Below, piece by piece: positions 1 through 64,000 of a DNA stretch of 64,000 nucleotides. The translations under genes were made by a program, and so were the position numbers. Under the pieces are notes generated by a model. The model was not told the origin of the DNA and searched no databases. It saw only the letters and a program-made list of their open reading frames with translations. How positions within the stretch are numbered: the first letter of the stretch is position 1; every line of letters begins with the position of its first letter. The stretch lies in the NCBI GenBank assembly GCA_014874485.1, contig JADBJK010000074.1, positions 75,678 through 139,677 of the forward strand, read 5' to 3'. The stretch is from Chloroflexota bacterium. Lineage in GTDB: Bacteria > Chloroflexota > Anaerolineae > DTLA01.

Positions 1-625
1 TCAATTGCGTCCGCGCTTCTTCCACCTGGCTGGCCATGTCCGCCGGAATCGGCCCCTTCTCGGCCTTGGGGCCCAGGTAGGCCGTGCGCGACACGAGGTC
101 CACCACGCCCTTGAAGTTGGCCTGGCTACCGATGGGCAACTGCATGATGGCGGGCCGCACGCCGAAGATGTCGGCCAGGCTTTCCACCGCCTTCTGGAAG
201 TCGGCGTTCTCGCGGTCCATCTTGTTCACGAACGCGATGCGGGGCAACTTGTAGTCGTTGGCATGCTGCCAGACCAGTTCCGTGCCGACCTCTACGCCGG
301 CGACCGCGTCCAGCAGGACGACCGCGCCTTCCACCACGCGCACGGCGCTGCGCACCTCGCCCACGAAGTCGGTGTAGCCCGGCGTGTCCAGGATCGTGAT
401 GCGGCAGCCGTCCCAGTCCAGCGGAAGGATGGACGTGTTCACCGAGATCTTGCGCCGCTGCTCTTCGGGGTCAAAGTCGGAGGTGGTGTTCCCTTCGTCC
501 ACCTTGCCGAGGCGCGAAATGGCGCCCGCGTCAAACAGCATCGCCTCGGACAGCGAGGTCTTCCCGCAGTTCCCATGTCCCAGCAAGGCCACGTTGCGCA
601 ACTTGCTGATGTCGTAATCGGCCAT
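1..625 (-). CDS. fusA: Elongation factor G-like GTPase (EF-G2), N-terminal part; runs off window start
   Basis: Manual translation MADYDISKLRNVALLGHGNCGKTSL...DTPGYTDF...NKMDRE (G1/G3/G4 motifs); GAGGAG RBS upstream; not in the ORF track because it is truncated. Confidence 0.9.
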   Translation of the reverse strand, partial: MADYDISKLRNVALLGHGNCGKTSLSEAMLFDAGAISRLGKVDEGNTTSDFDPEEQRRKISVNTSILPLDWDGCRITILDTPGYTDFVGEVRSAVRVVEGAVVLLDAVAGVEVGTELVWQHANDYKLPRIAFVNKMDRENADFQKAVESLADIFGVRPAIMQLPIGSQANFKGVVDLVSRTAYLGPKAEKGPIPADMASQVEEARTQL

Positions 626-724
626 GGATCCTCCTCATCAGGACATCTCGTCCAAGTGTGATCGCGTCATCAAACATGAATGGCGGGCCTGGGGATTCCT
701 CCACGCAGGCCCACGTACACGGCT

Positions 725-753
725 ATTCTACTTGAATCGGGCAGTTGTGTCAA
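725..753 (-). promoter_or_regulatory. Sigma70-type promoter for EF-G2
   Basis: TTGACA-17bp-TAGAAT on the minus strand. Confidence 0.7.
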
Positions 754-893
754 AGCCGCCCCCGCGCGGTGCGACTTGCGTCCAAGCCTGTTGGCGGCAC
801 CGTCGGCATGGGAGGAACCGCGAAACTCTGCAAAGGGTCGTCTTCGTGCCGATTCGCGCCCGTTCGCGGTTCCGGTCCGACATCCGCTGCCCG

Positions 894-936
894 CGCGACC
901 AAAGTCACATACAACCGCGGGGAATTGCCCTATACT
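894..936 (+). promoter_or_regulatory. Crp/Fnr-family box plus -10 element (class II geometry) upstream of the hemerythrin-CODH operon
   Basis: CGCGA-ccaaag-TCACA at 894-909; TATACT at 931-936; box centre 29.5 bp upstream of the -10 hexamer (about -41.5). Confidence 0.55.
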
Positions 937-994
937 GCATGTACAAGAAACTTGACAATCGGGCCTGCGCCCGATGCACATAGGAGGCCGGACG

Positions 995-1549
995 ATGAAA
1001 CCAACCGAAGTCCTCAAAGAGGAACATCAGGGCATCAAGACGGGGCTGCGCATTCTGGGCGGCATCGCCGACCGCCTCAAAGCGGGCCAGAAGGTGCCGC
1101 CGGAGCACCTGGAGGAGATGGTGGACTTCATCCGCACCTTCGCCGACCGGTGCCATCACGGCAAGGAAGAAGACCTGCTGTTCGTGGAGATGGAGAAGGC
1201 GGGCGTTCCCAGGCAGGGTGGCCCCATCGCGGTCATGCTCCTGGAACACGACCAGGGGCGCGGGTACGTGCGGGCCATGGCCGACGCAATCCCCGGATAC
1301 AAGGCCGGCGACCCCGCCGCAGCGCAGAAGTTCGCGCAGAACGCCTACAACTACATCGGTCTGCTCACCCAGCACATTGACAAGGAGGACAATATCCTCT
1401 ACGTCATCGCCGATATGCACCTTTCGGACGAGCAGCAAGCGTGCCTACTGGATGGCTTTGACCGCGTGGAAACCGAGCGCATCGGTCCGGGCAAGCACGA
1501 GGAGTACCACCGCATGTTGGAGCGCCTGAGCAGCGTCTATCTCCAGTAG
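995..1549 (+). CDS. Hemerythrin-like (HHE cation-binding) protein
   Basis: EEH...CHHGKEEDLLF...EHDQGR...HIDKEDNILY motifs; AGGAGG RBS. Confidence 0.9.
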   Translation: MKPTEVLKEEHQGIKTGLRILGGIADRLKAGQKVPPEHLEEMVDFIRTFADRCHHGKEEDLLFVEMEKAGVPRQGGPIAVMLLEHDQGRGYVRAMADAIPGYKAGDPAAAQKFAQNAYNYIGLLTQHIDKEDNILYVIADMHLSDEQQACLLDGFDRVETERIGPGKHEEYHRMLERLSSVYLQ

Positions 1550-1567
1550 CCGAGGAGGCCAACGCCC

Positions 1568-1819
1568 ATGGAGCAGAAGCCCCGCCCGTTCATCACGGTC
1601 GAATTGGACATACGCCCGGTCCCGCCGCGCCAACGCCACCCGCTGATTGACGCCACCTTTGACGGCCTGAAGCCCGGCGAGGCGTTCGTGTTGGTGAACG
1701 ACCACGACCCCAAGCCGCTCCATTACGCGTTTCAGCACGAGCGGCCAGGCCGGTTCACCTGGGAGTACCTGGAGCAGGGGCCGGACATCTGGCGCGTGCG
1801 CATCGGCAAGACCGAGTGA
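1568..1819 (+). CDS. DUF2249 domain protein
   Basis: LDIRPVPPRQRHPLI...LVNDHDPKPL...WEYLEQGP.WRVRI signature; GAGGAGG RBS. Confidence 0.85.
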   Translation: MEQKPRPFITVELDIRPVPPRQRHPLIDATFDGLKPGEAFVLVNDHDPKPLHYAFQHERPGRFTWEYLEQGPDIWRVRIGKTE

Positions 1820-1852
1820 GAAACACCCATCGCCACACTGTGAGGAGAATAC

Positions 1853-3859
1853 ATGGCAACCGCAAAGAGCATTGATCCCGCCGTCAACGCCCTGCTGGAA
1901 TACGCCGAGCAGGAGAGCATTACCACCGCATTCAGCCGCGCCGAGGCCATGAAGCCCTGCCCCATCGGGCACATCGGCGCGTGCTGCAAGCACTGCCACA
2001 TGGGCCCCTGCCGCCTGGTCAAGCCCGGCCAGACGGGCATCTGCGGGGCCACGATAGAGACCGTTACGTCGCGCAACTTTGCCCGCATGGTCGCAGTGGG
2101 GGCCGCCGCCCACTCGGACCACGGGCGCGACCTAGTGTTCACCCTGCTGGCCGCCGCCGAGGGCGAAGCGCCCGACTACCGCATCCGCGACGAGCGCAAA
2201 CTCATGGAGGTGGCGCGGTTCCTGGGCGTGGCGACCGAGAACCGCGGCCCGAGGGACATTGCCCGCGACGTGGCGCTCAAGGCCATGGAGCAGTTCACAT
2301 CGCAGCGGAAGGAGGCCACCTACCTGCGCCGCGCGCCCAAGCCCAGGCAGGAAATCTGGCGCAGGCTCGGCATCGCACCGCGCGGGATTGACCGCGAGGT
2401 GGTGGACCTGCTGCACCGCACCCATATCGGCGACGACCAGGATCACGAGCACATCCTCATGGCCAGCCTGCGCTGCGCGCTGGCCGATGGGTGGAGCGGC
2501 TCCATGCTGGCGACGGACATCACCGACATCCTGTTCGGCACACCCGCGCCCCTGCACTCGCAGGCCAACCTGGGCATCCTGGGCAAGGACACGGTGAACA
2601 TCGTCGTGCACGGCCACGAGCCGACGCTGTCCGAGATGATCGTCGCGGCGTCCCAGGACCCGGAACTCATCGCCTACGCCCAGTCCAAGGGCGCGCGGGG
2701 CATCAACCTGACGGGCATCTGCTGCACGGCCAACGAGGTGCTGATGCGCCAGGGCGTGGGCACGGCGGGCAACTTCCTGAGCCAGGAACTCGCCATCCTC
2801 ACCGGCGCGGTGGAGATGATGGTGGTGGACGTGCAGTGCATCATGGAGGCGCTGGCCCCGCTGTCGCAGCGGTTCCACACCAAACTGGTAACTACCTCGC
2901 CCAAGGTGAAAATCCACGGCGCGCTCCATGTGGAGATGGACGAGCGGCGGGCGTTGGCCATCGCCAAAGACCTGGTGCGCATGGCGATTGACAACTACCC
3001 CAACCGCGGCGAGACCCGCATCCCCCAGTTCAAGAGCGACATCGTGGCGGGGTTCTCGCACGAGTACCTGAACTACATGATGGGCGGCGTGTACCGGGGC
3101 TCCTTCCGCCCGCTCAACGAGGCCATCGTACAAGGGCGCATTCGGGGCGTGGCGGGCGTGGCCGGGTGCAACAACCCCCGCGCCAGCGCCCACGACGCCG
3201 CGCACGAGTACATCGTCCGCGAGTTCATCCGCAACGACGTGTTAGTGGTACAGACGGGGTGCGGGGCGATTTCCGCCGCCAAGTACGGCCTCCTGTCGCC
3301 CGAAGAGGCCTTCCGCGGGGCGGGCGCAGGGCTACGCGAGGTCTGCGAGGCGCTGGGAATCCCTCCCGTGCTCCACATGGGGTCGTGCGTGGACAACTCC
3401 CGCATCCTCACGGCGCTGTCGCAGATGGCGACCGAGGGCGGCCTGGGCGAAGACATCAGCGACATCCCGGGCGTGGGCATCGCGCCCGAATGGATGAGCG
3501 AGAAGGCCGTGTCCATCGGCGCGTACCTGGTGGCGTCGGGAGTGTACACCCTGTTCGGTGGCGACAACCCCGTGGAGGCTAGCCCGGTGGTAACCGAGTT
3601 CCTGAGCCAGGGCTGGGAGCAGCGCGTGGGCGGCAAACTGGAGTTCGTGCGCGACCCTGAGGAGATCGTGGCGCGGTCGCTGGCGCACATAGACGCCAAG
3701 CGCGCGGCGCTGGGCCTGGCCCGCTACGACCCGCACCGCTTCGGCGCGAGCGGCGACGCCGTGATGCTGCGCTGGCTGCAGGCGCGGGAGATGGGACTCC
3801 CCGTCAGCCCCTACAGCACGGCGGGCTTGGAGGTGGCAGAAGCCCTGGCCCAGAGGTAG
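1853..3859 (+). CDS. cooS: Anaerobic Ni-Fe carbon monoxide dehydrogenase catalytic subunit
   Basis: CPIG..GACCKHCHMGPC (D/B clusters), HSDHGR, HGH, GICCTA, DVQC, GCNNP, TGCG, GSCVD, MSEK. Confidence 0.95.
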   Translation: MATAKSIDPAVNALLEYAEQESITTAFSRAEAMKPCPIGHIGACCKHCHMGPCRLVKPGQTGICGATIETVTSRNFARMVAVGAAAHSDHGRDLVFTLLAAAEGEAPDYRIRDERKLMEVARFLGVATENRGPRDIARDVALKAMEQFTSQRKEATYLRRAPKPRQEIWRRLGIAPRGIDREVVDLLHRTHIGDDQDHEHILMASLRCALADGWSGSMLATDITDILFGTPAPLHSQANLGILGKDTVNIVVHGHEPTLSEMIVAASQDPELIAYAQSKGARGINLTGICCTANEVLMRQGVGTAGNFLSQELAILTGAVEMMVVDVQCIMEALAPLSQRFHTKLVTTSPKVKIHGALHVEMDERRALAIAKDLVRMAIDNYPNRGETRIPQFKSDIVAGFSHEYLNYMMGGVYRGSFRPLNEAIVQGRIRGVAGVAGCNNPRASAHDAAHEYIVREFIRNDVLVVQTGCGAISAAKYGLLSPEEAFRGAGAGLREVCEALGIPPVLHMGSCVDNSRILTALSQMATEGGLGEDISDIPGVGIAPEWMSEKAVSIGAYLVASGVYTLFGGDNPVEASPVVTEFLSQGWEQRVGGKLEFVRDPEEIVARSLAHIDAKRAALGLARYDPHRFGASGDAVMLRWLQAREMGLPVSPYSTAGLEVAEALAQR

Positions 3860-4026
3860 CGCGAGACGCTCGGCGCCCAGGCCAGGATGGCGAGGACGAC
3901 GGCCCAGTCCAAAGGGACGGAAACCGCAACGTGCCCCAACGCAATTCGCCAAAAACCTCGTTTCGCGTATAATCTCGTCTCGTGCATGGCACGAGTTCGG
4001 GGAAATGAGGTCTTTGGGAATCGCCG

Positions 4027-4674
4027 ATGGGTGAACGGCTATCGCTACATGAATTGCTGGACGATTTGCGCGAGGGGCGCATTGACGATGCGGACATCCC
4101 CGCCGTCTTGCGGTGCTTCGCCGACGGCTTCTTGACCGAAGCCGATGAGGATATTGAGGATTTGGTGCTGCACAACTCGCCGGAGGTGCGGGCCGCTGCC
4201 CTGGAGGTGCTGGCCATACGGTGGCGCATCGCCGACTACCGGCCTCTCTGCGAGTACGTGCTTCGCTACGACATCAATGCCCACGTGCGGGCCACAGCGG
4301 CGCGTGCCCTGGGCGCTCTCTTGGCGCGCACCCGCGACAAGGGCGCCCTGCGCCAGTTGCTGGAGACGCTGCGCGACCCCGACGAGGACCGCGTCGTGCG
4401 GTACGCCGCCTACTTGGCCGCCCTGGAAGTGGCCGGAGCCGCGCCGAAGGACGGTGTGAAAGAGCGGTTCAACCTGCGCCGCGACGTGGACTGGAAACTG
4501 GTCAACGACCTGCTGGCCGAAACCGGCGAGGTGCTGCGGTGCCTGCGGTGTGGTGCGCCCCTGATCCGCCCGGGCGACGGCCCCGCCTGGTGCCTGGACT
4601 GCACCGTGGAGGTCATGGAACTCAACCGCGCCACCGCCGAGAACGGCCGCAGCACTGTGCTCGGCCGCGACTAG
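4027..4674 (+). CDS. HEAT/PBS-lyase repeat protein with C-terminal CxxC...CxxC zinc ribbon
   Basis: Repeated VRAAAL/VRATAARALG/VRYAAYLAL helices; CLRC...CLDC. Confidence 0.7.
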   Translation: MGERLSLHELLDDLREGRIDDADIPAVLRCFADGFLTEADEDIEDLVLHNSPEVRAAALEVLAIRWRIADYRPLCEYVLRYDINAHVRATAARALGALLARTRDKGALRQLLETLRDPDEDRVVRYAAYLAALEVAGAAPKDGVKERFNLRRDVDWKLVNDLLAETGEVLRCLRCGAPLIRPGDGPAWCLDCTVEVMELNRATAENGRSTVLGRD

Positions 4675-4713
4675 GGCAACGCCCGGCCGAGCGTAGCGCG
4701 AGCCTTGCGCGAT

Positions 4714-5829
4714 ATGGAACCGAACCCACAGCCCGAGAGGTGCGCGCAACTCCAAAGCGCGCTCCTGGACTGGGCCGCCGGTCATCTGCGCCCGCTGCCC
4801 TGGCGCACCACGCCCCGCGATCCTTACCGCGTGTGGGTCTCCGAGGTCATGCTCCAGCAGACGCGGGTGGAAACCGTCGTGCCCTACTTCGAGCGGTGGG
4901 TGCGCCTGTTCCCCGACGTGCAGGCGCTGGCCCGCGCGCCACTGGATGACGTGCTCAAGGCGTGGGAAGGGCTGGGCTACTACGCGCGGGCGCGCAACCT
5001 GCACAGGGCGGCGCGGGAAATCGTGGCAGCGCACGGGGGCCACGTGCCCGACGACGCCGAGGCGCTGCGCCGCCTCCCCGGCGTGGGCCGCTACACGGCG
5101 GGCGCTATCCTGAGCATCGCCTTTGGCCGCGACGAGCCTGCCCTGGATGGCAACATCCGTCGGGTGTTGAGCCGCGTCTTCGCCGTGGCCGAACCGACCC
5201 GACCGCGCCTGGATAGGGCGCTGTGGGAGTTGGCGCGGGCGCTGCTGCCAACCGGCCGGGCCGGCGCGTTCAACGAGGCCCTCATGGAACTGGGGGCGAC
5301 GATCTGCACGCCCCGCAATCCCCTGTGTCCGCCGTGCCCGTGGGCGTTCGCCTGCGCCGCCTACGCGCAGGGCACGCAGGCCCTATTCCCGCCCCGCGCG
5401 GCCCGCAAGCCTACGCCCCACTACGACGTTACCGCCGCCGTCATCTGGCGAGAACCCGGCGTGTTCCTTGTCGCCCGCCGCAACGCCGAGGGGCTGCTGG
5501 GCGGGCTGTGGGAGTTTCCGGGCGGCAAGGCGGAGCCCGGCGAATCGCTGGAAGATTGCCTGAGGCGCGAGATTCGGGAAGAACTGGGCGTGCGCATCCG
5601 CGTCGGCGAGCGGCTGACGGTGGTCAAGCACGCCTACACCCACTTCCGCATCACGCTGCACGCTTTCCACGCGTGGCTTGAACCCGGCGAACCCGAACCG
5701 CAGGCCCTGGATTGCGCGGCGTGGCGGTGGATTCGGCTGGACGAGGCGGAGTCGGTGGCGTTCTCGGCGGCGGACCTGCGCATCCTGGACGCGCTGCGCC
5801 GGTCGTCGCAGGTCGCCTCTCCCCGCTAG
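4714..5829 (+). CDS. mutY: A/G-specific adenine glycosylase with C-terminal Nudix domain
   Basis: LPWR, VWVSEVMLQQT, WEGLGYYARARNL, HhH LPGVGRYTA, CTPRNPLCPPCPWAFAC Fe-S motif. Confidence 0.95.
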   Translation: MEPNPQPERCAQLQSALLDWAAGHLRPLPWRTTPRDPYRVWVSEVMLQQTRVETVVPYFERWVRLFPDVQALARAPLDDVLKAWEGLGYYARARNLHRAAREIVAAHGGHVPDDAEALRRLPGVGRYTAGAILSIAFGRDEPALDGNIRRVLSRVFAVAEPTRPRLDRALWELARALLPTGRAGAFNEALMELGATICTPRNPLCPPCPWAFACAAYAQGTQALFPPRAARKPTPHYDVTAAVIWREPGVFLVARRNAEGLLGGLWEFPGGKAEPGESLEDCLRREIREELGVRIRVGERLTVVKHAYTHFRITLHAFHAWLEPGEPEPQALDCAAWRWIRLDEAESVAFSAADLRILDALRRSSQVASPR

Positions 5830-6947
5830 GCGCGCTCCCCCAGAAGCCGCTCGTACAGCGCCACGATGCGCGCCACCATCCGCTCGGCGGTGAACTCGGC
5901 CAGGACGCGCGCGCGTGCCCGTCCCCCCATCTCCCGCCGCAGGTCGGCGTCGGCGATGAGGCGGTTGCAGGCGTCGGCCAGGGCGTCGGCATCCCGCGCG
6001 GGCACCACCAGGCCCGTCTCGCCGTGCCGGTTGATGTAGGACGTGCCCGTGCCCAGTTCGGTGCAGACGACCGGCCGCGCCGACGCCATGGCCTCCAATT
6101 GCACCAGGCCGTAAGCCTCCGACCGCTCGGACGCGGGCAGCACGAACACGTCGCACGCCTGATAGTAGGCGGGCAAATCCTCATCCGGCGCATCGCCCAC
6201 GAAGACAACCCTGTCGGCCACGCCCACGTCCGCCGCCAGTTGTCGCCAGGCCGCCTCCATGGGGCCCGTCCCCACCACCAGGAGCGTGGCCGGGATGCGC
6301 GGCATGGCGCGGATGAGCCAGTCCAGCCCCTTGTAGTACCGCAGCCGCCCCACGAACAGCAGCATCGGGCCACCGTATCGGGCGCGGATTTCGCCTGCCG
6401 CGGGCGACTCGCGCAGGAACGGCGCGGGGTCTATCCCCAGCGGGATGATCTCCACCTTGTCGCGGAATCGGCCAAGGTAGGGCGATGTTTCCACGTAGTT
6501 CGGCGTGCTGGCGATGAGGCAGTCGGCATCCTGCAGCACGCGCCACAGCACGGGGCGGTACAGGCGCAGCCAACCCTTCTGCCGCACCACGTCGGACTGG
6601 TAAGAGATGACGGTGCGGGCCGCGCGCCCCAGCAGGAGATTCGCCACCTCGCCCACGGGGTAAGGGAATTGCAGGTGCGCGATGTCGGGGCGCAGGCGGC
6701 GCATCCAGGCGAACAGCATGGGGCTGATGGGCGTGGACGCGACCGTGGCGAGCCGCGCCGCGCGTATCAGCCGAACGCCGTTGAGGCGGACCTCCTCCGT
6801 GCGGCGGGTGCGGCTGGTAACCAGCACCGTTACGTCCAGGCCCAGGGCGGCCTGCCGCTCGGCCAACAGTTTCACGTGGTTCTCAATCCCGCCCAGCACA
6901 GGCCAGTAGTCCTTGTACACGTGGAGCACGCGGATGGGTGCGCTCAC
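5826..6947 (-). CDS. Glycosyltransferase family 4
   Basis: GTG start overlapping the upstream stop; FVGRL..YKG, EAYGLVQLEAMA, GETG motifs. Confidence 0.9.
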   Translation of the reverse strand: MSAPIRVLHVYKDYWPVLGGIENHVKLLAERQAALGLDVTVLVTSRTRRTEEVRLNGVRLIRAARLATVASTPISPMLFAWMRRLRPDIAHLQFPYPVGEVANLLLGRAARTVISYQSDVVRQKGWLRLYRPVLWRVLQDADCLIASTPNYVETSPYLGRFRDKVEIIPLGIDPAPFLRESPAAGEIRARYGGPMLLFVGRLRYYKGLDWLIRAMPRIPATLLVVGTGPMEAAWRQLAADVGVADRVVFVGDAPDEDLPAYYQACDVFVLPASERSEAYGLVQLEAMASARPVVCTELGTGTSYINRHGETGLVVPARDADALADACNRLIADADLRREMGGRARARVLAEFTAERMVARIVALYERLLGERA

Positions 6948-8059
6948 GAAGCCACCTCCCTGTAGACGTCCATTGTATCCCGCGCGGCCCTCTCCCACGA
7001 GAACGCCGCCGCCCGCGCCAGGCTGCGCCCGCGCATGACCGCCAGCGTCTCGGCGTCGCCCAGAAGGCGCGCCAGCGTCTCGGCCCACGCTTCCACGTCC
7101 GTGGGCGGGATCAGCGGCCCGGCGTCGCCGACGACCTCCGGCAAACTGGCCGCATCGGACGAGACCACCGGCGCGCCGCATGCCATGGCCTCCAGCACGG
7201 GCAGGCCGAACCCCTCGTACCGCGAGGGGAAAGCGAACAGCGCCGCGCCCGAATACAGCGCGGGCAGGTCGGCCTCCGGCACGTCGCCCAGGAGCCGCAC
7301 GCGACGCTCCAGCCCCAGCGCCGCGACGCACTGTCGCGCCTGCGGGTAGCGCGGGTCCTCGCGGCCCGCCAAGACGAGCGCGCCCTGCGCCTTGGCCCTG
7401 GCCCAGGCTTCCACCAGCGTCTCCACGTTCTTGTGCGGCTTGTTGATGCCCACGTACAGCACATAAGGCCCGTACAGGCGGTACTTCTGCCGCACGCGCT
7501 CCACGGCATCGGCGGGCTGCGGCCGGAACTGGGGATCGGCGGCCGGGTAGATGACGGTGGTCTTGGCCTCGGCCACGCGGAAGTAGCGCATTACGTCTCG
7601 CTGCGCCGACCTGGACAGCAGAATCACCCTGTCCGCGCTCGCCAGGGCCAGCCAAGACAGCGCGCGGAACATCACCCGCGCCCGCGCCGATGGGAGTGTG
7701 TTCGGGTACACCAGTCCGATGACGTCGTAGTACGTGAGCACCGACGGCACGGGCAGGCGATACGGCTTGACGTAGTAGGGCGAATGCAGCAAGTACGCGC
7801 CGAGGCGGGCGACCATGCGCGGGAGCGCCGCCTGCTCCTGGAGCGAGAAGGTGCCCACGTCGCACGGCACCGGCCGCACCCCCGGCCGCGCGGCGAGGGC
7901 CGCCAGGTCGTAGCGCGTGTTGGGCAGGCGCGGGTTGGTGATGACGAGCCACTCGGCGCTCTCGCCCAGTGCGGACAGCGCCCGCACCAGGTTGTACGTG
8001 TAGCGGCCGATGCCCGGGAAGTGGTCTTGGATGTACCTGCCGTCTATGGCGATTCGCAT
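6944..8059 (-). CDS. Glycosyltransferase family 4 (MtfB/WbpY-like)
   Basis: MRIAIDGR, GIGRY, PHKN, FPSRYEGFGLPVLEAMACG, FSWE. Confidence 0.92.
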   Translation of the reverse strand: MRIAIDGRYIQDHFPGIGRYTYNLVRALSALGESAEWLVITNPRLPNTRYDLAALAARPGVRPVPCDVGTFSLQEQAALPRMVARLGAYLLHSPYYVKPYRLPVPSVLTYYDVIGLVYPNTLPSARARVMFRALSWLALASADRVILLSRSAQRDVMRYFRVAEAKTTVIYPAADPQFRPQPADAVERVRQKYRLYGPYVLYVGINKPHKNVETLVEAWARAKAQGALVLAGREDPRYPQARQCVAALGLERRVRLLGDVPEADLPALYSGAALFAFPSRYEGFGLPVLEAMACGAPVVSSDAASLPEVVGDAGPLIPPTDVEAWAETLARLLGDAETLAVMRGRSLARAAAFSWERAARDTMDVYREVAS

Positions 8060-8191
8060 GGCTTCACTCCGGCGAGCAGAAGTCTAGCCGGCTTGCCGTG
8101 CCGTGTCAATTGGACGGAGATCCCCCCGGTCGCCGCGTCCCCCGCGCGATAGGTACGGACGGAGCCGGCGGCCGGATTGGGCCAAACCGAC

Positions 8192-8220
8192 TTGACAAAC
8201 AGGCCAATATGGGGTATCAT
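8192..8220 (+). promoter_or_regulatory. Sigma70-type promoter
   Basis: TTGACA-17bp-TATCAT. Confidence 0.75.
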
Positions 8221-8297
8221 AGCATTGTGACAAAACGTTCATCTTGGCGCTTTGTCCGCACACCGTACCACGCCACGTGGGGGAGGGATTGACAATT

Positions 8298-8822
8298 ATG
8301 GGAGATGGAGGTTTACGCCGCCTTCGGGTGGCTGTTTTGCTCTCCGCACTCCTGCTGGTTGCCTTGACAGGTTGCACACAATTTCAGATAGAGACTCGCC
8401 AACTGGACGTCTTCACCACGACGGCCCAGGATGTTTCGGCCAGGCCGCCGGAGCACGACATCTCCGTGCTGGCCATTGACTTTGACCCGCCTTTGGATAC
8501 CATCCGTTCGCTGGAGGATCTGAAGGCGGTCAGTCTGCTTGTGGCCGTGGAGAACACGGGCCTGGTCTCGGAGCGCAATGTCGTCGTCCGCGCCGAACTC
8601 CGCCTGGACAACCGCGAGCCTTCGCCGACCCTTGTCCGCACCGCGACCGTGGAGCAACTGGCCCCGGGCGAGGTCAAAGTCATCCGCATGCAGGGCCTTT
8701 CCGAGATTCCCATTCGCACCGAGTACTGGCTCAGGGTGAGGGCGACGCCTGTCCTGGGCGAGACGGACGTTACCGACAATCAGCGCATCTACCGGCTGCA
8801 ACTGACGAACCTAACCCGCTAG
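8298..8822 (+). CDS. Putative lipoprotein with CARDB/Ig-like domain
   Basis: Lipobox LTGC; VENTG, LAPGE, ETDVTDN motifs. Confidence 0.7.
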   Translation: MGDGGLRRLRVAVLLSALLLVALTGCTQFQIETRQLDVFTTTAQDVSARPPEHDISVLAIDFDPPLDTIRSLEDLKAVSLLVAVENTGLVSERNVVVRAELRLDNREPSPTLVRTATVEQLAPGEVKVIRMQGLSEIPIRTEYWLRVRATPVLGETDVTDNQRIYRLQLTNLTR

Positions 8823-9024
8823 TACTTTACCACAGGATGGCTTGTCATTGCGAGGGCGCACGGCGCCCGTAGGGACAATTCATGAATTGTCCCTACTGAG
8901 GCGCGAAGCGCCGAAGAATCTCGTCCACCGAGATGCTTCGCCGGCGATGACGTGAGAAGGCACATGCGACGCACCTCCGAGGTGCGTCGCATGTGGAGAT
9001 TGCTTCGCTTCGCTCGCAATGACA
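8820..9024. repeat. Composite palindromic repeat cluster
   Basis: TACCACAGG leader, TGTCATTGCGAG...CTCGCAATGACA termini, GTAG REP at 8869-8896, TGCGACGCACCT palindrome near 8965. Confidence 0.9.
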
Positions 9025-9138
9025 ACGAACAAGAACTGGTAGGCACCATTCTTGCACAAGGAAAAGTGTTTCAGTCAGAAAGGCACCGAAAGGTGCTTTT
9101 CTCCGTTATATATAGTGAATTCACCGGAAACGGCCAGA

Positions 9139-9229
9139 TTCACCGCGGCACGCACAGAGGCCACAGCGATTTCGCCAGGCTAGCGCCTCTTTGCGCTTTC
9201 TGTGTGAGCCGCCTTCGCGTGGCGGGGAA
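9139..9229. repeat. Degenerate TTCACCGC...CAGAG-type hairpin repeat in a 5' UTR
   Basis: Resembles the 22572-22644 element. Confidence 0.45.
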
Positions 9230-9235
9230 GTCGTA

Positions 9236-9988
9236 ATGCAGGGCAATCCGATGGAGAAACGGAAGTCTCAGACACCGTCCATAGGGCTTCTCCTGGTCGG
9301 CGTGGCGCTGGGCCTGCTCTTGGCGCTCCAGTGGCGGTCGGCGCCCACCGCGCGCCTGACGGACACCAGTTACGCCCGCGACCGCACGGCGCTCACCATC
9401 GCGCGGCTGGAAGCCGAACAGGATGCCCTGAAGGCGCAGGTGGCCGAACTCCGCCAGCAGCTGGACGAGCGGCAGCGACAGAAGCAGTCGGCCGACACGC
9501 TGCAAGGGCTGGCCGAGGAACTGGCGCGGCAGAAGGTTCTGGCGGGCCTGGTCGCGCTGCACGGCCCAGGCGTTGAGGTCGTCCTGAACGACAGCAACCG
9601 GCAGGTCGTCCCCTCGGTGGTAAACCCCGAGTTGTACCTGGTGCACGACTACGACCTGCGCGACGTGGTGAACCTGCTGTGGGCAGCCGGAACCGAGGCG
9701 ATGTCGGTCAACGGCGAGCGCATCGTGGCCAGCACGTCCATCTACTGCGTGGGCGCTACCATCATGGTCAACGACACGCGCCTGTCGCCGCCGTATGTGA
9801 TCCACGCCATCGGCCCGTCCGAGCAACAGGAAGCCCTGCTCAAGAATCCCAAGTTTCTCGCCGACCTGCGCAACCGCGTGAGCGCCTACGGCCTGACCTT
9901 CAGCGTGGCGCAAGTGGCCGACATTGAGGTGCCCGCCTACCGTGGCGGGTTCGGAGCGCTGTATGCAAGTGTCTCAGTATCTCCGTAG
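9236..9988 (+). CDS. DUF881 (YlxW/YlxX-like) membrane protein
   Basis: N-terminal TM, coiled coil, GPGVEVVLND, VHDYDLRDVVNLLWAAGTEAMSVNGERI, PPYVIHAIG. Confidence 0.9.
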   Translation: MQGNPMEKRKSQTPSIGLLLVGVALGLLLALQWRSAPTARLTDTSYARDRTALTIARLEAEQDALKAQVAELRQQLDERQRQKQSADTLQGLAEELARQKVLAGLVALHGPGVEVVLNDSNRQVVPSVVNPELYLVHDYDLRDVVNLLWAAGTEAMSVNGERIVASTSIYCVGATIMVNDTRLSPPYVIHAIGPSEQQEALLKNPKFLADLRNRVSAYGLTFSVAQVADIEVPAYRGGFGALYASVSVSP

Positions 9989-10667
9989 AATCGCACATGA
10001 CCCCTGGGTCGTGCGCATCCCGTTGGCGGTGCTGTTCGTGCTGATCGGGATGCTCATCTTCGCCCAGTTCCGCAGCGAGAGCGCCCTGCGAGCGGCGCGT
10101 GTCGCGGCGTCGGGAACGGATCGGGCGGCGCTCATCAGCGGCCTTGTGGACGCCAACCTGAAGTTGCGCGAAGAGGTGGACTCCCTGCAGGCCAAACTTG
10201 CCGAACTGGAGCAGCAGGGCGGTTCGCTGGTGGTCATGGTGGAGGAACTGAACCGGCTCAAACTCATCACGGGCCTCAGCGAAGTGTCGGGGCCTGGCAT
10301 CACCCTCACGCTGAACAGCCCCGTGAGCGCCACCGAGTTGCAGGACATGGTCAACGAACTCAAGAACTCCGGCGCGAAGGCCATCGCCCTCAATGGCCAG
10401 CGGCTCATCGTATCCTCGGCTATCGTCGGCACCGAGGCAGGCATCGCCGTGGACGGAAACCTCATCACCCGCCCGTTCGTGTTCCAGGTGCTCGGCGACC
10501 CCGATACCCTGCGGGTGGCGCTGACGCGGAAGGGCGGGATGCTCGCCTCGCTCCAGGCCGCCCATCCCGGATTCCAGGCCGACATCACCGACGCCCAGAC
10601 CCTGGTGATGCCCATCTACGCGCGAAAGATTGAGTTCCGCTACGCTCAACCGGTGGCTGCCCAATAG
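9963..10667 (+). CDS. DUF881 membrane protein (second paralog)
   Basis: TM, coiled coil, GPGITLTL, VNELKNSGAKAIALNGQRL, VLGDP. Confidence 0.88.
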   Translation: MQVSQYLRRIAHDPWVVRIPLAVLFVLIGMLIFAQFRSESALRAARVAASGTDRAALISGLVDANLKLREEVDSLQAKLAELEQQGGSLVVMVEELNRLKLITGLSEVSGPGITLTLNSPVSATELQDMVNELKNSGAKAIALNGQRLIVSSAIVGTEAGIAVDGNLITRPFVFQVLGDPDTLRVALTRKGGMLASLQAAHPGFQADITDAQTLVMPIYARKIEFRYAQPVAAQ

Positions 10668-10754
10668 TGAGGGAACCCACCGCGCCCCGCAAGCGTCTAT
10701 TGTGTGAAGTGTCGCGCGCTTCGGCGCGTTTCCGCTCGCTCAGGAGGCTTCCGT

Positions 10755-13700
10755 ATGAAATCGTGGCGCAAGGTAACGTTCGCGATCCTCATCACCCTGA
10801 CGGCGCTGGTCGCCGTGTCCTGTGGCCCCAAGGAACCCCCTGCCGTCCCCAAGGTCGTGCGGCAGACCCCCCTTCCCTCCGAAGAATTGACGGTCCAGTC
10901 GCCGCTGGTCGTGGAGTTCAACCAGCCCATGGACCCCAAGTCGCTGGAAGGGCAGGTGCGCATTGAGCCTGCCGTCCCAGGGCGGTGGGCGGTGGAGGGC
11001 CGTCGGCTCGTGTTCCAGCCCGCCGCGCCGCTTCAGCCTGCCACCGTGTACCGCGTGGTGCTCGGCAAGGGCATGAAGTCCAGCGCGGGCCTGACCCTGG
11101 CCGATGAGGTTGTCCTGCGCTTCCAGACGGTGGGCAATCTGCGCGTCTCCCAGACCCAGCCCGCCGACGGCGCGACCGAGGTGGAGCGGGACATCGCCAT
11201 CACCGTCATCTTCAACCGGCCGGTGGTGCCGCTCACCGACCTGAAGCGCGCTGCGGATTTGCCCCAGCCGCTGCGCCTGGATCCGCCGGTGGCCGGCACA
11301 GGCGAGTGGCTCAACACGTCCATCTACATCTTCCGCCCTGCCGAGGGCCTGGCAGGCTCCACCACCTACCGCGCTACGGTGCCCGCCGGGTTGCAGGACA
11401 CCACCGGCAGCGTGCTGGCCGAGGACTACTCGTGGACGTTCACGACGGAATCGCCCAAAATCACCGGCACCGAGCCCCAGGGGATGAAGGTTGCGCCGAC
11501 GGCCCAGGTCATCGTCGCGTTCAATCAGCCCATGGACACCGCTTCGGTTGAGGCGGGGTTCTCCTTGCGCGAAAGTGAGACGGGGAGCACAGTCGCCGGC
11601 TCGTTCTCGTGGCAGGGGAGCACGCTGTACTTCACGCCGAGCGCGCCCTTGCGCATGGGGATGGGATATGTCGCGTCGGTGGCGGCGGGGGTGCGGTCGG
11701 CCACCGGCGGCACGCTTGCAGCGGGGGAGGAGTGGCAATTCGGCGTCGTCCCCAGGCCCCGCGTCCTGCGCACATCCCTGGACAAGGACCCGACTTCCGT
11801 TTCGCCCTATGACTGGGTGCAAATCTGGTTTGCCGGCCCCATGCTCCTGGACACCATCACGCCCACCTTGCGCGTGGAACCCGAGGGCACCGCGTGGGAG
11901 GCGTACTGGAACGAATACGAGGACTCGCTGCAACTCTCCGTGCGGCTCCAGCCGGACACGAACTACCGCATCATCATTCCGGCGACGGCAGCGGACCCCT
12001 ATGGTAACACCCTGGGCCGAGATTACGTCCTGGCGTTCCACACGCGCGATTTGGACCCCAGCGTGTACTTTGTGGGCCGCTGGGGCGACGCGACGGTGTT
12101 CAACGCCTACAACGAGGTGAAGATTCCCATCGCCTACCGCAACATCGGGCGCATCGGCCTGCGCCTGTACGCCCTGTCGCTGGACGAGTTCGTGCGCCTG
12201 AACGGTAACGACTGGGAGTACCGAAGCAAGTTTGCCCCCCGCAGCGACAGCCTGCTGCGGGCGTGGGAGACGGTGGTGAGCGCCCCCCGCAACAAGACCC
12301 AGACGCTGGACGTGCCCATCACCGCCGACGCCACCCGCCCGCTCCCGCCGGGGGTGTACTACCTGGTGCTCTCCTCGCCGGACATCCAGGACAAAGCCTA
12401 CGCCCAGCGGGGGATGCCCCTGATAGTAACCCGGACCAACCTGGTGCTGAAGCACGGCCCCAAAGACCTCTTGGTGTGGGCCACCGACCTCATGAGCGGC
12501 CAGCCGCTGGAATCGGTCCCGCTCAAGGTCTATGACGGCAGCGGCCAGATGGTCATGGAGGGGCTCACGAGTGCCGAGGGCGTGTGGCGCGGCCAGTTCG
12601 CCAAGCCGCGCGACGTCTGGTCCCCGCTCATCGTCGTGGGTGGCTCGGGCGAGACGCTGGCCGTGGCGGCGAGCACCTGGTCGGCGGGGATTGACCCCTG
12701 GGAGTTCGCGCTCCCCAGCGAGTCGTGGCTCACGCCCTACGTGGGCTACTTCTACACGGACAGGCCCATCTACCGCCCCGGCCAGACGGTGTACTTCAAG
12801 GGCATCATCCGCGCCGACGATGACGCCCACTACTCGCTGCCCGACATCGGCCCGCTGCGGGTTACAGTCTCCGACCCGCTGGGCCAGCAGTTCTACAGCC
12901 AGACGCTCCAGGTTAGCGACCTGGGCACTGTCTACGGCAGCCTGACGCTGGACGAGAACGCGCCCACGGGCACGTACTGGCTCAACGCCGTGCCCGCCAG
13001 CGCAGCGGGTGCATCCCCCGACGGGTACAAGGGGGCCCCGCCGTCCTTCGGGACGACGTTCCAGGTGGCCGAGTACCGCAAGCCGGAGTACGAGATTTCC
13101 GTCGCCGCCAACCAGCCCGAGTACATCCAGGGCGACCGCATAGAGGTCAGCGTGCTGGCGAAGTACTACTTTGGCGCGCCCGTGGCGAACGCAAAGGTGC
13201 GCTGGAATGTCATGGCCCAGCCGTACTTCTTCCAGTGGCAGGGCCAGGGATGGTATGACTTCCACGACTGGGACTACTGGACGCCGGAGGACACCGGCTC
13301 GCAGGTGGTCGCCAGCGGCGAAGGGACGACCGACGCCGAAGGCCGATTCTCCTTCACCGTGCCCGCGGACCTGGCCAAGTTCACCATGAGCCAGACCTTC
13401 TCCATTGAGGCCACCGTTACGGACGTGAACGGCCAGGAGGTCAGCGGGCGGACGGCGGTGCCCGTGCACAAGGGCGAGTTCTACATCGGCCTGTCGCCCA
13501 AGTCCTACGTGGGCACCGCAGGCAAGCCCGTGGAGGTCTCGGCGCTCACTGTGAACTCCAAGAGCCAACCCGCCCCGAACGTGCCGCTGACCGTCATCTT
13601 CTCGCTGCGCGACTGGTACACCGTGCAGGAGAAGGGGGCCGACGGTGGGTTCTACTGGACGACGCGCTTCACCGACACGCCGGTGTTCACACAGACCCTC

Positions 13701-16610
13701 ACCACCGACGGCGAGGGCAAGGCTCTGGCGTCGTTCGTCCCGCCCGAAGGCGGCAGTTACCGCGTGCTGGCCCTGGGGCGCGACGCGCGGGGCAACGAAG
13801 TCCGCAGCGCCACGTACCTGTGGGTCTCCGGCGGGACGAACGAGTACGTCTCCTGGCGCATAGAGAACAACAACCGCATGGAACTCATCGCCGACAAGAA
13901 GAGTTACGCGCCCGGCGAGACGGCCCATATCCTCATCCCCAGCCCGTTCCAGGGGCCGGTGGTGGCGCTGCTCACCGTGGAGCGGGCCGGCATCCTGTCC
14001 CACCGCGTGCTGACGCTGCAGAGCAACAGCGAGCAGGTGGACATTCCCATCACCGAGGACCTGATTCCCAATGCCTACGTGTCGGTCGTGCTGGTGAAGG
14101 GCAAGGGCGCGACCGAACCCTTCGCGTCGTTCCGGGTGGGCTACGTGGCGCTGCAGGTCTCGGCAGCGGAGAAGCAGCTCACCATCCGCGTTACGCCCGA
14201 CCGCGCCGGCACCTACGGCCCGCGCGAGGCGGCCCAGTTCACCGTGGAGACGCTGGACGCTGCCGGGAACGGCGTGCCCGCCGAGGTGTCGCTGGCCCTG
14301 GTGGACGCTTCGGTGCTGGCCCTGGCGCAGCGCCCAGGCCCGGACATCATGGACTTCTTCTACCGCAAGCGCGGGCTCGGCGTCCGGACGGCCGCGAGTT
14401 TGACCCTCGCCATCGCCGAGCGGGAGGCGGAACCGCCCACGGAGGGCAAAGGTGGCGGCGGCGCGGAAGGCGCGTTGACGGCGCGCACCTACTTCCCCGA
14501 TACCGCCTTCTGGGAGCCTGCGCTGCGCACCGACTCGCAGGGCAGGGCCACGGTTACCGTTGACTTGCCCGACTCGCTGACCACGTGGCGCATGATCGCC
14601 GACGGCGCGACGGCGAACACGCAGGTCGGCTCGTCCACGTCCGACATCGTGGTAACGAAGCCCCTGCTGGTGCGCGTGGTTGCGCCGCGCTTCTTCGTCA
14701 TCGGCGACAAGCCCGAACTGGCCGCCATCGTCCACAACAACACGGACCAGAACATCCAGGTGCAGGTGCAGATGGACGTTCGCGGCGAGCAGTCGGGCTT
14801 TGGCCGCTCGGAGACCGTGGAAGTGCCCGCGAAGGGGCTGCAGAAACTCACGTGGAGCGGCACGGTTGGCGCGGGCGAGCAGGTAACGGTGTCCGTTCGC
14901 GCGGCGGGCGGTGGGCTGGAGGATGCCATCGCCCTGACGCTGCCGGTCTATCACTTCACGACGCCGGAGGTCGTGGCCACGGCGGGCGAAGTCCCCGCGG
15001 GCGAGCAGCGGGTGGAAATCGTGCCGCTGCCCGACGTGTACGAGCCAACCCAGGGCGACCTGACCGTGCGGGTGGATCCGTCGCTGGTCGCCGGCATGAA
15101 GGAGGCGCTGGGCTACCTGGAGCACTTCCCCTACGAGTGCGCCGAGCAGACGGTGAGCCGCTTCCTGCCTAACGTGGCGGCGTGGCGGGCCTACCAGCGG
15201 CTCGGCGTCCGCAATGCGGAGTTGGAGGCCAAACTGCCCGACCTGGTGGCCGTGGGCCTGCAGAAACTGTACGCCGCGCAGAACATGGACGGCGGATGGG
15301 GTTGGTGGTACACCGAGGAGAGCCACCCGTACATCACTGCCTACGTCCTGCTGGGGCTGAACGAGGCCCGGCGCGCAGGGTTCGGCGTGGACGCATCGGT
15401 CGTAGAACGGGGGACGCGCTTCCTGAAGTCCAAACTGGACGTGTCGGGCGTCAAGGACGGCACGGCGGCGAACCAGCAGGCGTTCATGCTCTACGTGCTG
15501 GGCGAACTGGGCGAGGGGGACACGGCCCGCTGCGTCGCCCTGTTTGAGAAGCGCCACCTGCTGAGCCAGTACGGCAAGGCGTTCCTGGCGACGGCCCTGC
15601 AGGCTGCGGGCGACGCCCACGCGGGCCAGGTGCGGACGCTGGTCGCCGAACTCGCCGGCCAGGCGATTCTCAGCGCCACGGGCGCGCACTGGGAGGAAAC
15701 GGAGGCCGACCGCTACCTGATGAACACCGACGTGCGGAGCACGGCCATCGTCCTGCGGGCGCTGGTGCGCCTCGTGCCCGACAACGCCCTGCTGCCCAAC
15801 GCCGTCCGCTGGCTCATGGCCGCGCGGCAGGATGGCCGCTGGGCCACCACGCAGGAGAACGCCTGGGCACTGATGGCCCTGACCGACTACGCCGCCATGA
15901 CCGGCGAACTGGAGGGCGAGTACCGCTACCAGGTGGGCCTCAACGGCAAGCGCATCCTGGCGGGCGACGTGCGGCCGGAGAACGTGGACACGCCGCAGGT
16001 GGTTCACATCCCGCTCAAGAACCTGCTGAAGGACGTGGGCAACCGCATCATCCTGGAGCGGTCGCCGCTGGTGAGCGGCCAGACCGAGAAAGGCGCGCTG
16101 TACTACTCGGCGGCGCTGAAGTACTACCTGCCGGTGGAGCAGGTCAGCCCGCTGAATCGCGGGGTCATCGTCATGCGAGCGTACACGCTGGCCGACGACC
16201 CGAACCGAGAGGTCGCCGAGGCCAAGGTAGGCGACATCATCCGCGTGAAACTCACGGTCATCGCGCCGAGCGCGCTCCACTACCTGGTGGTGGAAGACCC
16301 GATTCCGGCGGGCACCGAGGCCGTGGATACCAGCCTGCGGACGACCAGCCAACTGTTGGAGCCGCCGCAGTTCCGGCGGGCGGGCGAGAATGACGTGTGG
16401 GGCTGGTGGGTCTTCTCGCACACCGAAATCCGCGACGAGAAGGTGGCGCTGTTCGCGCGGACGGTGCCCGCGGGCACCTACGAGTACACGTACCTGCTGC
16501 GGGCCAGCGTGCCGGGCCAGTTCCTGGTGATGCCGGCGGTGGCCTACGAGATGTACTTCCCGGAGACGTTCGGGCGCAGCGCGGGCGCGCAGTTCGCCGT
16601 AACGCCGTGA
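10755..16610 (+). CDS. Bacterial alpha-2-macroglobulin lipoprotein with N-terminal Ig-like (Big_5) domains
   Basis: Lipobox VSC; repeated FNQPMD Ig domains; TDRPIYRPGQ, EYRKPEY, LPDSLTTWR, thioester motif FPYECAEQ, TTQENAWAL, EMYFPE. Confidence 0.93.
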   Translation: MKSWRKVTFAILITLTALVAVSCGPKEPPAVPKVVRQTPLPSEELTVQSPLVVEFNQPMDPKSLEGQVRIEPAVPGRWAVEGRRLVFQPAAPLQPATVYRVVLGKGMKSSAGLTLADEVVLRFQTVGNLRVSQTQPADGATEVERDIAITVIFNRPVVPLTDLKRAADLPQPLRLDPPVAGTGEWLNTSIYIFRPAEGLAGSTTYRATVPAGLQDTTGSVLAEDYSWTFTTESPKITGTEPQGMKVAPTAQVIVAFNQPMDTASVEAGFSLRESETGSTVAGSFSWQGSTLYFTPSAPLRMGMGYVASVAAGVRSATGGTLAAGEEWQFGVVPRPRVLRTSLDKDPTSVSPYDWVQIWFAGPMLLDTITPTLRVEPEGTAWEAYWNEYEDSLQLSVRLQPDTNYRIIIPATAADPYGNTLGRDYVLAFHTRDLDPSVYFVGRWGDATVFNAYNEVKIPIAYRNIGRIGLRLYALSLDEFVRLNGNDWEYRSKFAPRSDSLLRAWETVVSAPRNKTQTLDVPITADATRPLPPGVYYLVLSSPDIQDKAYAQRGMPLIVTRTNLVLKHGPKDLLVWATDLMSGQPLESVPLKVYDGSGQMVMEGLTSAEGVWRGQFAKPRDVWSPLIVVGGSGETLAVAASTWSAGIDPWEFALPSESWLTPYVGYFYTDRPIYRPGQTVYFKGIIRADDDAHYSLPDIGPLRVTVSDPLGQQFYSQTLQVSDLGTVYGSLTLDENAPTGTYWLNAVPASAAGASPDGYKGAPPSFGTTFQVAEYRKPEYEISVAANQPEYIQGDRIEVSVLAKYYFGAPVANAKVRWNVMAQPYFFQWQGQGWYDFHDWDYWTPEDTGSQVVASGEGTTDAEGRFSFTVPADLAKFTMSQTFSIEATVTDVNGQEVSGRTAVPVHKGEFYIGLSPKSYVGTAGKPVEVSALTVNSKSQPAPNVPLTVIFSLRDWYTVQEKGADGGFYWTTRFTDTPVFTQTLTTDGEGKALASFVPPEGGSYRVLALGRDARGNEVRSATYLWVSGGTNEYVSWRIENNNRMELIADKKSYAPGETAHILIPSPFQGPVVALLTVERAGILSHRVLTLQSNSEQVDIPITEDLIPNAYVSVVLVKGKGATEPFASFRVGYVALQVSAAEKQLTIRVTPDRAGTYGPREAAQFTVETLDAAGNGVPAEVSLALVDASVLALAQRPGPDIMDFFYRKRGLGVRTAASLTLAIAEREAEPPTEGKGGGGAEGALTARTYFPDTAFWEPALRTDSQGRATVTVDLPDSLTTWRMIADGATANTQVGSSTSDIVVTKPLLVRVVAPRFFVIGDKPELAAIVHNNTDQNIQVQVQMDVRGEQSGFGRSETVEVPAKGLQKLTWSGTVGAGEQVTVSVRAAGGGLEDAIALTLPVYHFTTPEVVATAGEVPAGEQRVEIVPLPDVYEPTQGDLTVRVDPSLVAGMKEALGYLEHFPYECAEQTVSRFLPNVAAWRAYQRLGVRNAELEAKLPDLVAVGLQKLYAAQNMDGGWGWWYTEESHPYITAYVLLGLNEARRAGFGVDASVVERGTRFLKSKLDVSGVKDGTAANQQAFMLYVLGELGEGDTARCVALFEKRHLLSQYGKAFLATALQAAGDAHAGQVRTLVAELAGQAILSATGAHWEETEADRYLMNTDVRSTAIVLRALVRLVPDNALLPNAVRWLMAARQDGRWATTQENAWALMALTDYAAMTGELEGEYRYQVGLNGKRILAGDVRPENVDTPQVVHIPLKNLLKDVGNRIILERSPLVSGQTEKGALYYSAALKYYLPVEQVSPLNRGVIVMRAYTLADDPNREVAEAKVGDIIRVKLTVIAPSALHYLVVEDPIPAGTEAVDTSLRTTSQLLEPPQFRRAGENDVWGWWVFSHTEIRDEKVALFARTVPAGTYEYTYLLRASVPGQFLVMPAVAYEMYFPETFGRSAGAQFAVTP

Positions 16611-16626
16611 TGGCGCGCGGGCACGC

Positions 16627-17106
16627 TGTCATTGCGAGCGAAGCGAAGCAATCCGGTCGGCCCACGTGCGACGCACCTCCGAGGTGCGTCGCACGTGCCT
16701 TCTCACATCATTGCCAGCGAAGCGTCTCGGTCGGCGAGATTCTTCGGCGCTCCGCGCCTCAGAACGACCGTTTGCGGGGATTGCTTCGGGCGCTGCGCGC
16801 CCTCGCAATGACAACCCTTTTGCTGTCATGCTGAGCGAAGCGAAGCATCTCGGTTGGCGAGATTCTTCGGCGCTCCGCGCCTCAGAATGACAGTTTGCGG
16901 GGATTGCTTCGGGGCTTTGCCCCTCGCAATGACATCCCATTTGTCATTGCGAGCGAAGCAATCCGGTCGGCCCACGTGCGACGCACCTCCGAGGTGCGTC
17001 GCACGTGCGTGAGCGAAGCATCTCGGTTGGCGAGATTCTTCGGCGCTCCGCGCCTCAGAATGACAATGGTAAACATGCAGGGGCGACTCGCCGAGTCGCC
17101 CCTGCA
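16627..17106. repeat. Composite palindromic repeat cluster between convergent genes
   Basis: Several TGTCAT...ATGACA units, two CACGTGCGACGCACCTCCGAGGTGCGTCGCACGTG palindromes, GCAGGGGCGACTCGCCGAGTCGCCCCTGC. Confidence 0.9.
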
Positions 17107-17111
17107 TTTGA

Positions 17112-17276
17112 CTATTCGCGTAGATTCGTGTGATTCGCGGACCCCGCCGCCCCATTCGCGGTCGGGGTTTTCACGTGCGACGGGCGGTCCCCCGGATCGC
17201 CCCTGCCATTTGCCTATTCGCGTAGATTCGTGTGATTCGCGGACCCCGCCGCCCCATTCGCGGTCGGGGTTTTCAC
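17112..17276. repeat. 63-bp direct duplication (period 102) containing a CGAAT-type arm and the GNAT gene 3' end
   Basis: CTATTCGCGTAGATTCGTGTGATTCGCGG...GGGGTTTTCAC at 17112 and 17214. Confidence 0.9.
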
Positions 17277-17834
17277 CGCCTGCGCCTGGCGGCGACGCTT
17301 GTCGCACTCCCACTCGTACCGCGTCAGGTCCACCCGCAGGAACTCGCGGTTGTACAGCAGGCAGCAGATGCGAAACCCTGCCGCGATGAGCGTGCGCTTG
17401 GCGCGCTCGTTCGTCAGTTCCACCAGCCCGAACAGCGAGTCTATGCTGGTCGTCTCAAACACCAGGTCTATGAACGCGCGGGTCGCGGCGGTCCCGTAGC
17501 CCTTGCCCCACGACGACCGGTCGCCGATCTTGATGCCGTACTCGGCCTCGCGGAAGTCCGGGTCAATGTACGCCACGCACAGGCCGATCAGTTTGCCCGT
17601 CTCCTTGACGACGATGCCCGCGGCGATGCGCCTGGGGTTCGGGCGGACGTACTTCTCCACGAAGAAGCGGCGGAACTCCTCGGGGTCGCGCGGGCCCAAC
17701 GGCGCCCCGCTCAACCCCTGCACGATGGGGTCCCGCCACCAGGCGTAGGCGATGTCCGCATCCTCTTCGGTGAGGGGGCGCAGATAGACGGGCGATTCCT
17801 CCTCGCCCTGCGCGCGCTTGGCCTCACTCGTCAC
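17214..17834 (-). CDS. GNAT N-acetyltransferase (RimJ/RimL-like)
   Basis: LRPLTEED, AEYGIKIG..WGKGYGT, NERA..AGF. Confidence 0.85.
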   Translation of the reverse strand: MTSEAKRAQGEEESPVYLRPLTEEDADIAYAWWRDPIVQGLSGAPLGPRDPEEFRRFFVEKYVRPNPRRIAAGIVVKETGKLIGLCVAYIDPDFREAEYGIKIGDRSSWGKGYGTAATRAFIDLVFETTSIDSLFGLVELTNERAKRTLIAAGFRICCLLYNREFLRVDLTRYEWECDKRRRQAQAVKTPTANGAAGSANHTNLRE

Positions 17835-18615
17835 CGGTTTTCCCCTCGGGTGGCATGTTCCGCTCGCTCAGCAGGCGGACCCCGTCCAGCGTGAGCCACG
17901 GGTCCACGGCGTCCACGCACTTGAGCAGCGGAGCCAGCACCTGCACCAGGCCGCCGGTGGCCACCACCTTGGCCTGGCCTCCCAGTTCGTGCCGAATGCG
18001 CGCGACCAGCCCCTCCACCAGGCCCACGTAGCCGAAGATCAGGCCGGACTGCATGGAGTGCACGGTGTTCTTGCCGATGGCGGCGGGCGGCGGCGCCAGG
18101 TTGATACGCGGCAGTTGGGCCGTGCGCCCGGCCAGGGTGTCGGCGGCAGGCCCCAGCCCCAGCGCGATGGCCACGCCCAGGAAGTCGCCGTTGTCCGCCA
18201 CGGCGCTCAGCGTCGTCGCCGTGCCGAAGTCAATGGCGATGCAGGCCGAGCGGAAGCGATGGTACGCGGCCACCGCATCGCAGAGCAGGTCCGCGCCCAG
18301 TTCGGCCGGGTTGTCAATCCGAATGCGCATGCCGGTCTTGATGCCCGGCCCGATGATGAGGGGCGCGAACCCGAAGTAGTGTTCGCACAACTCCGCCAGC
18401 GCGCCCGTAACCGGCGGGACTACACTGGAAATCGTTACCCGCCGCACGTCGCGGAACGAGTACCCGCGGTCGTTCAGGAGCGCCTTCCACAGCATGGCGT
18501 ATTCGTCGGGCATCATGTCGTGCTCGGTGCGCACCCGCCACCGCGCGACCCATTCGCCGCCCTTGTACAGCCCGCCGACGGTGTTCGTGTTGCCCACGTT
18601 CACGCACAGAAGCAT
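17824..18615 (-). CDS. coaX: Type III pantothenate kinase
   Basis: VGNTN, ISSVVP, ELGAD, IDFGTATT, IGKNT, VATGG. Confidence 0.92.
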   Translation of the reverse strand: MLLCVNVGNTNTVGGLYKGGEWVARWRVRTEHDMMPDEYAMLWKALLNDRGYSFRDVRRVTISSVVPPVTGALAELCEHYFGFAPLIIGPGIKTGMRIRIDNPAELGADLLCDAVAAYHRFRSACIAIDFGTATTLSAVADNGDFLGVAIALGLGPAADTLAGRTAQLPRINLAPPPAAIGKNTVHSMQSGLIFGYVGLVEGLVARIRHELGGQAKVVATGGLVQVLAPLLKCVDAVDPWLTLDGVRLLSERNMPPEGKTGDE

Positions 18616-18646
18616 CGGTCTCCTCCTCAAACCTGGGATGATGGCG

Positions 18647-20953
18647 TTATTCGTCTCGGACGAAGTCCACTTCCACCAGCGCCCGCTCTTTCAGGCGGAA
18701 GCGCACGGCGACAAGCCCCGACGCCAACACGCGGAAGGGCCATTTGCGCCCGTCCACACGCGCCTCGCTGGCCCGCCAGGGTGCCGGAGCGGTGAACACC
18801 AACTGCCCGCGCTGCGCCCCCGCCTTCTCCAGGGCGACGCCGAGCGTCTGCCCGTTGGGGCCGTGCACGACGCGCTGGATGCCCGAAATCTCCGCCGCGC
18901 CCTGGGTTACGTGGAAGGTGGACGTCAGCAGGTCGGGCTGGTCGGCGACGGGGCGCAGGCACAGCACGATGCTCTCGTGGGGCTGGTGGCGACGGAACGA
19001 CAATTTGTCGGAGCGAACGCCCACGTAGCGCTGTCGCCAGAAGTTGTACACGTGATACTCGCCTTCGGGAAGCCCCAGTTCGCGCAGGGTTACCTCGGTC
19101 TTGGCCGTCTTGTCGCGCCAGTTTATGAGCGAAACGACCCACCAGCGCCCCCAGGGCTTGTCCACGGCGAGCACTTGGAGGCGCGGGTTCTCGCTGCGGA
19201 ACAGGTCCACCGGCCGCGCCGCCAGGCCCGAAGGCGGCAGCGCCATCCGCAAGTACTTCAGCCGCCCGGGGCGGATGGTGGGCAGGTTATCGCTGTCCAG
19301 CGTCAGGCCGCCCGACAGCGCGATGCACGTAACCAGCGTCCGCATCTCGTTGAGCACCAGGTCCGACTGGTCGCCGCGCATGCGCACCAGCACGCAGTCG
19401 CCGTCGTTGAGCCACCAGCGGCGGTGCATGAAGTAGCGGGTCGCCGTGTTTCGCAGGGCATTGGCTACCGCCGGTGCGCTCAAGTCGGCCCAGATGGGCG
19501 CCCAGTTGAAGGCGACGTCGGGGCCGATGCGCATGGCGTCCACCACGCCCACGCTGGGGAGTTGGGGCGCGCCGCAGCCTAGCAGGAACCGGTCGCCGAT
19601 GACCTCGCGGATGCGCTCAATGCCGCGCCGGTAGGCTTCGGCGCGGGTAACCGTGGGGTCGTGGCGGATGCCCTCCATCGCCGCGGCGAACACGAAATCA
19701 ATCTTGAACAGGTCGTAGCCCCACTCCTGGCTCATGACGCGGAACACGTGGGCGATCCAGTCCAGCACGTCGGGGCGGGTCAGGTCCAGCGCGTAGATGT
19801 CCACGCCCCAGTGCTGCCAGGCCACCACCGGCGAGCCGTCCTGGTGCTTGAGCGTCCAATCGGGGTGCTCCGCGTAGGTCGCCGACTCGCTGCTGACGCC
19901 GAAGGGGGCCAGCCAGATGCCCGGGCGCAGTCCTGCGGCGCGGATGCCGTCGGCCACGGCCTTCATCCCCTGGGGGAACTTGGTCGCGTCAATCCGCAGC
20001 CAGTCGCCGATGGCCTGCTGGTAGCCGTCGTCTATGAGGACGTAGTCCAGGGGCAGGTGATGCTTGCGAATCTGCGCGGCGTTGGCCAGAACGTCCTCTG
20101 CCGAGTTCTCGCCGTAGAAGTAGTACCACGTGCACCATCCGGTGGGGATGTGGGCGGGGACGCGCGGGGTCATGCGCGCCGCGACGCGGTCGGCGTAGTG
20201 CTCCAGCAGCGCCAGCGCGTCGTCCGAGAAGGCCACCAGCAGCGGCTCGGACAGGAACCGCTCGCCGGGCTGCAAGATGACCCCGTCGGCGTAGCACGTG
20301 GCCGCGAGCCGCCGAAACGCGCGCCCGTCCAGGTACAGCGCCACGTCCGCGAGGGCATGGCGGCCATCGGTGAACCCCAGCAGCGTGGAGAGTCCGCCGT
20401 CTCGGTCGTGCAGCACCGTGAACCACTCGCTTTGGAAGTCCTCGGTGCCCGAGCCTGGGTGGGGGGTGTGCTTGCGGTCGTATTCCTCGCCGCCCGGGTT
20501 GACGTAGATGCCGTCGCCGATGTGGCGGGCGAAGGTGGGCGACCAGGATTGCCACCCGTGCTTGTAGAACGACCACCGGTGCGGCCCTGCGCCCAGGTTC
20601 ACCGCGCCGTTGGCCTCCCGCCGCACGTCCAGCACGGCCAGGCGGTCCAGGTGCACGGGCGCGGGGCCGACGTTCTGCACTTCCAAGACGAGTTCCAGGT
20701 CGGCGCCCAGGTGGATGTACCACCGCAGCCGAATGTGCTCGTCGCTGCGCTCCCAGCGGATGAATTCGGGCTTCACTTCCAGCGACGCGCCCGGCCCTGC
20801 GATGGTCAGAGCGCGGCGCTCGCCACCCGCGCGGTACTCCGCGCCGGCGCTGGCCTCCTGAATCACAGGCGCGGCCTGGAACACGAAGGTTGCCGCGCCC
20901 CGTGCGCCGTGGAGAATCAATCGGTCGCGGATGTAGGTGTCGTCAGGGTTCAT
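18647..20953 (-). CDS. Alpha-galactosidase, glycoside hydrolase family 36
   Basis: GWQSWS, GWCTWY, IDDGYQ..IGDW, KFP.GM, GIWLAPF, KIDF, MRIGPD. Confidence 0.9.
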   Translation of the reverse strand: MNPDDTYIRDRLILHGARGAATFVFQAAPVIQEASAGAEYRAGGERRALTIAGPGASLEVKPEFIRWERSDEHIRLRWYIHLGADLELVLEVQNVGPAPVHLDRLAVLDVRREANGAVNLGAGPHRWSFYKHGWQSWSPTFARHIGDGIYVNPGGEEYDRKHTPHPGSGTEDFQSEWFTVLHDRDGGLSTLLGFTDGRHALADVALYLDGRAFRRLAATCYADGVILQPGERFLSEPLLVAFSDDALALLEHYADRVAARMTPRVPAHIPTGWCTWYYFYGENSAEDVLANAAQIRKHHLPLDYVLIDDGYQQAIGDWLRIDATKFPQGMKAVADGIRAAGLRPGIWLAPFGVSSESATYAEHPDWTLKHQDGSPVVAWQHWGVDIYALDLTRPDVLDWIAHVFRVMSQEWGYDLFKIDFVFAAAMEGIRHDPTVTRAEAYRRGIERIREVIGDRFLLGCGAPQLPSVGVVDAMRIGPDVAFNWAPIWADLSAPAVANALRNTATRYFMHRRWWLNDGDCVLVRMRGDQSDLVLNEMRTLVTCIALSGGLTLDSDNLPTIRPGRLKYLRMALPPSGLAARPVDLFRSENPRLQVLAVDKPWGRWWVVSLINWRDKTAKTEVTLRELGLPEGEYHVYNFWRQRYVGVRSDKLSFRRHQPHESIVLCLRPVADQPDLLTSTFHVTQGAAEISGIQRVVHGPNGQTLGVALEKAGAQRGQLVFTAPAPWRASEARVDGRKWPFRVLASGLVAVRFRLKERALVEVDFVRDE

Positions 20954-21587
20954 CTCGTCCTCCTGCGTTCTCCGGCGGGCGCGCCACGCCCCGCACCAGC
21001 GGCACGAAGACCACGCCGGCCACCTCGCGCTGTTCCAGTTCGGTGCCCCGCTTGCGGATGAACATCAGCCGCTGGGACCAACCCGATTCGCCCACGGGGA
21101 TGACCAGCCGCCCGCCGTCGGCCAACTGCTCCACGAGAGGCGGGGGTATCTCCTCCGCCGCGCACGTTACGATGATGGCGTCGTAGGGGGCGTGTTCCGG
21201 CCAGCCCTCGTACCCGTCGCCGACGCGGATGTACACGTTGTGATAGCCCAGTTCGCGCAGGCGCTGGCGGGCCTTCTCGGCCAGTTGGGGGATGCGCTCC
21301 ACGGTGTACACCTCGTGGGCCAGCAGCGAAAGGATGGCCGCCTGATACCCCGACCCCGCGCCGACTTCCAACACCTTCTCGTGGCCCTTCAGTTCCAGCA
21401 ACTGCGTCATCAGCGCGACGATGTACGGCTGGGAGATGGTCTGGCCGTAGCCGATGGGCAGCGGGTGATCGCCGTAGGCGTCTTCGGCGTACTGGGCGGG
21501 CACGAACCGCTCACGCGGCACGGCTTCCATCGCCGCCAGCACCCGCGGATCCGAGATTTCTCGCAGCACCAGTTTCCGCTTGCCCAT
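20943..21587 (-). CDS. pcm: Protein-L-isoaspartate O-methyltransferase
   Basis: VPRERFV, AYGDHPLPIGYGQTISQP, VLEVGAGSGYQAA, APYDAIIVT, FVPL. Confidence 0.95.
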   Translation of the reverse strand: MGKRKLVLREISDPRVLAAMEAVPRERFVPAQYAEDAYGDHPLPIGYGQTISQPYIVALMTQLLELKGHEKVLEVGAGSGYQAAILSLLAHEVYTVERIPQLAEKARQRLRELGYHNVYIRVGDGYEGWPEHAPYDAIIVTCAAEEIPPPLVEQLADGGRLVIPVGESGWSQRLMFIRKRGTELEQREVAGVVFVPLVRGVARPPENAGGRDEP

Positions 21588-21599
21588 GCGCCCCTCGCC

Positions 21600-22508
21600 C
21601 TAGCCGCGCCCGACCAGCCCGAGCAGCAGCGGCTCCAGACGGACGTACAGGTACGACGCCAGTTTCCTGTAGCCGCGCGCGCTCAGGTGCACGCCATCGT
21701 CCAGCCAGTCGCCCGCCTCAAGGCGGAGTTCCCCGTACACGTCCAGCAGATGCGCGCGCTCCTCACGCGCAACCGCCCGCACGCGGGCGTTGTAGGCGTC
21801 GCACGATTGCCGCAGCTCCAGGCGCGATGCGTCGCCCACATCGGGCCGGAAATCGGGCGCGAGCGGCGTGGTGGTCAGGAACACAACCTGCGCGCCCACC
21901 TTGCGCGACCGCCTGCACATCCAGCCCAGCGCCTGGGCGAAGACCGACTCGGATACGCGCGGCTCCCACCGCTTGCCTTCCCAAGCCGCGTACTGCGCCT
22001 GCCATCGCCGCCAGCGCCGCTCCGCCCCGACGAACAGCCGCGAGTGGCGCAGCACCCGGACCCACTTGGGCGCGGTGAAGGCGTCCTCCAGCCGCGCGTC
22101 GGCGTAGGACCGCGCCAGGTTGGCATCGTTCAGGCCGAAGGCGATGGCCACGACCTGCGGTCGGAAGGCCCGCACCAGCAGAGGCAACAACTGCACGCCG
22201 TGCATTGTCGTTAGCCCGTTCGCGCCCCCGTTGACGAACTCAACGGGAATATCCGGGTGGGCGGCCTTCCACATGCTGCCCAGCAGGGCGGGGTAGGCCT
22301 GGTCGGGCGCCACGTCGTGCCCGTACACGATGGAATCCCCGACGAACAGCACGCGGAGCGGGGCCGCCGCCTGGGCCGCAGCCAGGGTCTCGCGGCGCAG
22401 CGCGAAGTCCGCCAGCGTCGGCCAGGGGCGCGACAGCAGTCTTGCCGCACCTTCCATCGCCAGGAGGCCCACAATGGTCGCCCCTGCCCAGATGCACACC
22501 CGCTTCAT
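21600..22508 (-). CDS. SGNH/GDSL hydrolase with N-terminal TM
   Basis: GDSIVYG, G.ND, DGVHL blocks. Confidence 0.9.
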   Translation of the reverse strand: MKRVCIWAGATIVGLLAMEGAARLLSRPWPTLADFALRRETLAAAQAAAPLRVLFVGDSIVYGHDVAPDQAYPALLGSMWKAAHPDIPVEFVNGGANGLTTMHGVQLLPLLVRAFRPQVVAIAFGLNDANLARSYADARLEDAFTAPKWVRVLRHSRLFVGAERRWRRWQAQYAAWEGKRWEPRVSESVFAQALGWMCRRSRKVGAQVVFLTTTPLAPDFRPDVGDASRLELRQSCDAYNARVRAVAREERAHLLDVYGELRLEAGDWLDDGVHLSARGYRKLASYLYVRLEPLLLGLVGRG

Positions 22509-22548
22509 GCGCCCATTCTAGCACGTCGGCGTGCCTTGCGCAAGGTTT

Positions 22549-22559
22549 TGTGCTATAAT
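22549..22559 (+). promoter_or_regulatory. Extended -10 promoter element
   Basis: TGTGCTATAAT upstream of the Trm112 gene. Confidence 0.55.
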
Positions 22560-22571
22560 CGGGATAGAGGT

Positions 22572-22644
22572 TTCACCGCAGAGACACAGAGGGCGCAGAG
22601 AGATATCGTTGGTATCTCTGCGTGCTCTGCGCCTCTGCGGTGAA
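22572..22644. repeat. Inverted repeat with three CAGAG/CTCTG arms
   Basis: TTCACCGCAGAGACACAGAGGGCGCAGAG...CTCTGCGTGCTCTGCGCCTCTGCGGTGAA. Confidence 0.85.
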
Positions 22645-22671
22645 GAGATTAGACCCGTGGAGCGAGTGGAG

Positions 22672-22905
22672 ATGCCTGTAGATTCCGAGTTGCTGGACAT
22701 CCTCGTTTGCCCGCATTGCCGGACCAAGGTGCGGTTGTACGGCGACGCGTGGCTGATATGCCCCAACCCCGACTGCCGCCGCAAGTACCCGATTGTGGAC
22801 GACATTCCCGTCATGATGATTGAAGAGGGGGACAAATACATTGACACACCGCCCGACCAACTGGACATCACCAAAATATCGCTGGACACGGTGGGCAAGC
22901 CCTAG
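22672..22905 (+). CDS. Trm112/YcaR (UPF0434) family protein
   Basis: LLDILVCPHC...LIC..C.RKYPIVDDIPVMM. Confidence 0.9.
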   Translation: MPVDSELLDILVCPHCRTKVRLYGDAWLICPNPDCRRKYPIVDDIPVMMIEEGDKYIDTPPDQLDITKISLDTVGKP

Positions 22906-24124
22906 AGGGGCTAGCCTGGTCGCCGTCGTCCTGCTGCTGTTCGCCCTCGCGCTGGCGGCTCCCGCTCATGCGCAGGAGCCGTGGGCAGGCAGCCAGCCGA
23001 GCGCGAAGGCGGAGTTCGGCGCGGGCATCACCTTCGCCTTGCAGGCGCAGACGGCCTCGCCCGTGCAGGCGCTGTACCTGTTTTACCAACTGGAAGGTGA
23101 ACGCGCGCGCAACCGCGTCAACCTGGAAGACACCGGCACGCGCATCAACGCCGAGTGGACGTGGGAACTGGAGCCTGGGAGCATCCCCCCTGGAAGGGCC
23201 ATCACCTACTGGTGGCGGGCGGAACTGGCCGACGGGCGAACCCTGGAGACCGAGCGCGCCACGGTAACCTACGAGGACACCCGCTTCACCTGGAAGCAGC
23301 GGCAGGAGGGCAACCTCATCCTCTACTGGTACGGCGACAGCCAACGCGAGGCCGACAAGATCATGGCGGCCGCGCAGTCGGCTCTCCAGCGCCTGCAGGC
23401 CGGCACGGGCGTGGAACTCCAGAAGCCCATCCGCATCTTCCTGTACCGCAGCAAGTCGGACATGCGGCTCGCCATTCCGTCGCGCAGCGAGGGATACGAC
23501 ATCGCGACGATCACCCTGGGCATGGCGATGGGCGGGGATACGATCGTCATCCTGTCCACGGCCGCCGACGCCGACCGCACCATCGCCCACGAGTTGAGCC
23601 ACATCGTCATCGGCGCGTTCACCGAGAACCCGCTGGGCGGCCTGCCCACCTGGCTGGACGAGGGCCTGGCCATGTACGCCGAGGGAGACCTGCGCGGCGA
23701 GAATCAGGCCGACCTGGACAGGGCCATCCGCACCAACACGCTCATCTCGGTGCGCTCGCTTTCGGCCTACACGGGCGACCCGTCGCAGGTGGATTTGTTC
23801 TACGGCGAGTGCTACTCGGTCGTCAAGTTCCTGATTGACACCTACGGCGCGGACAAGATGGACGCGCTCCTGAAGACGTTCAAGCGGGGCATGTACCAAG
23901 AGGACGCCCTGCGGGAGGTGTACGGGTTCGGGATAGACGAACTGGACGCGCGCTGGCGGGAGGCCATCGGTGCGCCGCCGCAGCCGACGCCTGCCCCCAC
24001 CACGCCGCCCGTCCTGCCGACCCCGCGCCCGCAGGAGGAGCCATCATCCACGCCGATATGCTCGTCGGCGGCGCTGATTCTGGCGGCGCTGGGCGTCGTC
24101 ATCTGGCGCAGGGTTGCCGCGTAG
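22820..24124 (+). CDS. Secreted/membrane-anchored peptidase MA-like gluzincin (start uncertain)
   Basis: Signal peptide ...APAHA; HELSH and PTWLDEGLAMY; Pro-rich linker and C-terminal TM. Confidence 0.85.
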   Translation: MKRGTNTLTHRPTNWTSPKYRWTRWASPRGASLVAVVLLLFALALAAPAHAQEPWAGSQPSAKAEFGAGITFALQAQTASPVQALYLFYQLEGERARNRVNLEDTGTRINAEWTWELEPGSIPPGRAITYWWRAELADGRTLETERATVTYEDTRFTWKQRQEGNLILYWYGDSQREADKIMAAAQSALQRLQAGTGVELQKPIRIFLYRSKSDMRLAIPSRSEGYDIATITLGMAMGGDTIVILSTAADADRTIAHELSHIVIGAFTENPLGGLPTWLDEGLAMYAEGDLRGENQADLDRAIRTNTLISVRSLSAYTGDPSQVDLFYGECYSVVKFLIDTYGADKMDALLKTFKRGMYQEDALREVYGFGIDELDARWREAIGAPPQPTPAPTTPPVLPTPRPQEEPSSTPICSSAALILAALGVVIWRRVAA

Positions 24125-24168
24125 CCCGACGGCACCCGCGCACGCACGCGACTCTCCACGAGGATGCG

Positions 24169-24239
24169 ATCCACGAATCGCACGAATGACCACGAATCCT
24201 ACATCACCCTATTCGTGCAGATTCGCGTCATTCGTGGAT
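24169..24239. repeat. CACGAAT-type three-arm inverted repeat between convergent genes (possible terminator)
   Basis: ATCCACGAATCGCACGAATGACCACGAAT...ATTCGTGCAGATTCGCGTCATTCGTGGAT. Confidence 0.85.
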
Positions 24240-25199
24240 GACGTCCTGCCCTCCAGTCGCGGCTTCCTGCCGATCGGCGTCGGGCTCGCGCTTGATGATG
24301 CGGAACGTGTCAAAGTCGTTGGCTACGACGATATTGGGGAAGATGGGTGTCGCCTCGTCCAGAATCTGGCGCTCCGAGTAGCGCCGCGAGATGTGCGTCA
24401 GGATGAGCAGGCGCACATCGGCCTCCGCGGCCAGGCGCGCGGCCTGCGACGCCGTCAGGTGGCCGAACTTCCGCGCCATGTCGGCTTCCTCGTCGGTATA
24501 GGTCGCCTCAATCACCAGGGCATCGGCCTGGCGGGCCACGCTGACCAGCCCCTCGGTGCTGCCCGCATCGCCGACGAAGACCAGTTTGGCCCCGCCGACC
24601 GGCGCGCCCAGCACGTCATCGGGGGTAACCACGCGCCCGTCGGCCAGCCTCACCGTTTCGCCGCGCACCAGCCGCGCCCGCTCCGGCCCCGCGGGAACGC
24701 CCAGCGCCTCGGCCTTGTCCACCAGGAAGGGCCGCTTCTCCTTCTCGTAGAACATGAACCCGAAGCATCCCGGCCCTCGGTGCTGCACCGGGAAGGCGAT
24801 GAGCGCGAAGGAATCGTCCTCCAGGACGATGCCCGGCTCCAACGCGGTGTACACGATGTCAATCGGCGGGATGCCCTCGCCGAAGACCACGTTCATCAAG
24901 GCCCGCACGCGCTCCAGCGCCCACGGCCCACCCATGATCTCCACGCGGTCTATGGACTCCCAGCGGGCGAAGGTGGACATCAGCCCGCCCAGGCCCAGGA
25001 TGTGATCCAGATGCCCGTGGGTGATGAGGATGCGGTCCATGCGTTTGAAGCCCAGGCCGCTTTTGAGCAGTTGGCGCTGGGTGCCCTCGCCGCAGTCTAT
25101 CAGGAAGCGGTACTCCTTGTGTAGCACCATGGCCGACGACAGCCCGCGCTTGATGGACGGTGCCGATGCCGATGTTCCCAGGAAGATGAGTTCAAACAT
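24228..25199 (-). CDS. rnz: Ribonuclease Z
   Basis: FLGTS, IDCGEGTQRQ, THGHLDH, exosite GVPAGP, EATY, GHLT, THISRRY. Confidence 0.95.
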   Translation of the reverse strand: MFELIFLGTSASAPSIKRGLSSAMVLHKEYRFLIDCGEGTQRQLLKSGLGFKRMDRILITHGHLDHILGLGGLMSTFARWESIDRVEIMGGPWALERVRALMNVVFGEGIPPIDIVYTALEPGIVLEDDSFALIAFPVQHRGPGCFGFMFYEKEKRPFLVDKAEALGVPAGPERARLVRGETVRLADGRVVTPDDVLGAPVGGAKLVFVGDAGSTEGLVSVARQADALVIEATYTDEEADMARKFGHLTASQAARLAAEADVRLLILTHISRRYSERQILDEATPIFPNIVVANDFDTFRIIKREPDADRQEAATGGQDVIHE

Positions 25200-25303
25200 G
25201 TTGTCTCCGTTGTATTGTCGTGTCGCGCGGGTTCGGATCGCGAAACCCGCGAAAGGACGCGAAAACCCCGAAGCGCCCCCTCAGCCCGATGGGTTCAGCG
25301 TCG

Positions 25304-25868
25304 GGCCCACGTACGACGCACCTCCGAGGTGCGTCGCACGTGCCTTCTCACGCCATTGTGGGCGAAGCATCTCGGTTGACGAGATTCTTCGCGGCTTCGC
25401 CGCTCAGAACGACAGGCTGCCGTGGATTGCTTCGGGCGCTGCGCACCCTCGCAATGACAACTTCTGCCTGTCATTGCGAGCGAAGCAATTCGGTCGGCCC
25501 ACGTGCGACGCACCTCCGAGGTGCGTCGCACGTGCCTTCTCACGCCATTGTGGGCGAAGCATCTCGGTTGACGAGATTCTTCGCGGCTTCGCCGCTCAGA
25601 ACGACAGGCTGCCGTGGATTGCTTCGGGCGCTGCGCACCCTCGCAATGACAACTTCTGCCTGTCATTGCGAGCGAAGCAATTCGGTCGGCCCACGTGCGA
25701 CGCACCTCCGAGGTGCGTCGCACGTGCCTTCTCACGCCATTGTGTGCGAAGCATCTCGGTTGACGAGATTCTTCGCGGCTTCGCGCCTCAGTAGGGACAA
25801 TTCATGAATTATCCCTACGGGCGCTGCGCGCCCTCGCAATGACACACCATCAAGAATCCCTGTGGTAG
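25304..25868. repeat. Tandem 192-bp composite repeat (units at 25304, 25496, 25688) ending in a GTAG REP and TACCACAGG leader
   Basis: Near-identical units read directly; third unit is chimeric with GTAGGGACAATTCATGAATTATCCCTAC. Confidence 0.92.
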
Positions 25869-26971
25869 ATCGCTTGCCCCTCGCCGCGCACCCGCACCAG
25901 CGCGCCTGCTGGGTGCGGCTCAATCTCCACGCGCGGGCCCAGGAACTGCTCTATCGCCCAGGCGTTGGTTCGCAGGTGGTCGGTGGCACGCGGCGTGGTG
26001 AACGCCACATCCGCCCCGGCCAGTACCGCAGGCAGCAGCAACTGGTCGGCCAGATGCTCGTCCACGGCGGCCTTCGTCGCGTGAAACCGGATGAGTTCGC
26101 GGGCGGCCTCCTCGGCGACGCGCTCCGCGGGCTTGCGCAGCGCCCCGTAGGCGGTGAACCCGCCGATGCCGCGCTCGTACTCGGCCACGAGGAAGACCAC
26201 CGTGCCGAAGCCCATTGCTGGCGCTTCCGCCTCCTCCATTTCGGCGCGCAGGCCCGCCTTGCGGAGCATCTCCAGCGCCTGCGCCTTCTGCCGCTGGACG
26301 ATGTGCTCGGGCAGGTTGGACGCCGCGCTGATGCCCCAGACGCGGGTCAGGCGCCCCCGCCGCGTCCAGTCCAGCGAGCGTGCCGCCCCTTCGGTGGCAT
26401 CCAGCGGCTGGATGCTGGCCTGGACCACGCCGCCGCCCTTCGGGTACCAGCCCCAGCGTTGGATGGCGAGGTCGGCCCTGTAGCCGAGCGCGGCGACCGC
26501 CGGCAGGTACACATGCGCCAGGTAGTGAAACGGCGGACTCCAGGGCACGTGGGTGCCGCCCACCAGCGTCAGGTGCGACGGCGCACCGGCAAGCGCCAGG
26601 GGCAGGAAGAGCGTCTGGAAGACCAACGACACCGCGCCCGCGCTTCCCCCCGCCTCTGTGGCCCCCACGTCAAAGGTGCAATCGCCGCCTGCGGGCCAGC
26701 GTTGGGGCGCGAACAGCAAGTCCTGGGACCCGACGCGGTCGCCCTCCACCGCCGCGCCCGAGATGGCCGCAGCCGCGCGCACGGCCACCAGGTGCTGCGG
26801 GCGCAGACCCGGCTTGGGGCGGCCCGCGCGTATCCGCCGCATCCGAAAGGGTCGGCCCAGCGCCACGGCCAGCGAGAGCGCCGTGCGCAGAATCTGCCCG
26901 CCGCCCTCGCCGTAGGAGCCGTCTATCTCCAGAACATCGGCCTGCGCCCCGGCCATGGTCGCCCCGCTCAC
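25850..26971 (-). CDS. rtcA: RNA 3'-terminal phosphate cyclase
   Basis: [56 protein letters not shown]. Confidence 0.95.
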
Positions 26972-29445
26972 GGACTCGCGGCGACGGAATTGGACGGGAG
27001 TTCCACGCTCTCCTTGCGGTAGAAGCGGATGCCCGTATCGCCCGCGTCCACGATGATGACGTCGCCCTCTCGGAACTCGCCGCTCAACAGGCGCAGCGCC
27101 AGGGCGTTCTCCACGTGCTTCTGGAGCGCCCGGCGCAGGGGCCGCGCCCCGAAATTGGGGTCATACCCCTCCCGCGCAAGCCAATCGCGGGCGGCCTCGG
27201 TCAGTTCCACCTCTACGCCCTGCTCGCGCAGCCGCGCGCGAATCTCCTTCATCTGCAAGTCCACGATTTGCTTGACCTGGTCCAGCGTCAGCGTGTGGAA
27301 GATGATGATCTCGTCCACGCGGTTCAGGAACTCGGGTCGGAAGGTCTCCCGCAGGCCGCGCTCAATGGCCTCGTGGGCGGCGCGCTCTTCGGAATCGCGC
27401 GTGTCGGCAGCCCGGAAGCCCAGGGTGCCCCCCTTGCGCGTGTACTGCGTCCCGATGTTGGAGGTCATGATGACCACCGTGTTGCGGAAGTCCACCGTGT
27501 GGCCCTGGCCATCGGTCAGGCGACCGTCTTCCAGAATCTGGAGCAGCGCATTCCAGACTTCGGGGTGGGCCTTCTCAATCTCGTCAAAGAGCACCACCTG
27601 GTAGGGCCTGCGGCGGACGGCCTCGGTCAGTTGGCCGCCTTCTTCGTAGCCCACGTATCCCGGCGGCGCGCCGATGAGGCGGGAGACCGTGTGCCGCTCG
27701 CGGTACTCGCTCATGTCCACGCGCACCAGGGCGTCCTCGTCGTCAAACAGGAACCAGGCCAGCGCCTTGGCCAGTTCGGTCTTGCCGACGCCCGACGACC
27801 CCAGGAAGATGAACGAGCCGATGGGGCGGCGTGGGTCCTTCAGCCCGGACCGTGCCCGGCGGATGGCGTTGGACACGGCGCGGATGGCCTCGTCCTGGCC
27901 CACGATCCGCTCGTGGAGCCGCTCCTCCATGTGGAGAAGGCGCTCGGCCTCGGTCTCCAGGAGCGCTGTAACGGGAATGCCGGTCCATGTGGCGACCACC
28001 TCGGCGATATCCTGCACGTCCACCACTTCGTCAATGTTCTTCTCCCGCTGCCAGGCTTCGCGGGCGGCGTTGAACTCCTGCTCCAGGCGCAGGCGTTCGG
28101 CGCGGTGGATCGCGGCCTTCTCGTAGTCGCGCTGCTGCCAGGCGGCCTCTTCCTCCGCCGCCAGTTTGTGGATGGCGGCGCGCTTCTCCTTCAGTTCGGG
28201 CGGCATGCTGTGGATGGCCATCCGCAACTTGGAGGCGGCCTCGTCTATCAGGTCAATGGCCTTGTCGGGCAGGTGGCGCTCGGTTACGTAGCGTTTGGAC
28301 AGGCGAGCGGCGGCCACCAGCGCCTCGTCCGAGAAGCGCACCTTGTGGTGCGCCTCGTAGCGGTCGCGCACGCCGCGCAGCATCTGGATGGTCTCCTCCA
28401 CCGACGGCTCGTCCACGTACACGGGGGCGAAGCGGCGCTCCAGGGCGGCGTCCTTCTCAATGTAGCGGCGGTATTCGTCCAGGGTGGTGGCGCCCACGCA
28501 CTGGAGTTCGCCCCTGGCCAGGGCTGGCTTCAGCATGTTGGAGGCATCCATGGCGCCCATGGCCGCGCCCGCGCCGACCACGGTGTGGAGTTCGTCAATG
28601 AAGAGGATGATCTCGCCCTGGGCGCGCTGGATTTCCTCAATGGCGGTCTTCAGGCGCTCCTCAAATTCGCCGCGGAACCGCGTGCCCGCCACCATCGCGC
28701 CCAGGTCCAGGGCCAGCACGCGCTTGCCCATCAGGACCTCGGGCACGTCCTCCTGCACGATCTTCTGCGCCAGACCCTCCACGATGGCCGTCTTGCCCAC
28801 GCCCGCCTCGCCGATGAGGACCGGGTTGTTCTTGGTGCGGCGCGACAGAATCTGCATCACGCGCATGATCTCTTTGTCCCGGCCGATGACCGGGTCCAGT
28901 TTCCCCTCGCGCGCCAGTTGGGTCAGGTCGCGGGTGTATCGCTCCAGGGTTCGGTAGCGGCTCTCGGCCTGGGGCGAGGTAACCCTCTGCCCGCCCCGCA
29001 CCTGCTCAATGGCCTCCATCACCCGATCCCGTGTAACGCCCATTTCCTCCAGCAGGCGCGATGCGGGCGACCCGCGCTCGGCGATGAGGGCGAGGAACAG
29101 GTGCTCGGTGGAGATGTAGTCATCCTTGAGACGGTTCGCTTCCTCGTTGGCCGTGTCCACCACGTGCTTGAGGCGCGGCGTGATGAACATCTGGCCCGGC
29201 ATCGTGCTGCCGAAGGAGGGCGTTCTGGGCGCAGCGCGCAACGTGGCCTCCAGGCGCTGCTTCAGCGTCTCGGTGTCCACGCCCAGTTTGTCCAAAATCT
29301 GGGGAATCACGCCCCCCGGCTGTTCTATCAGCGCCAGGAGCAGGTGCTCGGTATCCACCTGCGTGTGGTTGTAGCGCTGCAAAATCTCGTAGGCGCGCAT
29401 GGCTGCATCCTGTGCGCGCTCCGTGAAACGGTCAAATCGCATCAT
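26968..29445 (-). CDS. clpC: ATP-dependent Clp protease ATP-binding subunit, ClpC-like
   Basis: Clp-N repeats, two Walker A motifs ([16 protein letters not shown]), short middle domain, LGF ClpP-docking loop. Confidence 0.88.
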
Positions 29446-29490
29446 AGAGTTTCCCCTCGCCGGCATGCACCGGCTCTGTGATTCAGGCCA

Positions 29491-30582
29491 CTAGTAGCGA
29501 AGGATAGCCCCAATCTGGCCTGCGCGTTTCAAATCCTCATTCCCCGGCACAAACTCTACCTCAACGCCCCGCTGGATGGCGCGGCGGACGATGGCATCCA
29601 CTGCGTCCTTGATGGGAACCATGGGGCCGCCGCAGTACACGCACGTCTGGGTCTTCTGGGCGCCGATGTAGCCGCAGTGCTCGCACCGGTAGGCGGTGGC
29701 CTGCAACCCCTCGTCCACGATGAGCACGTGCACGCGCTCCTCCTGCAACGCGGTCAGGGTGTCGGCCAGGCCGATGGCGCCCGGCCCGCCTTTGGTCGCC
29801 GCGGTGATCATCTGCTGAATCAGCGCAGCCTCGCGGTCGTGTTCGGCCTTCTCCAGCAAGTCTTGCGCGCGCGCCAGGGCCTCGCTCTCCGACGCGGTGA
29901 TGTCTATGGGCATGGTGCCGATGACGCTGTCGCGCAGCGCCTTGGGCAGCATGGACAGGAAGCGCGACACGGTCTCCTCTTGCCCGCCCACGATGAGCCG
30001 CTTGCATCGGTGCTTGTTGCAGAAATCCTTGACCAGCGTTGCGGCCTCTTTCAGGTTCTGGTGGGCTTTCTCATCCTGGCGGCGCTGCAACCGCTGGGCC
30101 GCCCAGCCGCCCTTCTTGTGCCGTTTCAGTTCCGTCCCGAACGTCCCGGCCGTGTCCTCCACCACGCCCAGGTGGTACAGGATGACCCGCGCGCCTTCCT
30201 GGTCCACCAGCGCGACGGCAAAGCGGCCGTACTCGTCCAGCATGTCGCTGAGCGGCTTCACGTAGGGCCGGTCGGCCACGAACACGTGGTTGCTGACCGG
30301 CACGCTGACCGGCAGGGCCCGCCAAAAATCCTGCGCCTGGCAGGAGAACATGGCCAGCCCCTTGGCCTGCCAGTCGTATTCCAACTCCACGAAACGCTCC
30401 ATGCGGTCGGCGTCAGCCTGGGCCGCGCCCAGCGCCACCGCCTGCTTCAGCATCCCCCTAAGGCTCAACTTGACTTCGTCCTTGACGTGGCGGGAAGGAT
30501 CCGTGCTCAGGTACAGGCTCAACACCGTGGCACCATCTGCGTGGAAAGCAGCCAGTTCATGAACGTCCTTTTCGTCAAACAT
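29491..30582 (-). CDS. Bacterial archaeo-eukaryotic release factor-like protein (baeRF/eRF1-Pelota fold) with Zn ribbon
   Basis: SLYL N-domain, KRHKKGGWAAQRLQRR loop, RLIVGG, CEHC...CVYCGG, C-terminal IGAILRY. Confidence 0.85.
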   Translation of the reverse strand: MFDEKDVHELAAFHADGATVLSLYLSTDPSRHVKDEVKLSLRGMLKQAVALGAAQADADRMERFVELEYDWQAKGLAMFSCQAQDFWRALPVSVPVSNHVFVADRPYVKPLSDMLDEYGRFAVALVDQEGARVILYHLGVVEDTAGTFGTELKRHKKGGWAAQRLQRRQDEKAHQNLKEAATLVKDFCNKHRCKRLIVGGQEETVSRFLSMLPKALRDSVIGTMPIDITASESEALARAQDLLEKAEHDREAALIQQMITAATKGGPGAIGLADTLTALQEERVHVLIVDEGLQATAYRCEHCGYIGAQKTQTCVYCGGPMVPIKDAVDAIVRRAIQRGVEVEFVPGNEDLKRAGQIGAILRY

Positions 30583-30619
30583 ACTATCCTCCTGTCTGCA
30601 TGATCCGATTCTGTTCCGC

Positions 30620-30961
30620 CTACTCGCTACTCTGCAACTTGCTTTTCAGCAAGGCGACCTCGCGCTCAAAGCGTGCTTGCAGGGCCTCCATCTCGGCCTT
30701 CATCTGCGCCACCTGATCCATCAGCGACAGAATCGCCTCCACCCCTGCAAGATTGACGCCCAACTCGTCTGTAAGACGCTGAATCTGCCGCAATCGTTCA
30801 ATGTCGCTGGGCGAGTACAGCCGTCGGTTGCCCGGCGAGCGGCAGGGCTTGATCAGCCCCAGGCTCTCGTAGTAGCGCAGGGTCTGGGGATGCACCCCCA
30901 CCATTTTCGCTGCCACGCTGATGACGTAGCAGGGTTCCTGATGCGACGGACTGTCGCCCAC
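30620..30961 (-). CDS. hspR: MerR-family heat-shock repressor HspR-like
   Basis: YVISVAAKMVGVHPQTLRYYE..GL, RRLYS..DI, LGVNLAG. Confidence 0.88.
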   Translation of the reverse strand: MGDSPSHQEPCYVISVAAKMVGVHPQTLRYYESLGLIKPCRSPGNRRLYSPSDIERLRQIQRLTDELGVNLAGVEAILSLMDQVAQMKAEMEALQARFEREVALLKSKLQSSE

Positions 30962-31002
30962 GGATGGCCTCCAGATACGACTTGACTATGGAGAGAATTG
31001 TC

Positions 31003-31098
31003 TGTCACTGCGAGCGAAGCGAAGCAATCTCACGCTCCGGGTATTGCTTCGTCGCTGCGCTCCTCGCAATGGCACACCATCAAGAATCCTTGTGGTAC
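31003..31098. repeat. Single degenerate TGTCA(T/C)TGCGAG element with TACCACAAGGATTCTTGA leader
   Basis: Termini TGTCACTGCGAG / CTCGCAATGGCA; leader abuts the htrA stop. Confidence 0.8.
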
Positions 31099-31102
31099 AG
31101 CG

Positions 31103-32257
<1,155 letters not shown>

Positions 32258-32447
32258 TCGTGCATTGCTCCTCTGAGAATCAGGCTGTCGGTGTGCACGG
32301 TACAGCGAGCGGGGAAGTTTCTGCCGCGAAGCAACTGCAAACCGAAGGGCATCATGCTACACCACCCGCCTTTCGCGTACCGAGCGGTGCCGAGGTACGT
32401 CCCGAACTGACCGGTTGAGGCGCTAGGGTTGAAGAATCTCTATGGCT

Positions 32448-32477
32448 ATTATAGCACGAATTGCGGTCGGATGTCAA
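32448..32477 (-). promoter_or_regulatory. Sigma70-type promoter upstream of htrA
   Basis: TTGACA-18bp-TATAAT with extended TG. Confidence 0.75.
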
Positions 32478-32572
32478 TACCTACAGCCGCATTGTGAGGA
32501 AATCTTACATGGCGATTGTAAGAAATCGCCGTGGGGGAGGCGCGCCGACTCTCGCCCTTGCACTGGTGCGAA

Positions 32573-32983
32573 TCAGTCAGAGTCCAGCCAATCCGCAAAC
32601 TGGCGAGGGGTTACGATGGGGATGTCCTGGAACTTGCCCAGCAGCAGGAGATCCTGATCGCCGGAGATGATACAGTCCACGCGGCCCGCCACTGCCGCTG
32701 CCAGCACGGCATTGTCCCCCGGATCGCGGCAGGCGTCCGGCGTCTCGGCAGGAGTAACCCACTCCGCACCGAGCGCCACGAGGTCCACCCACTCGTCGGC
32801 AAGGCCCGGCGGCGGATGGATGCGCGTGGCGAGGGTATGCAAGACACGGCCCAGTTCATCCAATAGGGCAGCCGACACGACAGCCTCAAACTCGCCGTCG
32901 CGCCAACGCAGCAATAACTGGTGCGGCAGTCCGGTCCAGAAGATGCCAGAGACCCACACCGATGTATCAATCACCACTCGCAT
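32573..32983 (-). CDS. PIN-domain toxin (VapC-like)
   Basis: MRVVIDTSVWVSG, ELGRVL, CRDPGDNAVL, IISGDQDLL, VTPRQF. Confidence 0.9.
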   Translation of the reverse strand: MRVVIDTSVWVSGIFWTGLPHQLLLRWRDGEFEAVVSAALLDELGRVLHTLATRIHPPPGLADEWVDLVALGAEWVTPAETPDACRDPGDNAVLAAAVAGRVDCIISGDQDLLLLGKFQDIPIVTPRQFADWLDSD

Positions 32984-33302
32984 CGCGCAGCACCCGCTCG
33001 GCCTCGTCATCCGTCAACGTGCCCGGGTGCAGCCCCTGGGCTTCCAGATGGCGGCGGAAAGCCTCCTGCGACTCGGACAGGGCGTGGTCAAATCGCTCCT
33101 GCCACATGCGCGACCGCCGTACCGTCTTGCGCTCCAGCAGGAAGCGGCGCAGGTCACCGGGGTCCACCCGGTAGACACGGCCGAGCCGCACTGCCGGCAG
33201 GTCGCCGTTCTGGATCCACTTGTACACCTGCCGCACGTTCACCCGGAGGCTGTCGGCCACCTCCTGGGGCGTCAATGTTCTAAAAGTCGCGGGAAGAGCC
33301 AT
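32967..33302 (-). CDS. Excisionase-like HTH protein, putative antitoxin
   Basis: LTPQEVADSLRV...VYKWIQNGDLPAVRLGRVYRV; overlaps the PIN gene. Confidence 0.8.
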   Translation of the reverse strand: MALPATFRTLTPQEVADSLRVNVRQVYKWIQNGDLPAVRLGRVYRVDPGDLRRFLLERKTVRRSRMWQERFDHALSESQEAFRRHLEAQGLHPGTLTDDEAERVLRDASGD

Positions 33303-33321
33303 AGCATCACCTCACAACAAC

Positions 33322-33350
33322 ACTTTACACTAGAGTACATTGGATGTCAA
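33322..33350 (-). promoter_or_regulatory. Promoter of the HTH-PIN operon
   Basis: TTGACA-17bp-TAAAGT. Confidence 0.6.
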
Positions 33351-33569
33351 GAAGCATCAACGATGCAGTTAGGTCCACGGCGGGTATTTTGGGTGGGAGT
33401 GGCGGCTGCGGGTGGCCGCCCTACGACCTTGGAACCGGGCCTGCGTGGAGGGCCGAACTTCAGTCGCGACGCGCCCGCGACGTGCGTCGCAACCGAGGGC
33501 CGCTGCAAGCCACCATCGGGTGCGCGCAACTGCTCAACGCGGCGGCCTCGCTCCACTCCTGCATTGGCC

Positions 33570-33613
33570 TGTGACAAAAGTTACACGCGCCCAACGCCGA
33601 AGTATGCTATACT
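33570..33613 (+). promoter_or_regulatory. Crp/Fnr-family box plus extended -10 upstream of the heme-copper operon
   Basis: TGTGA-caaaag-TTACA at 33570-33585; TGcTATACT with hexamer at 33608-33613. Confidence 0.65.
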
Positions 33614-33688
33614 CTATGTTGGAGAATGGCACCCTACATCGCCCCGCAAATCCGCGCCCAAACGAACTCTTGAGTGAGGAGGGAGGCT

Positions 33689-33793
33689 ATGTACGCGACG
33701 GATGTCATCTGGTGGGCCTACACGGCGTTCCTGGTCCTGGTGATTCTGTTCATGCTGCTTTTCGCCTGGAAGGTGAGGGAGAAAGGAGGGTGA
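33689..33793 (+). CDS. 34-aa single-TM small subunit (IIa-like) of the heme-copper enzyme
   Basis: MYATDVIWWAYTAFLVLVILFMLLFAWKVREKGG; GGAGG RBS; stop 2 bp before the subunit II start; below the ORF-track cutoff. Confidence 0.8.
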   Translation: MYATDVIWWAYTAFLVLVILFMLLFAWKVREKGG

Positions 33794-33795
33794 AG

Positions 33796-34218
33796 ATGGA
33801 CAGACGTGAACGGAACTGGCTGTTGGTTCTGGTGGGCGTGTTCCTGCTCGTCAATGTCATCACGCTGTCGCCCCTGGTTCCCTGGCAGAAGTGGCTCCTC
33901 TGGTCCCGCCCCACGCCCGACCGAATCGTCCCCGTGGAGTTTGAGAACTACCAGATTCGGCTGCCGCAGGGCGGCGTGGAGGTGAAGGCCAACGAGTTCG
34001 TGCAGTTCGTCGCCACGTCCAAAGACGTAACCTACGGGTTCGGCGTGTTCCGACCCGACGGCACGATGGTATTCCAGATGCAGGTGCTGCCGGGGTACCA
34101 GAACAAGATCACGTGGCGATTTGACACCCCTGGCGTGTACGATGTGCGCTCCACCGAATACTCAGGCCCGCGGCATCCGGAGATGTACATCCCGAATGCC
34201 ATACGGGTGCTGCCGTAG
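33796..34218 (+). CDS. Heme-copper oxidoreductase subunit II-like cupredoxin lacking CuA ligands
   Basis: One TM, TSKDVTYGF, QVLPGY, FDTPGVY, STEYSGPRHPEM. Confidence 0.88.
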   Translation: MDRRERNWLLVLVGVFLLVNVITLSPLVPWQKWLLWSRPTPDRIVPVEFENYQIRLPQGGVEVKANEFVQFVATSKDVTYGFGVFRPDGTMVFQMQVLPGYQNKITWRFDTPGVYDVRSTEYSGPRHPEMYIPNAIRVLP

Positions 34219-34229
34219 GGAGGTGCGAC

Positions 34230-35882
34230 ATGGCGAAACTCAACTGGCAAACCAAGTGGACGCTGCGTTTTGCGGTTGTTGGCCTGCTGTTCCTGGCGCT
34301 GTCGGGATTTGAGGGCATCCTCATGCGCATCCAGTTGGCCGCGCCCGACGCGCTGCACGGGATGGAGCAGGCGCTGATGGCGCTGCGCCCCGTCGGGCGC
34401 GAGGTTACGTCCGCCGAACTGTACTACGCCATGCTGACGGCGCACCCCATCGTGGGCATCTACGGCTTCGCCTACATGCTGGTCTTTGGCGCGTTCTACT
34501 TCCTGGTGCCCTACCTGCTGGGCAAGGAGGTCCGCCACAAGAAACTGCTGGTGTTCAACTTCTGGGCGCAGATCGTTGGGGTGCTCACCTGCTGGGCGGC
34601 GGGCTTCTTCGGGCTGTTCAACTCGCTGTACACGCTCTACTGGCCGCTGCCCGTGTCCTACGACCGCGTGCCGCTCGTCGGCAGCATTGCCTTCACCGTG
34701 GGCGCGGCCATCATCATGGTCAACATCCTGCTGTTCTCGTACAACACCTTCAGCACCGTGTTGAGCAAGAGCAACCCGGGGTCCTACAGTTTCGGCGCGT
34801 TCCTGCGGGCGGCCTTCGGCATCTCGCGCCTGATGAAGCGCCTGGGCAGGGAGGACAAGGCCGCGCCCAACCTGGACTACAACGGCCTGCCCGTGTTCAT
34901 CGTGGCGGTGGCGCGCGGCTCCATTGACACCGTCATCAACGCCATCGTGCTCCTGACGGCGGGCGCGCTGATCCTGGTCTATGGCATCGCGGCGCTCCTC
35001 AAGTCGCCACTGAACCCCGCCGCCGTTGACCCGCTCATCTACAAGAACTGGTTCTGGTGGGGCCTGGACATGGTGGCCGACGGCAACGTGCTGATATACA
35101 CGGCGGGCGTGTGGTATCTGCTGGTGCCGCTCCTGGTGGGCCGCAAACTGTTCGGCGAGAACGTGGTCAAGACGGTCATCATGGTGGACCTGCTGGTGTC
35201 CCTTGGCGTGTGGAGCCACCACCTGCTGGGCGACCAGAGCCAGCCGCTGTGGATGCGGCTGATTTCGGGCCAGTTCATCACCTGGGGCGAGTTCTTCACC
35301 ATGGGCCTGACGCTGTTCGCCACGCTGATGACCATCTGGCTGGCGCGCCCGGTCAAGTTCTCGCCGCCGCTCAAGTTCGTGCTGGGCTCCATGTTCGGGT
35401 TCATCATGGGCGGCGCGGCGGGCCTCATCCAGGCCAACGTGGGGCTGAACGTGGTGTTCCACAACACCCAGTGGGTCGTGTCGCTCCACGCGCACACGTT
35501 CCTGCTGACCGGCCTGGCGATGCTCCTGTTCGCCGTCGTGTACGCCCTGATTCCCATGCTCACGAACCTGGAAATCAAGAGCAACCGTCTGGTGAACGCC
35601 CACTTTTGGCTGTGGATGGTCGGCTCGGTGGGAATGGCCTACGTGATGGGCATGGCGGGGGCGCGCGGGATGCTCCGCCGCACGCTGTACCCCGAAGGCA
35701 ACCCCTACCAGACCAACGAGACGCTGGCCATCGTCGGCGGCGTTCTGATCGGCCTGGGGTTCCTGGCCTTCCTGGTCAACATCATCGCGACGCTGGGCTG
35801 GCGGAACGTCCTGAGCCTGGTCGTCCCCGAGCGGTGGCTGGAGCGGCAACCGTCGGCGGCGCTGGCCGAGGCGCAACCCTAG
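34230..35882 (+). CDS. Heme-copper oxidoreductase subunit I, B-family-derived, putative nitric oxide reductase (gNOR-like)
   Basis: About 12 TMs; LTAH, WSHH, HNT.W...HAH, GMLRR; helix VI reads FWWGLDMVAD. Confidence 0.85.
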   Translation: MAKLNWQTKWTLRFAVVGLLFLALSGFEGILMRIQLAAPDALHGMEQALMALRPVGREVTSAELYYAMLTAHPIVGIYGFAYMLVFGAFYFLVPYLLGKEVRHKKLLVFNFWAQIVGVLTCWAAGFFGLFNSLYTLYWPLPVSYDRVPLVGSIAFTVGAAIIMVNILLFSYNTFSTVLSKSNPGSYSFGAFLRAAFGISRLMKRLGREDKAAPNLDYNGLPVFIVAVARGSIDTVINAIVLLTAGALILVYGIAALLKSPLNPAAVDPLIYKNWFWWGLDMVADGNVLIYTAGVWYLLVPLLVGRKLFGENVVKTVIMVDLLVSLGVWSHHLLGDQSQPLWMRLISGQFITWGEFFTMGLTLFATLMTIWLARPVKFSPPLKFVLGSMFGFIMGGAAGLIQANVGLNVVFHNTQWVVSLHAHTFLLTGLAMLLFAVVYALIPMLTNLEIKSNRLVNAHFWLWMVGSVGMAYVMGMAGARGMLRRTLYPEGNPYQTNETLAIVGGVLIGLGFLAFLVNIIATLGWRNVLSLVVPERWLERQPSAALAEAQP

Positions 35883-35908
35883 CCGTGAATCTACTTGAAT
35901 TAAGGGAC

Positions 35909-35946
35909 AACGATGCGACGCACCTTCGGAAGTGCGTCGCATCGTT
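35909..35946. repeat. Stand-alone TGCGACGCAC palindrome, possible bidirectional terminator
   Basis: AACGATGCGACGCAC-cttcggaa-GTGCGTCGCATCGTT. Confidence 0.8.
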
Positions 35947-35950
35947 CTCG

Positions 35951-36140
35951 TTACCGCATGATCACCCGCAGGTAGGCGTATGGGATCGGCCCCGAACCCG
36001 CCCAGAACCCGCCGACAAGCGTGTACACGTCGCCGGACAGTTTACCCGCGTCTGCCTGGCCCGCCGTTCCCACCAGCGTGAAGCCTCCTCCCCTCAACTC
36101 GCCCCCGCCGCCGTCCACGGTGTACCAGGGCAGCGCATAA
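35951..36140 (-). pseudogene. 5'-truncated remnant of a small Gly-rich exported protein
   Basis: YALPWYTVDGGGG...GTAGQADAG.LSG..YTLVGGFW...YLRVIMR; no plausible in-frame start or signal peptide before the divergent promoter. Confidence 0.6.
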
Positions 36141-36218
36141 GGATGGCCATACCCGTCTGGACGGGCGCGGCTGTTGGGGATAACCGTCCTGCGGCTTTGG
36201 AACCGCGCGGGGGGAATC

Positions 36219-36247
36219 TTGCGCGCAGGGCCAATGGGTGCTACAAT
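36219..36247 (+). promoter_or_regulatory. Promoter of the aminotransferase gene
   Basis: TTGCGC-17bp-TACAAT with TG extension. Confidence 0.55.
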
Positions 36248-36292
36248 CAGGCGGCTTCGCTCAGAGCAATGGTGCTGCAAGGAGGAAGAATC

Positions 36293-37399
36293 ATGAAGAA
36301 GATGTTCATCGTCGGCCCCGTGGACGTCTTTGATGACGTGCTGGCCGTGATGGGCGAACAGGTGATCGCCCACTACGGCGACGACTTCGTGCGCCTGTAC
36401 CGCGAGACGCAGGACCTCACCCGCATGGTCCTCGGCGCGTCCGGCGACGTGTTCCTGATGGCGGGGCCTGGGACAGCCGGCCTGGACGCCTGCTTGGGCA
36501 GCCTGCTCCAGACCGGCGAGAAGGTGCTCATCCCCGTCAGCGGCTTCTTCAGCGACCGCCTCGTCGCCGTCGCCAAAGGGTCGGGCCTGGAGCCGGTGGT
36601 GGAGGAGTTTGAGTGGGGCGCGCCGGTGGAGCCGGAACGACTGCGCAGGCGGCTTGCGAGCGAGAAGGGCGTCGCTGCCCTGGCCTTCGTGCACCACGAG
36701 ACCTCAACGGGCGTCCTCAACCCGCTGGACGAAATCGTCGGCGTGGCCCATGAGTTCGGCGTGCCCGTCATCGTGGATGCCGTCGCGTCGGCGGGCGGGG
36801 TTCCGGTGGACGTGGACCGCCTAGGGATTGAGTTCCTCGTTACCGTGGCGAACAAGGCACTGGAAGCGCCGCCTGGCTTGTCCATTGTCTCCGTGAACAA
36901 GCGGGCTTGGGAGTTGATGGACAAAGGTGGCCCGCGCAATCACGGCTGGTATCTGGACCTGCGCACGTGGCGCGACTACGCCACCCGCTGGGCCGACTGG
37001 CACCCGTTCCCCGTTACGCTACCGACCAGCGTCGTGCGGGCGCTGCACACGTCTCTCCTGCGCATCCAGCGCGAGGGGCTGGACCATCACTTCGCCCGAT
37101 TCGCCCGGGCCGCCGAGCAGGTTCGGCAGGGTCTGCGCGCGATGGGGTTCTCCATGATGGTGGAAGGGCGCTACGCGTGTCCGGTGGTGTCGGCGGTGTG
37201 GGCGCGGCCCGAGTTCCCCGTTGCCGAGATGGCTGCCTACCTGGAGCACGAGCGCGGCCTCATGATCGCCGGGGGCATCGGCCCGCTCAAGGGCAAGATT
37301 TTCCGCATCGGGCACATGGGCAAGGCCACGACGCAGGAGTACATTGACGAGTTGCTCGCGGCGGTGCGCGATTTCCTGCGCATGAAAGGGCTGGCGTAG
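36293..37399 (+). CDS. Class V PLP aminotransferase (alanine-glyoxylate/serine-pyruvate type)
   Basis: GPV, VHHETSTGVLNP, VDAVAS, NKAL.APPG, FRIGHMG. Confidence 0.92.
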   Translation: MKKMFIVGPVDVFDDVLAVMGEQVIAHYGDDFVRLYRETQDLTRMVLGASGDVFLMAGPGTAGLDACLGSLLQTGEKVLIPVSGFFSDRLVAVAKGSGLEPVVEEFEWGAPVEPERLRRRLASEKGVAALAFVHHETSTGVLNPLDEIVGVAHEFGVPVIVDAVASAGGVPVDVDRLGIEFLVTVANKALEAPPGLSIVSVNKRAWELMDKGGPRNHGWYLDLRTWRDYATRWADWHPFPVTLPTSVVRALHTSLLRIQREGLDHHFARFARAAEQVRQGLRAMGFSMMVEGRYACPVVSAVWARPEFPVAEMAAYLEHERGLMIAGGIGPLKGKIFRIGHMGKATTQEYIDELLAAVRDFLRMKGLA

Positions 37400-37438
37400 G
37401 CGACTCGGACCGCGACCAGGGGGCCCAGCGAGGCCCCC

Positions 37439-38161
37439 TTACTGTTTGCGCCTCCCGACGCGCGCGGCGATGCGGTCCACCCACGCCTCCAGCCGCCGGC
37501 GGTAGGCGATCACCGGCACCCCCAGCGCCAACGCAATCCCCGCGAGCGCAAGCCATTGCCCGCCGGTCAGGTCGCCCGACACATCGCCCATCCAGGCGGA
37601 GGCCAGCAGGCTGGGGAATCGCCCGATGGCGGCCAGGATCATCAGCAGGGAGATGGGAATGTCGGTCAGCCCCGCCAGGATGCTGATGGAATCATCGGGG
37701 ACGAAGGGGAGCAGGAACAGGACGAAGAACGCCGTCGGCCCGCCCCGCTGTACCAGGTCGTCAAACCGCCGAAGGTGCGCGGGCGGCACGATGCGCTCCA
37801 CAAAGGGCCGCCCCAATTTGCGGGCCAGCGTCATCAGAATCCAGGCGCCCAGCAGGACGCCGATGGTGCTGTACACCGTGCCCCAGAGCGTGCCGAACAG
37901 GTAGCCGGAGACCAGCCCCACCACCTGCCCGGGCAGCGGCGCGAGGATCACCTGCGTGGCCTGCAGCGCGACGAGGGCCAGCGGCGCAGCCCACCCGAAC
38001 CCTGCGACCCACTCGCGGAGCCGCTCCTGCTCGGAGACGAGGCCCAGCAGAGGCCGCCAGAAGCGGACGGCGAGCGCCACCAGCGCAATCGCCGCCAGCG
38101 CCCACGCGGCCACCCGAATCGCCTGCGCCCTACGCCGAGGTGTCCCCCGTCCTGTGTCCAT
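37439..38161 (-). CDS. TVP38/TMEM64 (DedA/VTT) membrane protein
   Basis: QVILAPLPG, GYLFG...G, ARKLGR, LLPFVPDD...AGL, GRFP. Confidence 0.88.
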   Translation of the reverse strand: MDTGRGTPRRRAQAIRVAAWALAAIALVALAVRFWRPLLGLVSEQERLREWVAGFGWAAPLALVALQATQVILAPLPGQVVGLVSGYLFGTLWGTVYSTIGVLLGAWILMTLARKLGRPFVERIVPPAHLRRFDDLVQRGGPTAFFVLFLLPFVPDDSISILAGLTDIPISLLMILAAIGRFPSLLASAWMGDVSGDLTGGQWLALAGIALALGVPVIAYRRRLEAWVDRIAARVGRRKQ

Positions 38162-38255
38162 GCCGCCAGTGTAAGCCGGGCAGGCCGTTTCCGTCAACTC
38201 CGGCGCGGCTTGGCGTCTGGTGGCGAACCACGCGCGCACTTGCCCATCCGTCGTC

Positions 38256-38718
38256 GCGGGCGAAGCGAAGCATCTCGGTTGACGAGTAGGGGCAATTCAT
38301 GAATTGCCCCTACGGGCGCTGCGCGTCCTCGCAATGACAACTTCTGCCTGTCATTGCGGGCGAAGCGAAGCATCTCGGTTGCGAGATTCTTCGCGGCTTC
38401 GCCGCTCAGAATGACGGAGTCATCTGTCATTGCGGGCGAAGCGAAGCATCTCGGTTGGCGAGATTCTTCGGCGCTTCGCGCCTCAGTAGGGACAATTCAT
38501 GAATTGTCCCTACGGGCGCTGCGCGTCCTCGCAATGACAACTTCTGCCTGTCATTGCGAGCGAAGCGAAGCAATCCCGGGCCGCGGAGATTCTTCGCGGC
38601 TTCGCCGCTCAGAATGACAGAGTCATCTGTCATTGCGAGCGAAGCGAAGCATCTCGGTTGACGAGTAGGGGCAATTCATGAATTGCCCCTACGGGCGCTG
38701 CGCGTCCCTCACATTGAC
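38256..38718. repeat. Composite palindromic repeat cluster with three GTAG REPs
   Basis: GTAGGG(G/A)CAATTCATGAATTG(C/T)CCCTAC at about 38286, 38485, 38665 within TGTCATTGCG units. Confidence 0.92.
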
Positions 38719-38752
38719 GGTTGCCACCGGCCCGTTGCGACCGCCAACGCCT

Positions 38753-38781
38753 TTGCCAAAGCCCTGCCGCGCGGGTATAAT
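38753..38781 (+). promoter_or_regulatory. Sigma70-type promoter
   Basis: TTGCCA-17bp-TATAAT. Confidence 0.75.
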
Positions 38782-38813
38782 GCGCCGTAGTCAGAAGGCT
38801 TGGCAGGAGCAGA

Positions 38814-40355
38814 ATGCCCAAGGGACAGCGCGCGTTCCTGACGTTGGCCGTGTTCGTCGCCGGCATGACCACCATGGCGGTGGAGATGTCGGCTGCGCGG
38901 CTTCTGGACCCCTACTTCGGCAACTCGCTCATCGTGTGGGCGAACCTCATCGGGCTAATCCTGGTGTACCTGTCGGTGGGCTACTACCTGGGCGGCCGCA
39001 TCGCCGACCGCTCGCCGCACCCCGCGACGTTCTACAGTATCATCGGCGCGGCGGCGATTCTCGTCGGGCTGGTCCCCTTCGCGGCGCGGCCCGTGCTGTC
39101 GCTCTCCGTGCGCGGGTTCGCCGCCTACGATGTGGGGCTGTTGGCCGGTTCGCTGTTGGGAGTGCTCCTGCTGTTCGCCGCGCCGGTCATCCTGCTGGGG
39201 TTCGTGTCGCCGTTCGCGGTGCGCCTGGCGGTGCAGGACGTGGGCTCGTCGGGGCATGCCGCCGGGCGGATGTACGCCGTGTCCACGCTGGGGAGCATCG
39301 TGGGCACGTTCGCGCCGGTGCTGGTGTTCATCCCCGCCATCGGCACGCGGCGGACGTTCTGGCTGTTCTCGCTGGCGCTGCTGGCCGTTGCAATCGCAGG
39401 GTTGGCGCTGGCCCGGTCCCGCCGCGCGTGGGCCTACGCTGCCTGCGGGGTCGTCCTGCTGGCCGCCATCGTGGCGATTCCGACGGGCGTCGTGAAGGCG
39501 TCCGAGGGCCTCATCTACGAGACCGAGTCGGCCTACAACTACATCCAGGTGGTGCGCTGGGGCGACGACATCTACCTGCGCCTCAACGAAGGCCAGGGCG
39601 TGCACTCCGTGTACAACCCGCGCGAGGAACTGACGGGGGAGGTGTGGGACTACTTCCTCGTCGCGCCGCTGTTCAACGCGCCGCCGTTCGCGCCGTCGCA
39701 GGTGTCCAGCCTATGCCTCATCGGCCTGGCGGCGGGCACGGTGTCCAAGCAGTACGCGCTGGTGTACGGCGGCTTGCCCATGGACGGCGTGGAGATTGAC
39801 CCGGAAATCGTCCGCGTGGGCCGCGAGTTTTTCGCCATGACCGAGCCGAACCTGCGCGTGATCGTCCAGGATGGGCGCTACTTTCTCCGCAATAGCCCGC
39901 GAGTGTATTCCGTCGTCGCCGTGGATGCTTATCGCCCGCCGTACATCCCCTTCCACCTGACGACGCGCGAGTTCTTCCAAGAGGTGCTCGCCCACCTGAC
40001 GGACGACGGCGTGGCGGCGGTGAACGTGGGGCGGGCGCCGGGGGACTACTCGCTGGTGAACGCCATCGCCCAGACCATGCGCACCGTGTTCCCCAGCGTG
40101 TACGTGCTGGACACGCCCGACCGCGATGGAAGCCTGGCGTCGTGCCTGGTGGTGGCGACGCGCCAACCGACGACGCCGGATAACTTCCGGGTCAACGCGG
40201 CGCACCTCACCGACGCGCGCCTGCGCGCCGTATCTGAGCGGGTACTGCCACTGATGTGGGAAGTAACCGAGGCGCGGGCCGTGTTCACCGACGACCGCGC
40301 GCCCGTGGAGCAAATCGTGCACGGAATCATCCTACGCTATGTGTTGGGAGAGTGA
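38814..40355 (+). CDS. Fused membrane domain / spermidine synthase-like SAM-binding protein
   Basis: Multi-TM N-terminus (PYFGNS...W), IGLAAG, VEIDP, DGR, DAY, HLTTREFF, TDDRAP. Confidence 0.88.
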   Translation: MPKGQRAFLTLAVFVAGMTTMAVEMSAARLLDPYFGNSLIVWANLIGLILVYLSVGYYLGGRIADRSPHPATFYSIIGAAAILVGLVPFAARPVLSLSVRGFAAYDVGLLAGSLLGVLLLFAAPVILLGFVSPFAVRLAVQDVGSSGHAAGRMYAVSTLGSIVGTFAPVLVFIPAIGTRRTFWLFSLALLAVAIAGLALARSRRAWAYAACGVVLLAAIVAIPTGVVKASEGLIYETESAYNYIQVVRWGDDIYLRLNEGQGVHSVYNPREELTGEVWDYFLVAPLFNAPPFAPSQVSSLCLIGLAAGTVSKQYALVYGGLPMDGVEIDPEIVRVGREFFAMTEPNLRVIVQDGRYFLRNSPRVYSVVAVDAYRPPYIPFHLTTREFFQEVLAHLTDDGVAAVNVGRAPGDYSLVNAIAQTMRTVFPSVYVLDTPDRDGSLASCLVVATRQPTTPDNFRVNAAHLTDARLRAVSERVLPLMWEVTEARAVFTDDRAPVEQIVHGIILRYVLGE

Positions 40356-40356
40356 G

Positions 40357-41064
40357 ATGCCTCGGAAGGACGGCCGCCGCTCCGACGAACTTCGGCCGGT
40401 CCGCATCACGACCGGCTTCACGAAATACGCCGAGGGGTCTGCCCTCATCTGCCTGGGCGACACCCACGTTCTCTGCAACGTCTCGGTGGAGAACGCGGTC
40501 CCGGCCCATCGGCTGGGCAAGGGCGGATGGGTTACGGCCGAGTACGCGCTGCTGCCCCGCTCTACTTTGACCCGCACGCCCAGGGAGACCGCCGGACTGA
40601 CCGCCCGCACGCAGGAGATTCGCCGCCTCATCGGGCGGAGCCTGCGGGCGTCGGTGGACCTGTCGCTGCTGGGCGAGCGCACCTTCATCGCCGACTGCGA
40701 CGTTCTGCAGGCCGACGGGGGCACGCGCACCGCCGCCGTTACGGGCGCATACGTGGCGCTGGCCCTCGCCGTGCGCAGGCTCATCGCGGAGGGCGAGGTT
40801 GACCCGCGGGCGCTCCTCGCGCCGGTGGCAGCGGTGAGCGTGGGCATGGTGGGGGGCGAGCCGCTGCTGGACCTGTGCTACGAGGAAGACCTGGCGGCAG
40901 ATGTGGACTTCAATGTGGTGATGAACGCGCGCGGGCAGTACGTGGAGGTGCAGGGCACGGCCGAAGGGCGGCCCTTCTCGCACGGCGACCTGCTGCGGCT
41001 GCTGGAGATGGCCCACCGGGGCATCGGCCTGCTCCTGGCGGCCCAGGAGAAGGCGCTGGCGTAA
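40357..41064 (+). CDS. rph: Ribonuclease PH
   Basis: RKDGR, AEGS, GWVTAEY, EIRRLIGRSLRA, DCDVLQADGGTRTA, EVQGTAEG. Confidence 0.96.
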   Translation: MPRKDGRRSDELRPVRITTGFTKYAEGSALICLGDTHVLCNVSVENAVPAHRLGKGGWVTAEYALLPRSTLTRTPRETAGLTARTQEIRRLIGRSLRASVDLSLLGERTFIADCDVLQADGGTRTAAVTGAYVALALAVRRLIAEGEVDPRALLAPVAAVSVGMVGGEPLLDLCYEEDLAADVDFNVVMNARGQYVEVQGTAEGRPFSHGDLLRLLEMAHRGIGLLLAAQEKALA

Positions 41065-41086
41065 ACCGCGCGGCAAGGAGTGGAAC

Positions 41087-41779
41087 ATGGAACTGAGAGC
41101 ATACTGGCGGGTGCTGAAGCGGCGGTGGTGGGTGTGGGTTCTGTTGCCCGTGCTGGTGGCCGTCATCACGCTGCTGACGGCCAGGCCCGCGCCCACGACC
41201 TACACGGCGTCCATGGCGTTCACCGTGGGCATCAGGCCCGAGCCGAAGACCGGCGCGTACTACAGTTATGACCGCTACTACACGTGGCTGACGGCGGAGT
41301 ACTTCGTGGACGACCTGGCCGAGGTCATCCGGCGGAGCGAGTTCAGCAACGCCGTGAGCGCGGAACTGGCCAAGCGCGGCGTGCAGGTGTCGGGGGTCGC
41401 CGTCGGCGCGGCCACGCAGACGGGCAAACTCCACCGCATCCTGAACGTCAGCGTGGCGTGGCACGACCCGGAGCAGATTCGCGCCATCGCCGACGCCATC
41501 ACCACCGTGCTGGAAGAGCAGAGCGCCGCGTTCTTCGGCTTCCTCCAGGCCGAGGATGCGGTGGTGCGGCGAATTGACGGGCCGCACTTCGGCGTGGCGG
41601 GGCGCAGCCTGCGGGAACGCTTGGACTTGCCGCTGCGTCTAATAATCGCGCTCGTGGCGGGCGTGGCCATCGCGTTCCTGTGGGACTACCTGGACGACAC
41701 GGTGCGCACCCGCGAGGAACTGGCCCGCATGGGGGTGGAGGTGCTCGCCGAAATCCCGCGCCCGCGCCGCTGGCTGTGA
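41087..41779 (+). CDS. Polysaccharide co-polymerase (Wzz/CapA-like)
   Basis: MELRAYWRVLKRRWW, two TMs, DYLDDTVRT..E. Confidence 0.85.
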   Translation: MELRAYWRVLKRRWWVWVLLPVLVAVITLLTARPAPTTYTASMAFTVGIRPEPKTGAYYSYDRYYTWLTAEYFVDDLAEVIRRSEFSNAVSAELAKRGVQVSGVAVGAATQTGKLHRILNVSVAWHDPEQIRAIADAITTVLEEQSAAFFGFLQAEDAVVRRIDGPHFGVAGRSLRERLDLPLRLIIALVAGVAIAFLWDYLDDTVRTREELARMGVEVLAEIPRPRRWL

Positions 41780-41790
41780 TGCGGGCCGAC

Positions 41791-42203
41791 TGTCATTGCG
41801 AGGGCACGGAGTGCCCGAAGCAATCCCAGGAGCGGGAGATTGCTTCGCTTCGCTCGCAATGACGGGTGGTCGTTGTCATTGCGAGGGCACGGAGTGCCCG
41901 AAGCAATCCCAGGAGCGGGAGATTGCTTCGCTTCGCTCGCAATGACGGGTGGTCGTTGTCATTGCGAGGGCACGGAGTGCCCGAAGCAATCCCAGGAGCG
42001 GGAGATTGCTTCGCTTCGCTCGCAATGACGGGTGGTCGTTGTCATTGCGAGGGCACGGAGTGCCCGAAGCAATCCCAGGAGCGGGAGATTGCTTCGCTTC
42101 GCTCGCAATGACAGATGGGCTGTCATTCCGAGCGGCGAAGCCGCGAAGAATCTCGCCAGCCGAGATGCTTCGCACATGCGACGCACCTCGGAGATGCACC
42201 GTA
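41791..42203. repeat. Four tandem 83-bp TGTCATTGCGAG elements (41791, 41874, 41957, 42040) plus a partial composite
   Basis: Identical units joined by an identical GGGTGGTCGT linker. Confidence 0.95.
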
Positions 42204-42214
42204 CGGGAACCACT

Positions 42215-42243
42215 TTGCCCGTGCAGGTCAGGTGTGGTAGAAT
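42215..42243 (+). promoter_or_regulatory. Sigma70-type promoter
   Basis: TTGCCC-17bp-TAGAAT. Confidence 0.6.
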
Positions 42244-42272
42244 TGCGCGACGACATCGGTTAGGAGGCAGGG

Positions 42273-43046
42273 TTGGAATTCCGAGACTACCTGGAGATCA
42301 TCCGCAAGCGAGGCTGGATATTCATCTTCCTGGCCCTCTTCACGGCGGCGGTGGCCGTGCTGGTGGGCAAGTTCCAGACCCCCGTGTACCGCGCCACCAT
42401 CGTCCTTCGCGCGGAACCGGCCCGCGCCGACTGGGGGCTGAGCAACACGGCCAAAGACCTGCTCCGCAGTTACACGCTGCAGATTCGCAGCCACAACACG
42501 GCCCAGCGGGCGATTGACCGCGGCCAGTTGGACATGTCCACCGACGACTTGCTCAGCAAGATCACGGTCAGCCCCGACCCGTCCAACTTCTCCATCCGCA
42601 TTGACGCCAAGGACACCGACCCCAAAGTGGCGATGACCATCGCGCAGAAGGTCGCCGAGATTTTCGCCGAAGACCGCGCCGCCTGGAACGAGAAGCAGGA
42701 CAAGCGCGACCGCATTGAGGTGGCTATCATTGACAGCGCGCGCTACGAACTGTTCTCGCCGAAACTCAAGATCAACGGCATCGTCGGGTTCGTCGTGGGG
42801 CTGCTGCTGGCGGGCGTCATCGTCTTCTTCCTGGAGTGGGTTCAGGCGGATTTGCTGCGCACGCCGGAGCAGGTGGAGCGCATCACCGGCCTGGTGGTGC
42901 TCGGCTCCATCCCGGCGGGCGGCGAGGCGAACCCCACGCGGCGCAGGCGGCTGCTCCCGCGCATTCGGCCGGAGACGCTTCTGTACTTCGGGCTGGGGCT
43001 TATCGTAGGGGCCGTTGGGTTTGCCCTTGTCAGCCAGATTCTGTAG
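42273..43046 (+). CDS. Polysaccharide co-polymerase (CapA/YveK-like) with an extra C-terminal TM
   Basis: TTG start after AGGAGG; TPVYRAT, SPK, VLGSIP. Confidence 0.85.
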   Translation: MEFRDYLEIIRKRGWIFIFLALFTAAVAVLVGKFQTPVYRATIVLRAEPARADWGLSNTAKDLLRSYTLQIRSHNTAQRAIDRGQLDMSTDDLLSKITVSPDPSNFSIRIDAKDTDPKVAMTIAQKVAEIFAEDRAAWNEKQDKRDRIEVAIIDSARYELFSPKLKINGIVGFVVGLLLAGVIVFFLEWVQADLLRTPEQVERITGLVVLGSIPAGGEANPTRRRRLLPRIRPETLLYFGLGLIVGAVGFALVSQIL

Positions 43047-43103
43047 CGGCGGCTGCCTGCGTTCCGGCGCGGGCAGAGCCGTCCCTTGGAGGGATGCTTG
43101 CAG

Positions 43104-43790
43104 ATGAGCGAGAAGACTCTGCAGAACTTGATCACGATTGCGCAGCCGCGGTCTGCTGCCAGCGAGGCGTACCGCACGCTGCTGACCAGCATTGACTTTG
43201 CCGGGCTGGACAAGCCCATTCGCACCCTGATGCTGACCAGCGCCAGCCCGGAAGAGGGCAAGTCGTCCACCCTGGCCAACCTGGCGGTGGTTGCCGCGCA
43301 GGAGGGGCGCAAGGTCATCGTCGCGGACTGCGACTTGCGCCGGCCCTCGCTCCATTCCATCTTCGGCCTTCCCAACGGCGAGGGGCTGACCACGGCGCTG
43401 ATGAATGCGGAGATGCTGAAGGAGCCGCCGCTTCGCGCGGTGGGGGTCAACGGCCTGTCGGTGCTCACCAGCGGGCCCATACCGCCCAACCCGCTGGAAC
43501 TGCTCGGTTCGCGCCGCATGGCCGACTTGCTGGCGGCGCTTGCGGACCGCGCGGACATGGTGCTGGTGGACGCGCCGCCGGTCGTCGCCGTGGCCGACGC
43601 CGCAATCCTGGCGTCCAAAGTGGACGCCGTCCTGCTCGTCGTTCAGGCGGGGAAGGCGAAGCGAGACTACGTAGAGCGGGCGAAGGCCCTGCTGGAGAAG
43701 GCCAACGCGCGCATCATCGGCGCGGCCCTGACCAACGTGCAGGCCGACAGCCTGCTCACCCGGTACTACGCCGCCGAGGGCAGTCGGTAG
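43104..43790 (+). CDS. BY-kinase (CpsD/CapB family tyrosine kinase)
   Basis: EAYRTL, TSASPEEGKS, DCDLRRP, PPNP.ELL, DAPP, C-terminal YY. Confidence 0.93.
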   Translation: MSEKTLQNLITIAQPRSAASEAYRTLLTSIDFAGLDKPIRTLMLTSASPEEGKSSTLANLAVVAAQEGRKVIVADCDLRRPSLHSIFGLPNGEGLTTALMNAEMLKEPPLRAVGVNGLSVLTSGPIPPNPLELLGSRRMADLLAALADRADMVLVDAPPVVAVADAAILASKVDAVLLVVQAGKAKRDYVERAKALLEKANARIIGAALTNVQADSLLTRYYAAEGSR

Positions 43791-43793
43791 CGG

Positions 43794-44561
43794 ATGGGGC
43801 AGTCGCCGACCGCAGGGCTTGTGGACCTGCACACCCACATCGTGCCGGGCGTGGACGATGGCGCGCAGACCCCGGACGAGTCGCTGGCGATGGCCCGCGC
43901 GGCGCTGGCCGACGGAGTCCGTCAGGTCGTTGCCACTCCTCACATCCCGTTCGCGGGGATGACCCGCGAGGAGTTCGGCCAACGCCTGGAAAGCCTGCGG
44001 CAGGTTCTCGCAGGCCAGGGGGCGAATCTGGAGGTGCACCTGGGGGCAGAGGTGAGCCTGGAGCCGGATATCCTTCGGTGGCTCGCGGCTGGGCTGGCCT
44101 GGCCCATCGGGGCCACGCGCTATGTCCTGGTGGAACTCCCGTTCTTCGTCCTCCCGCCCTACACCGAGGACGTGATCTTCAGGCTCCAGGTGGAGGGGTA
44201 CAAGCCCATCCTGGCACACCCGGAGCGCAACGCACTGCTGGCGGCGAAGCCCGAACGGTTGCAGGTGCTGGTGGAGCGCGGCGTCCTGGTGCAGATCACG
44301 ACGACCAGCATCCTGGGCGGCTTCGGGGTGCAGGCAAAATCCGCGGCGCAGGCGTTCCTTGAGCGGGGCTGGGTGCATGTGCTGGCGTCGGACGCGCACT
44401 CGGCCAACCACCGCCCCCCGCTCCTGACGGAGGCAGCGCGGGCGGCGGAGAGAATCGTCGGCGCGGATGCTTGGCGCCTGGTGAGCACCAACCCCGCCGC
44501 GATTCTGGGCGGCAGCGAGGATGTGGAACCGGCGCGTCCCGCCAGACGGGCGCGGCAATGA
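43794..44561 (+). CDS. PHP-family tyrosine phosphatase (CpsB/CapC)
   Basis: DLHTHIVPGVDDG, ATPH, AHPERN, ASDAH. Confidence 0.93.
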   Translation: MGQSPTAGLVDLHTHIVPGVDDGAQTPDESLAMARAALADGVRQVVATPHIPFAGMTREEFGQRLESLRQVLAGQGANLEVHLGAEVSLEPDILRWLAAGLAWPIGATRYVLVELPFFVLPPYTEDVIFRLQVEGYKPILAHPERNALLAAKPERLQVLVERGVLVQITTTSILGGFGVQAKSAAQAFLERGWVHVLASDAHSANHRPPLLTEAARAAERIVGADAWRLVSTNPAAILGGSEDVEPARPARRARQ

Positions 44562-44577
44562 TCGTGCAGGAGGCGCA

Positions 44578-45657
44578 ATGAAAGGGCTTATTCTCAGCGG
44601 GGGGAAGGGCACGCGGCTTCGGCCGCTTACCTATACCGGCGCGAAGCAATTGGTGCCGGTGGCCAACAAGCCGGTGCTGTTCTACGTGATAGAAGACCTG
44701 GTGGAGGCCGGCGTTACCGACCTGGGCATCGTCGTCGGCGACACCGGCGACCAGATACGCGAGGCGGTGGGCGACGGCTCCCGCTTCGGCGCGCGCGTTA
44801 CCTACATCCAGCAGGAGGCCCCGCTGGGCATCGCCCACGGCATCAAGATTTCCCGCGACTTCCTGGGCGACGACCGCTTCGTGCTGTTCCTGGGCGACAA
44901 CTTCATCCGCGACGGCATCGTCCCCTTCGTGGAGGCCTTCCAGGACGACTCGCTCAACGCGCAGATTCTGCTGTACAAGGTGCCCAACCCCGAAGCGCTG
45001 GGTGTGGCCGTGCTGGACGAGCGGGGCAACGTGGTGCGCCTGGTGGAGAAGCCCAAGGAGTTCGTCAGCGACCTGGCCGTCATCGGTATCTATATGTTTG
45101 ACCACCACGTGTGGGAGGCCGTCAACGCCATCAAGCCATCCAAGCGCGGCGAGTTGGAGATCACGGACACCATCCAGTACCTGGTGGACAAGGGGCTGAA
45201 TGTGAAGGCGTCCATGGTGCACGGGTGGTGGATTGACACCGGCAAGATGAGCGACATCCTGGAGGCCAACCGCCTGGTGCTGGATACCTTTGAGACGCGC
45301 ATCCTGGGCGAGGTGGATGCCAACTCCGAGGTGTACAACAAGGTGGTCGTGGAGCGCGGCGCGCGCATCGTGAACAGCATCATCCGCGGGCCTGCCATCA
45401 TCGGCGAGGAGACCCAGATCGTGAACTCCTACATCGGCCCGTTCACCAGCATCTACCACCATTGTCTGATTCAGGACGCGGAGATAGAGCACTCGGTGGT
45501 GTTGGAGAACTGCCGCATCGTGGACATAGACCAGCGGATTGAGGATTCGCTCATCGGGCGCAACGTGGAGATCACGCGCTCGCCGCTGAAGCCCCGCGCC
45601 TACAAACTCATGCTGGGCGACCACAGCAAGGTGGGGCTTATCGGCAACGGGAGATAG
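44578..45657 (+). CDS. rfbA: Glucose-1-phosphate thymidylyltransferase (long form)
   Basis: GGKGTRLRPLT, KQLVPVANKP, LGDN, EKP, RGELEITD, WIDTG. Confidence 0.93.
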   Translation: MKGLILSGGKGTRLRPLTYTGAKQLVPVANKPVLFYVIEDLVEAGVTDLGIVVGDTGDQIREAVGDGSRFGARVTYIQQEAPLGIAHGIKISRDFLGDDRFVLFLGDNFIRDGIVPFVEAFQDDSLNAQILLYKVPNPEALGVAVLDERGNVVRLVEKPKEFVSDLAVIGIYMFDHHVWEAVNAIKPSKRGELEITDTIQYLVDKGLNVKASMVHGWWIDTGKMSDILEANRLVLDTFETRILGEVDANSEVYNKVVVERGARIVNSIIRGPAIIGEETQIVNSYIGPFTSIYHHCLIQDAEIEHSVVLENCRIVDIDQRIEDSLIGRNVEITRSPLKPRAYKLMLGDHSKVGLIGNGR

Positions 45658-45767
45658 CGGTCAGCGGTCAGCATTCAGCCGTCAGCGGTCAGCATTCAGC
45701 GGACGGCCAACGGCCAACGGCGAAAGGCTAACGGCCAATGGCCAAAGGCTAAAGGCCAAAGGCAAGC
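45656..45767. repeat. Bipartite heptamer tandem array (7 x AGCnnTC then about 9 x GGCnAAn)
   Basis: Read directly; starts inside the rfbA TAG. Confidence 0.85.
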
Positions 45768-45789
45768 GGCTCTTATTCGTGAGGTGCAC

Positions 45790-47190
45790 ATGAGGACTAC
45801 GCTAGTTTACCCGGGCATCGCCGGGTACGGGTTTGACTGCCTGGGCAAGGGGATGGAGGCCGGATGGGTGAGCCACGGCTTGGCTCATATCAGCGCGGCG
45901 GCCAAGGCCCAGGGATTTGAGATAGACCTGATTGATCTGCGCGCGCTCAAGGGCTGGGACGACTTCCGCGCCGAAATCCGCCGGCGCCGCCCCGACGTCA
46001 TCGGGTTCACGATGATGAGTGTGGACTACGACCCGGTCATGCAGTCGGTGGACATCGTGAAAGAGGAGTTGCCCCAGAGCATCGTCGTGGTGGGCGGGCC
46101 GCACCCCACCCTGGCCCTGGACGAGGTGGCCCAGAACCCCAAGATTGACTACATCGTAACCCACGAGGGCGAAGTTACGTTCCCCAAACTGCTGCGCGCC
46201 ATCCAGGAGGGCAACCGCCCATCCGACCGCATCCTGGTGGGCGAGATGCCCGATTTGGACGCGCTGCCTTTCCCCGACCGCGAACTGTTCCTGAACGAGT
46301 GGCGCAAGTACGGGTACACGCTGGACTCGCCCGAGGTGCCGTTCGTGGAGGAACTCCCGCCGCCGTTCCTGACCATCATCGCGGGGCGCGGGTGCAAGTA
46401 CAACTGCAACTTCTGCCAACCCGCCGAGCGGCGCATCTTCGGCCGCAAGGTGCGCCGCCGCAGCGTGCCCAATATCATCGCCGAACTCAAGGAGTTGCGC
46501 GACCGCTATCACTTCGCGTCGTTCATGTTCCACGACGACTGCCTGACGGAAGACCGCGAGTGGGTGATAGAGTTCTGCCGCGCCTACAAGGCCGAGGGGT
46601 TCACCCAGCCGTTCTTCTGCCAGAGCCGCGCCGACATCATCGTGAAGCACCCCGACATGGTGCGCCTCATGGCCGACGCGGGGCTGCGCGGGTACTTCAT
46701 CGGGTTTGAGAGCGGGAGCGACCGCGTGCTCAAGTTCCTGCGCAAGGGCACGACCCGCGCCATCAACCTGGAAGCCGCGCGCATCTGCCGCAAGAACGGC
46801 ATCGCCATCTGGGCCAACTACATGCTGGGCATCCCCACCGAGACGGACGAAGAGGTGATGGAGACTATCTCCATGCTGAAGGAGATGGACCCGGACTACT
46901 ACAGCCCGGCCTTCTACACGCCTCACCCGGGCAGCGACCTGTTTGATTACTGCGTGGAGAACGACCTGTCGCTCATCACCAGCCACGAGCAGTACCGTCG
47001 CTCGCCCACCGAGGCGAAGATCAAGGGGAAGGACTACGACTTTCTCCGCTGGGCGCTGCAGGAATCCCAGCGGCGCAAGCCGTGGAATCAGTTCAAGCGG
47101 CAGGTGCGCCGCTACTGGAAGCGGTATGCATCGCCCAAGAAAATCGTGCGCAAACTGCTGCGCATGGCCCACCTGCTGCCGGCGGGTTAG
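45790..47190 (+). CDS. B12-binding radical SAM protein
   Basis: GGPHPT, EGE, RGCKYNCNFC, GFESGS, PGS. Confidence 0.92.
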   Translation: MRTTLVYPGIAGYGFDCLGKGMEAGWVSHGLAHISAAAKAQGFEIDLIDLRALKGWDDFRAEIRRRRPDVIGFTMMSVDYDPVMQSVDIVKEELPQSIVVVGGPHPTLALDEVAQNPKIDYIVTHEGEVTFPKLLRAIQEGNRPSDRILVGEMPDLDALPFPDRELFLNEWRKYGYTLDSPEVPFVEELPPPFLTIIAGRGCKYNCNFCQPAERRIFGRKVRRRSVPNIIAELKELRDRYHFASFMFHDDCLTEDREWVIEFCRAYKAEGFTQPFFCQSRADIIVKHPDMVRLMADAGLRGYFIGFESGSDRVLKFLRKGTTRAINLEAARICRKNGIAIWANYMLGIPTETDEEVMETISMLKEMDPDYYSPAFYTPHPGSDLFDYCVENDLSLITSHEQYRRSPTEAKIKGKDYDFLRWALQESQRRKPWNQFKRQVRRYWKRYASPKKIVRKLLRMAHLLPAG

Positions 47191-47217
47191 CGCTTGACCG
47201 CAGAGTAAATTGCCCGT

Positions 47218-47461
47218 TGTCATTGCGAGCGAAGCGAAGCAATCCCAGGCTCTATTTGTCATGCTGAGCGAAGCGAAGCATCTCGGTTGACGAGATTCTT
47301 CGCGGCTTCGCCGCTCAGAATGACAATGCTCTGTTTGTCATGCTGAGCGAAGCATCAGCGGAGCGAAGCATCTCCGTTGACGAGATTCTTCGCGGCTTCG
47401 CCGCTCAGTAGGGACAATTCATGAATTGTCCCTACGGGTGCTCCGCGCCCGCGCAATGACC
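47218..47461. repeat. Composite palindromic repeat cluster
   Basis: TGTCAT units and GTAG REP at about 47408-47435. Confidence 0.9.
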
Positions 47462-47538
47462 GGTCAGCGCGCCCCTGTGCGGGCGAAGCAGGGGTCGCCC
47501 GTGCAGCAAGGGCAGAAATCCAATCGGGGAGTTTGGCC

Positions 47539-48558
47539 GTGAAACGATTGATGATCACCGGCGGGGCCGGGTTTATCGGCTCCAACTTCGTGCACTACGT
47601 CCTGGAGCACCACCCCGACTACCACGTGGTCGTCTATGACAAACTGACGTATGCGGGCAACCTGGACAACCTGCGCGACCTGGAGGGGAACCCCCGCTAC
47701 GCCTTCGTGCGCGGCGACATCTGCGACGCGGCGCTGGTGGAGCAGACGGTGCGCGAGCACAAGATTGACACCATCGTGAACTTCGCCGCCGAGACCCACG
47801 TGGACCGCTCGCTGATGGAGCCGGGGAGTTTCATCCAGACCGACGTGTACGGGACCTACGTCCTGCTGGAGGCCGCCCGCAAGTTTGGGCTGGAGCGCTT
47901 CCACCAGGTCAGCACCGACGAGGTGTACGGCGAGGTGCTGGACGGCGCGTCGGTGGAGACGGATCCGCTAGCGCCCCGCAGCCCCTACTCGGCCAGCAAG
48001 GCTGGCGGCGAGCACATGGTTCACGCCTACTTCGTCAGTTTCGGCGTCCCCGCGACCATCACGCGCGGCTCCAACAACATCGGCCCGTACCAGTATCCGG
48101 AGAAGGCCGTGCCCCTGTTCATCACCAACGCCATTGACAACCTGCCGCTCCCCGTGTACGGCGACGGGACACAGATGCGCGACTACCAGTACGTGTGGGA
48201 TCACTGCGAGGGGATAGACGTGGTGCTCCACAAGGGGGTGCCGGGCGAGGTGTACAACCTGGGCACCGGCGTGGAGACGCGGAACATTGATATGGCCCGC
48301 CAGGTGCTTCGCCTGCTGGGCAAGCCCGAAAGCCTGATTCAGTATGTGGCCGACCGCCCCGGCCACGACCGCCGCTACGCCCTGAACTGCGACAAGATCA
48401 AGGCGCTGGGTTGGCAATCGCGCCACACCTTTGAGCAGGCGCTGGAGAAGACCGTCCGCTGGTACGTGGACAACGAGTGGTGGTGGCGCAAACTCAAGAC
48501 GGGCGAGTACCTGGAGTACTACAAGCGCCAGTACGGCGAGCGGCTCCGCCAGCGCTAG
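47539..48558 (+). CDS. rfbB: dTDP-glucose 4,6-dehydratase
   Basis: TGGAGFIGSNF, DKLTYAGN, AAETHVDRS, STDEVYG, YSASK, DRPGHDRRY. Confidence 0.96.
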   Translation: MKRLMITGGAGFIGSNFVHYVLEHHPDYHVVVYDKLTYAGNLDNLRDLEGNPRYAFVRGDICDAALVEQTVREHKIDTIVNFAAETHVDRSLMEPGSFIQTDVYGTYVLLEAARKFGLERFHQVSTDEVYGEVLDGASVETDPLAPRSPYSASKAGGEHMVHAYFVSFGVPATITRGSNNIGPYQYPEKAVPLFITNAIDNLPLPVYGDGTQMRDYQYVWDHCEGIDVVLHKGVPGEVYNLGTGVETRNIDMARQVLRLLGKPESLIQYVADRPGHDRRYALNCDKIKALGWQSRHTFEQALEKTVRWYVDNEWWWRKLKTGEYLEYYKRQYGERLRQR

Positions 48559-48572
48559 TGCTGAGCCACGCC

Positions 48573-48755
48573 GATTCTTGATCGCATGTCATGGCGAGGG
48601 TCGCAGCGATTGAGTAATCCCCGCAGCCTGTCATTCTGAGGCGCGAAGCGCCGAAGAATCTCGTCAACCGAGATGCTTCGCTTTGCTCAGCATGACAGAT
48701 CGGGAGAGTGCAAGGCACGTGCGACGCACCTCCGAGGTGCGTCGCACGTGGGCCG
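48573..48755. repeat. Composite palindromic repeat cluster between convergent genes
   Basis: TGTCATTCTGAG...CAGCATGACA plus TGCGACGCAC palindrome. Confidence 0.88.
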
Positions 48756-48756
48756 A

Positions 48757-50406
48757 TTATAGATAGACGAACGGGAAGATCAGCCGCGTCGCCGTGCGCA
48801 GGATGAGCAGGTACACATCCACTTGCGGCGCGGCGCCGTCCCAGAACGGGTGCGTTGACAGGATGCGGAAGCGGCCGCGGTACAGCCCCGGCGGCAGCGA
48901 TTCCGCCCCCGCCAGGTTCAGCACGACCTCCGCGTTCGGCGCGAGGGTCCCGCCGGCGGGCTCCACCTTCAGCCAGTCCGCGCCCGACAGCACCTGCACG
49001 CTCCAGTCCATGGAGCCTGCGCCGGTGTTGGTGATCGTGAGGGACGCCTGCACCGGCTCCCCAGGCTCGGCGTGGATGACCCACTCGGTTCCCGACGCGG
49101 CCAGGTGTGGCGGATCCACCAGCCCCCAGAGCGCGGCGGCTGCGTCTATGCGCCCGTACCCGTAGAAGTCGTTGCGCCCGTTCACGTAGGGATCGTTCCC
49201 GACTTTCGCGGCGGTGGCCTTCAAGTGCGCTTCTACTTGCTCGCGGTTCCAGGCTGGCCGCAGGAACCGAATCAGCCCCGCCAGGCCCGCCGCGAGCGGG
49301 GAGGACATGGACGTGCCCGACTTGTACCCGTATGAACTGCCCAGCGCGGTGCTGTAGATGGACACGCCGGGCGCGGCCAGGTCCACGAAGGCGTTGTACT
49401 CGGAAAATGCGCCGCGCACGTCCCCCGAGTCGGTGGCGGCCACGGAGATGACGTTGTCCATCGCGGCGGGGTACATGATGGGGTTCACCGAGCCGCATCC
49501 CGTGCCGCCGGAGCCGCAATTGCCCGCCGCAGCCACGAACACCACGTCGTAGCGCATAGCCACGTCGTTGATGGCATCCTGCAGCAGGTGGCTGTAGTCG
49601 GAGCCGGCCAGGCTCATGTTGATGACGCGCGCGCCGTTCTTCGCCGCGTAGTACACCCCATCGGCCACGCCCGCGTAGGTGCCGCTGCCCGATGAGTTGA
49701 GCACCTTGACGGCCATCAACCGGCAGCGCCACAGGATTCCGGCGACGCCAACGCCGTTGTTCCCCACCGCGCCCGCGATGCCCGCCACGTGCGTCCCGTG
49801 CCCGTGGTCATCCTGGGGCCTGGCGCCCCTGGTGATGACGTTCCAGCCCCAGCGGTCGTCCACGTAGCCGTTGCCGTCGTCGTCCACGCCGTTGCCTGCG
49901 ATTTCCCCGAAGTTCTGCCAAATGCTGGCGGCCAGGTCGGAGTGGTTCAGGTCCACGCCGGTGTCCAGGATGGCGATCACAATGCCGTAGTCGCCCGTGG
50001 CCACATCCCACGCCAGCGGGGCGCGGATTTTGTTCAGCCCCCACTGGGCGGCGAAGTTGGGGTCATTGGGGGATTCCGCCGCACGGACGACGTACTCCGG
50101 TTCGGCGGTGATGACGCCGGGCGTCTGGCGGAGCGCGGCGGCGGCCGATTCCTCCTGGCCATCCGGCACCGCAAGGCGCACCCACTCGGTCCCGCCCCCG
50201 AGCCTGCCCAGGATGGGGTGGCCGTCCCATTCGCCTGCCTGGTCCGCCGCGGCGGCCACGTCCGGGGCCAGTTTCGCCCACACGACGCCGGGCGTGTACC
50301 GTCGTGCGGCGTCCGGGGGTGCGCCGGGCGAGTCCCCGTTTGCGGGCGCGCCCGCAAGGCCCAGGAGCAGGGCTGAAACCACGAGCAATGTCCAGAGGTT
50401 GCGCAT
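48757..50406 (-). CDS. Secreted S8 subtilase with C-terminal Ig/BACON-like domain
   Basis: LDTG, HGTHVAG, AAAGN, GTSMS catalytic motifs; signal peptide. Confidence 0.93.
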   Translation of the reverse strand: MRNLWTLLVVSALLLGLAGAPANGDSPGAPPDAARRYTPGVVWAKLAPDVAAAADQAGEWDGHPILGRLGGGTEWVRLAVPDGQEESAAAALRQTPGVITAEPEYVVRAAESPNDPNFAAQWGLNKIRAPLAWDVATGDYGIVIAILDTGVDLNHSDLAASIWQNFGEIAGNGVDDDGNGYVDDRWGWNVITRGARPQDDHGHGTHVAGIAGAVGNNGVGVAGILWRCRLMAVKVLNSSGSGTYAGVADGVYYAAKNGARVINMSLAGSDYSHLLQDAINDVAMRYDVVFVAAAGNCGSGGTGCGSVNPIMYPAAMDNVISVAATDSGDVRGAFSEYNAFVDLAAPGVSIYSTALGSSYGYKSGTSMSSPLAAGLAGLIRFLRPAWNREQVEAHLKATAAKVGNDPYVNGRNDFYGYGRIDAAAALWGLVDPPHLAASGTEWVIHAEPGEPVQASLTITNTGAGSMDWSVQVLSGADWLKVEPAGGTLAPNAEVVLNLAGAESLPPGLYRGRFRILSTHPFWDGAAPQVDVYLLILRTATRLIFPFVYL

Positions 50407-50511
50407 TCCCTCACCGAGTTGTCTGAATTGGTATCGCATACTACAATAACGAACGCCAAGCCGTCAAGACACGCGTGCCACCGTCCGATCACGCGCCGCA
50501 AGGAGGGACAC

Positions 50512-52341
50512 ATGGGCGTTTACGCAGGGCGACTGCTCAACGTCAATCTGTCAACGGGTGAGGTCTCCACGCAGGCGATTCCCGAAGAGGAGGTGCGGAC
50601 GTACCTGCTGGGCAGCGGGCTGGCCGCCGACCTCTACTACGCCCAGATGCGTTCGGACCTGGACCCGCTGGACCCCGCAAGCCCCGTGTACGTGGTTACG
50701 GGCCTGTTCACGGGCACGATTGCCCCCACCGGCTGTAAGTTCTCGGTGTGCGGGCGTTCGCCCCTGACCGGCGTCTGGAACGAGTCCACCAGTGGCGGCT
50801 ACTGGGGCGCGGAGTTGCGCTTCGCGGGCTACGACGGCATCGCCATCAGCGGGCGCGCCGCCAGGCCCGTGTACCTGTGGATCACCGAGTCGGGCGTGGA
50901 GGTTCGCGACGCCGCGCATCTGTGGGGGCTGGACTGCTACGAGACGGTGGAGCGCGTCCGCGGGGAGACCGACGCCAAGGCCCGCGTGCTCGCCATCGGG
51001 CCTGCGGGCGAGCGCCTGGTGCGCCTGGCCGCCATCATGGTGGACGGGCACGAGGCGCGCGCCGTCGGTCGCGGCGGGATGGGCGCCGTCTTCGGCAGCA
51101 AGAACCTCAAGGCCATCGCGGTGCGGGGGCACGGCAGGCCCACGTATGCAGACGAGGCGGCCCTTCGCGCGTCGGTGCGTGCCAAGAACAAGGTCATCGC
51201 GGAACACACCGTCGGGTTCACGAAACTGGGCACCGTGGGCGGGGTTGCGCGGGCTGAGGCCAGCGGCGACCTGCCCATCCGCAACTGGCTGCAGGGGTCG
51301 TGGCCCGACGGTGCCGCCAAGATCACGGGCCAGACCATCGTAGAGCGGTACGAGGTGAAGCACTACCGCTGCTTCGGTTGCCCCATCGGGTGCGGCAAAC
51401 TCGTCCCCGCGGGCGAGGGCGGCGAGTACATCCACGCGCCCGAGTACGAGACCGCAGGCTCCATGGGTTCCATGTGCCTGGTGGACGACCTGGAGAGCAT
51501 CATCCGCGCCAACGACATCTGCAACCGCCTGGGGCTGGACACGATTTCGGTGGGCGCGGCCATCGCCACGGCCATGGAAGCCGCCGAGCGCGGGCTTCTG
51601 CCGCCCGACATGACGCGGGGGCTGGACCTGCGCTGGGGCAGCGGGGCGGCCCTGGTGGCGCTGACGGAGCAAATCGGCACGAACGCGGGCCTGGGCGCGT
51701 GGCTGGGCGAGGGCGTGCGGGCCTTCTGCCGTCGCCTTGGCCCCGCCGCCAGCGACATGGACGTAACGGTTAAGGGGCTGGAACTGCCCATGCACGACCC
51801 GCGCGCCTACATCTCCATGGGCGCGAACTACGCCACGGCCAACCGCGGGGCCTGCCATCTGGAGGGCATGTGCCACTGGCGCGGCGCGGGCGGCCTGCAG
51901 ATACAGGACGTGTGGTCTCCCGAACCCTACGATCCCCACACCAGCGAGGGCCAGGGCAAGATGGCCGCCATCTGGCAGAACTACCTGGCCACGTTCAACC
52001 CCTTGGGCCTGTGCAAGTTCAGCATTCGCGGGCATGTGGAGCCGAGGGACGTGTGCGAGTGGCTGAAACTGGCGCTGGGATGGGACATCACGCCCGCCGA
52101 ACTCCTGCGCATCGGGGAACGACTCTTCAACCTGAAGCGTCTTATCAATGTGCGGTTGGGCGTAACGGCCCGCGACGATACCCTGCCCGTGCGCGTCCTT
52201 ACGGTGGCGCGCGACAGCGGCGGTGCCGCGGGTGTCCTGCCCGACCAGCCGCTGCTCCTGGCGGAGTACTACGCGGAGCGGGGCTGGGATGCCAACGGCG
52301 TGCCCACGCTTGAGCGGCTGAAGGCGCTGGGGCTGGCGTAG
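50512..52341 (+). CDS. aor: Aldehyde:ferredoxin oxidoreductase family (tungstopterin)
   Basis: SPLTG, GRGGMGAVFGSKNLKAI, CFGCPIGC, PEYE, GLDTIS, DPR, RGACH, YY..RGWD. Confidence 0.93.
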   Translation: MGVYAGRLLNVNLSTGEVSTQAIPEEEVRTYLLGSGLAADLYYAQMRSDLDPLDPASPVYVVTGLFTGTIAPTGCKFSVCGRSPLTGVWNESTSGGYWGAELRFAGYDGIAISGRAARPVYLWITESGVEVRDAAHLWGLDCYETVERVRGETDAKARVLAIGPAGERLVRLAAIMVDGHEARAVGRGGMGAVFGSKNLKAIAVRGHGRPTYADEAALRASVRAKNKVIAEHTVGFTKLGTVGGVARAEASGDLPIRNWLQGSWPDGAAKITGQTIVERYEVKHYRCFGCPIGCGKLVPAGEGGEYIHAPEYETAGSMGSMCLVDDLESIIRANDICNRLGLDTISVGAAIATAMEAAERGLLPPDMTRGLDLRWGSGAALVALTEQIGTNAGLGAWLGEGVRAFCRRLGPAASDMDVTVKGLELPMHDPRAYISMGANYATANRGACHLEGMCHWRGAGGLQIQDVWSPEPYDPHTSEGQGKMAAIWQNYLATFNPLGLCKFSIRGHVEPRDVCEWLKLALGWDITPAELLRIGERLFNLKRLINVRLGVTARDDTLPVRVLTVARDSGGAAGVLPDQPLLLAEYYAERGWDANGVPTLERLKALGLA

Positions 52342-52413
52342 GCGGGGGCGTGCGAGTCCCGCCGAGGGTTCCCGCCGTCCCAGGCGGCGGGGGCTTGAGA
52401 CAAAGGACGATGG

Positions 52414-52479
52414 TCGCCGCAGGGCGCGGAGGGAAGGGAAAACGCGCGGCTCTGCGGTCTCCGTGTTCCCTGCGGTGAA
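52414..52479. repeat. Degenerate CCGCAG...CTGCGGTGAA hairpin repeat before pbpC
   Basis: Resembles the 22572-22644 element. Confidence 0.5.
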
Positions 52480-52491
52480 GGGACTACTTCA

Positions 52492-55002
52492 GTGGAATCG
52501 CGGGTGTCCAGGAGGAAACCGAACGTGCGGCGCGTTGCGCTGTTCGCCGCGCTTGCCGTCGTGGGGTTGGTGCTCGCGCTGGCGGCGCTGGCCGTGCTGT
52601 GGCCGCTGTCGCCCGACAGCCTGCTGGCTGCCTCGCCCAGGCCTGCCACGCAGATTCTGGACCGCAACGGGCGTGTCCTGTACGAAATCCTGGACCCGCA
52701 AACGGGGCGGCACCGCAGCATCCCGCTGGACGAGATTCCCCTGTACCTGCGCCAGGCCACCATCGCCACGGAGGACGCCACGTTCTACTCCAACCCTGGC
52801 GTGGACGTGTGGGCCATCGCGCGGGCCGCCTACATCAACCTGCGGGGCGGCGAGGTGCTGGCTGGCGGGAGCACCATCACCCAGCAGGTGGCCCGCACCC
52901 TGCTCATGTCGCCAGAGGAGCGTTCGCAGCGCACCCTGTGGCGAAAACTGAAGGAGAGTGTTCTCGCCTACCGGTTGTCCCGCCACCTCAGCAAAGACCA
53001 GGTGCTGGAACTGTACCTGAACCAAATCTACTACGGCAACCTGGCCTACGGCGTGGAGGCGGCGGCGCAGACCTACTTCGGCAAGCCGGCGCGGGAACTG
53101 GACCTGGCGGAATGCGCGCTCCTCGCGGGCCTGCCCCAGTCGCCGTCGGCGTACAACCCCCTGACGAACCCGGCGGCGGCCAGGGAGCGACAGCGGGTCG
53201 TCCTGGGCCTTATGGCCAAGCAGGGCTACATCACGCCGGAGCAGGCGACGGAGGCCGAGCGCGAGACGTTGCACTTCGCGGCAGCGCCGTTTCCCATCGC
53301 CGCGCCCCATTTCGTCATGTACGTCCGCGAGCGGCTGGCCGCCATGCTGCCGGAGGGCGTGCTCCGCGCGGGCGGGCTTCGGGTGTACACGACGCTGGAC
53401 CTGGACGCCCAGCGGGCCGCCGAGGATGCCGTCCGCCGCCACCTGGCGAAACTCGCCGAGCGCAAGCCCGGCGAACCCGACCACAACGTGCGCAACGCTG
53501 CGGTCGTCGCGCTGGCACCCCAGACAGGCGACATCCTGGCCATGGTGGGGAGCCCGGACTACTTCAGCGCCGAGATTGACGGGGCGGTGAACGCGGCCCT
53601 TGCCCTGCGCCAGCCCGGCTCGGCCATCAAGCCCCTCACCTACGCGGCGGCGTTCGCCCGCGACTACTCGCCCGCTACCATGTTGGTGGACACGCGCGAG
53701 GCGTTCACGACGAAGGAAGGCGACCCCTACGTGCCGCTGAATTACGATTTGCGCTACCACGGGCCGGTGCTGCTGCGGCAGGCGCTGGCCTGCTCCTATA
53801 ACCTCGTCGCAGTGAAGGTCTTGCAGCACGTGGGGATTGACGCGCTGGTGGAGACGGCCCGCGCGCTGGGCATCACGTCGCTGGACGACAGCGAACGGTG
53901 GGGGCTGGCGCTCACACTGGGCGGCGGCGAGGTGAGCCTGCTGGAACTGACCCAGGCCTACGCCGCCTTCGCCAACGGCGGGCAGGTGGTGCAGGCGCGG
54001 GCCATCCTTCGGGTGGAGGATGCCCAGGGGCGCGTCGTCGCCTCGTGGGGGCCGCCCGCGCCTCGGCAAGGCGTCTCGCCGCAGGTGGCATTTCTCATCA
54101 GCGACGCGCTGAGCGACAACACGGCCCGCGCGCCGGCCTTCGGCGAGGACAGCGCCCTGCGCCTGTCGCGGCCCGCTGCGGCCAAGACCGGCACCACCAC
54201 CGACTGGCGCGACAACTGGACGGTTGGGTACACGCCGAACCTGGCCGTGGGCGTGTGGGTGGGCAATGCGGACAACTCGCCCATGCGCGACGTGTCGGGC
54301 ATCACGGGGGCCGCGCCCATCTGGCACGATGTCATGGAGGCCATCCTGCGGGGCCTGCCTGTGGTGGACTTCGCGCCGCCGGAGGGTGTGGTGCGCGTGG
54401 AAATCTGCGCCGACTCCGGCCTGCTGCCCAATCCCGATTGCCCCCACCGCCGCCTGGAGTGGTTCATCCAGGGCAAGGAGCCAACGCAGGTCTGCGACTG
54501 GCACCGCGCCGTGCCGATAGACCGCCTGTCGGGGCTGGTGGCCGGGCCGAATTGCCCGCCGGAACTCGTGGAGCGGCGCGTGTTCACCTTCTGGCCCGCC
54601 GAGGCGCTGGACTGGGTGCGCGCGCAGGGGTTGCCCGAACCGCCCATCGCGCCCTGCCCGCTCCACCCGGGCGGCCAGGCGGCACCGCCGGAAGCCCGAG
54701 GCCTGGCGCTGGTCTCGCCCGACCCCAACGGCGTGTACCGGTTGAGCCGCGCGCTGCCCGCGGAAGTGCAGGCGCTGGAAATCGCCGCGCGGCCCATGGG
54801 CGGCGTGGGCCTGGCCTCGGTAACGTTCCACGTGGACGGGGCCGTGGTGGGCCGCGTCGCGGAGCCGCCCTACCGAATCATGTGGCCCATGCAGGTCGGG
54901 GAGCACGTGGTCTGGGCAGAGGCGGCACTGCCCAGCGGCGGCAGCCTCGTCTCCGAGACCCGCCGGTTCACCGTTCTCCCGCCGGATGCGCCGTCGCCGT
55001 AG
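52492..55002 (+). CDS. pbpC: Class A penicillin-binding protein, PBP1C-like
   Basis: TED, GGSTITQQ, RK..E, SAIK, SYN, KTGT; C-terminal beta domain. Confidence 0.85.
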   Translation: MESRVSRRKPNVRRVALFAALAVVGLVLALAALAVLWPLSPDSLLAASPRPATQILDRNGRVLYEILDPQTGRHRSIPLDEIPLYLRQATIATEDATFYSNPGVDVWAIARAAYINLRGGEVLAGGSTITQQVARTLLMSPEERSQRTLWRKLKESVLAYRLSRHLSKDQVLELYLNQIYYGNLAYGVEAAAQTYFGKPARELDLAECALLAGLPQSPSAYNPLTNPAAARERQRVVLGLMAKQGYITPEQATEAERETLHFAAAPFPIAAPHFVMYVRERLAAMLPEGVLRAGGLRVYTTLDLDAQRAAEDAVRRHLAKLAERKPGEPDHNVRNAAVVALAPQTGDILAMVGSPDYFSAEIDGAVNAALALRQPGSAIKPLTYAAAFARDYSPATMLVDTREAFTTKEGDPYVPLNYDLRYHGPVLLRQALACSYNLVAVKVLQHVGIDALVETARALGITSLDDSERWGLALTLGGGEVSLLELTQAYAAFANGGQVVQARAILRVEDAQGRVVASWGPPAPRQGVSPQVAFLISDALSDNTARAPAFGEDSALRLSRPAAAKTGTTTDWRDNWTVGYTPNLAVGVWVGNADNSPMRDVSGITGAAPIWHDVMEAILRGLPVVDFAPPEGVVRVEICADSGLLPNPDCPHRRLEWFIQGKEPTQVCDWHRAVPIDRLSGLVAGPNCPPELVERRVFTFWPAEALDWVRAQGLPEPPIAPCPLHPGGQAAPPEARGLALVSPDPNGVYRLSRALPAEVQALEIAARPMGGVGLASVTFHVDGAVVGRVAEPPYRIMWPMQVGEHVVWAEAALPSGGSLVSETRRFTVLPPDAPSP

Positions 55003-55097
55003 GAGTCGCGCCCCGTTTCATGCTGGCCGGTCGCGGAGTTGTTCGGGTGCGACGCACCTGACTGCCGCCGAATGCGCCCCGCAGGTTTCAAATTGAT

Positions 55098-55125
55098 TTG
55101 ACACCACCCCCTAAAACCGTATAAT
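55098..55125 (+). promoter_or_regulatory. rpmH promoter
   Basis: TTGACA-16bp-TATAAT. Confidence 0.8.
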
Positions 55126-55165
55126 AAGCAGGTCATTATTCCCCTGTTCAAAGGAGTGATACGCA

Positions 55166-55303
55166 ATGCCCAAGCGAACATGGCAGCCTAAGGTGCGGAA
55201 ACGAGCGAAAACGCATGGGTTCAGGGTGCGGATGCGCACCCTGTCCGGCCGCAACGTGCTCAAGGCGCGCAAGTTGAAGGGCCGCCACCGGCTGACGGTG
55301 TAG
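55166..55303 (+). CDS. rpmH: 50S ribosomal protein L34
   Basis: [45 protein letters not shown]; AAGGAG RBS. Confidence 0.97.
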
Positions 55304-55343
55304 CGGCAGGGATTGAGGCTGGCCCTGGGCGGTCGGCTGTTCC

Positions 55344-55724
55344 ATGAAGAGGAAGTTTCGCCTGGTACGGAGAACGGATTTTGCGAGGGTGCGCGCACAA
55401 GGGCGCTATTGGTCAAGCCCGTTGCTAACTCTGGGAGCCTCACCGAACGACCTGACCCATTCCAGATTCGGATTTGTCGTGAGCCGCCGCATCGGGAAAG
55501 CCGTGCGGCGGAATCGTGTCAAGCGGCTGTTGCGCGAGGCGACGCGCCTGCGCCTGGCGCGGATTGCGCCGGGGTGGGATGTGGTCGTCATCGCGCGAGG
55601 GCGCGCCGCCGAGGCCGACTTCTGGCAGATCGGCGCGGCCCTGGACCAGGTGCTGGCATCGGCGGGTCTGCTCATGGATGCGCCGCCCGAAAGCGGCGGG
55701 CCTGGACAAGGTGAGGGTGCATGA
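55344..55724 (+). CDS. rnpA: RNase P protein component
   Basis: [25 protein letters not shown]. Confidence 0.96.
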
Positions 55725-55930
55725 AACGGCTGATTCTCGTGCTCATTCGGTTCTATCAGCGATACATCTCGCCCGGCCTGCCGCCCAGTTGCCGCTTCTA
55801 TCCGACGTGCTCGCACTACACCTACGAGGCGGTGGAACGCTACGGTGTCATCAAGGGCGGGTGGCTGGGCATCAAGCGCGTCCTGCGGTGCCAGCCGTGG
55901 AACCCGGGCGGATATGACCCCGTGCCGTAG
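55721..55930 (+). CDS. yidD: Membrane protein insertion efficiency factor
   Basis: YQRYISP...CRFYPTCS.Y...RC.PW..GGYDPVP. Confidence 0.96.
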
Positions 55931-56345
55931 TACTTTACCACAGGGATTCTGGATAGTACGTCATTGCGAGGGCGCGGAGTGCCCGTAGGGACAATTCATG
56001 AATTGTCCCGAAGAATCTCGCCAACCGAGATGCTTCGCTTCGCTCAGCATGACAGATGGAGCGGGAGATTGCTTCGCTTCGCTCGCAATGACAGGGACTC
56101 TGTCATTCTGAGCGGCGAAGCCGCGAAGAATCTCGCCAGCCGAGATGCTTCGCTTCGCTCAGTATGACAGATGGAGCGGGAGATTGCTTCACTTCGCTCG
56201 CAATGACAGGGACTCTGTCATTCTGAGCGGCGAAGCCGCGAAGAATCTCGCCAACCGAGGTGCTTCGCTCCCAGTGACGTGAGGGGCACGTGCGACGCAC
56301 CTCCGAGGTGCGTCGCACGTGGGGATGCTCCGCTCGCAAGGACAG
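55928..56345. repeat. Composite palindromic repeat cluster inside the yidD-yidC operon
   Basis: TAGTACTTTACCACAGG leader, partial GTAG REP, duplicated TGTCATTCTGAG units, TGCGACGCAC palindrome. Confidence 0.92.
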
Positions 56346-56412
56346 CGGGCGATTTTCCCTGAGGTCAAGTACGAGGGCATGGGAAAGCAATCGGAGAGGA
56401 TATAGAGGGTAG

Positions 56413-57282
56413 ATGGACATTATCGTAGTGCCGATTATGGCAGCCCTGGAGGGCATCAGTTCGGCGTTGTCGGCGGTGGGGATACCGTACAGTTTCGGCT
56501 TCGCCATCATCATCTTCACGCTGCTCATCAAGCTGCTGACCGCGCCGCTCAACGCCAAGCAGATCAAGTCCTCCAAGGCGGTGCAGGAACTCCAGCCGAA
56601 ACTGCAGGAACTGCAGAAGAAGTACAAGGACAACAAAGAGGAACTGGCCAAGCGCCAGATGGAGTTGTACAAGGAGGCGGGCGTCAACCCGCTGGGCGGC
56701 TGTCTCCCGACCTTGATCCAGTTCCCCATCTGGATCGGCCTGTACCAGGCGCTGTACCACCTGGCCCAGTCGGGCAAACTGGCGGAGGGCTTCCTGTGGA
56801 TTCCCAGCCTGGCCGAGCCGACCAACGGCAATTGGCTGCTGCAAAACCCGGCCAACTGGGATTTGGCCTACGTCGGGGCGTACATCATCCTTCCCATCCT
56901 CACGGTGGTAACGCAGATTCTGCTCCAGAAGATGATGACGCCGAAGGACGCCGACCCGCAGACCTCGTCCATCAACCAGGCCATGATGTTCATGCCGCTG
57001 ATGTTCGGGTTCTTTGCGATTCAGGTTCCTTCGGGCTTGAGCCTCTACTGGGTTACGATGAACATCTTCAGCATGGTGCAGCAGTACCTGATGACCGGCT
57101 GGGGCGGGCTGGCGCCCAAGAAGAAAGGCGAGCCGACGCAGAAACCCAAGGAGCCGGTGAAGCCAGAGCCTGTTCAGAAGGCGAAGGAGCCGGCGAAGAC
57201 GGAGCCTGCGCCTGCCGCCACCCGGCCGGCCGCATCACCGAAGAAAGGACAGGTAACGCGTGCGAGGAAACGAAAGCGTTGA
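56413..57282 (+). CDS. yidC: Membrane protein insertase YidC (short, monoderm type)
   Basis: LQPKL...KKYK, GVNPLGGCLP.LIQFPI, FLWIP, GLSLYW. Confidence 0.95.
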   Translation: MDIIVVPIMAALEGISSALSAVGIPYSFGFAIIIFTLLIKLLTAPLNAKQIKSSKAVQELQPKLQELQKKYKDNKEELAKRQMELYKEAGVNPLGGCLPTLIQFPIWIGLYQALYHLAQSGKLAEGFLWIPSLAEPTNGNWLLQNPANWDLAYVGAYIILPILTVVTQILLQKMMTPKDADPQTSSINQAMMFMPLMFGFFAIQVPSGLSLYWVTMNIFSMVQQYLMTGWGGLAPKKKGEPTQKPKEPVKPEPVQKAKEPAKTEPAPAATRPAASPKKGQVTRARKRKR

Positions 57283-57985
57283 GTTCACCGGCAAGACCGT
57301 TGACGAGGCCGTAGAGAAGGCCCTTGCCGCCCTGGGCAAGACCAGGGACGAGGTGGAGATCACCGTGCTGTCCGAGGGCAGTCGTGGCCTCTTGGGCATC
57401 GGGGGCGAGAGCGCCCGTGTGGCGGTGCGCGTCCTGGAGGCACCCGCACAGACGCCCGCGCCGCCCGAACCCCAGCCCGCGCAGCCGCCTGCCGCCGAGT
57501 CGGCCGAGGACGATGCGCTCGCCGCCACCGCCAAGGAGACCCTTGAGACGATCATTCGCCTGATGGGGGTGCAGGCGCGCGTGGAGATCCTGCGCAATGT
57601 GGAACTGCCCGGCGTGGACCAGGTGCCGTTTGTGTTGAACATCCAGGCAGACGAGGACCTGGGCATTCTCATCGGGCGACGCGCCGAGACCCTGTCGGCG
57701 TTGCAGTACCTCACGCGCCTCATCGTGGGCCACAAGACCAAGATGTGGTCCGATTTCGCCGTGGACGTGCAGTCGTACCGCGTGCGGCGTGGCCATGCGC
57801 TCCAGAACCTGGCCCGTCGGATGGCCGAGCGCGTGCAGGAGACCCATCGGGCGGTGGCGCTGGAGGCGATGCCCCCTGCCGAGCGCCGCATCGTGCACCT
57901 GGCCCTGCGCGACCATCCCCACGTGGTAACGCAGAGCATCGGCGAAGGCGAAAACCGCAAAGTCATGATCCTGCCAAAAGAATGA
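57260..57985 (+). CDS. jag: Jag/KhpB (EloR) RNA-binding protein
   Basis: GKTVDEAV N-domain, LIGRR..TL.ALQYL KH, ERRIVH R3H. Confidence 0.93.
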   Translation: MRGNESVEFTGKTVDEAVEKALAALGKTRDEVEITVLSEGSRGLLGIGGESARVAVRVLEAPAQTPAPPEPQPAQPPAAESAEDDALAATAKETLETIIRLMGVQARVEILRNVELPGVDQVPFVLNIQADEDLGILIGRRAETLSALQYLTRLIVGHKTKMWSDFAVDVQSYRVRRGHALQNLARRMAERVQETHRAVALEAMPPAERRIVHLALRDHPHVVTQSIGEGENRKVMILPKE

Positions 57986-58824
57986 ACACGCCTGATTACC
58001 TCGTCATCGGCGCAGTAACGAAGGACATCGTCCCGCAGGGCTACCGCCCAGGTGGGACGGTTACGTACTCTTCGGTTACGGTGCAGAACCTGGGGCTTCA
58101 GGCGGGGGTTGTAACGCGGGCCGACCCGACCATGGACTTCTCGCTGCTGACGGACAAGGGGATTTGGGTGGCGTCCGCCCCGTCGGCGCAGACCACCACG
58201 TTTGAGAACATCTACGTGGGCGACCGCCGCACGCAGTACATTCGCGCGGTCGCCGATGCCATCACGCCAGACGACGTTCCCGCTGCCTGGCGTTCGGCGC
58301 CCATCGTGCACCTGGGGCCGCTGGCCCAGGAGATGGACGAGGCCATCGTGGAGTTGTTCCCGCACGCCCTCATCGGCGTTACGCCCCAGGGGTGGATGCG
58401 GCAGTGGGACGGGACGGGCAAGGTCTCGCCGAAGGTGTGGGAGCGGGCCGAGTACCTGCTGCCCCGCGCCGATGTGCTGGTCATCAGCGAGGAGGACATC
58501 GGCGGCAACCTGGGACTCGTGGAGTTCTACATTCGCCTGGCCCGCATCGTTGTCGTAACCAACGGGTGGAAGGGGTCCACCGTGTACGCCAACGGCGAGT
58601 GCCGCCAGTTGCCGCCCCGAATCGCGCGTGAGGTGGACCCGACGGGCGCGGGCGACGTGTACGCGGCGGCCTATCTGGTCGCGCTCCATGAGCAGGGCGA
58701 TCCGTTCGCGGCGGCGCGCTTCGCCAACGTCGTGGCCTCGTTCTCGGTGGAGGCGCTGGGCGTGGACGGCATCCCCACCCGTCAGCAGGTGGTGGACTAT
58801 CTCGCGCAGCACGGCGGAGCCTAA
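57982..58824 (+). CDS. PfkB/ribokinase-family carbohydrate kinase
   Basis: PGG, TPQGW, DPTGAGDVY. Confidence 0.9.
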   Translation: MNTPDYLVIGAVTKDIVPQGYRPGGTVTYSSVTVQNLGLQAGVVTRADPTMDFSLLTDKGIWVASAPSAQTTTFENIYVGDRRTQYIRAVADAITPDDVPAAWRSAPIVHLGPLAQEMDEAIVELFPHALIGVTPQGWMRQWDGTGKVSPKVWERAEYLLPRADVLVISEEDIGGNLGLVEFYIRLARIVVVTNGWKGSTVYANGECRQLPPRIAREVDPTGAGDVYAAAYLVALHEQGDPFAAARFANVVASFSVEALGVDGIPTRQQVVDYLAQHGGA

Positions 58825-58886
58825 CCGTGGGGCTAGAGGGGCCTGCGCGAGTGCCCCTGTATCCTTGAGCGCATGGCGAAAACAGC

Positions 58887-59651
58887 ATGACGCGCATCTA
58901 TGCCCTTGCGAATCAAAAAGGCGGGGTCGGCAAGACCACGACCGCTGTGAACCTGGGGGCCTACCTGGCGCAGGCGGGCGCTCGCGTCCTGCTGGTGGAC
59001 GCCGACCCGCAGGCCAACGCTACCAGCAGCCTGGGCGTGGACAAGCACAAGATGCGGCGCTCGGTGTACGACGGCCTGGTGAACGGCGTCCCGCTGGAGA
59101 ACATCGTCGTGCTGTCGCGCCTGCTGCGGCTAGACCTGGTGCCATCCTCGCCTGCGCTGGCGGGCGCGGAAGTGGAGATGGTCCCCATGGAGCGCCGCGA
59201 GTACCTGCTCCGCCAGGCGCTGCACTCCATCCGCGCGCGCTATGACTACATCCTGATTGACACCCCGCCCAGCCTGGGCCTGCTCACCCTCAACGCGCTC
59301 ACCGCCGCCGACGATGGGGTCATCATCCCCGTGCAGTGCGAATACCTGGCGCTGGAGGGGTTGAGCGAACTCCTGCGCACCATTGACCTGGTGCGGAACC
59401 GCCTCAACCCGCTGGTGCGGGTGGCGGGCGTGGTGCTGACCATGTACGACGTGCGCACGAACCTGGCCCAGCAGGTGGTGGAGCAGGTGCGCAAGCACTT
59501 CGGCGACCTGGTGTTCCAGACGGTGATTCCGCGGAGCGTGCGGCTGGGCGAAGCGCCGTCCTACGGCGAGCCGATTCTCACCTACGCGCCTGGGTCGCCG
59601 GGCGCGGCTGCCTACGAGGCCCTGGCCCGCGAACTGAAGGCGCGGGGCTAG
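58887..59651 (+). CDS. parA: ParA/Soj ATPase
   Basis: NQKGGVGKTT, DADPQANAT, DTPPSLG, QCEYLALEG, EAPSYG. Confidence 0.95.
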   Translation: MTRIYALANQKGGVGKTTTAVNLGAYLAQAGARVLLVDADPQANATSSLGVDKHKMRRSVYDGLVNGVPLENIVVLSRLLRLDLVPSSPALAGAEVEMVPMERREYLLRQALHSIRARYDYILIDTPPSLGLLTLNALTAADDGVIIPVQCEYLALEGLSELLRTIDLVRNRLNPLVRVAGVVLTMYDVRTNLAQQVVEQVRKHFGDLVFQTVIPRSVRLGEAPSYGEPILTYAPGSPGAAAYEALARELKARG

Positions 59652-59676
59652 CCCGCAGGCGATGGGGAGGTGATCC

Positions 59677-60567
59677 ATGGCGAAGGAGAAGCGAGGTCTG
59701 GGCAGAGGACTGGACGCACTCATTCCGTCGGCTCCCGCGGGCGAGCGACCGGCGGGCGGCCCTGCGGAAGTCCCCGTCTCGGCCATTTCGCCGAACCCGC
59801 GCCAGCCCCGCCAACGCCAAGACCCCGATGCCCTGCGCGAACTGGCCGATTCCATCCGCGAGCACGGCCTCATCCAGCCCCTGGTGGTGAGCGAGGCCGA
59901 GGACTCGCTGCCAGGCGCGCCGCGCTATCAACTCATCGCGGGCGAGCGGCGCTGGCTCGCGGCCCAGATGGCGGGGTTGACCCACGTGCCCGTGGTGGTC
60001 AAGGAGGCCACGCCCCAGCAATCGCTGGAACTGGCCCTGGTGGAGAACATTCAGCGCGCCGACCTGAACCCGCTGGAGGAGGCCCAGGCGTACCAGCAAC
60101 TGGTGGACGAATTCGGCCTGACCCAGGAGCAGGTCGCCGCGCGCGTGGGCAAGAGCCGCGTGGCCGTTACCAACACGCTGCGCCTGCTGCGCCTGGCGGA
60201 CGATGCGAAGGCCGCGCTCCTGTCGGGCGAGATCAGCGAGGGGCACGCCCGCGCCATCCTGGCGCTGGAGTCGCCGGAGTTGCAATCACAGGCGCTGCGC
60301 CTCATCGTGCGCAACGGGCTGAACGTGCGCCAGGCCGAGGAGTTGGTGCGCCGGATGCAAGCGCCGCCCCGCGCCAAGGAGCCGCCCCCGCCCCCATCGC
60401 CGGAGGTCAAGTCGCTGCAGTCGCGCCTGGAAGCCGCGCTGAACACGCGGGTGCAACTGGAGCGCGGGAAGAAAGGCGGGCGGCTGGTGATCCACTTCTA
60501 CTCGGAAGAGGAACTGGAGGCCATCTGCGGCATCCTGCTGCGCGAAGAGGACGGCATCCGCGAATAA
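59677..60567 (+). CDS. parB: ParB/Spo0J
   Basis: GLGRGLDALI, QPR, IAGERRW, ENIQRADLNP.EEA, HTH. Confidence 0.96.
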   Translation: MAKEKRGLGRGLDALIPSAPAGERPAGGPAEVPVSAISPNPRQPRQRQDPDALRELADSIREHGLIQPLVVSEAEDSLPGAPRYQLIAGERRWLAAQMAGLTHVPVVVKEATPQQSLELALVENIQRADLNPLEEAQAYQQLVDEFGLTQEQVAARVGKSRVAVTNTLRLLRLADDAKAALLSGEISEGHARAILALESPELQSQALRLIVRNGLNVRQAEELVRRMQAPPRAKEPPPPPSPEVKSLQSRLEAALNTRVQLERGKKGGRLVIHFYSEEELEAICGILLREEDGIRE

Positions 60568-61098
60568 CACGAATCTACGCGAATGGCAGGGGTAGCGGTT
60601 GCCACGGGGAAGATAGCCCGCGTTCATTGCGAGCAGCGCGAGGAGGATGGTATCCGCGAATAACACGAATCTACGCGAATGGTAGGGATGGCGGTTGCCA
60701 CGGGGAAGATAGTCCGCGGTCATTGCGAGCGAAGCGAAGCATCTCGGTTGACGAGATTCTTCGCGGCTCCGCCGCTCAGAATGACAGAAACCCTGTCATT
60801 GCGAGCGATGCATCCCCACCTGCGACGCACCTTGGAGGTGCGTCGCACGTGCCCCTCACGTCACTGGGAGCGAGGCATCTCGGTTGGCAAGATTCTTCGG
60901 CGCTGCGCGCCTCAGTAGGGACAATTCATGAATTGTCCCTACGGGCGCTGTGTGCCCTCGCAATGACACAGCATCAGGAGCGCCTGTGGCCAAGTCGGAG
61001 TGTGTACTTAGGAGCGTGCACTTGCGACGCATTTCCAAGGTGCGTCGCAAGTGAATCCCGCGGATCATTCGCGGCCATTCGTGTGATTCGTGGATACC
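60540..61098. repeat. 96-bp duplication of the parB 3' end plus nested composite repeat cluster
   Basis: GAGGA(C/T)GG(C/T)ATCCGCGAATAACACGAATCTACGCGAAT at 60547 and 60643; GTAG REP about 60914; opposing ATTCG arm about 61067-61095. Confidence 0.9.
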
Positions 61099-61141
61099 TC
61101 TGCGCGGCCCTGGCTTGCCGATTCCGTTGGAGTGTTGCCCG

Positions 61142-62758
61142 ATGAGAACTGCCGACTGGGTTCTGTACAACGCCCGCATCTACACCATGGACAAGCGCCT
61201 GCCGGTGGCCGCGTCCATCGCCATCTCCGCCAGCCGAATCCTGGCCGTGTCCGAGCGGGCCGATGACCTCATGCCGCTCCTGTCGCCGGCAGGGCAGGCC
61301 CTTGACCTGCGCGGCGCAACCGTCCTGCCCGGCTTCACCGACGGGCACGTGCACTTCCTGGAGTACGCGCAGAAGTTGCAGCGCCTGGCACTGGACGGGC
61401 TGGCGTCGCTGGACGCGGTGCTGGAAGCGGTCGCGCGGCGGGTGTCCCAGACCCGCCCCGGCGAGTGGATTCTGGGCGGCGGCTGGGATCGCAACCTGTG
61501 GCCCGACCCCCGCTTCCCCACGCGCCACCACCTGGACCGCATCGCGCCCGACATCCCCATCGCGCTGGACAGCAAGGACCTGCACAGCGTGTGGGTGAAC
61601 AGCCGCACCCTGGAACTCGCCGGCATCACCCGCGACACGCCCGACCCCGAAGGCGGCGAGATTGAGCGCGACGAACACGGCGAGCCGACGGGCATCCTCA
61701 AGGAGAACGCCTGCAGATTGCTCAGCACCGTCATCCCCGTGCCGGGCCGCGAGGAGATGGTGCGCGCGCTGCGAGAGGCCATCGCCCGCGCCCACGCCGC
61801 AGGCATCACCGGCATCCACAACTGCGAGAAGGCCGAGGCGCTGGCGCTGTTCGGCATCCTGCACCAGCGCGGCGAGTTGACCCTGCGCGTGCTGGCGCAC
61901 CTGAACAAGGACACCGCCGACGACGCCATCCGCGCGGGCGTGTTCACCGGCCTGGGCGACGCGACCCTGCGCATCGGCGGGCTGAAACTGTTCGCCGACG
62001 GCTCGCTGGGTTCCCGCACCGCCTACATGCTCCAGCCCTTTGAGGGGACGGACAACTGCGGCATCTGCACCATGACGAAGGCGGAGATGCGCGAGTGGGT
62101 GCTGCGCGCGTGCGATGCGGGCATCAGCGCGACGATTCACGCCATCGGCGACCGCGCCAACCGCGAGGTGCTGGACGTGCTCGCGGAGGCCCGCCAGCGC
62201 GAGAACACCCTGCGCCCGCCGCTGCGCCACCGCATTGAGCACGCGCAACTCCTCACCGAGGAGGACATCCCCCGCTTCGCCGCGCTGGACATCATCGCGT
62301 CGGTGCAGCCCATGCACGCCACCGCCGACTACGAGATGGTGGACCGGTACTGGGGCGCGCGGGGGCGGTGGGCCTATCCGTTCCGCTCGCTGCTGGCGCG
62401 GGGCACGCGGCTGGCCTTCGGCTCCGACTGCCCGGTGGAGCGGTTTGACCCGCTGCTGGGGATTCACGCCGCGGTTACGCGCCGACGCCCGGACGGCAGC
62501 CCCGGCCCCGACGGCTGGCAACCGCAGGAGCGGCTGACGGTGGAGGAGGCCGTCCGCGCGTTCACCATGGGCAACGCCTACGCGGCGGGGCTGGAGGGGC
62601 AGTTGGGCTCCATCACGCCCGGCAAACTGGCCGACCTGGTGGTGCTGTCGGACGACATCTTCGCCATAGACCCGATGGCGATTCCGACGGTGCGGGTGCT
62701 GGGCACCTTCTTCGGCGGGCGGCTGGTGTACGCCCACGAGGGCGCGGCGTGGGGTTAG
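61142..62758 (+). CDS. Amidohydrolase_3 (YtcJ-like) metallohydrolase
   Basis: PGFTDGHVH, KLFADGSLGSRTA, HAIGD, RIEHAQ, GSD.PV, GKLADLVVL. Confidence 0.92.
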   Translation: MRTADWVLYNARIYTMDKRLPVAASIAISASRILAVSERADDLMPLLSPAGQALDLRGATVLPGFTDGHVHFLEYAQKLQRLALDGLASLDAVLEAVARRVSQTRPGEWILGGGWDRNLWPDPRFPTRHHLDRIAPDIPIALDSKDLHSVWVNSRTLELAGITRDTPDPEGGEIERDEHGEPTGILKENACRLLSTVIPVPGREEMVRALREAIARAHAAGITGIHNCEKAEALALFGILHQRGELTLRVLAHLNKDTADDAIRAGVFTGLGDATLRIGGLKLFADGSLGSRTAYMLQPFEGTDNCGICTMTKAEMREWVLRACDAGISATIHAIGDRANREVLDVLAEARQRENTLRPPLRHRIEHAQLLTEEDIPRFAALDIIASVQPMHATADYEMVDRYWGARGRWAYPFRSLLARGTRLAFGSDCPVERFDPLLGIHAAVTRRRPDGSPGPDGWQPQERLTVEEAVRAFTMGNAYAAGLEGQLGSITPGKLADLVVLSDDIFAIDPMAIPTVRVLGTFFGGRLVYAHEGAAWG

Positions 62759-64000
62759 GGGGACCGCAGCACGCGCTCATCCCCCACGCGGCGGGTTACC
62801 TTGCGCTGGTCCAGGTGTTCCATCAGCGCCAGGGCGTACTTGCGGCTGGCGTTGAACATGTCCCGCACCTGCGCCACGGTGATGGAGCCGTGCTCCTGGA
62901 TGAACCGCACCACGCGGTCCACCATCTCCTGATAGGTCTCGGCGAGGAACACCACGTCGGCGCTCACCTTCACCAGGCGGCCCTGCTCCACCAGCGCGTT
63001 GAACGCCTCGGCGCCGACGGCCTGCTCGCACTCGCTGACCGACGGCGTGGCGTAGGGCGAGCGGCGGAACGCGGCCAGGAGCGCGTCCACCTTCGCCTGC
63101 TCGTCGGGGCGGAAGTGGGGCTTGTGCGAGGGCAGGCGCAGCGTCGTCTCGTCGTCGGCGATGGCGCCCTCGCCCGCGGCCCGCTGGATGACCTCGGCGA
63201 ACAGGCGCGGCGGCAACTTCAGGCGGCTCTTCACCTCTTCCTTCGGCATGCCGAGCCGGGCGGGATACTGCCCGTGATACGCGGCGAGGAGGTCGGTCAA
63301 CTGGCCCACGAGGGCTTGCCACGCGCCCGGCGTGGTAACGAACGTCTGGTCGCCCAGCGCCTTGTCGCCCAGGGCCATCGCCTGCCCCTGCTCCACGAGC
63401 CGCGCCAGGGCCTCGGACACCGCCTCGCGCGGAAGCCCACTCTTGCGCATCACCTCGGCCACTTCCTGGGGCGGCGGCGACTCCAGCGCCTGCAGGATGA
63501 TCTCCTCCGGCGTGCCGTGGGCGGCGGTCTCCAGTTGGGCGATGACGGCGGCCTGCTTGCGCCGGTACTTGCGGCCCGGGTGGGGGTTGACGATGACCCC
63601 GCCGCCGATGGTGAGGCTGGGCGAGGGCTGGCGGATGACGAAGCGGTCGCCCCGAACCAGCGGGACAGGGTCGCTGAGGGCCAACTGCGCCCACCCTTCG
63701 CGCCCGGGGGCTAGCGCGTCTTCCTCCAGCAGTCGCACGCGCGCCATGACCTCCGCCGAGCCGCAGAAGAACTCCACCTCCTGCCCGTGCTTCAGGGCGC
63801 GAGGGGCGTCGTCCAGGCTCTTGAGTCGCACATCGGCCAGCAGGGTGGGGTGCAGCCAGCCGGGGGCCGTTACGACGTTGCCGCGCTGGACCTGGTCGGT
63901 GTTCACGCCGGTCAGGTTCACCGCCACGCGACTGCCGGGCATCGCCACGTCCACCTTCTGCTTGTGCGTCTGGAGACCGCGGATGCGCGCCTTCAGGCCC
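62755..64000 (-). CDS. selB: Selenocysteine-specific elongation factor, C-terminal part (start beyond window end)
   Basis: RVAVNL, GDRFVIR...TIGGG, winged-helix end RDMFNASRKYALALMEHLD...TRRVGDER. Confidence 0.93.
   Translation of the reverse strand, partial: GLKARIRGLQTHKQKVDVAMPGSRVAVNLTGVNTDQVQRGNVVTAPGWLHPTLLADVRLKSLDDAPRALKHGQEVEFFCGSAEVMARVRLLEEDALAPGREGWAQLALSDPVPLVRGDRFVIRQPSPSLTIGGGVIVNPHPGRKYRRKQAAVIAQLETAAHGTPEEIILQALESPPPQEVAEVMRKSGLPREAVSEALARLVEQGQAMALGDKALGDQTFVTTPGAWQALVGQLTDLLAAYHGQYPARLGMPKEEVKSRLKLPPRLFAEVIQRAAGEGAIADDETTLRLPSHKPHFRPDEQAKVDALLAAFRRSPYATPSVSECEQAVGAEAFNALVEQGRLVKVSADVVFLAETYQEMVDRVVRFIQEHGSITVAQVRDMFNASRKYALALMEHLDQRKVTRRVGDERVLRSP

Follow-up and report, generated by a model that had tools for sequence, protein, structure and literature searches.

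A gNOR-type haem-copper operon from an Anaerolineae genome and its proposed role in nitric oxide scavenging

Main finding

The window is the whole stretch of 64,000 nucleotides of Chloroflexota DNA that was analysed. We argue that it carries an operon for a three-subunit gNOR-type enzyme, probably a menaquinol-fed NO reductase with a haem/iron centre that serves in NO scavenging or detoxification. We put the probability of this reading at about 60%. Judged by its sequence, the operon is a member of the gNOR branch that is already published and does not represent a new kind of enzyme. Most likely the enzyme acts as a quinol-fed reductase that scavenges NO.

The operon

Three closely packed genes on the plus strand make up the operon. 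They are intact and translationally coupled, with a PIN/HTH pair on one side and an aminotransferase on the other.

33689..33793, + strand: opens the operon and encodes a 34-aa membrane peptide with one helix; a GGAGGG ribosome-binding site precedes its ATG
33796..34218, + strand: subunit II of 140 aa, an N-terminal helix followed by a cupredoxin domain that lacks the CuA site (matches to ba3 CuA domains)
34230..35882, + strand: subunit I of 550 aa, a gNOR-family haem-copper oxidoreductase (PF00115, 1.4e-64)

The initial annotation had placed a 34-aa transmembrane subunit ahead of subunits II and I. The ribosome-binding site of this reading frame and its retention in other genomes bear this out. 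It is kept in 41 Chloroflexota-type loci as a separate ORF that ends just 5' of subunit II. Of 75 subunit II ORFs, 19 encode a longer protein of ~187 aa that has the same segment as its N-terminal helix (hmmsearch E <= 1e-3). A sequence search of the PDB gave the peptide no relative and one chance-level match, so 'subunit IIa-like' is an analogy and not a homology. It is like subunit IIa of ba3 in size and position only.

DNA nearly identical to the operon is present in hot-spring, digester and mixed-culture metagenomes. In metatranscriptome run X20, 5% of the words matched, and at 85% likeness five contigs of relatives lie over 34049-35535. A contig of 1,326 nt from this run, from a relative that is ~86% identical, crosses the II/I junction. 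The contigs are a mere hint of transcription because RNA libraries can contain DNA.

The active site of subunit I

The argument depends on where the residues of subunit I fall relative to the Thermus thermophilus ba3 oxidase. We take ba3 His233 to be a CuB ligand, Tyr237 to be the cross-linking Tyr, and His282 and His283 to be active-site ligands. Subunit I was aligned by phmmer to the ba3 chains 4n4y and 4g7r (1ehk range 218-481).

34443..34445, + strand: codon of H72 in LTAH, low-spin haem ligand, invariant in the 32-sequence alignment
35067..35069, + strand: GAC codon of D280, at the position of ba3 His233, the helix VI CuB ligand (ba3 and MAFFT alignments)
35079..35081, + strand: codon of D284, at the position of ba3 Tyr237, the cross-link Tyr (ba3 and MAFFT alignments)
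35217..35222, + strand: codons of H330 and H331 in WSHH, which ligate the non-haem metal from helix VII, on ba3 His282/His283 and invariant
35487..35495, + strand: H420-A-H422 (HAH), high-spin and low-spin haem ligands, on the H-F-H of ba3 and invariant

The phmmer alignment has no gap from VDPL through FWW, and it puts D280 on His233 and D284 on Tyr237. A MAFFT alignment with 14 other haem-copper enzymes has the same register as ba3, with D280 on the His of their GH. HMMER alignments to A-family chains are shifted by one residue, which puts Leu279 on the CuB His. No ba3, MAFFT or A-family alignment places a His or Tyr at either the CuB-His or the cross-link-Tyr position. Helix VI lacks a His. 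There is no Tyr in helix VII (LLVSLGVWSHHLLGD), which by sequence argues against an active-site Tyr that has migrated. The His partner for any such cross-link is missing from subunit I too. On this register D280 and D284, four residues apart on helix VI, would both sit at the binuclear site, where two of the three ligands of the non-haem metal are retained.

The initial annotation had read helix VI as FWWGLDMVAD with an Asp codon at 35067-35069, had the CuB His and the cross-linking Tyr both replaced by Asp, and had LTAH, HAH and WSHH retained. All of this stands. The motif is residues 275-284 of subunit I, the phmmer and MAFFT registers agree on both replacements, and H72, H420/H422 and H330/H331 are in place. 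The 32-sequence family alignment shows no variation at H72, H330, H331, H411, H420 or H422, and D280 and D284 are each invariant in all 79 family ORFs that cover them.

The AlphaFold2 model of subunit I has a pLDDT of 81 and a pTM of 0.85, and Foldseek gives it a TM-score of 0.76 to subunit I chains. By sequence and fold together ba3 scores no closer than the A-family enzymes do. An ESM Atlas search returned generic COX1 clusters only.

Subunit II

The best PDB matches of subunit II are Thermus ba3 CuA domains (1.5e-5 to 6e-5). It matches the CoxB model TIGR02866 at 1.5e-7, far under the cut-off of that model. In 75 of 80 related loci it lies directly 5' of subunit I.

34024..34041, + strand: DVTYGF, with Tyr at the first CuA His position, aligned with DVIHGF of the Thermus CuA domain
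34150..34185, + strand: STEYSGPRHPEM, with Ser at both CuA Cys positions, aligned with CNQYCGLGHQNM of the Thermus CuA domain

Relative to the Thermus domain, subunit II has thus exchanged three of the five side-chain CuA ligands; the second CuA His and the Met are retained in STEYSGPRHPEM. This alignment confirms an earlier description of subunit II as CuA-less, with both Cys changed to Ser and the first His to Tyr. The substitutions extend across 76 subunit II sequences. The first His position is Tyr in 74, His in one and a gap in one, the Cys positions are Ser/Ser in 75 and Cys/Cys in one, and RSTEYSG is near-invariant. The exception at both sites is an archaeal member of the family (L069) that retains the full set of CuA ligands, and therefore a quinol donor is not universal in the family. 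Murali, Hemp and Gennis are said to have named conserved quinol-binding residues in 2022.

Relation to the published gNOR family

As the family was defined by Murali et al. 2024 (PMC11214002, cited here and below from its accessible portions), gNORs have an Asp where other members have an active-site His, and their cupredoxin subunit lacks the CuA residues. Quinol is named there as a possible donor. The same source puts them forward as NO reductases and cites a 2-His-1-Glu myoglobin model as precedent. The operon agrees with this definition. Subunit I is a haem-copper protein with both haem sites intact (PF00115, H72/H420/H422, TM-score 0.76). An Asp appears to replace one of the three active-site His, and the active-site Tyr appears to be absent (D284 on Tyr237, no Tyr in helix VII). 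The cupredoxin subunit lacks the CuA residues, as do 74-75 of the 76 family sequences. The initial annotation's reading of a gNOR-like enzyme without CuA is supported by the published definition (PMC11214002). It had also called the clade little characterised. This holds for the biochemistry, and we found no NO-reductase assay of any gNOR in the literature accessible to us. It does not hold for the family, its distribution or its Chloroflexota members. All three have been published before, which makes the novelty lower than was first assumed.

The sd08 dataset of PMC11214002 scores genomes of g__DUEL01 and g__CAIVAT01 as GNOR=1, and it has Anaerolineae, Bacteroidales and Nitrososphaeria among its GNOR entries. 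Two homologues of subunit I are on contigs with those accession prefixes, L015 (77% identical, prefix DUEL01) and L071 (43% identical, prefix CAIVAT01). By these prefixes their genomes appear to be the sd08 entries. The L015 homologue is the only haem-copper gene of its genome. A table in the accessible part of PMC8756737 credits gNOR in Sulfurimonas, Sulfurovum and Persephonella to Sievert et al. 2008. A 2019 preprint (10.1101/592808, in the portion accessible) describes a His-to-Glu change of a haem ligand in gNOR. We do not see this change, as the three haem His are invariant in the 32-sequence alignment.

Some features of the family are not found in the accessible portions of PMC11214002. 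These are the second Asp, invariant where the Tyr would be, the split or fused 34-aa helix, the CuA-keeping member, the haem o synthase link and the Rrf2/hemerythrin neighbourhood. Its SI appendix, its Fig. 1B or the 2022 BBA paper may cover some of them.

Conservation and distribution

Of 80 related loci, 79 carry the helix VI motif WWGLD[ML][VI]ADG (WWGLDxxADG), and the only miss is a 1.4-kb fragment. The motif is not the result of chance or sequencing error because it recurs so widely. Among the best 120 homologues listed, subunit I is 73-95% identical over its full length. Our scan found the family in at least 556 species-level genomes, far more than the 156 GTDB genomes of the 2024 count (PMC11214002). 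It is common in MAGs of the Anaerolineae, Bacteroidales, Dehalococcoidia and Bathyarchaeia. In a quick tree the family forms one clade with an SH-aLRT of 100, and we use the tree for monophyly only. The sister group in this tree (P0174 and P0239) is distrusted, as it joins long branches. A metagenome protein that is only about 30% identical (P0253) has VLYDGIVN at the same site, with Asp for His and Asn for Tyr.

Close homologues are named 'cbb3-type cytochrome c oxidase subunit I' or 'cytochrome c oxidase subunit 1' in their source annotation, just as it had been predicted that pipelines would mislabel them. These labels overstate the aerobic capacity of MAGs of anaerobes.

The host genome

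The host genome is 95.7% complete. Its one PF00115 gene is its only haem-copper enzyme, and it also encodes cytochrome bd. No nirS, nirK or nrfA was found in it. There is no nosZ, where the only match is the cupredoxin of this operon, and nothing in the genome scores above the model cut-offs for narG or napA. Molybdopterin enzymes with an in-frame TGA on C56 and C73 match the narG/napA models far under the cut-off and are taken as other oxidoreductases. The genome has a haem o synthase that scores just above its cut-off (211.1 bits vs 210.3), and a search of the same genome found no haem a synthase. The haem o synthase has no other obvious client than the enzyme of the operon.

Neighbours in related genomes

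A haem o synthase is near the operon in 8 Chloroflexota-type loci and abuts it in 5. In 16 of 23 Bacteroidales-type loci an Rrf2 regulator precedes the operon by 14-225 bp, with both on the same strand. SUF/IscR/RirA models score above NsrR for this neighbour, with every score under the cut-off. Sulphur-transport genes (PF04143) flank 8 of these 23 loci, and a rhodanese gene is present in 5 loci. CRP/FNR regulators are near the operon in 12 loci, a DUF438-hemerythrin-PAS protein in 11, and a hemerythrin-HHE protein in 12, at less than 300 bp in 7 of these. None of the stress-type neighbours (Rrf2, hemerythrin, CRP/FNR) is at the window's own operon. The window does have a hemerythrin-HHE gene elsewhere.

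974..1549, + strand: hemerythrin-HHE protein, 191 aa, possible functional partner (PF01814 in the cluster representative)

This protein is 97% identical to an ORF 158 bp downstream of subunit I in a related locus (L009). The gene is 32 kb from the operon in the window, and adjacent to it in relatives.

Proposed function and its alternatives

In the mechanism that we favour, the non-haem metal site would be a 2-His/carboxylate site that binds iron and not copper. The His-Tyr cofactor for four-electron O2 reduction could not form in such a site. Two NO would be reduced to N2O at the haem/iron centre, and the catalytic haem would probably be haem o. Menaquinol would donate the electrons and not cytochrome c, a proposal based in part on the absence of CuA. 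The role would be to scavenge or detoxify exogenous or adventitious NO. We argue for scavenging and not denitrification because no reductase for nitrite, nitrate or nitrous oxide is seen in the genome.

A wider version of this proposal is tentative, and we hold it with low confidence. In Anaerolineae, Bacteroidales and Bathyarchaeia, most of which have no nitrite reductase, the gNORs might be quinol-fed scavengers with haem o and a non-haem iron (2 His + 2 Asp), and not denitrification enzymes. Under Rrf2, CRP/FNR and hemerythrin-type control they might shield anaerobes from the NO of their neighbours, and possibly from other small oxidants. The metal site would have switched before CuA was lost, which the intact CuA ligands of the archaeal L069 suggest.

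One can imagine that the enzyme belongs to the same family and NO is not its physiological substrate. Strict anaerobes could use it to remove O2 or H2O2, or to act on sulfur species, at a haem/2-His-carboxylate iron. No NO-producing nitrite reductase is seen in the host genome, and the groups of MAGs in which the family is common would fit such anaerobes. Neighbours such as hemerythrin, Rrf2 and CRP/FNR genes also typically accompany O2 and iron stress, and the hemerythrin and CRP/FNR ones fit these stresses as well as they fit NO. PF04143 and rhodanese genes are among the neighbours too, and an association of gNOR with sulfidic habitats is reported (PMC11214002). However, O2 reduction by the known haem-copper reductases requires the His-Tyr cofactor (PMC11214002) that is missing here, and the host already encodes cytochrome bd for O2. 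For a sulfur substrate we found no precedent in the haem-copper superfamily in the accessible literature. A haem with a carboxylate-ligated non-haem iron is the pattern of an NO reductase. We consider a substrate other than NO unlikely.

Another scenario is an energy-conserving respiratory NO reductase that is cross-fed with NO from neighbours and takes up protons by a K-channel-like path. In the ba3 alignment Y296 falls on Tyr248. The invariant T351, E354 and T357, three apart on helix VIII, fall near Ser309, Thr312 and Thr315, but the mapping of this helix is uncertain because the alignment has a gap there. These four ba3 residues are presumably channel residues. The accessible part of a 2021 preprint has a legend on conserved gNOR residues that may form a channel, and the sd08 table (PMC11214002) contains many partial denitrifiers. 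Yet Table A4 of PMC8756737, in its accessible part, gives gNOR zero predicted proton channels. The host genome has no other N-oxide respiratory gene that we could find, and the neighbours in relatives are of the stress type and not respiratory. This makes a respiratory role improbable.

A decayed B-family oxidase, or an ordinary one whose His and Tyr come from other residues, could appeal to the one-residue shift in the A-family register and to an active site placed by sequence, but it is very improbable given the full-length identity of the best 120 homologues listed, the haem and metal ligands and both Asp that are invariant across bacteria and archaea, the lack of His in helix VI and of Tyr in helix VII, the intact and coupled genes and, weakly, the RNA-library contig across the II/I junction. 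We reject a dead oxidase on the family-wide conservation.

Significance

The gNORs are one of several predicted NO reductase families, and their activity is itself a prediction. If active, the enzymes of these families would add to the sources of N2O, or to the sinks for NO, in anoxic habitats, and surveys of cNOR and qNOR genes miss them. This locus is a clean test case, being the sole haem-copper enzyme of a genome with no recognisable denitrification gene. The metagenomes with near-identical DNA may give access to material. Relative to the accessible gNOR literature, what is new here is a gNOR as the only haem-copper enzyme of its genome with no nirS, nirK, nosZ, narG, napA or nrfA found, a haem o synthase without a haem a synthase, the Rrf2, hemerythrin and CRP/FNR genes beside relatives, and the archaeal member that keeps CuA.

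Comparison with known systems

The cNORs and qNORs hold FeB on three His and a Glu, have a cytochrome c subunit or a fused quinol-binding domain, and are kin of the C-family. The window's enzyme would share with them the reduction of 2 NO to N2O at a haem and a carboxylate-ligated non-haem iron, without a Tyr cofactor. A quinol donor, if it uses one, would match qNOR. It differs from both in its predicted two His and an Asp, its cupredoxin partner and its probable haem o. C-family (cbb3) chains match subunit I weakly, at 1e-11 and weaker.

Cytochrome bo3 of E. coli likewise has a cupredoxin subunit II without CuA, and its quinol donor and catalytic haem o match our proposal. The gNOR authors make the same comparison for CuA loss (PMC11214002). 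Unlike the window's enzyme, bo3 belongs to the A-family, reduces O2 and retains the Tyr along with the full set of three CuB His. The two subunits II match at an E of only 0.03-0.04.

The genes of the Thermus thermophilus ba3 oxidase (PDB 1ehk, 1xme) are ordered as in the window, with the small peptide first, then subunit II and then subunit I. A short one-helix subunit II and the VDPL...FWW, HH and HNT.W...H.H motifs are common to both enzymes. In contrast, ba3 has a three-His CuB site, the His-Tyr pair and a CuA subunit II. In the window's enzyme His233 and Tyr237 align with Asp and Asp, and the CuA His, Cys and Cys with Tyr, Ser and Ser.

The closest system is gNOR itself. As far as the accessible portions of PMC11214002 describe it, the two share the Asp for His, the missing cross-link Tyr, the cupredoxin without CuA and a gene order like that of the B-family. 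They also share a range of Anaerolineae, Bacteroidales and Nitrososphaeria between the sd08 table and our scan. No defining difference separates gNOR from the operon in the window.

The operon

Three closely packed genes lie on the + strand, each with a GGAGG-type ribosome-binding site ahead of it:

33689-33793, +, 34-aa single-helix peptide (alternative GTG start at 33674)
33796-34218, +, subunit II, 140 aa
34230-35882, +, subunit I, 550 aa

Subunit I has a Pfam COX1 match of 1.4e-64 and falls far under all cut-offs of the NCBIfam equivalog models for aa3, bo3, SoxB and cbb3. Its AlphaFold2 model is confident (pLDDT 81, pTM 0.85), and the predicted fold has a TM-score of 0.76 against A-family subunit I chains and 0.67 against Thermus thermophilus ba3 oxidase. 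The COX2/CoxB models match subunit II weakly; among solved structures it comes nearest to the CuA domains of Thermus ba3 (1.5e-5 to 6e-5). An RNA-library contig from a ~86%-identical relative crosses the subunit II/I junction, a weak hint of co-transcription. Near-identical DNA is found in hot-spring, anaerobic-digester and mixed-culture metagenomes; in at least two of these studies (P6, P7) no run is marked as a potential source.

Helix VI and the metal ligands

FWWGLDMVAD occupies residues 275-284 of subunit I, and the D280 codon is at 35067-35069, as the initial annotation had it. The stretch from VDPL through FWW aligns without gaps to the ba3 chains in phmmer. With the 1ehk range this puts D280 on His233, a CuB ligand, and D284 on Tyr237, the cross-link Tyr, so the claim that both align to Asp holds in this register. 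Y296 falls on Tyr248. The WSHH motif and the haem ligands are kept, also as claimed: H330/H331 lie on His282/His283, and H420/H422 on the H-F-H pair (phmmer). A MAFFT alignment with 14 unrelated haem-copper enzymes agrees with the phmmer register. HMMER alignments to A-family chains pair WG with WG, which shifts the register by one residue and places Leu279 on the His. Neither helix VI position has a His or Tyr in any of the ba3 phmmer, MAFFT or A-family HMMER alignments. We prefer the ba3 register because the two invariant aspartates are spaced four residues apart, the same as the His and Tyr, and because the modelling in the portions of Murali et al. (2024; PMC11214002) used here also has Asp for His. 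By sequence, the enzyme has two haem sites, a two-His non-haem metal site and neither CuA nor the Tyr, and helix VI carries two invariant carboxylates on its His/Tyr face.

Extent of the family

With an E-value limit of 1e-10, a word-indexed protein search with subunit I gave 3,122 hits; the top 120 share 73-95% identity along the full length. In an exhaustive search of 50%-identity representatives the only other full-length close clusters are P0121 (54%) and P0123 (43%). Beyond these identity falls to 29%, which makes the family a tight, isolated one. Scanning species-representative genomes yielded at least 600 pattern matches, of which at least 556 proved to be relatives; the 80 best were retained as loci. 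The patterns (YKN[WV]FWW and [VI][FLM]HNTQWV) are family motifs that adjoin the aspartates and do not contain them. An ORF of >300 aa with WWGLD[ML][VI]ADG is present in 79 of the 80; the exception, L064, is a 1.4-kb fragment. Among representatives and fragments with the WGL context, all have the Asp except one fragment (P0178, Lys). The helix VI Asp motif is characteristic of the family rather than accidental.

Carriers among the matches listed are bacterial (Anaerolineae, Thermoflexia, Dehalococcoidia, Firestonebacteria and Bacteroidales MAGs) and archaeal (Bathyarchaeia, Nitrososphaeria and Thermofilaceae MAGs). In a quick maximum likelihood tree with 19 other haem-copper enzymes, the 17 family members included group together as a single clade (SH-aLRT 100) containing Chloroflexota-type, Bacteroidales-type and two archaeal sub-clades.

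It must be noted that one Bacteroidales MAG chromosome (G002) carries three 545-aa frames, L097, L098 and L099, with PF00115 scores of ~193 bits each; two of them coincide with family loci L079 and L065, and the chromosome has three other haem-copper genes. Separately, a distant haem-copper protein from a metagenome (P0253, 568 aa, ~30% identical) reads VLYDGIVN at helix VI, Asp for His and Asn for Tyr; it may represent an independent second lineage with Asp for His.

Subunit II and the small peptide

Relative to the Thermus CuA domain, the first His of subunit II is Tyr and both Cys are Ser, which bears out the earlier description of it as CuA-less; the second His is retained, as is the Met. 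In 75 of the 80 loci subunit II immediately precedes subunit I, and in the remaining five subunit I begins at the edge of the available DNA. Across the window and these 75 loci RSTEYSG is near-invariant, with Ser at both Cys positions in 75 of 76 sequences and Tyr at the first His position in 74. Chloroflexota-type sequences retain the second His, for which most Bacteroidales-type sequences have Gly. Conservation this strong suggests that the metal-free loop may have a new role, perhaps at the subunit I interface or in donor binding. The sole intact CuA ligand set among the 75 loci belongs to a Thermofilaceae archaeon MAG (L069:1713-3824), whose subunit II has DVTHGF and RCTEYCGFRHSEM beside a subunit I with the Asp/Asp motif (WWGLDLVADG). 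This one sequence suggests that the metal site may have changed before CuA was lost.

The 34-aa transmembrane subunit proposed ahead of subunit II is a real gene, a separate ORF conserved in 41 loci with the consensus M-[YH]-x-[TS]-[DE]-x-[IV]-W-W-x-Y-T... Searched against the 75 subunit II ORFs, its profile matches 19 (E <= 1e-3), at residues ~14-38 of a ~187-aa subunit II; all 19 are of Bacteroidales or Firestonebacteria type. One lineage therefore encodes the helix as a gene of its own, and in another it is fused to subunit II. A PDB sequence search with the peptide gave no relative.

Genome and neighbourhood

The window's own genome (3.74 Mb, 122 contigs, 95.7% complete) has subunit I as its only haem-copper gene and also encodes cytochrome bd. 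No nirS, nirK or nrfA, no nosZ other than the operon's cupredoxin, no narG or napA over cut-off and no haem a synthase were found in this 96%-complete MAG, where absence falls short of proof. The genome does encode haem o synthase (211.1 bits, cut-off 210.3). Use of haem o is not known for cytochrome bd, so gNOR, the proposed NO reductase family of the superfamily, is the likely client and a b/o-type enzyme is predicted. Two large molybdopterin oxidoreductase frames in the genome (contig C56:75856-77901 and C73:19081-21924), each with one in-frame TGA, match the narG/napA models far below cut-off; they are possibly selenocysteine enzymes, for example formate dehydrogenase.

The operon is flanked by a PIN/HTH pair and a class-V aminotransferase, neither informative. 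Among relatives, 16 of 23 Bacteroidales-type loci have a same-strand Rrf2 regulator, not specifically NsrR-like, 14-225 bp upstream, and eight loci of this type have sulphur-transport genes. A hemerythrin-HHE protein of 185 aa, weakly similar to YtfE/DnrN, occurs in 12 loci (within 300 bp in seven), a DUF438-hemerythrin-PAS protein in 11, CRP/FNR regulators in 12 Chloroflexota-type loci, and haem o synthase (TIGR01473, 265 and 208 bits) in eight, adjoining the operon in five. These neighbours fit a nitrosative/oxidative stress regulon better than a respiratory one, and do not single out NO. In L009, a near-identical MAG locus (~93-95%), a hemerythrin gene is 158 bp downstream of subunit I; the window has a 97%-identical copy at 974-1549, 32 kb from the operon. 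Comparison of window 35883-36277 finds synteny lost just past subunit I, where the window has the aminotransferase, and L009:7657-8379 matches window 895-1542 (92% identical), 32 kb upstream. Either a rearrangement or differing assembly of the two MAGs could account for the break.

Upstream of the operon is a heat-shock-type cluster (26968-29466, 29491-30582, 30620-30961 and 31103-32257, all on the - strand) with an HspR-like MerR regulator (118.8 bits, cut-off 105), ClpB, an HtrA-type protease and a bacterial eRF1-like protein (baeRF family 10). An intergenic array at 38207-38751 has three copies of a ~200-bp unit, two of them 96-97% identical, each with a perfect 28-nt palindrome GTAGGGGCAATTCATGAATTGCCCCTAC and a box CATTGCG[AG]GCGAAGCGAAGCA. 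The array resembles a REP or MITE element, and its peptide signature CHCERSEA recurs in the translation of an ORF near 31000, which suggests a further box copy there.

Comparison with known enzymes

The portions of Murali et al. (2024; PMC11214002) consulted describe gNOR as the first haem-copper family with an active-site His replaced, by Asp, with no active-site Tyr and with a cupredoxin subunit lacking the CuA residues. The Asp for His, missing Tyr and missing CuA found here agree with that description and support the initial gNOR-like reading. The same portions place gNOR mainly in microbes of sulfidic habitats, give its count as 156 GTDB genomes plus 913 sequences from metagenomes, and propose that conserved residues may bind quinol. 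Their sd08 enters GNOR=1 for at least ~20 Anaerolineae and several dozen Bacteroidales genomes, most of these without nirK, nirS or nosZ, and includes g__DUEL01 and g__CAIVAT01. Our L015 (77% identical) is on contig DUEL01000039 and L071 (43%) on CAIVAT010000061, and the L015 genome has exactly one PF00115 gene. From these accession prefixes, not from their sequences, we infer that the gene counted as GNOR is the window's family. The locus is probably a further member of a published family and its novelty is low. The original gNORs are from Sulfurimonas, Sulfurovum and Persephonella, according to Table A4 of PMC8756737; the His-to-Glu haem ligand change given for gNOR in the part used of a 2019 preprint (10.1101/592808) is not seen in the window family.

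We argue that the window genome is a clean test case for gNOR. Menaquinol would be the electron source, entering via the low-spin haem. The invariant Y296, T351, E354 and T357 could bring protons from the cytoplasmic side; the phmmer helix VIII alignment to the ba3 channel is gapped, so this mapping is uncertain. Without the His-Tyr cofactor the four-electron O2 reduction known from the superfamily would be unavailable, and the two-electron reduction of 2 NO to N2O would remain. Since the genome has no nitrite reductase, we read the predicted role as NO scavenging. By general coordination chemistry, Fe(II) binds in preference to Cu at a 2-His/carboxylate site, and the non-haem metal is probably Fe(II). 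The chemical precedent cited for gNOR in the same portions of PMC11214002 is a 2-His-1-Glu iron site engineered into myoglobin. Among known enzymes, the 2-His/carboxylate site resembles the NOR pattern, FeB with a carboxylate.
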